Below are positions 1 through 64,000 of a stretch of 64,000 bases of DNA, piece by piece. Below the pieces are notes generated by a model. The model searched no databases. It was given only the letters and a program-made list of their open reading frames with translations, and had not been told where the DNA came from. Positions within the stretch are counted from its first letter, which is position 1. Each line of letters starts with the position of its first letter. Source of the DNA: Eledone cirrhosa (taxonomy: Eukaryota); NCBI GenBank assembly GCA_964016885.1, contig OZ024754.1, forward strand, positions 40,362,001-40,426,000. Reading direction: 5' to 3'. The translations under genes were made by a program, and so were the position numbers.

Positions 1-1203
<1,203 letters not shown>

Positions 1204-2210
1204 AACTTTGAATAACTTTGAAATGTTTTGAGCCAGTATTGGCCCAGGCCATGTCTAACTTAATAGCACCACCTGGCGAAGTCTTTCAATTCAGGATTTG
1301 GGCACCATGGCCCATTCGAGAAGAGAATTACTGTTTGCGGAGACATATCCGGGTGTGGGTGGTTTGTCCGGGATTACTTGGAGGAATTTGTCCAAAGACT
1401 TCTTGAATTTTGTGTGGTCAGTTTCTGTTTTGACGTGTCCTGGTGTGATGTTGAAGAGAGCAGGGCCGATTGAGGTGAAATAATTGTGCCGTATTGTTGT
1501 ATGAGTTGCGATTTAGATTTTGAATGGGACGGATAGCACGGGGCCCAAGCCTTGGGTGTATCTTGAAGGCGATGCCAACATCATTTGGGCAGTGATGATG
1601 GAACATTTTCCACATCATGCAGATAATATAACGCTCACGGCGACGTTGGAGTGAGTAAAGTTTCAGGTTTTCCAATCGACCCCAGTAGTCAAGGTCTGAC
1701 ATGCCATCTATCTTTTTCGTGATTGCCCTTTGGGGAGCTTCAAGTTTCATGATACTTTGTTTCGTGTGGGGAGACCACAGTGGACAACAGTATTCAAGGT
1801 GTGGTCGGGCGAAAGTAGAGAAGAGAAGGATAATGGTGCGGGAATCTCTCGACTGGAAGGTTCTGAGGATCCAGGAACACATTCTGCGGGCCATGTCAAC
1901 TTTGCTGCTTATATGCGTGGTCCAGCTTATGTTGCTGTCCACGGTTACTCCCAAGTCTCTGATGTTGTTAGATGCCACGAGAGTTTCCCCGGAGGGAAGG
2001 GAGTACGGGAGTTTCAGAGCATCCTCTTTTCCAAAGTGGATCAGTTCGAATTTGTCTTCGTTCAGTAACATGTTGTTCTTTTCTGCCCATTGGGTAACAG
2101 CCAGTAGGTCTGACTGAAGGCTTATCCGGTCATCCACGCCATTGATGACCTTTTGGAGCTTGGAATCATCAGCGAAAATTTTAATGTTGCTGTGTTTGAT
2201 GATGTCAGTG
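1204..2210 (-). mobile_element. 5'-truncated CR1-like LINE: C-terminal reverse transcriptase region and 3' end, embedded in microsatellite
   Basis: ORF 1418..2266(-) carries IFADDSKL (RT catalytic F/YADD), RDLGVTVD, RPHLEYC and LYSLQRRRERY. After a frameshift near 1480 it continues FTSIGPALFN...KKSLDKFL...PDKPPTPGY. Confidence 0.88.
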
Positions 2211-3256
2211 ATATATATACATATATACATACATACATATATACATACATATATATACATATACATACATATATATTATATACATATATACATACATATA
2301 TATATATACATATATACATACATATATATATATACATATATACATACATATACATATATACATATATACATACATATATATATATACATATATACATACA
2401 TAATATATATATATACATATATACATACATATATATATATATACATACATATATATATATATACATATATACATACATATATATATATACATATATAACA
2501 TACATATATATATATACATATATACATACATATATATATATACATATATATATATACATATATACATACATATATATATATACATATACATTATATATAT
2601 ATACATATATACATACATATATATATACATATATATATATACATATATATATATACATATATACATATACATATATACATACATATATACATATACATAT
2701 ACATATATATATATACATATATATACATACATATATATATACATATATATAATACATATATATATATACATATATACATATACATATATACATACATATA
2801 TACATACATATATACATATACATATATACATATATACATACATATATATATATACATATATACATACATATATATATATATACACACATACATATATATA
2901 TACACATATACACACACATATATATATACACATATATATATATACACACATATATATATACAAACTACATATCATATATATATATACACAACCATACATA
3001 TATATATATACAACACATACCATATATAATATACACACATACATATATATATATATACACACATACATATATATATATATATACACACATACATATATAT
3101 ATATATATATACACACATACATATATATATATATATACACACATACATATATATATATATACACACATACATATATATATATATACACACATACATATAT
3201 ATATATATACACACATACATATATATATATATACACACATACATATATATATATAT

Positions 3257-3287
<31 letters not shown>

Positions 3288-5262
3288 CACACATACATAT
3301 ATATATATATATATACACACATACATATATATATATACACACATACATATATATATATATATACACACATACATATATATATATATATATACACATACAT
3401 ATATATATATATATACACACATACATATATATATATATATACACACATACATATATATATATATACACACATACATATATATATATATACACACATACAT
3501 ATATATATATATACACACATACATATATACACACATACATATATATATATATACACACATACATATATATATATATACACACATACATATATATATATAT
3601 ACACACATACATATATATATATATACACACATACATATATATATATATATACACACATACATATATATATATATACACACATACATATATATATATATAC
3701 ACACATACATATATATATATATACACACATACATATATATATATATACACACATACATATATATATATATACACACATACATATATATATATATACACAC
3801 ATACATATATATATATATATACACACACATATATATATATACACACATACATATATATATATATACACACATATATATATATATACACACATATATATAT
3901 ACACACATACATATATATATATATACACAACATAATTATATACACACATACATATATATATATACACATACATATATATATATACACATATATATATACA
4001 CATATATATATATATACACACACACATATATATATATATATACACACACATATATATATATACACACATATATATATATATATACACACACACATATATA
4101 TATATACACACACATATATATATATATACACACACATATATATATATATACACACACATATATATATATACACACACATACATATATATATATACACACA
4201 TATATATATATATATACACACTACATATCTATATATATATACACATACATATCTATATATACACACATACATATCTATATATGCACACATACATATCTAT
4301 ATAACACACATATATCTATATATACACACATACATATCTATATATACACACATACATATCTATATATACACATACATATACATATATCTATATATACACA
4401 TACATACATATCTATATATACACATACATACATATCTATATATACACATACATACATATCTATATATACACATACATACATATCTAATATATACACATAC
4501 ATACATATCTATATATACACATACATACATATCTATATATACACATACATACATATCTATATATACACATACATACATATCTATATATACACATACATAT
4601 ATATATATATATATACACATACATATATATATATATATATACACATACATATATATATATATATACACATACATATATATATATATATATACATACATAT
4701 ATATATATATATATACACATACATATATATATATATATATACACATACATATATATATATATATATATACACATACATATATATATATATATACACATAC
4801 ATATATATATATATATATACACATACATATATATATATATATACACATACATATATATATATATATATACACATACATATATATATATATATACACATAC
4901 ATATTATATATATATATACACATACATATATATATATATATACACATACATATATATATATATATATATACACATACATATATATATATATATATACACA
5001 TACATATATATATATATACACATACATATATATATATATATATATACACATACATATATATATATATATATACACATACATATATATATATATATATATA
5101 CACATACATATATATATATATATACACATACATATATATATATATATACACATACATATATATATATATATACACATACAATATATATATATATATACAC
5201 ATACATATATATATATATACACATACATATATATATATATAAACACATACATATATATATAT

Positions 5263-5294
<32 letters not shown>

Positions 5295-6050
5295 ACATAC
5301 ATATATATATACACATACACACACATACATATATATATATACACATATATATATATACACATATATATATATACACATATATATATACACATATATATAT
5401 ACACATATATATATATACACATATATATATATACACATATATATATATACACATATATATATACACACACACACATATATATATATACACACACACATAT
5501 ATATATATACACACACACATATATATATATACACACACACATATATATAACACACACACATATATATATATACACACACATATATATATATATACACACA
5601 CATATATATATATATACACACACATATATATTATATATATACACACACATATATATATATACACACACATATATATATATATACACACATATATATATAT
5701 ATACACACACACATATATATATACACACACATATATATATATATACACACACATATATATATATATATATATACACACACATATATATATATATATATAC
5801 ACACATATATATATATATATATACACACATATATATATACACACACATATACACACATATATATATACACACATATATATATATATACACACATATATAT
5901 ATATACACACACATATATATATATATACACACATATATATATATATACACACATATATATATACACACACATATATATATATACACACACATATATATAT
6001 ATATACACACATATATACACACACATATATACACACACATATATACACAC

Positions 6051-6083
<33 letters not shown>

Positions 6084-6108
6084 TATATACACACACATAT
6101 ATATATAC

Positions 6109-6155
<47 letters not shown>

Positions 6156-6183
6156 CACACACACATATATATATATATATATA
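2211..6183. repeat. long compound (TA)n/(CA)n microsatellite with higher-order units
   Basis: Units such as atatatacacacatac repeated over about 4 kb. Confidence 0.97.
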
Positions 6184-6764
6184 GTGGGTGTGTCACGGTG
6201 CATGAAGAGTTTTGACCTAATGGCCACACGGTCGCGACAGTCGGCAGGTTGACATGCCCTGGTCACTACTAGAAGGGGGCGGCAACAGCTTGATTCACCT
6301 TAACATATCTTACAACAGACATTAGATAATGTAATCCTAGATACACAATGCATGAAAGGATGGGGGACAGACAGGACAGACATTTCATAATGTTGAGCTA
6401 AATAAAAGAACCTTTACAAAACGAATTTCACAGAAAAAAAAAAAAAATGGCTATATTTTAAATTTACTTGAGATGATTTTTTACCTTTATTATTTTCTCT
6501 CTCTGTAAATATGATTTAAAATAAAAAGAAGAGATATAGTAGCAGGAAACCTGTTTAAGCTTTTTTTTTTATCATAAAATCCTCATTTGGTTATTTATTA
6601 CAAGAGATTAAACCGGCCATTATCAGTAGCTAGTCAGTCAGACACATTTCTGAATTGATTATGAATCTTAAATTAAGAAGCAACAGAAATGGCAATGAGA
6701 CATGGAAGATGACTTTAGATTAGATAGGAGAAAATATAAAAAACGTTGTTAGCAAAGTGAAACT

Positions 6765-8863
6765 ATACATACATACATATATTATATATATATATTTATA
6801 AATATATATATACATATTTATAAATATATATATATATATATATTATTATATATTCATATATATTTATATACATACATATATTATACACATACATATATTA
6901 TATACATACATATATATATATATTTATATATTTATATACATACATATTTATATACATACATATTTATATACATACATATATATATGTATTTATATATTTA
7001 TATACATACATATTTATATACATACATATATTATATACATACATATTTATATATATATATTATATTTATATACATACATATATTTATATACATACATATA
7101 TTATATACATATATACATTTATATACATACATATATTTATATACATACATATATTATATACATATATACATATATATACATACATATATTATATACATAT
7201 ATATTTATATACATATATATTTATATACATACATATATTATATACATACATATATATATATATATATATACATATATATTTATATACATACATATATTAT
7301 ATACATACATATATTATATACATACATATATATATATACATATATATTTATATACATATATATTTATATACATATATATTTATATACATACATATATTAT
7401 ATACATACATATTTATATATATATATATATACATATATTATATACATACATATTATATATATATATATATTATATACATACATATATTATATACATACAT
7501 ATTTATATATATATATATATATATATACATACATATATTATATACATACATATTTATATACATACATATATTATATACATACATATTTATATATATATAT
7601 ATATATACACATACATACATACATACATACATACATACATAATATATATATATACATAGATATATAATATATATATATATACATACATATATAATGATAT
7701 ATATATATACATACATATATAATATATATATATATACATACATATATAATATATATAATATATACATACATATATAATATATATATATATACATACATAT
7801 ATAATATTTATATATATATACATACATATATAATATATATACATACATATTAATATATATACATACATATATAATATATATATAATACATACATATGTAA
7901 TATATATATACATACATATTATATATTATAATATATAATATATCATACATATATAATATATATATACATACATATATAATATTATATATATACATACATA
8001 TATAATATATATATATATACATACATATATAATATATATATACATACATACATATATAATATAAATATATACATACATATATAATATATATATATACATA
8101 CATATATAATATATATATATATACATACATATATAATATATATATATATACATACATATATAATATATATATATATACATACATATATAATATATATATA
8201 TTATACATACATAATATATATATATATACATACATATATGTAATATATATATATATACATACATATATAATATATATATATACATACATATATAATATAT
8301 AAATACATATATAATATATATAATACATATATAATATATATACATAATATATATATATACATACATATATAATATATATACATACATATATATATATATA
8401 TACATACATATTAATATATACATACTATATATATATACATACATATATAATATATATATACATACATATATAATATATATAAACATACATATATAATATT
8501 ATACATACATATATAATATATATACATACATATTATAATATATATACATACATATATAATATATATACATACATATAATATATATACATATATAATATAT
8601 ATACATACATATATAATATATATACATACATATAATATATATACATACATATATAATATATATACATATATAATATATATACATACATATATAATATATA
8701 TACATACATATATATTATATACATACATATATAATATATATACATACATATATAATATATATACATACATATATATAATATTATTATACATACATATATA
8801 ATATATATACATACATATATAATATATATACATACATATATAATATATATACATACATATATA

Positions 8864-8898
<35 letters not shown>

Positions 8899-8945
8899 AT
8901 ATATATACATAAATATATATACATACATATATACATACATATATA

Positions 8946-9043
<98 letters not shown>

Positions 9044-9058
9044 ATATATGTATATTAT
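6765..9058. repeat. AT-rich compound microsatellite (tacatacatatataata-type units)
   Basis: Direct inspection; runs into the assembly gap. Confidence 0.95.
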
Positions 9059-9258
9059 NNNNNNNNNNNNNNNNNNNNNNNNNNNNNNNNNNNNNNNNNN
9101 NNNNNNNNNNNNNNNNNNNNNNNNNNNNNNNNNNNNNNNNNNNNNNNNNNNNNNNNNNNNNNNNNNNNNNNNNNNNNNNNNNNNNNNNNNNNNNNNNNNN
9201 NNNNNNNNNNNNNNNNNNNNNNNNNNNNNNNNNNNNNNNNNNNNNNNNNNNNNNNNNN
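9059..9258. other. assembly gap (200 N)
   Basis: Run of N. Confidence 1.
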
Positions 9259-9530
9259 TAATTAAACACTAAAGAGTTCCACTCAAGTCTCATAACTTTA
9301 GTTTACTTTGCAGCTTTTATTTGGCATAAGTAACTTTGAAATACTTAGGCCGTGCGCGAGATTTAAATGGTAGTATAAACTTTATCAACTATTTTATCAG
9401 CACTTTAGAAGGAAATTAATTATAAAACAAACTTCATTTTTATTATTGTATTAATAATATTCTGTTATTAATTAATTTATCGTTTGTTAAAAGTGAAAGT
9501 AGTAAAAAAAATCTTTTCTTCTTCGCCATT

Positions 9531-10292
9531 ATGAATTACAATCCACATCCTTCGTTTCATCCGAATATAAATCAACGTAGTCATCCGATGTCCCAACCTC
9601 CTCGCAATAACCCGTCGACATTCATATTTTGAAGGGAACAAAGAACAGAATTATCCCAGCCATTGTAGGCTACGACAAAGAAGACCAGAACTTGATGATA
9701 TTGCCATTTTCTAAACATCTCGCTTTCATTTTGCGTCACCCGAAAAATGATTCAAGATTGAAAATGAACGACGAAGGATATATTTACGTTAAAGATATTT
9801 TAAAAGAGAGGAGATTCAGTGGTTATGTTGATAAACAAGATATTTTTACGAATCGTTGAATGTAATGACAAACGTCGATTTTCTCTGAAATATGATTGTT
9901 ATGGAGATTGTATGATTCGTGCATGTCAGGGACATTCAGTGGAGTTAAATCTTCACTTGGAGACGATATTACATCCCGATCATTTCCCTGTGGTTGTTCA
10001 CGGAACCACACATGATGCCTGGCAATTCATTCGTACTGAAGGTTTAAGGAATACGAACCGTTCTTATATCCACTTTGCCATTGGGTTGCCAGGTGATGGT
10101 GTTGTTAGTGGAATACGCAATTCCAGTGAAATCTGTATTTTTATCAACTTGGAGAAAGCCATGCATTATGGATTAAAATTTTTCCTTTCAGAAAACTTTG
10201 TGGTTTTATCTAAAGGAGACGAATATGGAATAATTAAACCCATTTTCTTTTCTCATGTCATTGATAGAAAAACAAACCAACCTCTAATGTAG
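9531..10292 (+). CDS. TRPT1: tRNA 2'-phosphotransferase (Tpt1/KptA family), intronless, three apparent +1 frameshifts
   Basis: Motifs SKHLAFILRH, NDKRRF, IRACQGHS, VVHGT, YIHFA, SGIR and SENFVVLS. Removing one T from each T-run at 9627-9630, 9707-9710 and 9843-9847 gives one continuous 252-aa ORF from ATG 9531 to TAG 10292. Could be a pseudogene or an assembly error. Confidence 0.85.
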
Positions 10293-10458
10293 CATTTAAA
10301 TAATAAGTGAAGCTAAAAAAAATAACATCTTAGATTCTATATCTAATCTATAACTGTTCAATATTTCTTTTCTCCTTTAATTATTTCAACTGCTTTAAAA
10401 ACAAAACATACTTCACTCTTCTAAAAACTAAACTATTACAAATCATTAACAGGTCAAA

Positions 10459-10496
<38 letters not shown>

Positions 10497-10679
10497 ATTT
10501 ATAACCATTATTTTTACTGATTTGAGCAATTCTCATCATCTGTAATCGAAGGAAAATCGAAGAGTTACTTTGCTGATCGACAGTCAACTGATTTTCTGGG
10601 TTTTTTTTAATATCGTTTTTTTTTTTTTTATAAGCGTTATATAAGTTTGTTGATCAAGTTAGGTGTCAAAATTATATAA

Positions 10680-11450
10680 AAAGACTATATAATATATATA
10701 TGTATGTATATATATATATATATTTATGTATAAGTATATATATATACATATATATTTATTTATTTACATATATAAAATATATCATGTATATATATATATA
10801 TATTTATATATATATTTATATATATATACATATATATATATGTATATAAATGTATGTATATATCTATATATATATATGTATATATAAATTTAAATATATA
10901 TAAAATATATAATGTATATATATATATATATTTATATATATATACATATATATATATGTATATAAATGTATGTATATATCTATATATATATATGTATATA
11001 TAAATTTAAATATATATAAAATATATATTTATGTATATATATATATATATAAGTGTATATATAAATTTAAATGTATATAAAATATATATTTATGTATATA
11101 TAAATCTAAATGTATATAAAATATATATTTATGTGTATAGACACACATATAGACATACGTATGTGTGTGTATAAGACATGAGTTTGAAATCAATTGATTG
11201 TTAAAGTAAATAAATAAATATTCAATTTTGGCTTATAAAATAAATATTTTGCTAATAGTTACATTCCATGTGAGAAATGAAGCTTTTATTGTTAAAAAAA
11301 ACAGAAAATAACCGTATTTTGTAATTTGTATTTAATGTCTAAAGTAAATTATATTATATAGGTCAGCGTTGAATGGCGAGGAAGACTGGCTTTTTATTTT
11401 ATCAACAAGTTTCAATGTTAAACGAATGGCGTGTGTGTGTATATATATAT

Positions 11451-11490
<40 letters not shown>

Positions 11491-11532
11491 GTGTGTGTAT
11501 ATATATATATATTTATATTGTGTGTGTGTATT

Positions 11533-11583
<51 letters not shown>

Positions 11584-11588
11584 GTGTG

Positions 11589-11619
<31 letters not shown>

Positions 11620-12085
11620 ATGTATCTACGTGTGTATATATGTATGTGATGTGTGTGTGTGTATGTATCTACGTGTGTATGTATGTATGTATGTGATGTG
11701 TGTGTGTGTATGTAGCTACGTGTGTATATATGTATGTGATGTGTGTGTGTATATGTATGTTATGTGTATGTATCTACGTGTGTATATATGTATGTTATGT
11801 GTGTGTGTATGTATCTACATGTGTGTGTATATATATATATATATGTATATATATGTATGTTATGTGTATGTATCTACGTGTGTATATATGTATGTGATGT
11901 GTGTGTGTATATATATATGTATGTTATGTGTATGTATCTACGTGTGTATATGTGATGTGTGTGTGTGTATGTATCTACATGTGTATATATATATATGTAT
12001 GTGTGATGTGTGCGTATATATATATATACACGTGTGTATGTGTGTGCGTATATATATATATATATATATATGTGTGTATATAAAT

Positions 12086-12138
<53 letters not shown>

Positions 12139-12373
12139 CATATATAAATTGTTTGTAATTTTCTCGGTTTTATTTTCAGTTTGATAATAACTCGACAAAC
12201 TCACACAAATATATTTTATGCAACAATCTTCGTTACTCAACATCAAAGCTTTTTCCACAGTTTGTAACCCCGTCTCTACGTGGCCGATCAATATGTTAAA
12301 TATAGCAGCAAATCCTCCCTCAAATCACACTCTAAAAAAAAAACGGGGATATTATGTGTCTATATATATATAT

Positions 12374-12423
<50 letters not shown>

Positions 12424-12790
12424 GTGTGTGTAGATGTATGAATGTATATGTGGAGATGTTTGTATGTATATATATATATATATATGTGTACACATACATA
12501 TGTGTGTGTGTGTAGATGTATGTATGTACACACGTGTGTGTGTAGATGTATGTATGTACACACGTGTGTGTGTAGATGTATGTATATATATATATATATA
12601 TGTACACATGCATGTGTGTAGATGTTTGTATGTATATATATATATATGTACACATACATGTGTGTGTGTAGATGTATGTATGTACACACGTGTGTGTGTG
12701 TAGATGTATGTATGTACACACGTGTGTGTGTAGATGTATGTATATATATATATATATATGTACTCATGCATGTGTGTAGATGTTTGTATG

Positions 12791-12822
<32 letters not shown>

Positions 12823-12874
12823 TGTGTGTGTGTAGATGTATGTATGTACACACGTGTGTGTGTGTAGATGTATG

Positions 12875-12905
<31 letters not shown>

Positions 12906-13252
12906 GTGTGTAGATGTATTTATGTATATATATATATATGTGTGTGTACACACACGTGTGTAGTGTAGATAAATGTATATATATGTGTGTGTGTGTGTAG
13001 ATGTATGTATATATATATATGTACACACGTGTGTGTGTAGATGAATGTATATATATGTATGTGTGGATGTATGTATGTATATATATGTACACATGCATAT
13101 GTGTGTGTGTGTGTCGATGTATATATATATATATACACACGTGTGTGTGTAGATGTATATATATATATGTACACACGTGTGTGTGTAAATGTATGTGTAT
13201 ATATATATATATATATAGGTGCGCATACACGTGTGAGTGTGTATATATATAT
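10680..13252. repeat. (TA)n/(TG)n compound microsatellite blocks with short unique inserts
   Basis: Direct inspection; includes tatgtatctacgtgtg and tagatgtatgtatgtacacacg higher-order units. Confidence 0.9.
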
Positions 13253-13513
13253 CATCGTTTAATGTCCATTTTCCACGCTTACATGGGTTTGACGGGTTGT
13301 CCCGTTATGAGACAAGTCAGGTCTTGCTCATATGAATCTATTTTGGTTTGGTTTCTATGGCTGGGTGATATATATATATCAGATAGGGTGTGGTAAATAC
13401 CATTAGACCGTAACCCACCAGAGTACTTGTTACTTTGGGTAGTAGAGTGGGTAATATGAGTGCTGACTGTTGAAATGATCGGAGCTCAGTCGTCGGGGTC
13501 CTGAAGCTTTTCT

Positions 13514-13544
<31 letters not shown>

Positions 13545-13684
13545 TACAATAACAGAGATAGTTTAAAGCTAATCTCTGACTGGTAACCATCTCACTCAAC
13601 AAACAGGTTATATTTTAATATAAACCCAATTTAAGTGTTTGGGGTGCTAACTATGTATTATGTGGAAAAGCCAGTTGTATTATG

Positions 13685-13733
<49 letters not shown>

Positions 13734-13734
<1 letters not shown>

Positions 13735-13830
13735 TCTCGGGTCTCGAATAAATGTCACCTCTCCCCTTTATTAATGTTTTCCACCACCCCGCTTATTCCA
13801 CACATACCCCTTTTATTTGGGACCCGGGCG
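13734..13830. mobile_element. Tc1/mariner-type MITE
   Basis: Imperfect TIRs CTCTCGGGTCTCGAATAAA / TTTATTTGGGACCCGGGCG flanked by TA on both sides. Confidence 0.6.
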
Positions 13831-13891
13831 TATATATCTATATCTATATATATATGTGTGTCTGTGTGTAACTTGGTTATGTAACGCTTTT

Positions 13892-14260
13892 TCATCATCA
13901 TCATCATCATCATCATCACCATCACCACCATCATCGTCATCTCCAATGGTCGGTAAATATGCGATGATCAGTTCCTCTCAATCCTTCTATCACCTTAACC
14001 ACATTGTCCAGTTCTATGAATTTCTTACCGACCATTTGCGGCCTGGTCTTCTTCCCAATCACTTCTGTAGTGTCATGTCATAACAAATCTACCCCAGCAG
14101 AACCCACCTTAGAACATGTCCAAGACATTCTAATGTCTCAGACTATTTTGTTCCAACACTTGAAAGTATCTTTCTGACTCCAAGGAATGTTCAATGTCCG
14201 ACGACGATGGCTCCACATTTCAAAAGCTACCTTTCTCATAATATCCCTAGCTATGGGCCG
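13892..14260 (-). mobile_element. degenerate RTE-like LINE 3' fragment with (GAT)n tail
   Basis: The minus strand reads AFEMWSHRR..LNIPW and GRRPGRKW; (cat)n on + at 13892-13940 is the tail. Confidence 0.55.
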
Positions 14261-14379
14261 TACCAAAATACCAAGTTCTGAGTACCCTTATCTTCGTAAA
14301 AATATTGAAGTTGTTCTACATACGGTGAGCCTTCTACATGAATGTTTGCTTCGCTATCACTCGCACTCCGTCGGTTACG

Positions 14380-14680
14380 ACGACGAGTGTTCCAGTTGAT
14401 CCAATCAACGGACGGAACAGCATGCTCGTGAAATTAATGTGCAGGTGGTTGAGCCTTCCACAGACATGCGTACCTTTAACATAGTTCTCGGGGAGATCCA
14501 GCATGACACCGAACGTGACAAGACTGGCCCTTCGAATTACAGGTACAATTCATTTTTGCCAGCTGGAATGGACTGGAGCAAGGTGAAATAAAGTGTCTTG
14601 CTCAAGCACACAACCGCCGGCGGGAATCGAACTCACGGCCTTACGATTTGGAGCCGAATACCCTAACCATAAAGCCATAA
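14380..14680 (-). mobile_element. tRNA-derived SINE (family A)
   Basis: Minus-strand head TGGCTTTATGG (A box) ... GAGTTCGATTCC (B box), then TGCTTGAGCAAGACACTTTATTTCACCTTGCTCCAG. Related copies at ~19520-19750(+), 26030-26230(+), 26750-26900(-), 29110-29190(-), 35355-35570(+) and 42580-42650(-). Confidence 0.8.
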
Positions 14681-14984
14681 CTCGTAGATATCTAAATATC
14701 TGTCCACATTCCATTACTTCTCTCTCATTCAATGACCAGCTGTGTCTTAGTTCTACCATTTCTTATCTATAACCATACATTTTATTTTAGGGAAATGTTA
14801 TGTTAAATTCCCGCGCAATCTCTACTAGAGTTCCTCAAGAATGTTTTCACAACACAACCCCTTGTCTATTGACAACCACTACAGTTTGGCCCTCATACAC
14901 AATTCAATTAATGATTATGTCTCTTACTCAGTCACCGTCTCATCATTTTATTTCAAAGGTCACGTCTACATAAGTATTATATAA

Positions 14985-15470
14985 CTTTCTATTTTTGGCA
15001 CAAAGCCAGCCATTTTCCCAGCGCATTACTGGTACTTTATTATACGGGCCCCGTAGTAATTGTTTCTACTTTTGGCACAAGGCCAGCAATTACCCCCAGT
15101 GCATTACTGGTACTTTATTATACCGATCCCGTAATAATTGTTTCTACTTTTGGCACAAGGCCAGCAATAACCCCAGTGCATTACTGGTACTTTATTATAC
15201 CGATCCCGTAATAATTGTTTCTACTTTTGGCACAAGGTCAGCAATTACCTCAGTGCATTACTGGTACTTTATTATACCGATCCCGTAATAATTGTTTCTA
15301 CTTTTGGCACAAGGCCAGCAATTACCCCAGTGTATTACTGGTACTTTATTTTATCGACCCTCGTAACGATGAAAGGCTAAGTTAACCTCGGCGGGATTTG
15401 AACTCGGGACGTAAAGGGCCATGACTTTATGCTGCAAAGAATGGTGCCTAGCGCTTTACCGATACTGCCA
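14985..15470 (-). mobile_element. tRNA-derived SINE (family B) whose 3' ~77 bp is tandemly amplified 4-5 times
   Basis: B box GAGTTCAAATCCC followed by GCCTTTCATC..GGGTCGATAAAATAAAGTACCAG on the - strand. Unit aataattgtttctacttttggcacaaggccagcaattaccccagtgcattactggtactttattataccgatcccgt recurs at 77-nt spacing. Other copies at ~17585, 22060, 22675, 34700, 34860, 36490, 40010, 42190 and 53330. Confidence 0.8.
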
Positions 15471-15894
15471 ATTACATATCCTTACCCAAACCCTTTAGTT
15501 ACAATAATCGACAGCCTCTCAAACCTTTGTCAATATACCTCCATTGTTTTATATAGCTTAGAGATAATTCGTAGACATTTCATGTCCATACCCCGTTCTT
15601 TAAGTACTGAGAGAAACTTCGTAAGATCAGTGACGGATTTAGGACAAATGAGGCCCCTTACTTGTGCCCTGAAGGAGGTAAATCCGGCACTGCGTATGAT
15701 CTACTACATGGTAGATGTACTCCATTGGTGCTGACCTAGGGCTAAACAACAGCTATTTTATTTTCTCCAGTGAAATTTGTTGACAAATTAGTGTTTTATG
15801 AATACTTAAGGACACGGACGTATTTCAAGTGAGGCAGTACAATGTCAAACTTCACATACGTCCAGACATAACCTAATTTGATTTTAAATATTTA

Positions 15895-15930
<36 letters not shown>

Positions 15931-16461
15931 CATTTAAGGTTAATAATACGAAGGAAAATGTCTGTTATTTTGTATTTTAACTCCAGACTTAAAATTACAT
16001 CTGAGTAACGTTTTTAAGGGCGTTTTTCTTTTCTGATATATTTTATGTATAAATCATAACATAGATATGATCGATTCTTTGGTCATTTTAGTGCGTTTCG
16101 ATATTCGATAACTTCCTCGCAATTAAAATAGAAAACAAGCGACTAAGGAGATAGGAATATGTCTGGTAATAGGCATACGTCTGGGGATAAAAATCTTTTA
16201 AAAAATTAAGTAATGAGAAAAAAGTGGGGAAGGGCAGATCTAGCTGTAGGGGGAAGTAAAGGAAACCCTCTCCCTTCTGTTGCGACCCAACAGTCCTTTC
16301 TTATTCCAGACTATATTTAGATATTCGTAATAACGTTTTCATTATTTGTCAGGAATGGAGCGGATAGAGCAACGCACATCACTCTTTTGGCCGTTCTTAT
16401 GACAAATATTCAAAAGTGATGGCGAAAATAAACAACTTTATTTGTTGTTAAAACACAAAGG

Positions 16462-16966
16462 AAAATACTAAACCTTAATATAAATAATTGTTTCTACTTT
16501 AGGCATAAGGCCAGCAAATACCCAGTACATTACTGGTACTTTATTTTATCGATAAATAATGTTTAATTTTAAGACACTGTTGTACATTGAACAAACTAAG
16601 CCTTAATATAAATAATGTTTATTTTTAAAACACTATTGTACAGAGAAAATACTAAGCCTTAATATAAATAATGTTTATTTTTAAGGTACTGTTGTACATT
16701 AAAAATACTAAACCTTAATATAAATGTTTAATTTTAAGGTACTGTTGTACATTGAAAATACTAAACCTTAATATAAATAATGTTTATTTTTAAAACACTA
16801 TTGTACATAGAAAATACTAAACCTTAATATAAATAACGTTTATTTTTAAGGTACTATTGTACATTTAAAATACTAAACCTTAATATAAATGTTTAATTTT
16901 AAGGTACTGTTGTACATTGAAAATACTAAACCTTAATATAAATAATGTTTATTTTTAAAACACTAT
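16462..16966. repeat. AT-rich minisatellite, ~53-56 bp unit, ~8 copies
   Basis: aaaatactaaaccttaatataaat(aat)gtttatttttaaggtactgttgtacatt repeated; the first unit is interrupted by a SINE-B tail fragment. Confidence 0.85.
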
Positions 16967-19900
16967 TTGTAACGCCGCAATATCAATTTATTTCGTTTTA
17001 ACGAACTCAAAAGTTTAACTAGAACTTTACTGTTCCATTATTAGTAATTTACTAATATATTTAGATATACATATTAAGAATATTGTTATATTTGGGGAGG
17101 GTTATGCCCTAACATGCCACAAATAAATAGTAAAACTCAATTTTTCGTTTGGTTTTCACTTCAGTATATTTTTATATTTCTATAATTTGCCGTTTATATT
17201 AATATTTTCATTAAAAACCAGTGAACTTATGATATTTTCCCCTATATTTATAATTGCTATACATTTCCAGTACTTTAATATTTTCTCGTGATTTATTTAA
17301 TCTTCAACATTAAAAATTATTTAAATATATAAATAACGAACCGTTTATATTCTAATCATACTTTAAAAGAACGAAAGTAAAGAAAATAACGGGATGTTAG
17401 CCATTATTTCTAACTAGAAATTACCATATTTCGAATGAGTTAAGTAAATATTTCATTTTGTTATGGGGTTTGTTTAAAATTTCCTGGGGTTGTCTTTCTT
17501 ACACTCCCTAATACCGATAAAAATGAGGAATGTTTGTAAGACAAATCTTAAAAGATGTGTGAGAGTTATCTTCCACTGACCGTCAGGGTAGCTTTACCTT
17601 TCATCCTTACGGGGGGAGGGGTGGGGGTCGATAAAATAAAGTACCAGTAATACACTGGCGTCGATTTAATTGACTTTCCCTTTCCCCCAAAGTTGTTGAC
17701 CTTGTGCCTAACTCAGAAACCATAAGAAACTTTCTTTTTTTTTTTCACCAAATAAACAACTCTTTGCTAAAAATCCACACCACAGAGACATTCGAAGGGT
17801 TTTTCATGTCACCAGTTATATATTTTTCAATATATGGTTCCGTTAAATTATTACATTTGTTTAGGAAATGGATTGATTGTCAGGTCCTGTAGGTGACACA
17901 ATAAAAAATACCCAGCCCACACTGTAATGTGGTTGGTGTTTGGAATGACCAAATGAGGTTTATTTTTTTTAACAACATAATCCCTGGAAAGAAACAATGC
18001 AGTTATTAATAAGAAGTGTTGAAATTAATGCATGCAAGATTCCACAGCTCTAGCATCACTCCTTCCCAGTGAGCCTATGAACTTTTCAGCCTACCCTCAT
18101 ATATGAAAGTTCAGAATTTTACTTGTTTGGTAAATGTGACATGATCTGAGATTGCATTGGAACTGTAACAATTCCACTGTGGAAGACGTATTCCACTGTA
18201 GAAGATATTTAAATGATATATTCCACCGTGGAAGATATATTCCACTGTGAAAGATATATCTATCTTTATGTTCACCTTTGGTTTGGGTTCCTTTTATTAT
18301 TGAATTTCTATTATAAATGTTAATCTTCGATTTACTGTTTCTTTATAAATCTCATCTTAAGTTGGTTTTGTATTTACATTTCATTATCACAGTTGTTTGA
18401 ATAAATATCTTTACTTTGAATTTTATTGAACAAATTTATTTTTGTTCTTGACTAACTTATAACAAGCGGACATAAAATGATGATACACACACACACGTCT
18501 GTTAACCTGTTAACAGTAGCTCCAACTCGAACCACTATTCACAGCAGTTAGGTAATATCAACAGACATTACATAATTTAGCACTGGTTGTCACCTCCCTA
18601 GAATGGAAAGGTTTGTTTAAACAACTTGTACATGTCCAGTCGTCATCACTAATGTTGTAGTCCTAGACATAGTGATATGTGACCACTCTTCAAAGATCAG
18701 GTTGGTCAAACCTGAATTCATGTGTGTGTATATATGGATATATCAATTGAGGAACAAACTAGTATTTTGTACATATAAAGACAGCATGTAGATTTAAATA
18801 CACACTCTTGGGTATTAAAATAGCACTGCACTTTCATAGACATGTTTCTGAGAATCAGAGAAATATAATGTTTACCTTCGATCGAAGTAATTAGTATCGA
18901 TTTTGGTGAACATCTTAAGACCATGATTCTCTTTGTCAGTATGTTTAGGTCTTTGGTAAATATATCTCACGCTACATTAAAATATTACTAACACGTTTTA
19001 TAGAAGAGTAGATAAAACAGGTCAGGCCTTGTGGAATGCTAGAAAGAGCTCCAGGCGTCGAGAAATTAGTAGCAGCAATGTCAATTTTAGGTTTAATCAG
19101 TACATAAAATATATATCGATAATGTACAAGGCTCAATAAACTTCTGTTCAGAACATGTATAATGAGTTGTCTCCCCTCCTACGTCTGTTATCTATATTTG
19201 TGACATTTACTTGAAATAAAGAAAAAGTTCATGGGAAGTGTTGTATACAGACAACTGAATTCTAAAAAAGGATAAAAAAATTAGAGTAAGTTGTAAGCAG
19301 TGATTGCCTGATTTTCATCGAAATCTACACTGCACACACTTATGTAAACCTCTATTGCAAATACATACACACCAAGTGTAATATATTAGGTGACTTCAAA
19401 CTAAGAAGCCTACCAATACGGATACTGTCCCTTCCATCGTAACCAAACTCTCCCAATCTTTGTAATGTCACTCAACAAAGAGCTATTGCTCTCAAGATAT
19501 TTGATGTGAATTACTCAGCTATGATAAGATTGTAGGTTCAATTCCTGGGCTGGGTTGCGTCCTGAACAAAACACTTCATTTCACATTGCTCCAGTATACT
19601 CAGGTGAAAATGAATATCAGCAGCAATAGCTGGAGGTTTACCCCCCGTAATGGACAGACACCCTGCGTAGGAGGGGGGAGGGGGTATTGCACTCTCAGTC
19701 ACTTAATGCCACAGAAACCAGGATAAACACCGGCCAGATGAGCCTCCAAGCTCCAGACAAACAGATGGACAGTCAGGATGTCTGGATATTTAACAAAAAA
19801 GAATTCATTTATTCGTGTTCATAAAAAGTGAATTTAATTGGTGAGATAAATTTTTTTTATTTCAATTAAGTTAAGAAATACAAAATCAACAAACTACAAT

Positions 19901-22900
19901 AAACAAGAGGAAGGCCATTAAACTTATTTCATAAACGTTTATTTTCCTTTTTTTTATATTTCTTTGTATGTTTGCATGTATGTTTGTAATGGGCAGTTCA
20001 CAAGATACACTATGCAAGATAAAAAATTTCTTTTGCTTGTATTTCAACAACTGTTGAACACTGAAGATAGTTTTCAGAGCAGGAATGAAAAAGATGGTAA
20101 AGATAATAAGAAGAGATAGGACATAAATTAGGTTTTTATTAATTTTTTTTTTCCATTTACATATTTTTCCTTCTTTTTCTTAGGTTTATATTATTTTTTT
20201 TTAATATTTATGTTTATTTTGTAGCCAAATCCTGCTCTGGAATAGCTCAATCTGTACATTGTATTTCATTAGAGGAAACAAATGATAACATTTAATCCTT
20301 CCAGTAATTATCATCAGTAGTTTTTTTGGGGTATTTTTTATTTTTTTATTTTGCTTTTGTTTTTTGACCAAATCAGTGACCAAAGAAAAACAAATTATAG
20401 GAGAAAACTGAATAAAATTTGCTCAGAATTGAGTCCAAGACAATGTCAATACCTTCTGCTAAATAATTAAAGTTATCTAGCATTATTATTATTATTATTA
20501 TTACAACAGGTTACAGTGCCTGAAGCAGTGGCAGGAGCATGTTTATTATAGGAAACATGAAGACAGTAATACAACCATTTAACTGTTAAATGGGAATTAT
20601 AAATATTTCAATACAGTGTTTGTACCAAAATGGTACTGAAGACTCAAATAACTACAGGCATGATGAATATGTGGAGGGTTAAAATATTCAAAATAATATA
20701 TTTCTGAATAGAAACACCTGCTCAAAATGTCTTCAGCCAACAATGAAGAGCCACAATAAAATATACACCCACCCACCTCCCAAACAAATGCCATTTTTTA
20801 AATATTTTTATCCCTACCAAACCCACTTTCTTACTTGACTTGCTCATGTGTATCTACAAAATTAACAATACTATCACTGTTTCCTCTTCAGTTGAGATTT
20901 CTCTGGAAGAATTCTGCACCATCATTCTTATCTCAAATTTTATGGGGAGTAAAAGTTCTGAAAAATGATGAAAGGATTTCAAATTAAAAATCAAGTTCTA
21001 ACTGCAAACTAAATGTAATCAAAAGCTTGTTACTTATTAACACTCTCTCTCTCATATATAATCCTGATCATTATTATTTTAACGCTGTTGATACCAAACC
21101 AGCAGAAACTGCTCTTGGTTCTTCAATATAAACCTGTTTGTTTATCTATATATCTAAAAGCCTTCCATCACAATGTTATGTCCTGCTTAAAACATCAGCC
21201 AAATCATGAGAAAGTCAGTTAGAATACTAAGTACCCTGGTTATTTTTAAAATCAGGGGCAGTATCTTTTATTGGAAATAAGGAAATAAAAGGGTTAAAGA
21301 AATTTAGTGTAATTTAAAGTTTTTCTACAAGAAATATTTTACAAAGAATGGCAGTGATAACTTCAATGATTGTCAATAAAGCTGAAGTGAAACACAACCA
21401 GTGTGTCTGTTTATTGGCAGTATGACATTCCAAAAGTACAGTAACTATTATGAAGACAATAAGATTGCACACAGGTGATAAGACTGTAATCAATGCAGAA
21501 AAAACTGCATTAATAAACAGCTTAGCATCATAGAACCAATGGAAGTTTGGTATCTAAAGGATCAAACCAAATTCTCACCCAGCCTCAAGAGTTAAAAAAA
21601 GATCCTAAATTTTATAATGAAACAATATTTTACAAGAAAGAGTAAAGGCAGCTAATGAAATGATAAATGAAGAACTCACTGTAGGATTCCAGGAAAGAAA
21701 GGCTGCTAACAATCATCTGCTTCTTCTTCACACTGGAATGGAAATTGAGATTAACATTACTATAATTTACTTTCAAAGCAATTTTACATATGCTCTTGGA
21801 AAATAGATTTCTAACGAGTCCTGACATTTGGGATTGTTAAGTTAATTAAAATTAATTAAGACCAAAGAAGTCACTTGTGAATCACTTTCTGAAAAAAGAT
21901 TGTATACCACTGAGACAATAAAAATTGACCTGTAACTGATGCTAGTTGATGACATGTAATGAATACAATATAAGTAGTTAGAAAAGTATATTTTTCTTAT
22001 AAGTTGGCAGAATCATCAGAATTTTAGAATGCTTGGTATTTCTCCTGGATCTCTGAGATCAAATTCTGCTAAAAGCAACTTTCACTTTTATCCTTTCGTG
22101 GTTGATAAACAAAATACCAGTCTAGTACTGGGGTCAATTCCTCCTCTATATCTCTTTCTTTGGTGAGGAATGTCTGCCAAGTTGAAATGTTCAAGACACG
22201 CTGTATAACATTACAGAGCCTCTACATCTCTACCAGGAGTTTAAAACCTAATGACAGGACATATCACAAACATTAACAGGATCTTTAATAGGAAAGTTTA
22301 GCCTGGACATTGGTCCAGGGCCTGGAGAACCAAAGAGGGACCCATAAATATGTTACAGTAACCCTCCACACAATAGAAAACCCCTCTTAGCCACATTAAA
22401 TGTTGAGATGTACTCCCTACCATGAGAGGTTCATGAAAACAGATTCATTCAGCCATGAAATATTTCTACTAGCTATTACTAATGGTAATATTCTTTGCAC
22501 CAATTTCTGTGAATCCAGCATATTTACTACAGAGAGTAGCTGGAACACCAAGGCATTTAAACCGGCCATATCCAGCCAGAATTCTCTCACCTCTTTCTGT
22601 TTAAACCAGCCCCTCATACTGATGTTACGGTATTGTTCTCAAAATAAATAACATCAAAATCTCATAGATTCAATATAATTGTTTCTACTTTTGGCACAAG
22701 GCCAGCAATTATCCAGTGCATTACTGGTACTTTATTTTATCGACCCCGTAAGGATGAAAGGCAAAGTTAACCTCGGCGGGATTTGAACTCAAACCATAAA
22801 GGGGCGTGGTAATGCGAGATATTTATGTAAGATAAAGCCTTTAACACAAAAATACAATAGTAAATATAGAGTAATGTAAATTGTAATGGGTTAAAGCATT

Positions 22901-24378
22901 GCACTTATGACCCTGAAACCTAAATATTTAATTAAATGTACCTGTCAAGTTTTCTTTAGACAAGACACACAGTCTATAGTGTTTTCAAGTGTCTTGAAAA
23001 TAAAAATCAAAAACAAAAAAAAAACAGTTTCATTCGAATTAGAAAACAATATACTTACATATACAGTATTTTCCAGGAGGAAGCTTCTGGAGTTTAGAGA
23101 CCTTAATAGGAGGGTCAAAATTTATGATTATTTTTTTGAAATTGCAATATCAATAATAAATGAATTGTTAATAACTGTTAATTAATCCCAAATACATCAA
23201 CCTAATCCCAGCACATTTTGAAAAAAAAATAAATAAAAGATATATAAAAAAAAAAAATTATAATTTCATGTCCTGGGAGTAGGTTATACTCTGAAATAAC
23301 AGTTTCAAGCAACATCTATGGCATTAAAAGCCAGTTGAACATTTTTATATTTAATTACAAAAATATAAACATAACCAAAAAAAGAAAAGCAGACGTATTG
23401 AAAGCAACAAGTTTTCTTTTTTGTTTTTTGTTTTTTGCATTAAAACAGAAATTAAATCTAAAAATACAATATTTACAAAATTAGATTTAATAACAATTAG
23501 CTTTGCAATACAAAAGGAATAACTAAAGACTATTTAAAAGTATATTCAAATTTGAAAAGACTCGTAAGGTGTCAGCAAAACAACAATAAATGATAGGTAG
23601 GTAAAATAATAATACTTAAGCAGTAATATTCTTAAACAACATCCTGCTAGCTTGAATTTCATCTCTTGAGGGTTGATAAGATTAGTAACACTAATATACT
23701 GGGTCAATTTATCCAAATACACCCCCTTTTTCTATAAAAATTGGTCATGTACCAAATTAAATATTAAAGGACATCCATTTTATAAAATTTTTTTTTTTTC
23801 CATTAAAAAAAAAAATTAAAAAAAAAAATGTCAAAATTCATGATTTAACAAAGGGAAATGCAAGTTAAAATACAATAGCTGAAATCCCACAAACTATTGT
23901 ACAACTCCCAAAATTAAAACTTAAGATGTTGTTATGTAAAAAAAGCCCATATTTCTAAATGTAAAAATAGCAAGTGGTTATAGAAATAAACAAAAGGAGG
24001 AAGAAAATAAATGGTTATAAAGCAGACTGATAGAAAGCAGTTGATATATATGACAAAGCTGACTGACTTCTCACTTATAACATGCATAGCTGATAAGTAA
24101 TATAAGCCAAGATATTTATATATACGAATATATATTCAAAATTCAGATCATGCAACACTTGAAAGCCAAATTAATATTGAGAAAAGTGGAGTGAGAAAAG
24201 ACATCTACATCAAAAAAACTTCATGCTGCTGGAATAAATGCCTTTTAAACCAGACTGAAGAACAATACAAAAAGCAGAACTATCAGAAGTTTTTAGAATC
24301 TTCGAGGAAAGTTGGACACAAACCATTAAATTCAGGGGGCTTGTGGTGTCTCAGGCTCGCCGACGTGAGCACCGTGGG

Positions 24379-24400
24379 CTAGAGCATAAGCAATTCACTC
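24379..24400 (-). CDS. YY1: candidate YY1 terminal coding exon B (..SELLML*)
   Basis: Strong acceptor tttttctctgtag; phase-2 reading gives SELLML-TAG; followed by U-rich UTR-like sequence. No homology support. Confidence 0.35.
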
Positions 24401-25494
24401 CTACAGAGAAAAACAGGCCGGGTGTAAACATGATTTCACATTATATGATTTCTTTGAAAAAGAGTTAGAGAAAACTCTGTAGCTGAAGAAGTTAAAATGT
24501 ACATGTGTTTTGTGTGTGGTGTGTGTATGTGTATATACATGTGCACACATTTCAATTACAATGGTACATGAGATACATAAAACTAAAGCTATTGCAAGAA
24601 AAACAATACCAAAAAATAAAATAATGAAATATATATAATATACAAATAATATATAATCAAAGAATATATATAAATATATATACACACAAGGTGATAATCT
24701 GCATATCTCTAAGACAATCAGAACAAACACTGAAGCAAAACCTTAAAGTAGAATATAAAAAGTGTAGGTTCACCAAGTCTTACACATAAGCCAGCACAAA
24801 TTATGCCTTTTGATACTAACTTGGCTAACCCTGTTCTGGTTCTATGAAACAAAACCACCTATTTAAATTAAAATATTCCAATATAAATTTTATATATAAG
24901 AACCATGTTAAGTTAATATCTTAGTATAGAAATAAATTTAGTCAATTTCTCAAAATTCTAAATTGAAATAGAGGGTTGTGAAAGGTTCTCAAATGTTCCT
25001 AAAACTGTTTACATAATTGTAAATAAAATCAAAGGTTCAGATGGAATTTACATTTTTAGAACTAAGTCCTACACGGAGGACTTCACTCCAAGCAAATCTG
25101 TTCTTTTCATCCAAATTTATCTTATTTATCCTACACCAAAGTCTACTACATGGGACAACACATTCAACACAACCTTGTTCAACTGATAAACAAGCCTTAA
25201 CCTTTTGATACCAACCTACCTTAAACTACCCCTAGCTCTTTTATAGTAAACTACCTGCTTATATATAAAACCTTCCATCAAAATTTTATGTAATAAATTT
25301 TTTATTAAGTTCCATATACCAACTTACGAATGAAAAAGCAAAATATTTTACTAAATTCCTCAAAACTTCTGATTGTTTTCAAAATTAATTGAAACACACT
25401 GGCAATATATTTCATTAGAAAAAGATGATAAAAGAACATTTTCTAACCACTAATTAGTCCTTTACTATTATTGCCACAACCTCAAACTGACAGA

Positions 25495-25554
<60 letters not shown>

Positions 25555-25812
25555 AAACACATATGGTGTGTCAGACTTACTGCATCACCTCCCAACTGTA
25601 AACTAGTAATTTATCTCTTAACATCCTGTACCACTTGAAATCAGCCGTAACATATTATTGAAAAGTATGAAACAGAACCAGGACTTGACAATAAACTGCT
25701 TACTCCAATACTGAAAATGTTCACAACAATCTCTCTATTAATAGAAAATACTATAGACTTTTAAAATGACAAACCCGTTTTTAGATATTTTCTGCTAAAT
25801 CATTACAGGATA

Positions 25813-26009
25813 TTAACTCTTTAACATTTAAACTGGCTGTATCCAGCCAGAATTCTCTAACCACCTTCTGTTCAAACCTGCCATAACTGGCCACTCATAC
25901 TGATGTTAAGGTATTGTTCTCAAAATATCATAGATTCAATATTATGTGAAAGTGTTTACCGTGAAAATACAATAGTATACACAGAGTAATGTAAATGCTA
26001 AAGAGTTAA
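25813..26009. mobile_element. piggyBac-like MITE (TTAA-flanked)
   Basis: ttaa-ctctttaacattt ... aaatgctaaagag-ttaa; inverted relative of the copies at 36879 and 49360. Confidence 0.6.
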
Positions 26010-26899
26010 ATCAAATCCTTCAGTAACCTCTAATGTCGTGGGTTTGATTCCTGGGCAGGATTGCGTGTTGTGTTCTTGAGTAAAACACTTCATTTCTCGT
26101 TGCTCCAGTATATTCAGCTAGAAATAAGTACCAGCAATAGCTGGGGTTTGAACCCAGCAATTGACTGGCGTCCTGTCCAGGGAGGAGTCTTGTACACTCA
26201 GTGGCTTCACGCCATGAAACTGGGACAAGCACCAGCTTAACAAACCTTAAATGGCATAAGACAGACTTAGATTAAACTTAGATACTAACACCAGTTACAA
26301 AACTGCAAAGTATTATGCCAGCCTTTCTTTAAGTTAAATGACAAAAAAAAACAAAACAAAACAAATAAAAAAATACACAAGCACTTCTTGACTTACAACC
26401 GAGTTCACTTCCAAGAAACAGTTTACAATTCGGTACATATGTAAATTAAAACCCTATATGTATGACCTGGGTAGTAATAGTGGTGGTAATTTATAAGCAT
26501 TACTCCTACATAATACATTTTATTGTATCTTTAGTAGTAGTAGTGGTGGTGGTGGTAATTTATAAACATTACTCCTACATAATACATTTTATTGTATCGT
26601 TATGTGCATTATTACCCCAGCATTATTATTGCTTTTTTGTGTATATATAATGTTTGGAACTAGAAATATTCGAATATATAATTGCTTCTTAAGTTGTGTA
26701 GGTCATACCTCAAGGAGTGTCTGTCTGTGTGCACTTCCAAATTGGTACATGGGTATGTGACTGAGCATACCACAGACATATGCATTCTTAACATCGTTTT
26801 CAGGGAGATTCAGTGTGTTAATGTGTGTGACAAGGCAAGGCTGACCTCTTCAATTACAGGTATGACCTATTTTTGCCAGCTGAGTGGACTGCAGCAACA

Positions 26900-27160
26900 T
26901 AAAGCATCTAGCTTCTCTCTTGGATACCTGGAACTGGTCTCTGCTACCCTCATTTTTCCATGGCTGTCTCATGACTTTAATGGCTCTATCCATTGTGCTG
27001 TTCCACCACCAGGGCACCCTCTGTCTGGTAGGCACTTTGCTCCATCCCCAAGTCTCATCAGTAGTTCGCAAAAGGTAGTCGCGCAACAATTTACAATTGT
27101 CCTCTGCATCATATGAATCTAACTCATCCCACCTTTCATGAAATGCATCTCGTAGGGCCT
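26900..27160 (-). mobile_element. RTE-like LINE fragment (region between endonuclease and RT)
   Basis: ORF 26850..27089(-): TDETWGWSK...PWWWNSTMDRAIK. Confidence 0.6.
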
Positions 27161-28294
27161 TTTTAAACCTATATTTAATAAACTAAAAACACCCAACAAA
27201 TTTCCAATCAAAATATAACAACACAATTACTTTGACTCTGCCAAAATTTAAAAGGTATTACATAAAACAACTAATGAAATTAACCAGGGGTGAAATAAAG
27301 ACCAGACTCCATCATAAACAAAAGAGGGCGAAAGAAAAATCTTTTCAAACACAATGAAACTCCAATTTCTATAATATACATGTTCTAAATATGCAATTTA
27401 GATGTTTTTTGCTTTGTTTATTTCTCTTGCATTTTTTAAGGGATGATTATAAGAGTTGGAGCAACATAGGGGTATCCAGTCATAAAACATTGCATCAAAC
27501 AGGACCCTATAATGTGTATAAAGTCTGTCATGGGGCCCAACAAGGCTAATCCCTGATTTAAAAGGGAAAATGACCGTAACACAGTTGTTGCTGCAGTTTG
27601 TGTGTGTATGTGTGTTGAATAAAATTACCAGACATAACAATTTAAATGAAGGGCTCACCACAGAAACAACAAACTAATAAGTTTAAAAGGAACACAAGAT
27701 CCTTCTCCCTCAACTTATACTTTTGAAATAATTTCTTGAAGCAAGTTAAGCAAAGGCAAGCAGAAATGAGAGAGGTTAGTGTACAATAAAACCTCAAACC
27801 ATTAATTCCAGAAGCCTAACTCAATGTTTAATTCGAACTTCTTTTTAAAATGCATCAGTTCATTAAGTAAGCATGCAGAAAATATCAAATATATACAAAA
27901 ATAAAGTTCCACTCCCACTAAGGAATTTCAACTAAAAGGTTACCAATTTAGAAATAGACCAACTTGTAAACCCAATAAACAGAGAACAAAATAATTTTAT
28001 TTTTACTTCTGGCTAGTTTAGAAAGTAAAAAAAAAACTGAATTATCTGGAATATAATTATATACATATCTATATATACAGGTGCAGCAAAAAAAAAAATA
28101 CCTCCCTGTATATGTGTATATATATAAATGAAAAATGAAAAAGTATTAAAACAGTTTTAGTGCTTGAAAATGGAAGGGGAGAAAACATACCATGCAAAAA
28201 ACAGATTACTGTTTTAAATATTAAAAACAAAATTCCAATACGAAGAATATTGAGAGATAAGAATAGTTTTAAAATATATAGAAGGAAAATAAAC

Positions 28295-28319
28295 CTAAAA
28301 CAAGGTTGTAGTTGAGGAC
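28295..28319 (-). CDS. YY1: candidate YY1 terminal coding exon A (..SSTTTLF*)
   Basis: Long pyrimidine tract ctctctctttcttcttcgttgacttcctcag; phase-2 reading gives SSTTTLF-TAG. No homology support. Confidence 0.35.
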
Positions 28320-28814
28320 CTGAGGAAGTCAACGAAGAAGAAAGAGAGAGTGTGTGCTTAAAATTGAAGAAGTAAACACTAACTTAGAAACCATATTTTA
28401 TAAACTGTGATAGGAAAACTTCAGTATGTAAGAAATAGTTGATAAATATTGCCTATAAATCCAAATTAAATTTCAACAAATACGTAAAGAAAACAATCAA
28501 TCATGAATTAAACAATATAATTTTTTAAAATGAAACAAAATTTCTAAATATAAAAATGAAATTAAGTTATGAAGTGGTAAATCAAGTCACAACAAAATAT
28601 TATTTTTCATAAAATCTTAAATGATTGAAAAATTAATTTTAGTTTAACTCTTTTGTTCCCGGCCTTGGTTACATGAAACAAAGCTACTCATTTGAAAAGA
28701 TTCTCATGTTAAATATAATCTAATATAATTTATATAAGAACCCCAAGTTAAAGTTACTATGAAATAATTAATAATTTTAATATATATCTTGAAATTCTTC
28801 AGTGCAGATTGTGT

Positions 28815-30117
28815 ATATATATATCAAATGAAATATTTATATACCCAACTATAGTGTATATATCAAATGAAATATTTATATATCGAACTATAGTGTATAT
28901 ATCAAATGAAATATTTATATATCCAACTATAGTGTATATTTATATACCCAAAGCTGGGTGCTTTTTTTATGAAATATTTATATACCCAAAGCTGGGTGCT
29001 TTTTTTGCCGTGGTGCCTAGACGTCCACTTTACAGTGTGGGCTGGGTACTTTTTTTTTGCTGTGGCACCTCCACGACCACTCTACAGTGGAATGATATGG
29101 ACCCCAGTCCTTATCATCTCATTTCTACAGCTGAGTAAACTGGAGCAATGTGAAATAAAGTGTCTTGCTCAAGGAAACAACACATCACCATCAAATGAAA
29201 TATTTATATACCCAACTATAGTGTATATAACAAATGAAATATTTATATATCCAACTATAGTGTATATAACAAATGAAATATTTATATATCCAACTATAGT
29301 GTATATAACAAATGAAATATTTATATATCCAACTATAGTGTATATATTAAATTAAATATTTATATATCCAACTATAGTGTATATATCAACTGAAATATTT
29401 ATATATCCAACTATAGTGTATATATCAACTGAAATATTTATATATCCAACTATAGTGTATATATCAACTGAAATATTTATATATCCAACTATAGTGTATA
29501 TATCAAATGAAATATTTATATATCCAACTATAGTGTGTATATCAACTGAAATATTTATATATCCAACTATAGTGTATATATCAACTGAAATATTTATATA
29601 TCCAACTATAGTGTATATATCAAATGAAATATTTATATATCCAACTATAGTGTATATATCAACTGAAATATTTATATATCCAACTATAGTGTATATATCA
29701 ACTGAAATATTTATATATCCAACTATAGTGTGTATATCAAATGAAATATTTATATATCCAACTATAGTGTATATATCAACTGAAATATTTATATATCCAA
29801 CTATAGTGTATATATCAACTGAAATATTTATATATCCAACTATAGTGTATATATCAACTGAAATATTTATATATCCAACTATAGTGTGTATATCAAATGA
29901 AATATTTATATATCCAACTATAGTGTATATATCAACTGAAATATTTATATATCCAACTATAGTGTGTATATCAACTGAAATATTTATATATCCAACTATA
30001 GTGTATATATCAACTGAAATATTTATATATCCAACTATAGTGTATATATTAAATGAAATATTTATATATCCAACTATAGTGTGTATATCAACTGAAATAT
30101 TTATATATCCAACTATA
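28815..30117. repeat. 39-bp minisatellite interrupted by a retroposon fragment (~28945-29190)
   Basis: Unit atatcaa(c/a)tgaaatatttatatatccaactatagtgtat; gives the 13-aa repeat ORF ISTEIFIYPTIVY. Confidence 0.95.
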
Positions 30118-31705
30118 AAGGTGATTCCGAATTAGCAGTTCACAAAAAACTGCTGCTTCAGACTTAATCCTGTTTGAAACTGTACAGTTATCGAGGTTTA
30201 TAAAGCTTGGTCATATTAATATGGTGCTTAGCTGAAACATTGCAGGATGGCAATTAAGAAAACCTGGGACTGCACAAGGAGGCCATGTGAGCTGGGTCTC
30301 TGAGAATCACTGGACTAGATAGGAGAGGAATTGGGAAACTCTGGGACTGCAAAAGGAGGATTGTGAGTGACTGAGTCACTGAGAATCACTGTTCTGATTA
30401 ATTTATAAACATTTAAAAGCTTTTTAATACTAAGAAAGAAAAAAAAATTAATTAAGGGTGTTCATGTATATTTAATGTAGGATTAAAGTAACTAGGAGCC
30501 TTGAGTACATGTTCACAACTTAATGACAATTAAAAGTACATGAATATAAGCCTACACATCGACCCATGCCAACCTCTAAAACAGAGTTGACACACAAAAT
30601 GTATTTAACAATTATAATATTCTAAATTTTGACATAAATGTTGTGATTCATATTTATATTGTAATATATATTTAAAGTGAGACAAGGATCTCTAGACTAA
30701 GAGACTTTGATCTGTAGCTCACTCAATTTAGTACTGTGGCACATATATCAATCTTGAACTGTGTATATTGCTCTAGTTATTTTAACCAATAATAATGGTC
30801 CGTAAGATGTCCATTCTTGATAGTTTTATCATTAATTTTACATCTTTTGATACCAAACTGCCTGAAACTACCTTTGGTTTTACATTACAAAGCTGTTCAT
30901 ATTTGTATAAAAACCTTCCATTATAATTTTATGTAAGAAACTTTATTAAACTTTGCTAAACTTTAATAATGAGAAAGTTAGTTATATTAAATCCTCCCAA
31001 AGTTTTGATTATATTTAAAATAATTTGAATGTTATAGGCATCTTCATTATAAAAATGGTAAAAGGGTTAAAGCATAAACAACCCTCAAGGTTACAAAGTG
31101 CCACCTTTTCTGGAAATTGAACTTACTACCTCACAATTGAAAGCACAATGCACTAACCACTCCAAACACAATATATTACTAAATCCCTATAAATGTTTGA
31201 TAAATTTCAAAATTATTTGAATATCACAGGCAGTAATGAAAGGATTAAGGCAAAAATTTCCTTATGTCATATAATAAAAGATCAAACTAATATTATTGTA
31301 ATTTTGAATATTGTAAAACTAAATTTAAAAAGTCAATTGAAATATGCAGGACCTAAAAATAAACGAAGCAAATGGGTCAAGGTTTATTTTGAATAAAAGC
31401 TGATAAAGAACGAGAAAGTTTCAATAAAAATGTTACAAGCAAGACGGAGTTCAAGTTAAATTACAACAGAAGTTGGTGTAGAGCAAAGTAGTAAATTTTG
31501 ATTGGAAAAGAGTTGGCATTGAGAAGGAAAGTTTGAGAGAGATAATAATGCACTAGTATGGAAATTCAAAGAAATCAATACTGAATTAACATTTGCAAAC
31601 AAATGTTTTCAGAATTATTTCTTATTTATAATAGAGATAAATTATTACCTGAAATTTGAATTAAGAAAGTATTTTGTCAACAAAAAAATTAAGTGTGTAT
31701 GTGTG

Positions 31706-31747
<42 letters not shown>

Positions 31748-33359
31748 CATATAAGTGGGGGGAAAAAAAAAAAAATCAAACCTATTTTCAAAATTGCTCA
31801 TTTAAAATAAAATTTCCCACCAGTAAGAAGAAATATATGCAAAGCTGATATGTTCAGAATTGCGTGCACTTCAAGCATTAGAATGAAAATGGTTTGGACT
31901 TGTTCAGAATAGATTTCAGAAATACCAAATTAATATTAATTTAATATGGGCTTTATATGCTATACTGTGCACAAAGATGAGAAAATATTTGGCAAGAGTT
32001 TGTAAATCAACCAGAAAAGGTGGCTTGTGGCACTGTGACGTGCAATGGATTAAACAATTCAGCACATAGGATTAAATAAATGCAAGTGCATGCTATTTGC
32101 CAAAAACAAGTGATACCAACACACCATATGTGGTCTCAAAACATGACTAAATGTTAAAATAATTCTATTAAATAATGTAGTTGGTATGTTGATAAATATT
32201 AATTTGAAGATCGTTATAGATTTAAACCCTATCGCTACCATATTTCTAATGAAAGACACTGCCTTTGATTATCAAGTAATGTTGAAAATAATCAAGAATT
32301 TTAGGGATTTAATAATAAAACTTTCTCATTATTAAGCCAGTGTTTAGAACAAAGTTACATAAAATTATTTATCTAAAACCCTTCCATCATAATTCTATGT
32401 AAGAAAATTTTATGTTTAAAATTCTAGCTTAAAAATGAGAAAGTTATATTCCTAAATCCTCACAAATTTTCGATTATTTTTGAAATTAATAACAAATCTT
32501 AGCCAATTTGAAATCTGATAAACGTTAAAATATTACATTTAGAGACTATAAGTCATTAAATACTTAATCTTACTAATGTTAATTAACACCAAAAATGTAC
32601 CAAGAGCATTGTCTTGAAAACTTTGGGACTAGTATACCACATACTTTTATCTACTCAGATGAAACATTAGCAAATACCTTTACTATATACATTGAATTAT
32701 ATATAGATATTTAAAGTATCTAAGTATAAAACACCCTAAGTTTCTGGTCAAATACTAAAATGTATGTGTTTGACCAACAAAAAGGTCAGAGAAACTGCTA
32801 AATATAATTTGTAAGAATGGATATGAATTACACCAGACTTTAAGGACAGTACACTGAAATTCTATTTTGAGGTTAAGAATATGTAAAGCCTTAATCAGCC
32901 AAATACAAAGAAGTATGAGGAAAAGAGAACATCACTATTAAAGTGAAACAGTGACATTACTAGTTGTGAGGTTTACCAGCATCTCCTTTTATATAAAAAT
33001 GAAATTATCTATATAACTATATAATTAGTACATGTCTACATGTTCACTTAAAAGGTAAACACGAATGCTATATAATATCTTATTCAGTTCTGTTTCATAA
33101 TCTATAACTTTATATAAGATTTTCTTCCCATGATAAATACAAAATTAATATCAGAACAAAAATTTATTGAGCTGAAATTTTAAAAACAATAAATATATAT
33201 GTATATTTTAGAGAAAATATCCTGCATGTTGGTCCAAAACAAATTTTTAAAAAATCATGAGAAGGTGAAGAAAGTTACAAAATGACAGAAAGACAATTTT
33301 AATAAAATAAATATTTTTAACAATAAGGTGAATGCTTTAAAAAATCCAAGAAAACTCAC

Positions 33360-33422
33360 CCATCATCATAACTACATATGCCAATTCCCTGCATTAAATT
33401 CAGTTCATCTGCACATCTCGTT
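33360..33422 (-). CDS. YY1: candidate YY1 exon 6 (63 nt, phase 2-2; TRCADELNLMQGIGICSYDDG)
   Basis: Acceptor ttttgtag, donor gtgagt, open in the frame left by exon 5. Confidence 0.55.
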
Positions 33423-34058
33423 CTACAAAATATTAAAGATTTAACAAGTCAGATCTGACCAAAGAAATGTTTAGTTTCTCCATTACCAATACTATCTGCC
33501 AGTTGCATATCCAGGCAGAAGGATGCTGAATCTATATTCAGAATGCACGATGTATCCCATCTGGCTCTTTAACAATTCTACCAATCCCCTACCCCTGGAT
33601 AAGTACTTTAACCACCCTGAAAGGCAACCGTGGCAGGAACTCAGAACAAATATGTCATTTAATCCATCAACTAGAAATCACCGAGCTTGCATCAATTCAA
33701 TTAACAAGCTATTTTGATTTATAAACAGTCTGTTTGAAAGACATGTAATTAATATCATGGATACTAATTGCTTTAATTGCAAGTGATACAATATTCACTT
33801 TCATTCTCCATCAGTTTTCCATGCTGGCATGGGTTGGATGGGTTATCATGGTCCAAGGCTAGATGAGGTTGGGACCCATGTTTTGGCATGGTCTCTACAG
33901 CTGGATGCCACTTCTAATGTCAACCACTTTACAGAATGTATTTGTTGCATTTTATTGTGAAACCAGCACTACCACTTACAGAATAACCATCAGTAAGTAT
34001 ACAAGAAAAACATTTTTTTTTGTAAAAACGCTACACCTTGGAAATTAAGTTTTTCTCA

Positions 34059-34409
<351 letters not shown>

Positions 34410-34596
34410 TTATGGTTGAATTAAATTAAACCACAAAATCATTATGTTGGCGTGAGCTTGTATCATTTGTATATGAAAAATGTAGTTTTTCTTATATATG
34501 TATACATACATATATATCAATTACCTACTCTACTACCTCAAGTATTGAGTACTCTGGTGGGTTATGGTCTACCTGGTTTTTACCACACCCTATCTG

Positions 34597-34627
<31 letters not shown>

Positions 34628-34985
34628 CCAAAGACTACATAGACATCAGAAACCTATGTTATATTTTTATTGTATCCTTTTGTAGTTTTTTTCTCATACA
34701 AATAATTCTTTCTAACATTGACACAAAGCCAATAATTTGATAGAAAGAGAATGTCAATCATATTAACCTCAGTATGTAACTGGTACTTTCTATTTTATCA
34801 ATCCCAGATGACTGTAAAGCCTTTTGTCCAACACTACCCTTTTTTTATACAAACAATGGTTTCTGATTTAGGCCCAAAGCCAACAATTTTAAGAAGCAGA
34901 GAAAGTCGATTAAATCAACCATAGTACACTACTGGTACTTTATTTTCTTATACAAATGATGCCAGCTTTTAGCCCCCAAAAATCA

Positions 34986-35258
<273 letters not shown>

Positions 35259-35801
35259 CTACAAATAAAATTAAGAAAAAAAAAAAAAGAAATTAAAATA
35301 ATGATAAAAATCAAATAGATACAATATATAAAATGTTACATTTAATTTTAGGGAAGGTATGTAGCCTAGTGGTTAGAATACCAAGGTGAAGATTGTAAAG
35401 TCATGAGGTTGATGGCATGTGACCTTGAGCCAGACAATTCATTTCATGTTGCTCCAATTCACTCAGCTGAACAAAATAGCTGGTTACTACAGACAGTTGT
35501 CCTACAGGAGGGGAGTTATATATTGCTGGCCACATGAAACCAGGATAAACTCAAGCCTGATGGGCAACATCTAGGCTTAAGACTTTAATTTCATTTTATT
35601 TCCATAATCTTGTCCTGGAATCCTGGAATGATTACACAAGAGACAATCTCATAACTGTCTTGAAGTGTAAATTTAGAGAAAAGTAATTAGTCTAGAAAGT
35701 TATTTTTAATGACTTAGTCACATGCTGTTAGCTGTCTGGTCTAGAGCTGACAGCATGTAAGTCATAAAAAATAAATCAAAAGGTTTAAGAAACGTGGTTA
35801 C

Positions 35802-35859
35802 CTTATGAGGGCAGGGCACTGTACGGGGAACATCATCAGTAGGCTTTCTTGGTTTTATT
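35802..35859 (-). CDS. YY1: YY1 exon 3
   Basis: (R)IKPRKPTDDVPRTVPCPHK; acceptor ttacttttag, donor gtaacc; 58 nt restores phase 0. Confidence 0.93.
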
Positions 35860-36878
35860 CTAAAAGTAAGAATAAAGGTTTTTAAAATAATAATTTTTTT
35901 AAGTTTCTACTGAAAACTGGATTTCTTTACTAGTTAGCTGCACATTTTGAAAATACAACAAATACAAAAATATACAGCAGGAAAAAGAAGAGACAATATG
36001 AAACTTAAAATGCAGAAAGCAAAATCAATATGAGCAAAATGAAAAAGTAGGAATCGGGTTGAAGAAGGATCAAGTAAGAACAGGACAGGGATAAAAAAAT
36101 AATTTTGTTGAAGTCAACTATTGAATAGAGGCCATGTATCGTATCTGGTATATATACATGTTATAATAATTATATAAAAAAGATAAGTTAACAATCTTCA
36201 ATATTGTAGTCAAGCTAATCCCACAACAATGCTGAATTTTATATATATTATATATGTACATTATATATTTTAGGAATATGTAGTAAAAAAGAAACACCAC
36301 AAAACAAAAATACACACATACACACACACACAAAGTTTAGAGAAATATTTTTTTCAATTATTTTCTATATTCTATTTTAATAAAAACAACAACAAAAAAA
36401 CTCTTTACATCATGTAAGAATTTAGCTGAAAATATCTAAAGATGTGTTTAGACCATTGTGAAAATGTGCAATATTTGCATAAAGTCTTTATAATAATTGT
36501 TTCTAATTTTTGGCACAAGGCCAGCAAGTACCCCAGTGCATTACTGGTGCTTTATTTGAAAGGCAAAGTTAACCTAGGTGGGATTTGAACTCAGAACGTA
36601 AAGGGCCATAACTCTAAGCACGGTGTCTGATGCTCTACCAATACTGCCAATCCACCACCATTAAAATCTATTATAATGTGATGCAGTCATATTGCTGTTT
36701 TCAACATTTCAAGAATGTCTTGCCAATGTGGTTTCATGCATTAACAGTTAAATATATCCCCCCCCCTTCTTTTTTAAATATCAATGACCCAAAGAAGGAA
36801 ATAAAGTCTAGGTTTTCTCATTTGATTACATTTTATCAGTGATTAGAAATAGGATTTCAATTCTAAGAAACACCCTAT

Positions 36879-37101
36879 TTAACCCTTTAGCATTCACATT
36901 ACTTTATATTTACTATTATATTTTCAGGATAAAGGCTTTACCTCACATAATTATCTTACATAATATCGAATCTATGATATTTTGATATTTATTTTGAGAA
37001 TACCTTAACATTAGTACGAGTGGCTGGTTACAGCTAGTTTGAACAGAAAGAGGTGAGATAATTCTAGCCAGATATGACTGGTTTAAATGCTAAAGGGTTA
37101 A
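36879..37101. mobile_element. piggyBac-like MITE
   Basis: TTAA-CCCTTTAGCATT ... AATGCTAAAGGG-TTAA: perfect TIR with TTAA flanks. Confidence 0.75.
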
Positions 37102-39776
37102 TAAAGTGTTAAAGTCTTTTTTCTTTATATTAAAATTAGGGGATATATATATATAAAATCTGGAAAAGGAAAACCAAAGTGATTAAAAGGAAAATAAGAC
37201 AAAGAAACTTTGTTTTTTTTCAAAAGCTAACTATTGGTTACTACTCGGCACATTCATCAGCAATACTAAATAAACATCTTAGAAAACACCTGTAGGAAAG
37301 GAAAGAAATCAACTATTATGATTGTTTTTACTTATGTAGTTAATGTTTTGTTCATGAGGATACACTTTATTTACACACACATACAAGAGCAAAACACTAG
37401 AGAACGAAACAGAAATAATATTTTCTGTTTAAACAAAACACTCATCTACTAAATATATGAAAAAGCAACCATAGCAATTGTTAGTGCATTCATAAATTTT
37501 AAACATTGTGCGAGCGAGGAAAGAAAATCACTATGGAGAAATATTTTACTATTTGTTAAAGTTGTGACTTAGATATTAAGTCTTTTTTATATTATAGTAA
37601 TCCACATAAATGGCAGAATTATGTTTAAATTGGCAGAGAGGTCTGGGGAATGGGTAAAATTAGCAACCACATAAATACTTATATTTATTTATACCACCCA
37701 CTTCCTTTGTAATTGGAACAGCTTTTTTAAGGGAGGAAGCAGACCACAATATAAATTGCTAACCTGATATTAAATTTACAATGATTCCTAGTTTCTCATG
37801 CCATAAATGGAGAGAATACCAAAGACATGCAACTCAAAAACTAAAATCAAAGACTTAGCACCAATAACAAAAAAACAGGTGATTTAAGATTTATAACTAT
37901 TTTAATATATATAATAAGCAAACCAAATAATAGTCTTTCGACTGCAAGAGCCAAAATAAGAACAAAAATATATTTTAAAAAACACATAAAAAATAATAGG
38001 CTCAAATATATAAGACAAGATTACATAAAAAGTGGACAAAAAGGAACCAGAAGCGTTCAACCTGTGCTTACCCAGAAAGGCGCGAATGGTAAAGCCCATC
38101 CAGGTCAACGGTCAGGTCACGTTTTTCTTTCCTCGCACGTACTGTAGAGGTGTTACTAGATTAAGTAAAAGAGAAGGTCTTTATGAAGCAGCCTCAGAGA
38201 CAGAAAGGAGAAAGAGAAAACAGAGAAAGAGAGAGGATGTGTGTGTGTATGCATGTGTTGAGAAAGAGGTGTTAGAGGACACCACTTCAGGTTACATCAA
38301 ATAAGGTGTCTTTAAAAATTGTAAATGGTGATGGCCATAGGTTTTGAGGAGCAGAATATATATTCCCTAGTGCTGCCTAAGAACAGCAGAGGTTATTATC
38401 AAACAAAGAATATTTAAATATACTGTTATAATCATACCTACATTTATAGTTATTGGCATTGTCATTTGAACAAAAAATAGGCTATCCTTAAAAAGGTCCT
38501 ACAGCATTGTTCAAAAATTACGCTATCCTTAAAAGGAGCCCTAAAGTCTGCAAAAAATCTAATCTCTAAAAACGATGACGTATAAAATAAATAAAAACCC
38601 AATGAACCATTACGATCCAAACTATATGGGTAAATTACTAAAGGCAATAATAACAACAAAGAAATTAGGATGTAAAATTATCATTATTATTGATAATAAA
38701 GGATATATATATAAACGTTAAAATAAAATACTTAAAACAAATTAAAATCCCCACATCTAATTAAAAACAAGAGCCTATATTCATCTTTAAAGAGTCCTCA
38801 ACAATATAAAATTGAAGAAGCTAAATTTTAAACATTATTCAACAATCTAAAAAAAAAAAAAAGGAACTTTTCTTACAATATATAATTTTTTCAAACTATT
38901 TTTTTTCTCTACATAGCACCAGTTAGATTTTAAATGCAATGTAAATTAAGTTAGCACCATCATCACATAAGTGATGACATACACTACTGAACAGTGGTCA
39001 AGGAATTATTATTATTAAAGTAAGCTATGATTAAAAAACATCTTTATTGCCTTCAAATTAAAATGAGTTCATGCTAGTACTGAAGACAGTAGTAATACAC
39101 CAGTAAAAGAATTTAATGTGATCTGCTTCCAATAGAAACAGCCAAATTTCTATTGTCTTTAATTACTTGTAGAAAATTAATAATTTCAGATAGAATAGAC
39201 AAGAATAAATAATTGGAAATTTTATATGAAAAGATCAAGATGAAAAGTCAACATTTTTAGGAAGATATCCACGCAAGCAATGCTTGGTGCAGCATGCAAA
39301 AAAGCATGCTAACTGTAATTTCTGCCATTATTCTAACCAACGTCATTTTCCATCATTTTAATGTGTGTGTGTGTGTGTGTTTGTGCATGTGCTTATATAT
39401 ATATATGCGCATGTGTGTGTGTATTGTGTTGTAAATGGATGTTTTCTGAAATATAAAAAGATTTGAGAAATGATTTGTGCAGAAGTGAAAAAATAAAGAA
39501 GCCATTAGTTTGCCATAGAGTGCTCCCACCAAGAAAAGACATTCACATTTTCAGTTCTTCAATAGAAGAGTTTGTAAAATATCATTTTTGAGCCAGCAAT
39601 TTCATTTTCAAAATTATACAAACTCAAATATTTTTACACAATATAACACATCCTTGGTACTTTAACTGATCGTCTGATGTGTAAGCTCAAGATGAGTATC
39701 TGTTTACTTTATAAGACAAGTATAAATTATTAAAGTTTTTTCAAAGCTCGAGTTGAGGCACGAGTGTATTACAATA

Positions 39777-39866
39777 TATAGAATAATGAGAAAAACTCAA
39801 TGCAAGAATAGCTGTCAAAACAGCAAAATACCGTTCCTTCCATCAAGTTTTTCTCATTATTCTATA
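39777..39866. repeat. 21-bp perfect inverted repeat with 48-bp spacer (MITE-like)
   Basis: tatagaataatgagaaaaact (39777-39797) / agtttttctcattattctata (39846-39866). Confidence 0.8.
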
Positions 39867-40342
39867 AATATTAATTATTAATTCAATAAAGAAAAAAAAG
39901 AAAAGAAGCTGAACATCAGATCAGACCAAGAAAACTGTTTCCATTGCTGATACTATCTGATGGTCACCAACTCCTGTCAGGAGGCAGGATCTGAACCAAT
40001 CTGTCCTTGGACTGGTACTTTATTTTGACCCCCTCAAGAGATGAAAGACAAAACTGACATTGGCAGGATTTGAACTCAGAGCGTAGAGAGAACAAGGCAT
40101 TTCACCTAACACTCTAACGGCACTTGCCAATTCACTGCCTCAATAAATAAAGAGTTTATTTAAATTGAACATAATTAACAACAGAATGCATGAAAATTTA
40201 AAATAATTTCTGAACTGATAACTAATGAACAGCTTTTCTGGTAAGAGATGAGGTGAAAGTGAGATAAAAATATTGAAAATTGAATCATATATATTTAAAC
40301 AAAAAAAAACTTTCTGAAACATCAGACCATATTGATAGCTTA

Positions 40343-40525
<183 letters not shown>

Positions 40526-42679
40526 TCAAACTTTATAATGTCCGAAGAAAAAAATGCTTATGATACCAACCCACCTGAAACTGGCTTCGGTCCTACAATA
40601 CAAAGCTGTTTGTTTTATCTAAAAACTTTCCATCATAATTTTATGAAAGAAATCATGCTCCGAATAAATAAACTAAATTCTTATTTTTAAAAAGATTGTG
40701 AAAATCAGCCAAGTTTTAAAAATGTGACATGGTGGTACCCCAGCATGGTCTCAGTCAGATAGCTGGAACAGGTAAAAGACTTGAGCTGATACCACACCAG
40801 CTCAGTTAAGTGGACTGGTCAAACTACTAGAGAAGAAAATGACAGGAAGGGGTGACCTCCGATAGTTTAGGTGAAGGAGGATGTAGTGATGATGAGAATA
40901 TCTAAGCAGTGATAGTGGTGGAGGCATGGATGGTGTAGTCAATAGCATGGAGGGAGAGCACTGATCAGGAAGGACATCCTACTGTAGAAACCATGTGACA
41001 ACTGGAACGTATGTGACGCATAGCCCCCAGTCTATCTGAGTTGACAGTAGCTCCAATTAAACACTGATTAAGTTAGATCTGTGTCAACCTGTCCAACCCA
41101 TGCTAACATGGAAGAACAGACATTAAATGGTGATGATGAACATGTCAAATACAAACGTAGAGTTCTAGTAGCAGTCAACTGTGTTGTTTATGTCTTTAAG
41201 AATGTCAAGAGTTAAAGAATTTGTTATGAATTTGATGCCGAAAATATCTAAACATTTTTCACTGAGAGTACAGTAATGTCACTGTACTGGGTAAAGTATC
41301 CTATATGTGTTTAAACTGTTTCAAGCGAAGGAACATTATTTTAGTTGATGCCAAATATTGGGGTCTGACAAGTTTTGATGTATTGTTTATAGAGAACAAT
41401 GGCATATTTTGGTAATCTTCCTCAAAATATGTTTTGCCACAGAATTCTCAGGAAGTATCAATACTTGTTTGCTTCCATCATCATTATTTTTACAGCCTTT
41501 TTTTATGCTTGCAAGGGTTAGACCAGGGTTTCCCAACCTGGGCGATATTGCCCTCTGGTGTAACTGAACAGTAAATGGTGGGTGATTGAAAATTTTGAAT
41601 ATTAATAAGATATTTCAACATATATTACACCCCCCCCCCCCCCAATTTTTTTTTTCCGTGTAATATATGTTGAAATACCTTCTTAAAAATTTACCAGAAC
41701 ATGTTGTTACTCTAAAATTAGATTGTTTGACACCTGTATGAGAAGTGTGATGTTTGATGGCAGCAAGACATGGGTGATGAGTTTGGAAGATGTTCAAAGG
41801 CTGGAGAGAAATGAATCATATTTTATTGGATGTGTAATGTGTAGTGTGTCTGAACAATGAAGTATGGGTAAGCTGAGGGGAAACACAGGACGTGAACAAC
41901 AATGGGTAGATACAGATGACAGAAGGAAAACCATTGGTGAATAAAAGAAATATAAAATGACCCCTTGGAACAACAATGGAGATGAAAACACTTGTTAAAG
42001 GTAAACAGGTTTTGTGGTAACATGTCAATTTGTTAATCTGAAAATCAGCCCGACAGACGAATGTAAAAAGTCAATCAATAGACTTGGAATCAGTCCTAAG
42101 AGAAGAAAATAGAGAGAGATAGGTTTATTAATAATTAAAGACCATTTAGCAAAAAACTTACTGTTTAATGTCAAGTTTCCAGAGCAACAATAATAATTGT
42201 TTTTACTTTAGGCACAAGGCCAACAGTTTGAAAGTGAGGGGAAAGTCAATTAAATCAACCAGTGTGCTACTGGTACTTCATTTTATCGAAGTGTAATGTA
42301 GCAGATACCAATCAAATTGTTTGAGGCAAGATCTATACACATACACACACATATATACATACATACATATATATACACACACACACATACATCATCATCA
42401 TTTTATGTCTGCTTTTCCCTGCTTACAAGGGTGGGACGGGAACTGATTCTGGCTTGATTTCTACAGCTGGATACCCTTCCTAACACCAACCTCATTTACA
42501 GTGTGGGCTAGGTGCTTTTTTGCCGTGGCACCTCCACGACCACTTTGCAGTGGAATGATAGGGACCCCAGTCCCTATCATCTCATTTCTACAGCTGAGTA
42601 AACTGGAGCAATGTGAAATAAAGTGTCTTGCTCAAGGAAACAACACATCACCCGGTCTTTCGAGTGTGTATATATATAT

Positions 42680-42710
<31 letters not shown>

Positions 42711-42719
42711 CATATCAGT

Positions 42720-43300
42720 CATATGGACGCCAACCTGTACGTTAAATTCCTTGTTATAGTCATTGTTAACTCTAACTTGGCTGACTGCTCCCCTATACAT
42801 GGCTTGTGCAGCCTTCACAAGCCATTCATCTACTCCTAAAAGCCCACCAGATTATGGCACGGGGAACTCAGTTGAAGGCTTTTTCTAGATAGACAAATGC
42901 CAGGTAGAGCGGCTTACTTTTAGCTAGGTACTTTTCCTGTAACTGCCTCACAAGGAAGAGAGTCTCTGCGGTGCTTAGCCTGGCACACACCCGAGCTGCA
43001 TCTCATCTAGATTTACCTGGTCCCTAATGAGCTATGCTATAACTCTTTCTGTTACTTTCATGACCTGGTCCATTAAGCTTTATACCTCTATAGTTTCCTC
43101 TTTCCTCTATCTAGTGCATCTCCTTTACCCATATAGCAGTGGACAATGATGCTGCTGCGCCAATCATTTGGTATGACGCCTTCTAGTAGTACTTGGTTAA
43201 CAATACGTGTTATATTGTGTCCTACCGACCCAGATGCTTAGCATCTAGTCAACTATTCCCGATGGACCGGCTGCTTTCCTAGTCTTCATATCCTTAATTG
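42720..43300 (-). mobile_element. degenerate RTE-like LINE RT N-terminal fragment
   Basis: The minus strand reads VRQLQEKYLAKSKPLYLAFVYLEKAFN*VPRAIIWWAF (RT motif-A region) with stops. Confidence 0.7.
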
Positions 43301-43883
43301 CCTTTAAGTATATATAACTATATATATATATATTATATACACACCATTGTCTATATTTATTCCGTCTACCGTTTAGGAAATCTCGCAATGATCTTCGGAG
43401 TACACGGTTTCCTCATTAACCGTTTATTAACAACTCCTTTTATTAAACTGGTTGTTTTAAAATGTTTATATTCATTTTTGAAACCGGCTAAGAAAATATT
43501 TATTTTATAACCTTCCATAACAATTTTATGTAAGAACCTTTGTTAAGTTACGATCCAAACGTCAGCTTAATAACGGGAATGTTCGCTATATTACTAAATC
43601 CTTCCAAAAGGGACCTGCCGTATATTTTTTAAAATTATTTTTTTCGGTCATTAACCATTAATATGCTGCGGTTTAAAGATCAGGTGTGATTTGATGGCAA
43701 TATAGCTGCTATTTCTAGCAAGTGGTGTGGCCACATAAGCTCCCATATAGTCGTTGTAATATTATATTTATTGTATACGCGGACAGGCAGAATTATATCA
43801 GATTCTATTGTGTAATAAAATGTAATATTCAGCCTTAAATTAAATGCTCTACCGACTATAACAAGCTATAACAGAATCTATGT

Positions 43884-43927
<44 letters not shown>

Positions 43928-44820
43928 TCTAACAATCGAACGTTTCCTATGAGTAAATTCTTAATGACATTTTCTTAGGTTTACGGAAGTAAATAGGGAG
44001 GAAGATAGTTTATTTGTTAGATTATCGACAACAACTGAGGATCAAACAAGGTATTTTTTTTCTAGAAAAGGAATGGATGAAAAAAACGGAAGCAAAATAA
44101 ACATTTTAAACGAATTCCATTCCAATTTAGAAGTGTAGAATTAAATCACTGACACAAGAAATCGACAAAGTAGAAATTACGCCATAAGAAATAGTTGTCA
44201 AATGATGAGTTAAATGAATATTAGAGAGCAATATATCCGTAGAATTATGAAATTAATTATTTTTACACTTGATAATCTAAAAAATATTATCTTTTCTACT
44301 TGAAAAAACAAGATATAATGTAAGAATTAAAAACCAACAATAGTTGGTAGTGAAACTACATTCGTCACGTATTTCATTACACATAAAAGACCAGAAAATT
44401 TTTTTTTTTAAAGCAAACATTTAAGTTTATTATTTTAAAAAATCACTCATAAATGTATACAGATAATGTTGATATATTGATAGGATTTGTCTAAATTTTA
44501 TTTAGATAACGACTCAGGCTTACCTAAATGAAACAAAAAATCGTTAAATACACATTATCCACACAGTAGCGCGCACTTGCTGGCAGCCATGAAACACACA
44601 CATACACATATATAGAAATACAAACGCATAGACAATAGTGAGGTGACTCCACTACATATCCTGGAAATTTGACATATTTAAAGCCCAATTACAAAAATAA
44701 ACTTTACCAAACTATTCTATAGCTTGTTATAAAAAATATTTACTGAAATTTATTACGGTAATAAAGTTCCCAGTGGAATAATTTCGTATGAATTTCAAGG
44801 ACGACCAAGTTACTGTTCAC

Positions 44821-44903
44821 AAAAATGGCCGCCATCCGCCATAGTATATTTTCCGCCATATTCTCAGAATATGGCGGCGCCCATGAAAATCATGATGGCC
44901 GAC
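44821..44903. promoter_or_regulatory. cluster of 6-7 YY1-type sites (GCCAT/ATGGC) in YY1 intron 1
   Basis: aaaaATGGCcGCCATccGCCATagt...ccGCCATattctcagaatATGGCggcgcCCATg...tgATGGCcg in an otherwise AT-rich intron. Confidence 0.8.
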
Positions 44904-45206
44904 TTCAAAATCAAAACAAACATGTGTATAGGTAACAATATTCCTCAAAGATGACTTAAAATAGTGTCCACTCTTCTTTAAAATGGATATAGAACGGCTA
45001 CATAAAATGCCCCAGTTTGTGGCTTACGTCACATAGATGCTATGACCTTTTCAACATAGATTTATTGACGTTCTTTCTCGAGTAGCAGCTTATCCGTCTA
45101 GTGTTTGACGTAAATACTCGATGTGGGCAAGAAATGATACTAAACTAATAAAAATAATATGTATATACGGATTAATACAAAATATATATTGAAAGTAGAT
45201 AAATCA

Positions 45207-46097
<891 letters not shown>

Positions 46098-46179
46098 ATG
46101 GGTGCTAAAGTTTCTAGGAAAGATTTTGAATGGTCTTACACTCAGGAACCACATGCTTCGCGAAGGAAAGCAATAATGG
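46098..46179 (+). CDS. DEGS1: sphingolipid delta(4)-desaturase, coding exon 1
   Basis: [27 protein letters not shown]+G; donor gtaagg; 82 nt, too short for the ORF track. N-terminal MG myristoylation motif. Probably co-orthologous to DEGS1/DEGS2. Confidence 0.95.
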
Positions 46180-46660
46180 GTAAGGAACAACACATATAAT
46201 ATTATGCATATATATATATAATTATAATTATCTATCAAGATGGATTCAGTAAGAAACTGGTTAGACAATTGTTCACTAGAGTACTCGATACTTGGAGAAG
46301 TGGAGTTTGGTTGCACGAAAGAGTCTGGACGACTGAGCTCCTGCCGTTTCAACAACTAGTTCCAGACAAGCGATGATTATATATATAATTGAAGGGTAAT
46401 ATATTGTCTAGACAAATGTATCCACATTATGCGTGTTTACACTATTAGATATGTTCATTGGCATAAGAAGATCTGAGAGTAAAGTTGTTATAAGATTCTT
46501 ATCATCCATACACACAAACAAATAACATTTATCCTCTACATATATATATATATCTTTCTTTAGATAGATGCATTGCCAAATATATATATATATAATAGAA
46601 TATAGAGTCGGAACCCGACGGCTGAGCTTTTGCTGTTTCTACAACTAGTTCCAGACTTAG

Positions 46661-46725
<65 letters not shown>

Positions 46726-46753
46726 TTATGTAATAAACAACATAAGATAATTA

Positions 46754-46814
46754 TTTCATTTACCAGTGGTTTCTTGAAAGCAAACAAAATTTGCCTTCAA
46801 TCATCAGAATGAAA
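46754..46814 (-). ncRNA. type I hammerhead ribozyme motif (Penelope-like-element type)
   Basis: Minus strand: TTTCATT-CTGATGA-TTGAAGGCAAA[TTTTG]TTTGCTTTCAA-GAA-ACC[ACT]GGT-A-AATGAAA. Full catalytic core, 7-bp stem I, 11-bp stem II, palindromic stem III, GUA cleavage triplet. Confidence 0.85.
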
Positions 46815-47276
46815 AAATCCTGGTGTATTTATTGACTGTGGATTTTAAAAACAAAATAAATATATATATATATTATTTAATATAATGAAAAATTAAAAAA
46901 ACGCCATCTTCATGTTACTGTCTCAGACAATCTCAATACGATGCTATTCCCTTCTCTATTATAAAGGTCCCAGAGAAACTCCCTACCAGTTGCATATTAT
47001 CATTTAAATCTTTATTCGTGTTCTTGTTGTATCTACAGTTCAACCAAAAGTTAAAAACTATAAACTGTCAAGTATTATAGCAGTTTCTTCATCTTTGTTC
47101 TAGTTTCCCTATATGGTCGGAGGTTGTCACTCTCTCTCTCTCTCTTCGAAGAAGAAGGAATCTTTTTGTTTCTTTTTACTGTTAGATTTAATATAAGTTG
47201 CCGAGGACAGTATTTACTGCTGTGTATTATTCGAATTATATATATATATATATATATATACATACACACATACATA

Positions 47277-47393
47277 CAGGGTGTCCCCCCAAAATGTATA
47301 CATACTTTCATTACTTATACAGGCAATATCTATAAGAATGCTGTTGAAGTGTGTATACATTTTTTTTATGGGGTGGGGGGGGGGGACACCCTA
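47277..47393. mobile_element. Tc1/mariner-type MITE
   Basis: TA-CAGGGTGTCCCCCCAAAATGTATACATACTT ... AAGTGTGTATACATTTT..GGGGACACCCTA-TA. Confidence 0.7.
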
Positions 47394-47559
47394 TATATAT
47401 TTATATATATATGATGGCCTCAAACAACCCGCTTAGTACCCGCTTAGTGGCAGCTACAACTTCGATTCATAACCAATATTATATATATGTGTGTGTGTGT
47501 GTGTGTGAAAGAGTGGATCAGATGTATATGATGTTTTATTCTCTAGCTTGACTGTAATG

Positions 47560-47900
47560 TCGTGTGTGTGTATCATTACGATCGTGTGTGTGTGTGTCAC
47601 CACTGCCATCGTGTGTATGTGTATAAGTAGTCATCGTGTGTATGTATATAACTACTACGATCCTCTGTGTGTGTGTATCACTACCACGATTCTGTGTGAG
47701 TGTGTGTATAACTACGATTCTATGTGCGTGTGTGTGAGTGTCACTACTACGATCCAATGTGCGTGTGTGTGTGTGTATCACTATTACGATCCTATGTGTG
47801 TGTGTGTATAACTACGATTCTATGTGGGCGTGTATGTGTGTATAACTACTACGATCCTGTGTGTGTGTGTATAACTATGATTCTATGTGTGTGTGTGTAC
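47560..47900. repeat. degenerate minisatellite (actactacgatcc + (tg)n)
   Basis: About 10 diverged ~30-bp units. Confidence 0.75.
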
Positions 47901-49359
47901 ACGTCATTTTTATTTGGGAATTTAATAACATTCTCTGTCAACGTTCCGATTTCTGTTTTTAGTTGGGATCCCAGTCAGTCGCATATTGTCTGTCAGACCC
48001 TTTCCCCTTGAAATATAAGATCCCATCCGTATATAAAGTACAGCAAGGTGATATCTGGGGTCCCCCAACTATGTTTTAACTTGATATCAACGATGTCATT
48101 TAGAACTGAACATGAAACTACACAACGATGGAGGTTTAAATGACATTCCTCTTCATGTTTCTTATAACCCTGGCCAATACTGACACACCCCTTTTGGAAT
48201 TTAATAAAGTTAAGAGCGAGTTTTTTTTATATCCAATAACACATTCTTTTATGGCTGGAATCAGTCTTAAAAATATTTGAACCGCAATACCCTTTGTTCT
48301 TCCGTCGAACGATTTAATTTTCTTTGATAATAATCCAGTCCCAAACTGGTTTTGTGAAATAAAATCACTCACCGTAAAGAGTTCCCTACTTAAACTATAA
48401 ACTTCTAATATAATGTTATATATAAGAACTATATGTTTAAGTTACTATCTTAATAACGAAATAATTAGTGATTTTAGTAAATCTCTCAAAATTCTTCATT
48501 AATCATTTGGAATAGAATTTAATTTCATTAGAAATGCAGTTAGGAAACGGTAAAACCTCCTCTCACATGATCAACCTTATGGGTTTCAGGCTCACCTCTT
48601 ACCTGACATGCAGCTGACATTTCCTTCACACCTTGGCGTCTTTTTTCTGTTTGTTTGTTTTTTGTTTTTTCTCCTCACTTTTTAACTGCTCCCAAGAGCT
48701 GGGTCATTGGCCTAAGAAAAAGATTGCATGCAATAGAGAGAGTTCGTGAGATATTTATTATTTGTAAAGAAACAGCTATTTGTCATCAATGGCAAGTCAA
48801 TGAATAGCAACAGCCAGATCACCGCGATTTGATGTCTAGATCAATACTTTCCAAATACATTGGATGTATTTTTATCCCTGAATAATTGTGCGTCATCATC
48901 ACCGTTTAACGTCTATTTTAGCACGCTAGCATGGGTTAGACGGGTTGTCCCGTTTGAAGCAAGTTAGGTCCGGTGACCCTGTCTTGCTCACATAGAATAG
49001 TTTCTGGCTTGGTTTCTACGGTTGGATGCCCTTCCTAACGCCAACCTCATTTACAGTGAGTACTGGGTGCTTTTTTGTTGGCCCCTATCATTAAAACACC
49101 TGAGGAATCTTCCATAATATGCATGTAACTTCATAAGAGGCCAGCTAAACTTGTATAGATGTAAGCTGTAACAACAGTAAAAGATTCATTCCTATCTTTA
49201 AACCAATAGTAATATCCTAAAGCAACAATTATAAAGATCTATGTTAGCAATCTCAGTGTTTTCATTTGTAACATATGTTACTAGGATTGACTAAATCTAG
49301 CAGTTTCTAATTATTAGCTTTCCCAAATTACAGCACAAAGGACTGACAGCTGTCTTCCT

Positions 49360-50197
49360 TTAACCCTTTAGCATTTACATTACTCTATATATACTATTAT
49401 ATTTTCACAGTAAAGGCTTTACCTGACATAATATCTCACATAACATTTACATTACTCTATATATACTATTGTATTTTCACAGTAAAGGCTTTACCTCACA
49501 TAATATCTCACATAACATTTACATTACTCTATATATACTATTGTATTTTCACAGTAAAGGCTTTATCTTACATAATATCTCACATAACATTTACATTACT
49601 CTCATCATCATCATCATCACCGTTTTACGTCCGTTCTTCCACGCTAGCATGGGTTAGACGGTTACTCTATATATACTATTGTATTTTCACAGTAAAGGCT
49701 TTATCTTACATAATATCTCACATAACATTTACATTACTCTATATATACTATTGTATTTTCACAGTAAAGGCTTTACCTGACAATATCTCACATAACATTT
49801 ACATTACCCTATATATACTATTGTATTTTCACGGTAAAGGCTTTACCTGACATAATACCTCACATAACATTTACATTACCCTATATATACTATTGTATTT
49901 TCACAGTAAAGGCTTTACCTGACAATATCTCACATAACATTTACATTACCCTATATATACTATTGTATTTTCACGGTAAAGGCTTTACCTCACATAATAT
50001 CAAATCTATGAGATTTTGATATTATTTACTTTACCTCACATTATCTCACATAATATCGAATTTGTGAGATTTTGATGTTAATTATATTGAGAACAATACC
50101 TCAACATCAGTATGAGTGGCCAGTTACAGCTGGTTTGAACAGAAACAGGTGGGAGAATTCTGGCCGGATACGGCCGGTTTAAATGCAAAAGGGTTAA
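49360..50197. mobile_element. piggyBac-like MITE with an internal 72-bp tandem array and a nested retroposon-tail fragment
   Basis: TTAA-CCCTTTAGCATTT ... AAATGCAAAAGGG-TTAA ends; ~9 copies of acattactctatatatactattgtattttcacagtaaaggctttacctcacataatatctcacataacattt; LINE-tail insert at ~49601-49661. Confidence 0.78.
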
Positions 50198-50477
50198 CAC
50201 AGCTGAGCAAACATTCCTCAGAATGTAACATTAACTTTAGTTTCTGTTTAGGTTACGTCCTGTTATGAATAGAAATGTTGTTTTGGCGGGAGGGGGTGGG
50301 GTGTGTTGTTTGTGTTTTATTTTACAGCTAGGATATATTTTACATATTAAGATAATAGGTATTTATTTACCACAAACCTGTCGGAGAGCGACCAAAGGAA
50401 ATCATGAGATGATTGATAGCTTTGATCTTAATGGGGTTCTACAGGTTTACACTTCGTCCACAAGATGTGTGAAAAGC

Positions 50478-51998
50478 CAGTTTGACAGCAGATATACCTA
50501 CAGTTTGACAGCAGATATACCTACAGTTTGACAGCAGATATACCTACAGTTTGACAGCAGAGATACCTACAGTTTGACTGCAGATATACCTACAGTTTGA
50601 CAGCAGATATACCTACAGTTTGACAGCAGATATACCTACAGTTTGACTGCAGATATACCTACAGTTTGACAGCAGATATACCTACAGTTTGACAGCAGAT
50701 ATACCTACAGTTTGACAGCAGATATACCTACAGTTTGACTGCAGATATACCTACAGTTTGACAGCAGATATACCTACAGTTTGACAGCAGATATACCTAC
50801 AGTTTGACAGCAGATATACCTACAGTTTGACAGCAGATATACCTACAGTTTGACAGCAGATATACCTACAGTTTGACAGCAGATATACCTACAGTTTGAC
50901 AGCAGATATACCTACAGTTTGACTGCAGATATACCTACAGTTTGACAGCAGATATACCTACAGTTTGACAGCAGATATACCTACAGTTTGACTGCAGATA
51001 TACCTACAGTTTGACAGCAGATATACCTACAGTTTGACAGCAGATATACCTACATTTTGACTGCAGATATACCTACAGTTTGACAGCAGATATACCTACA
51101 GTTTGACTGCAGATATACCTACAGTTTGACAGCAGATATACCTACAGTTTGACAGCAGATATACCTACAGTTTGACAGCAGATATACCTACAGTTTGACA
51201 GCAGATATACCTACAGTTTGACTGCAGATATACCTACAGTTTGACAGCAGATATACCTACAGTTTGACAGCAGATATACCTACATTTTGACAGCAGATAT
51301 ACCTACAGTTTGACTGCAGATATACCTACAGTTTGACAGCAGATATACCTACAGTTTGACTGCAGATATACCTACAGTTTGACAGCAGATATACCTACAG
51401 TTTGACAGCAGATATACCTACAGTTTGACTGCAGATATACCTACAGTTTGACAGCAGATATACCTACAGTTTGACTGCAGATATACCTACAGTTTGACAG
51501 CAGATATACCTACAGTTTGATTGCAGATATACCTACAGTTTGACTGCAGATATACCTACAGTTTGACTGCAGATATACCTACAGTTTGACTGCAGATATA
51601 CCTACAGTTTGACTGCAGATATACCTACAGTTTGACAGCAGATATACCTACAGTTTGACAGCAGATATACCTACAGTTTGACAGCAGATATACCTACAGT
51701 TTGACAGCAGATATACCTACAGTTTGACTGCAGATATACCTACAGTTTGACAGCAGATATACCTACAGTTTGACTGCAGATATACCTACAGTTTGACAGC
51801 AGATATACCTACAGTTTGACAGCAGATATACCTACAGTTTGACTGCAGATATACCTACAGTTTGACAGCAGATATACCTACAGTTTGACTGCAGATATAC
51901 CTACAGTTTGACTGCAGATATACCTACAGTTTGACAGCAGATATACCTACAGTTTGACAGCAGATATACCTACAGTTTGACTGCAGATATACCTACAG
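50478..51998. repeat. 23-bp minisatellite, ~66 copies, two main variants
   Basis: Unit cagtttgac(a/t)gcagatataccta, head-to-tail with no spacers. Confidence 0.97.
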
Positions 51999-52401
51999 GA
52001 ACCTGTGTGTAACTTGTGTAAACAGTTCACGATGAATAAAAACTATTTTTCCAAGAACACTTTTATGTTATATTGAATATTGCTTTATAATAGAAATGTT
52101 CTTAATGTGTGTCTTGTTTAACCCTTTAGTTACCAACACGGCCAAATCCGGCTTTGGTTTTATGAAATAAAACCACCCATTTTAACCCTTTAGTTACCAA
52201 CCCAGCCAAAACTGGCTTTGGTTCTATGGCATAAAACCACCCATTTTAAAGGTTTCCAATTTAAATTAAAATCTTCCAACATTATTTTATAAAAGAACCT
52301 TACATTAAGTTACTATCTTAGTTATGAAATAATTAATAGTTTTAGTAAATCCATCATTAATTAATTTAAATAGACTGATTTCCTTAGAAATGCAGTCATA
52401 A

Positions 52402-53200
52402 AAGTGGTCATGTAGGTGTCACGACAAAAAGCACCCAGTACTCACTGTAAAGTGGTCATGTAGACGTCATGACAAAAAGCACCCAGTACTCACTGTAAAG
52501 TGGTCATGTAGATGTCATGACAAAAAGCACCCAGTACTCACTGTAAAGTGGACATGTAGGTGTCACGATAAAAAGCACCCAGTACTCACTGTAAAGTGGT
52601 CATGTAGATGTCATGACAAAAAGCACCCAGTACTCACTGTAAAGTGGACATGTAGGTGTCACGACAAAAAGCACCCAGTACTCACTGTAAAGTGGACATG
52701 TAGATGTCATGACAAAAAGCACCCAGTACTCACTGTAAAGTGGTCATGTAGGTGTCATGACAAAAAGCACCCAGTACTCACTGTAAAGTGGTCATGTAGG
52801 TGTCACGATAAAAAGCACCCAGTACTCACTGTAAAGTGGTCATGTAGGTGTCACGATAAAAAGGACCCAGTACTCACTGTAAAGTGGTCATGTAGATGTC
52901 ATGACAAAAAGCACCCAGTTCTCACTGTAAAGTGGTCATGTAGATGTCACGACAAAAAGCACCCAGTCCACACTGTAAAGTGGTAATGTGGGTGTCATGA
53001 AAAAAAGCACCCAGTACTCACTGTAAAGTGGTCATGTAGATGTCATGACAAAAAGCACCCAGTACTCACTGTAAAGTGGTCATGTAGGTGTCACGACAAA
53101 AAGCACCCAGTATTCACTGTAAGTGGTCATGTAGGTGTCACGACAAAAAACACCCAGTCCACACTGTAAAGTGGACATGTAGATGTTATGACAAAAAGCT
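52402..53200. repeat. 48-bp minisatellite (~16 copies) derived from a retroposon 3'UTR
   Basis: Unit aagtggtcatgtaggtgtcacgacaaaaagcacccagtactcactgta; homologous to the reverse complement of 55110-55215. Confidence 0.92.
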
Positions 53201-54096
53201 GTGGACGTTAAACAGACAACTGGACTGGTTACTGTACATCAGTTTACTCTCCATACTTTTGACTGTGTCGTCTCACGCTTTGATGTCCTTCTACTTTAGA
53301 AGAGGAATGTCAATTATATTTTTTTTATCAATCCCAGAAAGATGAAAGGCAAAATTGAGCTCGGCGAGATTTGAACTCAGTACGTAAAAGGTGCGTAATC
53401 TGTTGAGTTGAATATTCGGTCAGAGTTCAGCATCTTTTCATAACCAAAATAAAAACTTCATTCAGTCTTATTTTGATGTCTTTGTTAAAGTTTAATATTT
53501 CCTAGGAAGGGAGTGAGCCAATAGTTTATAAAACTTCAATATGTAAACAACTAAACTGTACTCAACTAATTAATATGTAGAAAAGAAGAATGAATAACTT
53601 ACTTTCTATGACAAGTGACTATCAGTTTAAAGACTGACACTTCTAATTTTTAATGTGACAGACCCTGAGCAAGATGGTTAAATAAGATCAGTTGGGAATC
53701 CAGCCAGATCAATTGATGTTTGCTTGTGACAGGACCCACTGCAAGGCATGTTTGAGGACTCTGTCCCACCCAATGGTCCTCTCAGGAATAAGTGTGTGTG
53801 TGGGGGGGGGGGGGTCATAGTGTAGTTTTGTACTTGTTTAGAATGTCCTGGTCCTGTTGATGTGGTTTCATGTGGTGCATAATGTCAAATGTTAAAGAAA
53901 ATAGTATGTTGCAAAGGTTTTAAAGTTTTAGCTATAGTGTACTCATGCACTTAAGACAATGATAGATGTTGTTCTGTGCCTCATGGGTTAGACAGGGTGC
54001 CATGTTATGAGACAAATCAGGTTCAGAGACAACATCTTGCTCATATGGATCTATATTTTGTCTTGGTTTCTATGGCTGGATGCCCTTCCTAACAAC

Positions 54097-54400
54097 ATCC
54101 ACTTTATAGTGTGGACTGGGCACTTCTTGTCATGTCACCTACTTGACCACTTTATAGTGTGGACTGGGTGCTTTTTGTCATGTCACCTACTTGACCACTT
54201 TACAGTGTGGACTGGGTGCTTTTTGTCATGTCACCTACTTGACCACCTTACAGTGTGGACTGGGCACTTTTTGTCATGTCACCTACTTGACCACCTTACA
54301 GTGTGGACTGGGTACTTTTTGTCATGACACCTACACAACCCCTTTACAGTGTGAGCTAGGTGCTTTTTATTGTGTCAGCTATACGATCACTTTACAGTGT
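54097..54400. repeat. 48-bp minisatellite (~6 copies), inverted relative to 52402-53200
   Basis: Unit ccacttta(c/t)agtgtggactgggtgctttttgtcatgtcacctacttga. Confidence 0.88.
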
Positions 54401-54603
54401 GGGGTGTACATTTGAGAAATAAGTTTCTGATCTAATTTCTATTGTATAATAATGAATAAATGGAAATTTACATTGCTATCATCATAAATATACACAACCA
54501 ATTAAATAGGTTTTACATTTCAAAATGTTTATTCATGTTTATGCAAACGTGGAGAAACAATTTAAAAGAGAGGATGATATTCTCTCTCTCTCTCTCTCTC
54601 TCA

Positions 54604-54641
<38 letters not shown>

Positions 54642-54644
<3 letters not shown>

Positions 54645-54749
54645 AATGGCTTCTACAGGACTAGAACTGTTTCATTCGGGAGAAATCATCAGGGCTTCCT
54701 GATGATTTCTTCTGAATGAAACAGTTCTAGTCCTGTAGAAGCCATTTCT
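54642..54749 (+). ncRNA. 52-bp inverted repeat containing a type I hammerhead motif (54693-54743)
   Basis: GGCTTC-CTGATGA-T.TTC[TTCT]GAA.T-GAA-ACAG[TTCTAGTC]CTGT-A-GAAGCC; the left arm 54642-54693 is its near-perfect reverse complement. Confidence 0.75.
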
Positions 54750-54943
54750 ATATATAAATATTTATACTCTGCTATGTATTGAGTACCTTACTTACTGTGG
54801 TTACCCCCGATTGAAGCCGGGATAAACTTACACATATTTATATATATATATTTATTAAAATGACAGATTAAAGTTTAAGCAAAGAATCGCTGCTTTCACC
54901 CTTAACAGGATCTTCTGTGGCTCTATGGTTTTTATATATCTGA

Positions 54944-56166
54944 TCATCATCATCATCATCATCACCGTTTTACGTCCGTTCTTCCACGCTAGCATGGGTT
55001 AGACGGGTTGTCCTGTTGTGGGCAGTGTCTGGTCGGCTGACCATGCCTTGCTCATACAGGAACTGATTTGGCTTGATTTCTACAGCTGGATGCCCTTTCT
55101 AACACCAACCTCATTTACATTGAGTGCTGGGTGCTTTTTTACTGTGGTGCCTACACGTCCACTTTACAGTATGGGCTGGGTGCTTTTTGCCGTGGCACCT
55201 CCACGACCACCTTGCAGTAGGAGGGTGTGGGGGCATATTATCTATATGCTTCAGCTTGTACCCATGGGAGGTCAGGTACTCTGTATTACTGCGTGACGCC
55301 AGAGGTCACGGTCGTGTGTCATTGCTTTGAGAGGTGTAATTGGGTAAGGTCGGCTTTTATCACCTCATCCCAGGTCATCTTGGGTCTCCCCACTCCGCGG
55401 TTTCCATCGACTTCTAGTGCTCTGCACCTTTTTATGCAGCTGTCATCCTTCATACGCATCACATGTCCATACCAACACATCCGCCTCCCCTGCACACAGC
55501 ATTTGATTCCTCTTATGTTCAGTCTCTCTCTCATTTATGCTTTGTCGTTCACGTATATTACTATTACACATCCATCGGAGCATGCAGGCTTCGTTTCTCT
55601 CTAATCTACATAAGTCTTCCACCTTCAGCGCCCAGGTCTCACTACCATGCAACATTGCTGTTCAGATACACACATCATACAGTCTGCCTTTCATTTTGAG
55701 GAAGAAGCCTTTTGCAGTTAGCAGTGGTAGCAGTTCCCTGAACTTCTTCCATCCCGTTCTTACCCTAGTTATTGTACTTTCTGAACACCCACCCCCGCTG
55801 CTAATTCGGTCACCTAGGTAGCAGAAGCTGTCTACTGTCTCTACAGAGCCCTCCCAGAGATTGGTGGTACTTGTTTCCTGTGGCTGTTTGCTGCTTGCTG
55901 TCCCAGTACAACTGCTGCATGTGAAGCCTTCATTCTTAATTAAGCTTCCTGAGATCCCGCTACATCTCTTGTGTACCCATTGTTTGCATTTGGGGCAGAG
56001 AATGGAGTTCCTACCTACACCTTTCCTACATACTGAGCAAGGCCATTTCCCTGAGGGGATCTGGGTTCTGTTTTCTCGTCTACTTACAAGGACCTTAGTC
56101 TTTGTCATGTTGACTTTGAGACCCTTTCTTTCTAGTCCCTGCTTCCAAGTTTGGAATTTCTTCTCT
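54944..56166 (-). mobile_element. 5'-truncated RTE-like LINE: RT C-terminus with embedded PHD-type finger, 3'UTR and (GAT)n tail
   Basis: ORFs 55662..56108, 55443..55655 and 55319..55534 (frameshifted): KTKVL, FCYLGD, LHGSETW, WYGHVMR, GRPKMTW. Tail (cat)n at 54944-54965. 3'UTR fragments recur at ~13250, 33800, 41090, 42390, 48895, 53980, 56930-57145 and 58970. Confidence 0.88.
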
Positions 56167-56822
56167 GATATATATATAATCCTTATCGAGCCCTCTTCAG
56201 ATTTTAGTCTTCATGTTTATTATTACTCTATATATAAATACACTATAGTATAAGTTTGGTAGAAATATCCGAGGGTGAGAGCACTCAGTCCATAGGATGG
56301 GTTGAGTATAATTAGTTACAACAGTGGTATGTTCAATTAAGTTTTGTTGGGTTACACACCCCAACTCATTCAGACTTATATACATTTTTTTTTAAAATTT
56401 TATGTAACAGCCTGAATCACACACACACACACTCTCTCTCTCTCTCTCTCTCAACTATGCCATTTTAGGGAAACCTGTGGTCAGAATCATTAGTTTTTTT
56501 GTACAAAATGCCTTGTAGTATTTGTTCTCCCGCCCTCTCTCCCTCTCTCTGTAATTAGAATATTAGGTTGCCTATATTCCCCATTGGCATGACTGTTTAA
56601 GCTGACAGACAAGATTGTCAAAGTATAAAGTATAACAGCTGCCTGCTGTAGTAGTTAGGATTATGTTAGATATCAGCAGATATTCTGCAATGTAATTGTT
56701 GCTTTTAATGTAGTTAGTCTCCATTAAAACAACTATATAAAACTTTTCTTCATCTGTCTCACATATAAACCTTATGAGCTGTCAAAAAATGATTTTATTC
56801 TTACAAAAAATTACTGTTCAGT

Positions 56823-56903
<81 letters not shown>

Positions 56904-57832
56904 CAAAAGTATATATAAGCATATAGACAATATGCCCCTATCCCCTCCCACTGAAAAGTGGTCGTGGAGGTGTCACGACAAAAAAAAGCACCCAGCACTC
57001 ACTGTAAATGAGGTTGGTGTTGGGAAGGGCATCCAGAATCTGTCCCGGGTGAGCTAAACACGGTCCTCTAACCTGATTCTCTCCCTAAGGGTCAACCCGT
57101 CCTACCCATGCTAGCGTAGAAGATGGACGTTAAACGATGATGACGTATCTAATTTGGAAGTATGGTCACAGCTGGAATACCTTTGATCAGAAGTGTGTTC
57201 AATAAGAACTGACTTCTGGTTCTAAACAACTATTGTGTGTCTAATTACCATAAAGGCATCATTTAATTAACTTCACGTTCTCAGCTTCTGGTCAGTTGGT
57301 TTTGCAGGGTTTTTTTTATTTTATTATTTTTTATAAAAACATGGAAACAATTTGTAATCAGCTAATTATAATAATTAAAAATATTTTAGCCCAGATGTTT
57401 CCGATTCTCTTTTTCCATATTAAGAGATTAACTAATAAAGCTTGCCTAACTTCAATTATATCTTGTATTATTTCTCTATAAAGATACTTGCTATCATCAC
57501 TATTAATAATTTATTATTTTTTTTATTTTCTAATCTATTTTGTATGTTTCCTTTATTGTTTTTAGTATATTTCATCTCAAAAGTAATAATCTTTTATCAT
57601 TTAAAAATAAACCTGATATAAATATGTAGATACCTGTACATGCTGGATCATGTTAAAGTATTAATTACAGGTGAAATCAAACTTGAAATGATGAACAGTT
57701 GTACTTGACTATTTTTCTTTTATAAATGAAGTGCTTTCTGTCAATTTTTAATTTACTGATTGAAGCTGCTTTCATAGAATTTACTTCATTGTTTGTTTTG
57801 ATTACCTTGTGTATTAATCATTGTCATTGTAT

Positions 57833-57975
57833 GACTTAGACCAGTCCTCTCCTGTACAGCATGGGTTAGACCAGTCCTCTCCAGTATAGCATGGGTTAGA
57901 CCAGTCTTCTCCAGTATAGCTTGACTTAGACCAGTCCTCTCCACTACCACATGGGTTAGACCAATCCTCTCCAGC
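57833..57975. repeat. 30-bp minisatellite, ~5 copies
   Basis: ttagaccagtcctctccagtatagcatggg; ends about 75 nt before the DEGS exon-2 acceptor. Confidence 0.85.
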
Positions 57976-58050
57976 ACAGTTAGTTTTATTAAATTTTATG
58001 CATCAAATGATGTCTTTTTATTTATTTATTTTAATTTTCATTTATTTCAG

Positions 58051-58793
58051 AAAAACATCCTGATGTGAAGAAGTTATTTGGTCCTGATCCTCAAATAAAA
58101 TTCCTCGTTGTTTTTATGGTAATTGTTCAGATGATAACAATGTATCTTGTCAAGGATTTGGACTGGAGATATATCATTATAATTGCCTATTGTTTTGGCG
58201 GTGTCATTAATCATTCAATGTCTCTAGCAATTCATGAAATTGCTCACAACTTGGCATTTGGAACGAAGTATCCACTAGCAAACAGAGCTTTGGGAATGTT
58301 TGCTAACTTACCTCTTGGAGTTCCTGTCTCTGTCACTTTTAAAAAATATCATTTGGAACACCATCGCTTTCAAGGAGAAGATGATATAGATGTAGATATT
58401 CCGACCAAATTCGAAGGCAAGTTCTTTAACAGAACATCTACAAAATTCCTCTGGGTTATTTTGCAGCCATTATTTTACACGATACGACCGTTCTTTGTTC
58501 GTCCGAAGGCCTTTGAAAAATTGGAATTCATCAATATATGTATACAGTTTACCTTTGATAGCATCGTGTTTTATTTCCTGGGTGTAAAACCTATTGTGTA
58601 CATGATTGCTGGCACGTTATTGGCAACTGGATTACATCCAATGGCGGGACATTTTATATCTGAACATTATATGTTTAAAAAGGGTTACGAAACCTACTCT
58701 TATTACGGCTGTCTCAATGCCATTACATTCAATGTTGGTTATCACAATGAACATCACGACTTCCCTTATATTGCAGGAAGCAAGTTGCCTGAG
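58051..58793 (+). CDS. DEGS1: sphingolipid delta(4)-desaturase, coding exon 2
   Basis: Acceptor tttatttcag; (E)KHPDVKKLFGPDP... with His boxes HEIAH, HLEHH and HNEHH, plus HPMAGHFISEHY; donor GAG|gtaaga; 743 nt. Confidence 0.97.
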
Positions 58794-59922
58794 GTAAGAT
58801 TTCGGTTATTTAAGTTTATTCAAAATCAGCTTTTAGTCTTTTCATTCTGTCATCATCATCATCATCATCATCATCACCGTCATCATCATCATCACCAACA
58901 TCATCGTCACCAGCATCAACCATAATCAGCATCAACCATAATCAGCATCACCATCATTTGAATTACTATTTTACTTCTATTTTCCGTGTGGACATGGGTT
59001 GGATGGGTTGTCATGTATTTGAGGTTAAACAAATTAATATCTTATATTTTAGTGTTGTTTTTACAGCTCTGTGCCCTTTCTAACACCAATCACTTTACAG
59101 TGTGAACTAGGTTCAATTTATCATAGCACCAGCACTACGAATTTACAGAGTGTACTTGGTGTATTTTATTGTTACGCTAGCATTAGGTAGGTGTACATGG
59201 GTTAGACAGGTTGTTACATACTGAGGCTAGACTGGTCAGATGACAATTTCTTGCTCATAAATTCCTGGCTTCTTTGGCCTTTTCTCATGCCAACTTTACA
59301 GTGTATACTGAGAGTATTTTCTCATTACTCTGGCACTCTACTTTACAGGGCAGATTGGGTTCTTTTAATTGTCGCACCAGCACGTCCAAAATGTTTGGAT
59401 GTATCTTTGCAAATATAAACTCACATATCTGATGTTGAGGAACAGTCTGGCCCCAGTCATTATGATTGTACCCTGAGTTGATCAATATTGAAGCAATTAT
59501 AATATGCCAATAAAGTTTATATATATATTGCAACACTGACTTCGATCCTGCTTACTGTGTATATAATAATAATAATGAAATTATTGTGTACAGTGCTCAG
59601 ATGCACTACAACTCATCAAAGGTGCATGTATAGTACATAGAATAATGTACAAATGTCAGGAAAATGAACATATAGATATGATGGCTGCATTTTCAGGTAA
59701 TGCCATCACTTGAAACTTAAGCATGAGCATCACGAATGTGGCTTTTTAGTCCAACTAGGGACTTGCCTATGGCCAGCAATAATAAGCATTGCAAATAATA
59801 TCACATATATTAAGCGATGCCAGTGCTTGAAGCTTTTTTAAGTGAGGAAAGTCTTTGCATGGAGCCAATCCCATTCTCTGAACATCGAATGCATTTACCT
59901 AAAAAGAAGAATTGGTCTACAT

Positions 59923-60663
59923 CAAAGGTTCTCAACGGGGGGCATATGCACCCCTGGGGGGCGTTTGGGAGCAAGGTCGCATTAGGGGGGGGGGGGGGGG
60001 GGTTGGATCTGGGGGAGAGGGTTAGGTGGGCGCTGAAAGGCTCTTTCAGCGCAGCCAGTTAGAATCTTATCTTTTCTTCACCGATAACAATGTACAATGT
60101 ATTTCATGTCTGAAATTATTGACTCAACCATAATAAGTTAACACTATATAGATGTATTTTATTCCCTATTGTATAAATAATATTACAAATAAAAAAAAAA
60201 GAAAAGAAAAAACAGAAGCGAGTAGCACACACATCTAGGACCCACATACAACACATAATCAGATAATACACACATCTAGGACCACATACAACACATAAGC
60301 AGGTAATACACACATCTAGGACCACATACAACACATAATCAGATAATACACACATCTAGGACCCACATACAACACATAATCAAATAATACACACATCTAG
60401 GACCACATACAACACATAATCAGATAATACACACATCTAGGACCACATACAACACATAATCAGATAATACACACATCTAAGACCACATACAACACATAAG
60501 CAGGTAATACACACATCTTTGGAATATTGTTAATCAATTTTTTAGTAATCTACTGATATAAAAATCAGTAGTATATTGAAAAATGGAAAAATAGGGGGGT
60601 GGGGGTTTCATGATTTCGAGGGACAAAAGGGGGCGTTTGGCCTAAATGGGTTGAGAACCTGTG
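59923..60663. mobile_element. hAT (Charlie-like) non-autonomous element with internal 40-bp tandem array
   Basis: TIRs CAAAGGTTCTCAAC / GTTGAGAACCTGTG (13/14); 8-bp TSD gtctacat / ttctacat; ~7 copies of acacacatctaggaccacatacaacacataatcagataat at 60225-60518. Confidence 0.82.
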
Positions 60664-60939
60664 TTCTACATCATTGGATTCAAATGAAGTCACGGGTTTT
60701 ATATCAAAGTGACCTTCTCCTAGAGAGATGTCTTAACGGGCATTAGAAGTCTTTCGCTCCACAAAAAAAAAAAATACTTTATTGGATGGCTGTTGACTCT
60801 CCTGTTTGTTTTTCATCTCACATCACAGGTGTCCAAAATCCCCCTCCTCACCAAGCAACCTTGGTTTAGTCACCGATGACTTGACCATGCACAGGTTGAA
60901 CTGGGTTACAATATACCAGTAGCAGTGAAGATCGACCTT

Positions 60940-60982
<43 letters not shown>

Positions 60983-61082
60983 TATAATCTGTTTATACCC
61001 GTGTGCGTGAATGTTGCTTCTGTTGTTCATTTTCATCAAAAACACACATTGACAATAATGTTTCTTTGTTTTTCTTTTGTAG

Positions 61083-61223
61083 CTCCATAAAATTGCTCCA
61101 GAATTTTACAAAGATCTCCCATGCCATACTTCTTGGGTGAAAGTGATTTACGATTTCATAATTGATCCAGAAATTGGACCCTATTCAAGAATAAAACGTT
61201 CTACGATAAAAAAATCCAAATAA
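61083..61223 (+). CDS. DEGS1: sphingolipid delta(4)-desaturase, coding exon 3
   Basis: Acceptor tttcttttgtag; LHKIAPEFYKDLPCHTSWVKVIYDFIIDPEIGPYSRIKRSTIKKSK*; total 82+743+141 nt = 321 aa. Confidence 0.96.
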   Translation, partial: LHKIAPEFYKDLPCHTSWVKVIYDFIIDPEIGPYSRIKRSTIKKSK

Positions 61224-61782
61224 TTCGGAAGGATTCTGTGTACTCTTTTGGACATTTCTTATTTGATTATTTTTTTTATAAATATGGAAAATTTGTTTCT
61301 ATTTCTAATTCTTCATTTATTGAGGTTTTTCTGTCTCATCTGAAATTGTTAACTTTATAAATGACAATAGTTGTTGTTGTTGTTGAAGTTACTTCTGCTT
61401 TTATATAATGGAAACCTGACTGCAACTGACTGAAAACTCTGCAATGTAGAATGTATGTAGATTTACTTACTTTAATCAAGATATATACATTATTCAAGAA
61501 ATATATATGGAAACATAAAGGCCTGATGAATATTGAAAACAGATTAGAAGATATATTATCTTAAATAAATTGATCTGTTTAAGCATGAAACCAGCCGATA
61601 GGCAATATAATGTTATATAATATCATTATGTATATATATATATAGTTGTGTGTGTATATATACGTTAATCCATGTACAAGTTTTACAGGATTGATTTCAA
61701 TTCAAATGAAATTTGGTCACAAACTAAGGGAAGAATTCTATGTATGATATGGGAGGTGTGTAAGTCTCTTGAGTATCAAGTT

Positions 61783-61823
<41 letters not shown>

Positions 61824-62130
61824 ATATAAACAAGCAATTTTTTTTTTTTTTTATGAAACAATGAGTAAATTTAGATTGTTTAAACTATGTAGACATATTG
61901 TAAGTTTATTCAACGCGAGTTTAACCCTTTAACAGGCTTTATCTCACATATTATCAAATCTATGAGATTTTGATATTATTTATTTTGAGAACAATACCTT
62001 AACATCAATATGAGCAGCTGGTTGAAGCAGAGAGAGTTGAGATAATTCTGACTGGATATGGCTGATTTAAATGCTAAAACGTTAACTATAGAGTTAGACA
62101 TATACAGCCCTGGAGACAATAAGCTAACCT

Positions 62131-62193
<63 letters not shown>

Positions 62194-62406
62194 TTTACGT
62201 ATCGAGAAAGAGAGAAAAAGGAGGGATAGGTGAAACATATAGTTATTTGCCAAGTAGCGTATGCCAAAGGTGCTCGGTACTAGTGCCGGCAGTATTAAAT
62301 ATTCAAAGTGTTAATATTTAGTGGGCTAGAGAGTTAGCAGAGCGTAAGCACGTGGGAAAGTAAAAAATCGGAGAATAGATCGTTAAAACATGTTTATTTA
62401 AAATAT

Positions 62407-62445
62407 CACCTACGTACGTTTTGCCCAGTTGGGCTTCTCAAGGGC
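62407..62445 (-). ncRNA. degenerate minimal hammerhead motif
   Basis: Minus strand: CC-TTGAGAA-GCCC[AACT]GGGC-AAA-ACG[TA]CGT-A-GG; U3:A8 covariant core, G12 replaced by A. Confidence 0.5.
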
Positions 62446-62787
62446 ATAAATAGTCACAAGTGTTCCTTATATAGTTCGGAAAGAGTTTTGGGGGTTATAT
62501 ATATATATATGTGTGTGTCTTTCTGATTAACTTCAGCTTCTATGTTTTGATACTATTATGAGAACATATGATAATATTTTTCAAATACTGACCTAGTAAT
62601 TTTAAGGCATCACTGGGGGATTCCAATCTTTTAAAATGGAATAATGGGTTGTACTGTTGATAGGATAAACATGGTGTATAGTTGACAGACAGAAGTATTG
62701 TTAGTATTAGGTTCAGTTAAAGATATCAACCAAGTTCTAGTCATAATTTGATCTTTTTTTATGCAATTGGAGTGTTTTTCTATCTAC

Positions 62788-63958
62788 CTATGTATGTATG
62801 TATGTATGTATGTATGTGTGTATGTATGTGTGTGTGTAGATATATCTGTATATGTGTATATATATATGTATATGTGTGTATGTGTGTATATATGTATGTG
62901 TGTATATATGCATATATGAATGGATATATATAATGTGTGTGTGTATATGTATGTGTGTATATATATGCATATATGAATGGATATATATGTGTGTGTGCAT
63001 ATATATATATATGTATGTGTGTATATATGCATATATGAATGGATATATATAATGTGTGTATAGATATATATATATGTATATACGTGTGTGTGTGTGTATA
63101 TGCATATATGAATGGATATATATAATGTGTGTGTGTATATATGCATATATGAATGGATATATATGTATGTGTGTATATATGCATATATGAATGGATATAT
63201 ATAATGTGTGTGTATATATATATGTATATGTGTGTATGTGTGTATATATGCATATATTAATGGATATATATAATGTGTGTATAGATATATATATATGTAT
63301 ATACGTGTGTGTGTGTATATATGCATATATGAATGGATATATATGTGTGTGTATATGTATATGTGTGTATATATGTATGTGTGTATATATGCATATATGA
63401 ATGGATATATATGTATGTGTGTGTATATATATATATGTATGTGTGTATATATGCATATATGAATGGATATATATAATGTGTGTATAGATATATATATATG
63501 TATATACGTGTGTGTGTGTATATGCATATATGAATGGATATATATAATGTGTGTGTGTATATATATATATGTATATGTGTGTATGTGTGTATATATGCAT
63601 ATATGAATGGATATATGTGTGTGTATATATATATGTACATGTGTGTATATATGTATGTGTGTATATATGCATATATGAATGGATATATATGTGTGTGTAT
63701 ATATATATGTACATGTGTGTATATATGCATATATGAATGGATATATATGTGTGTGTATATATATATGTATATGTGTGTATATATGTATGTGTGTGTATAT
63801 GTGTGTATATATGTATGTGTGTATATATGCATATATGAATGGATATATATGTGTGTGTATATATGTATGTGTGTATATATGCATATATGAATGGATATAT
63901 ATGTGTGTGTATATATGTATGTGTGTATATATGCATATATGAATGGATATATATGTGT
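62788..63958. repeat. compound microsatellite with recurring gcatatatgaatggatatat unit
   Basis: Direct inspection. Confidence 0.95.
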
Positions 63959-64000
63959 GGAAAAATAGACATTAAATGATGATATATGACAATTATTTAA

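Follow-up and report, generated by a model that had tools for sequence, protein, structure and literature searches.

Does a tight group of YY1-binding motifs inside the first intron of an octopus YY1 gene represent the same regulatory element that is known from vertebrates, or did it come about in some other way? The vertebrate counterpart was described by Kim, Yu and Kim in 2009 (PMC2743690; hereafter Kim 2009) as a 100-bp cluster at the beginning of the first YY1 intron; the sites number five in vertebrates, four in amphioxus, and three in the sea squirt, and the alignment includes a sea urchin sequence. Because the cluster is missing in Drosophila pho, its origin was dated there to after the split from insects, the region being taken to have formed once vertebrates had diverged from invertebrates. 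An initial annotation of the window—by which we mean the whole 64-kb stretch of Eledone cirrhosa DNA analyzed here—proposed a palindromic cluster of YY1 sites as a candidate autoregulatory module in an invertebrate. Invertebrate occurrence as such was already known, since Kim 2009 report the sea urchin, amphioxus, and sea squirt; the new part is the occurrence in a protostome.

The same annotation took the host gene to be YY1, an identification borne out by matches to exon 1, to the zinc fingers, and across the exon map (Table 1). Exon 1 is 100% identical to YY1 of Octopus vulgaris, O. sinensis, and O. bimaculoides, its donor lies at 45211 on the minus strand, the host intron is the first coding intron, and the remaining exons could be traced down to ~21700. 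Counted by eye, 112 of 115 zinc-finger residues are identical to those of human YY1 in PDB 1UBD, the three differences all falling early in finger 1; with fingers so nearly identical, the same DNA specificity is expected. A 24-codon YY1 exon (38071-38142, minus strand), situated after exon 2 and before the zinc-finger exons, is present in the 403-aa Octopus protein, and the shorter isoforms listed suggest that it may be alternative. The YY1 start codon falls inside a perfect GCCATnTT on the opposite strand (45658-45665, plus), a pattern that also fits seven of the nine other loci checked, at the likely start. Overlap of YY1 motifs with start-codon contexts is known, and the match may be incidental or may be an extra self-site.

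YY1 stands head-to-head with a sphingolipid desaturase gene (DEGS), 435 nt away (45662-46098), and the same pairing recurs in two of the loci sampled from other animals (L005 and L041, below). Human DEGS2 adjoins YY1 as well, which would make YY1 and the desaturase an old gene pair. Broken reading frames in the desaturase intron (55300-56210, minus strand) look to us like a LINE-type retrotransposon.

Table 1. Features of the YY1 locus in the octopus window; site orientations are given in the sense of the gene.
Feature	Position	Strand	Evidence and remarks
Conserved non-coding element, YY1 intron 1	44821..44921	-	Intron positions 291-391; blastn and nhmmer (44820-44922)
T-rich box TTTGTTTT, upstream of site 1, no YY1 motif	44913..44920	-	In 8/12 aligned elements, including insects and teleost
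YY1 site 1, forward, core only	44895..44899	-	Core scan and alignment
GGGCGC box, abuts site 2	44877..44882	-	GGGCGC[AC]GCCAT in 9/12 elements
YY1 site 2, forward, perfect GCCATnTT, best conserved	44868..44875	-	Perfect in 11/12 elements
YY1 site 3, reverse, perfect GCCATnTT	44855..44862	+	Pairs with site 2 as a 12-bp palindrome, seen only in octopus
YY1 site 4, reverse, weaker GCCATAnT form	44838..44845	+	Motif scoring
Sixth core, poor flanks	44831..44835	+	Full core at that column in octopus only; alignment by eye
YY1 site 5, forward, perfect GCCATnTT; reverse in vertebrates	44822..44829	-	Alignment and motif scoring
YY1 coding exon 1	45212..45662	-	Ends after conserved segment; 100% identity to Octopus YY1 proteins
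YY1 intron 1	40501..45211	-	~4.7 kb; exon map; acceptor placed by eye
YY1 zinc-finger exons	34131..35858 (35858-35802, 35258 to ~35100, 34304-34131)	-	Exon map
DEGS (sphingolipid delta-4 desaturase) exon 1	46098..46178	+	Pfam PF08557, E 8.5e-12; neighbor, outside the element

All six ATGGC/GCCAT cores of the cluster and an additional lone CCAT were found where the initial annotation had placed them: ATGGC at 44825, 44871, and 44895, GCCAT at 44831, 44838, and 44855, and CCAT at 44881, the last of which overlaps the GGGCGC box and is not conserved. The distance originally given, 310-390 nt past the donor, agrees with our measurement of 308-390 nt into intron 1 (cores 44825-44899). The reading of the cores as YY1 motifs holds up as well: three of the six have the perfect form GCCATnTT, one has the weaker form GCCATAnT, and two consist of the core only, while three of the 11 matches to GCCATNTT in the 64-kb window fall within the cluster. 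With six cores in 76 bp, this is the densest grouping of the window, which holds 84 cores in total and three in its next best cluster. Six cores were reached in none of 2000 dinucleotide shuffles of the intron, none of 20000 of the local 200 bp, and two of 20000 of the 83 bp itself. The accompanying description of a GC island was overstated—GC content is indeed 48% over the 83 bp, as against 35% for the intron, but just 39% over 200 bp.

Two inverted pairs with 1-nt spacers had also been described, and both are present in the octopus: one at 44825-44835, the other a palindrome whose 12-bp arms (44853-44864 and 44866-44877) show 100% complementarity across a 1-nt spacer. Just past the element, at 44745-44769, another inverted repeat has 12-bp arms of 92% complementarity around a 1-nt center, and several substitutions of other species fall near it in read data.

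YY1 loci from other animals were gathered with a search pattern based on the conserved terminal part of exon 1, which found 59 metagenome loci and had no match in viral and prokaryotic contigs. Before counting, 26 of the 59 were left out as spliced or without this intron, and 33 genomic loci were kept; taxa were assigned by similarity of exon 1 to named proteins, and the sample had no locus recognizable as cnidarian or sponge. Clusters of at least four cores per 100 bp (four or five cores) occurred in 16 of the 33 loci, representing 11 distinct sequences, between +205 and +490 of this intron, with no cluster of at least four cores elsewhere in the 253,751 bases examined. These carriers comprise two bivalves (L005 and L052; Mya, 89% and 97%), two lophotrochozoan-like loci (L024 and L035) and one weakly so (L041), termite loci (L040, L042, L046, and L048; Cryptotermes, 96-97%), ant loci (L012, L043, and L051; Cyphomyrmex, 99%), a further insect (L009; thrips, 86%), a locus nearest a louse (L007; 62%), L017, which is too short for taxon assignment, and teleost yy1b (L032; 100%). 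The teleost locus, with two forward and three reverse sites, the third imperfect, reproduces the description in Kim 2009 and thus serves as a positive control.

The cluster was absent in the other 17 loci, 15 of them with a short intron (less than ~470 nt). These 15 look to us like copepods, water fleas, and a flatworm. In the tunicate-like L034 and L049, a near-identical pair with a long intron, no cluster was found in 3 kb, in contrast to the three sites given for the sea squirt YY1 intron in Kim 2009 (PMC2743690). One short-intron locus from a lineage without the cluster, L013, has a single perfect YY1 site at +117, possibly a remnant of it. Three of the carriers have an extra strong reverse YY1 site ~200 nt past the cluster (L005 at +549, L052 at +547, and L017 at +581), followed by a CACGTG E-box in both bivalves; this extra site is not alignable to the octopus intron.

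Alignment of intron 1 across species, a check put forward in the initial annotation, recovered the element in bivalves, other lophotrochozoan-like loci, insects, and the teleost. The copies share a common layout, in which the T-rich box is followed by site 1 in forward orientation, the GGGCGC box touching a forward site 2, and sites 3 and 4 in reverse. Most protostome copies carry a forward site 5; the order of sites reads >><<<> in octopus, >><<> in bivalves, termite, and two other insects, and >><<< in the teleost, and site 1 is core-only in most protostome copies. Five sites are conserved, not six, with a 4-base part of the sixth core (44831) also seen in three of four insects when aligned by eye. 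Sites 2 and 3 are separated by a spacer of 7 to 20 nt across 12 sequences, perfectly self-complementary only in octopus. The inverted pairs thus stand as a description of the octopus sequence but not as conserved features, and, given that both the self-complementary spacer and the full sixth core are confined to octopus, the palindromes are best understood as the octopus version of an inverted arrangement that is itself conserved.

Several comparisons indicate that similarity is not limited to the YY1 cores but extends beyond them. When the octopus intron was compared with 11 other introns using blastn, the element was the sole non-microsatellite match among the 30 best, at 83% identity to L024, 79% to L005, 73% over 104 nt to the termite, and 75% over 56 nt to the fish. 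A profile built from four insects found octopus 44820-44922 in the same gene orientation (nhmmer, E 8e-12, 42 bits), against a best E of 4.4 on reversed sequences. The fish sequence alone matched the octopus element at E 0.009 in nhmmer (computed over 254 kb and not a genome-wide E-value), with no match on reversed sequence, and at E 7e-4 in blastn (one vertebrate, and likewise not genome-wide); a 17-mer at 44867-44883 is identical between octopus and teleost. Because the regions had been selected by their cores, the cores and three flanking bases were held fixed in a shuffle control and the remainder was shuffled 1000 times per comparison. The real score was reached by one of 1000 shuffles for insects against octopus, by none for insects against bivalve or for lophotrochozoans against termite, by two of 1000 for fish against octopus, by 24 of 1000 for the lophotrochozoan profile against fish, and by 275 of 1000 for the insect profile against fish. 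Since such core-preserving shuffles rarely reach the real scores, homology among the protostome copies is firm, and the link to vertebrates, which draws on one fish locus, is weaker but probable.

These results bear on whether the element is ancestral, convergent, or accidental. Ancestry and convergence had been left side by side in the initial annotation, and the alignment, profile, shuffle, and blastn evidence supports ancestry much better. A separate gain of intron-1 YY1 clusters in protostomes and deuterostomes would accommodate the differing orientation of site 5, the many lineages without the element, and the insect profile, which scores the fish element no better than core-preserving shuffles; yet outside the core motif the T-rich and GGGCGC boxes follow in one order whether in octopus, insects, or fish, the 17-mer is common to octopus and fish, and the element occupies the same intron at a similar distance from the donor. 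We therefore regard such convergence as quite unlikely and, judging from the alignments, convergence among protostomes themselves as very unlikely. Nor can much be said for a chance cluster or a fragment of a multicopy repeat, a reading that is largely refuted and that we find scarcely credible: the shuffle tests and the orthologous position in other phyla speak against it, and in all four sequencing runs of other species the cluster is spanned by a single contig (about 89-92% identity) at flat depth, without excess, which argues against a repeat. The inverted sites could alternatively pair as an RNA hairpin in the pre-mRNA, as the perfectly complementary octopus arms invite and as 89% of cells paired in the site 2/3 helix might suggest, but RNAalifold gives a 5-bp core stem alone with no compensatory pair, and the pair at the free position of the motif is broken in seven of 12 rows (the fish row being misaligned there). 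Moreover, 126 of 500 shuffles pair equally well, folding energies lie within those of core-preserving shuffles (z from -1.44 to +0.50 for 12 sequences), and no relevant Rfam match covers the element. We rejected the hairpin, which is most improbable, for this lack of covariation, shuffle-level pairing and energy, and lack of an Rfam match. A cryptic exon was rejected as well: the alignment has no shared AG after the T-rich box, and the spacers vary in frame; their variable lengths argue against a coding alternative exon. No ORF of at least 60 aa with homology was found over the element.

Other alternatives concern function rather than origin. The initial annotation had suggested that the cluster may act as a Polycomb-response-like element for both divergent genes, silencing YY1 together with the desaturase. 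Pho/YY1 sites do occur in fly Polycomb response elements, and in L005 and L041 the desaturase again lies head-to-head with YY1. However, a motif scan of 44501-45211 turned up only short GTGT and GAAAA words and nothing of the GAGAG, Zeste, or Sp1/KLF type; L024, L035, L009, and the termite and ant loci retain the element with no exon 1 of a desaturase found in the 3 kb upstream; and YY1 and the desaturase are presumably both broadly expressed kinds of gene. With companion motifs absent and the element persisting without an upstream desaturase, the suggestion is unsupported, and we give it next to no weight. Another possibility is an ancestral YY1-bound element that acts as an activator or internal promoter only, without negative feedback in protostomes. 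Kim 2009 (PMC2743690) report that YY1 binds the vertebrate cluster in vivo (ChIP, mouse brain), that mutation of any site abolishes zebrafish promoter activity, and that a promoter for unknown transcripts is not excluded; together with the flipped site 5 and the conservation of two non-YY1 boxes, the requirement of the sites for promoter activity would suit an activator. The same report also finds that excess YY1 lowers transcription from the zebrafish promoter through the sites in a dose-dependent manner, and a factor that binds its own gene amounts to feedback by construction, while variable spacers weigh against any version with a coding alternative exon. Activation alone is thus unlikely, in our judgment.

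The cluster, its position, its alignment across phyla, and the near-identity of the octopus zinc fingers to those of human YY1 are directly established. We consider it likely that the five YY1 motifs in the first intron of YY1, together with the two flanking boxes, are ancestral to bilaterians, and likely that they serve YY1 in regulating its own transcription. By analogy with vertebrates, octopus YY1 would regulate its own gene through the element: the protein would bind double-stranded DNA at the sites, strong and weak ones would fill progressively as YY1 rises, and low occupancy would activate the gene, whereas high occupancy would repress it. The element would then be required for activity at normal YY1 dose and repressive at high dose. 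Mixed site strengths—site 2 perfect in nearly all elements, site 1 mostly core-only—fit the occupancy-sensor idea proposed but not tested in Kim 2009 (PMC2743690). The two non-YY1 boxes suggest a partner factor, which would bind the T-rich and GGGCGC sequences. On balance, and with some reserve, we favor the view that the bilaterian ancestor already dosed YY1 via a fixed intron-1 sensor of five oriented sites and two partner boxes. Lineages without the element, namely Drosophila (pho, per Kim 2009) and the 17 loci here, likely lost it, mostly alongside intron shrinkage; the data point to ancestry plus loss rather than to an origin after the split from insects, which reverses the published view.

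In open-licence PMC and bioRxiv literature, we found no earlier report of the element in molluscs or insects. YY1 goes unmentioned in the main text of PMC13317027 and figures in the available text of PMC5010895 only as an enriched motif, and in that of PMC11794380 the sole citation for YY1 self-regulation is Kim 2009. YY1 is dosage-sensitive, haploinsufficiency leading to Gabriele-de Vries syndrome (PMC11794380), and conservation across phyla therefore marks the bases of the human element that are likely to matter, including the two boxes. Regulatory DNA that is recognizable between vertebrates and protostomes is rare, and the YY1 element adds one case. If the proposed ancestry is true, the loss in flies and compact-intron lineages is a natural experiment on when YY1/Pho dose control becomes dispensable, and insects with the element can be set against flies without it in a direct test of the dose-sensor model.

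How, then, does the octopus element compare with known systems? Drosophila Polycomb response elements likewise contain clustered Pho/YY1 GCCAT sites; unlike them, the octopus element does not combine these with GAGA, Zeste, and related motifs, is alignable across phyla, and has a vertebrate homologue needed for activation. A closer parallel is provided by the 25 pan-bilaterian segments of Frith and Ni 2023 (PMC10735318), which are also short, non-coding, alignable between vertebrates and protostomes, kept in position and orientation, and patchily lost. The octopus element shows the corresponding vertebrate-protostome similarity at homologous genes in the same position and orientation (for one vertebrate), and it is not protein, structural RNA, or pseudogene. 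YY1 is not among the 25; the main text does not name it, and the supplement has it a single time, as the label of a motif. Those segments mostly serve developmental genes, whereas the octopus element consists of the binding sites of its host gene's own product; if true, it is the only one of this kind among segments found in print.

The nearest relative is the cluster of Kim 2009 (PMC2743690). Both span ~100 bp near the start of the first (coding) intron of a true YY1 gene, both have five sites of mixed strength and encode the same DNA-binding domain in the host gene—in octopus six cores, three of them perfect GCCATnTT, where three to five sites in ~100 bp with several GCCATnTT characterize the known cluster—and in both the sites are conserved while the spacers vary. 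In the vertebrate cluster, the first two sites are forward and the others reverse, with an imperfect third; sites 1-2 forward and 3-4 reverse agree in octopus, but the last differs, being reverse in vertebrates (>><<<) and forward in most protostome copies (>><<>), such that the rule of opposed outer sites does not extend to octopus. The text available from that report says nothing of a T-rich or a GGGCGC box. We find the element in molluscs and insects, for which the report had inferred absence of the cluster from Drosophila alone. Judged by sequence, the octopus element corresponds to the vertebrate autoregulatory cluster, and the two probably derive from the same ancestral element.
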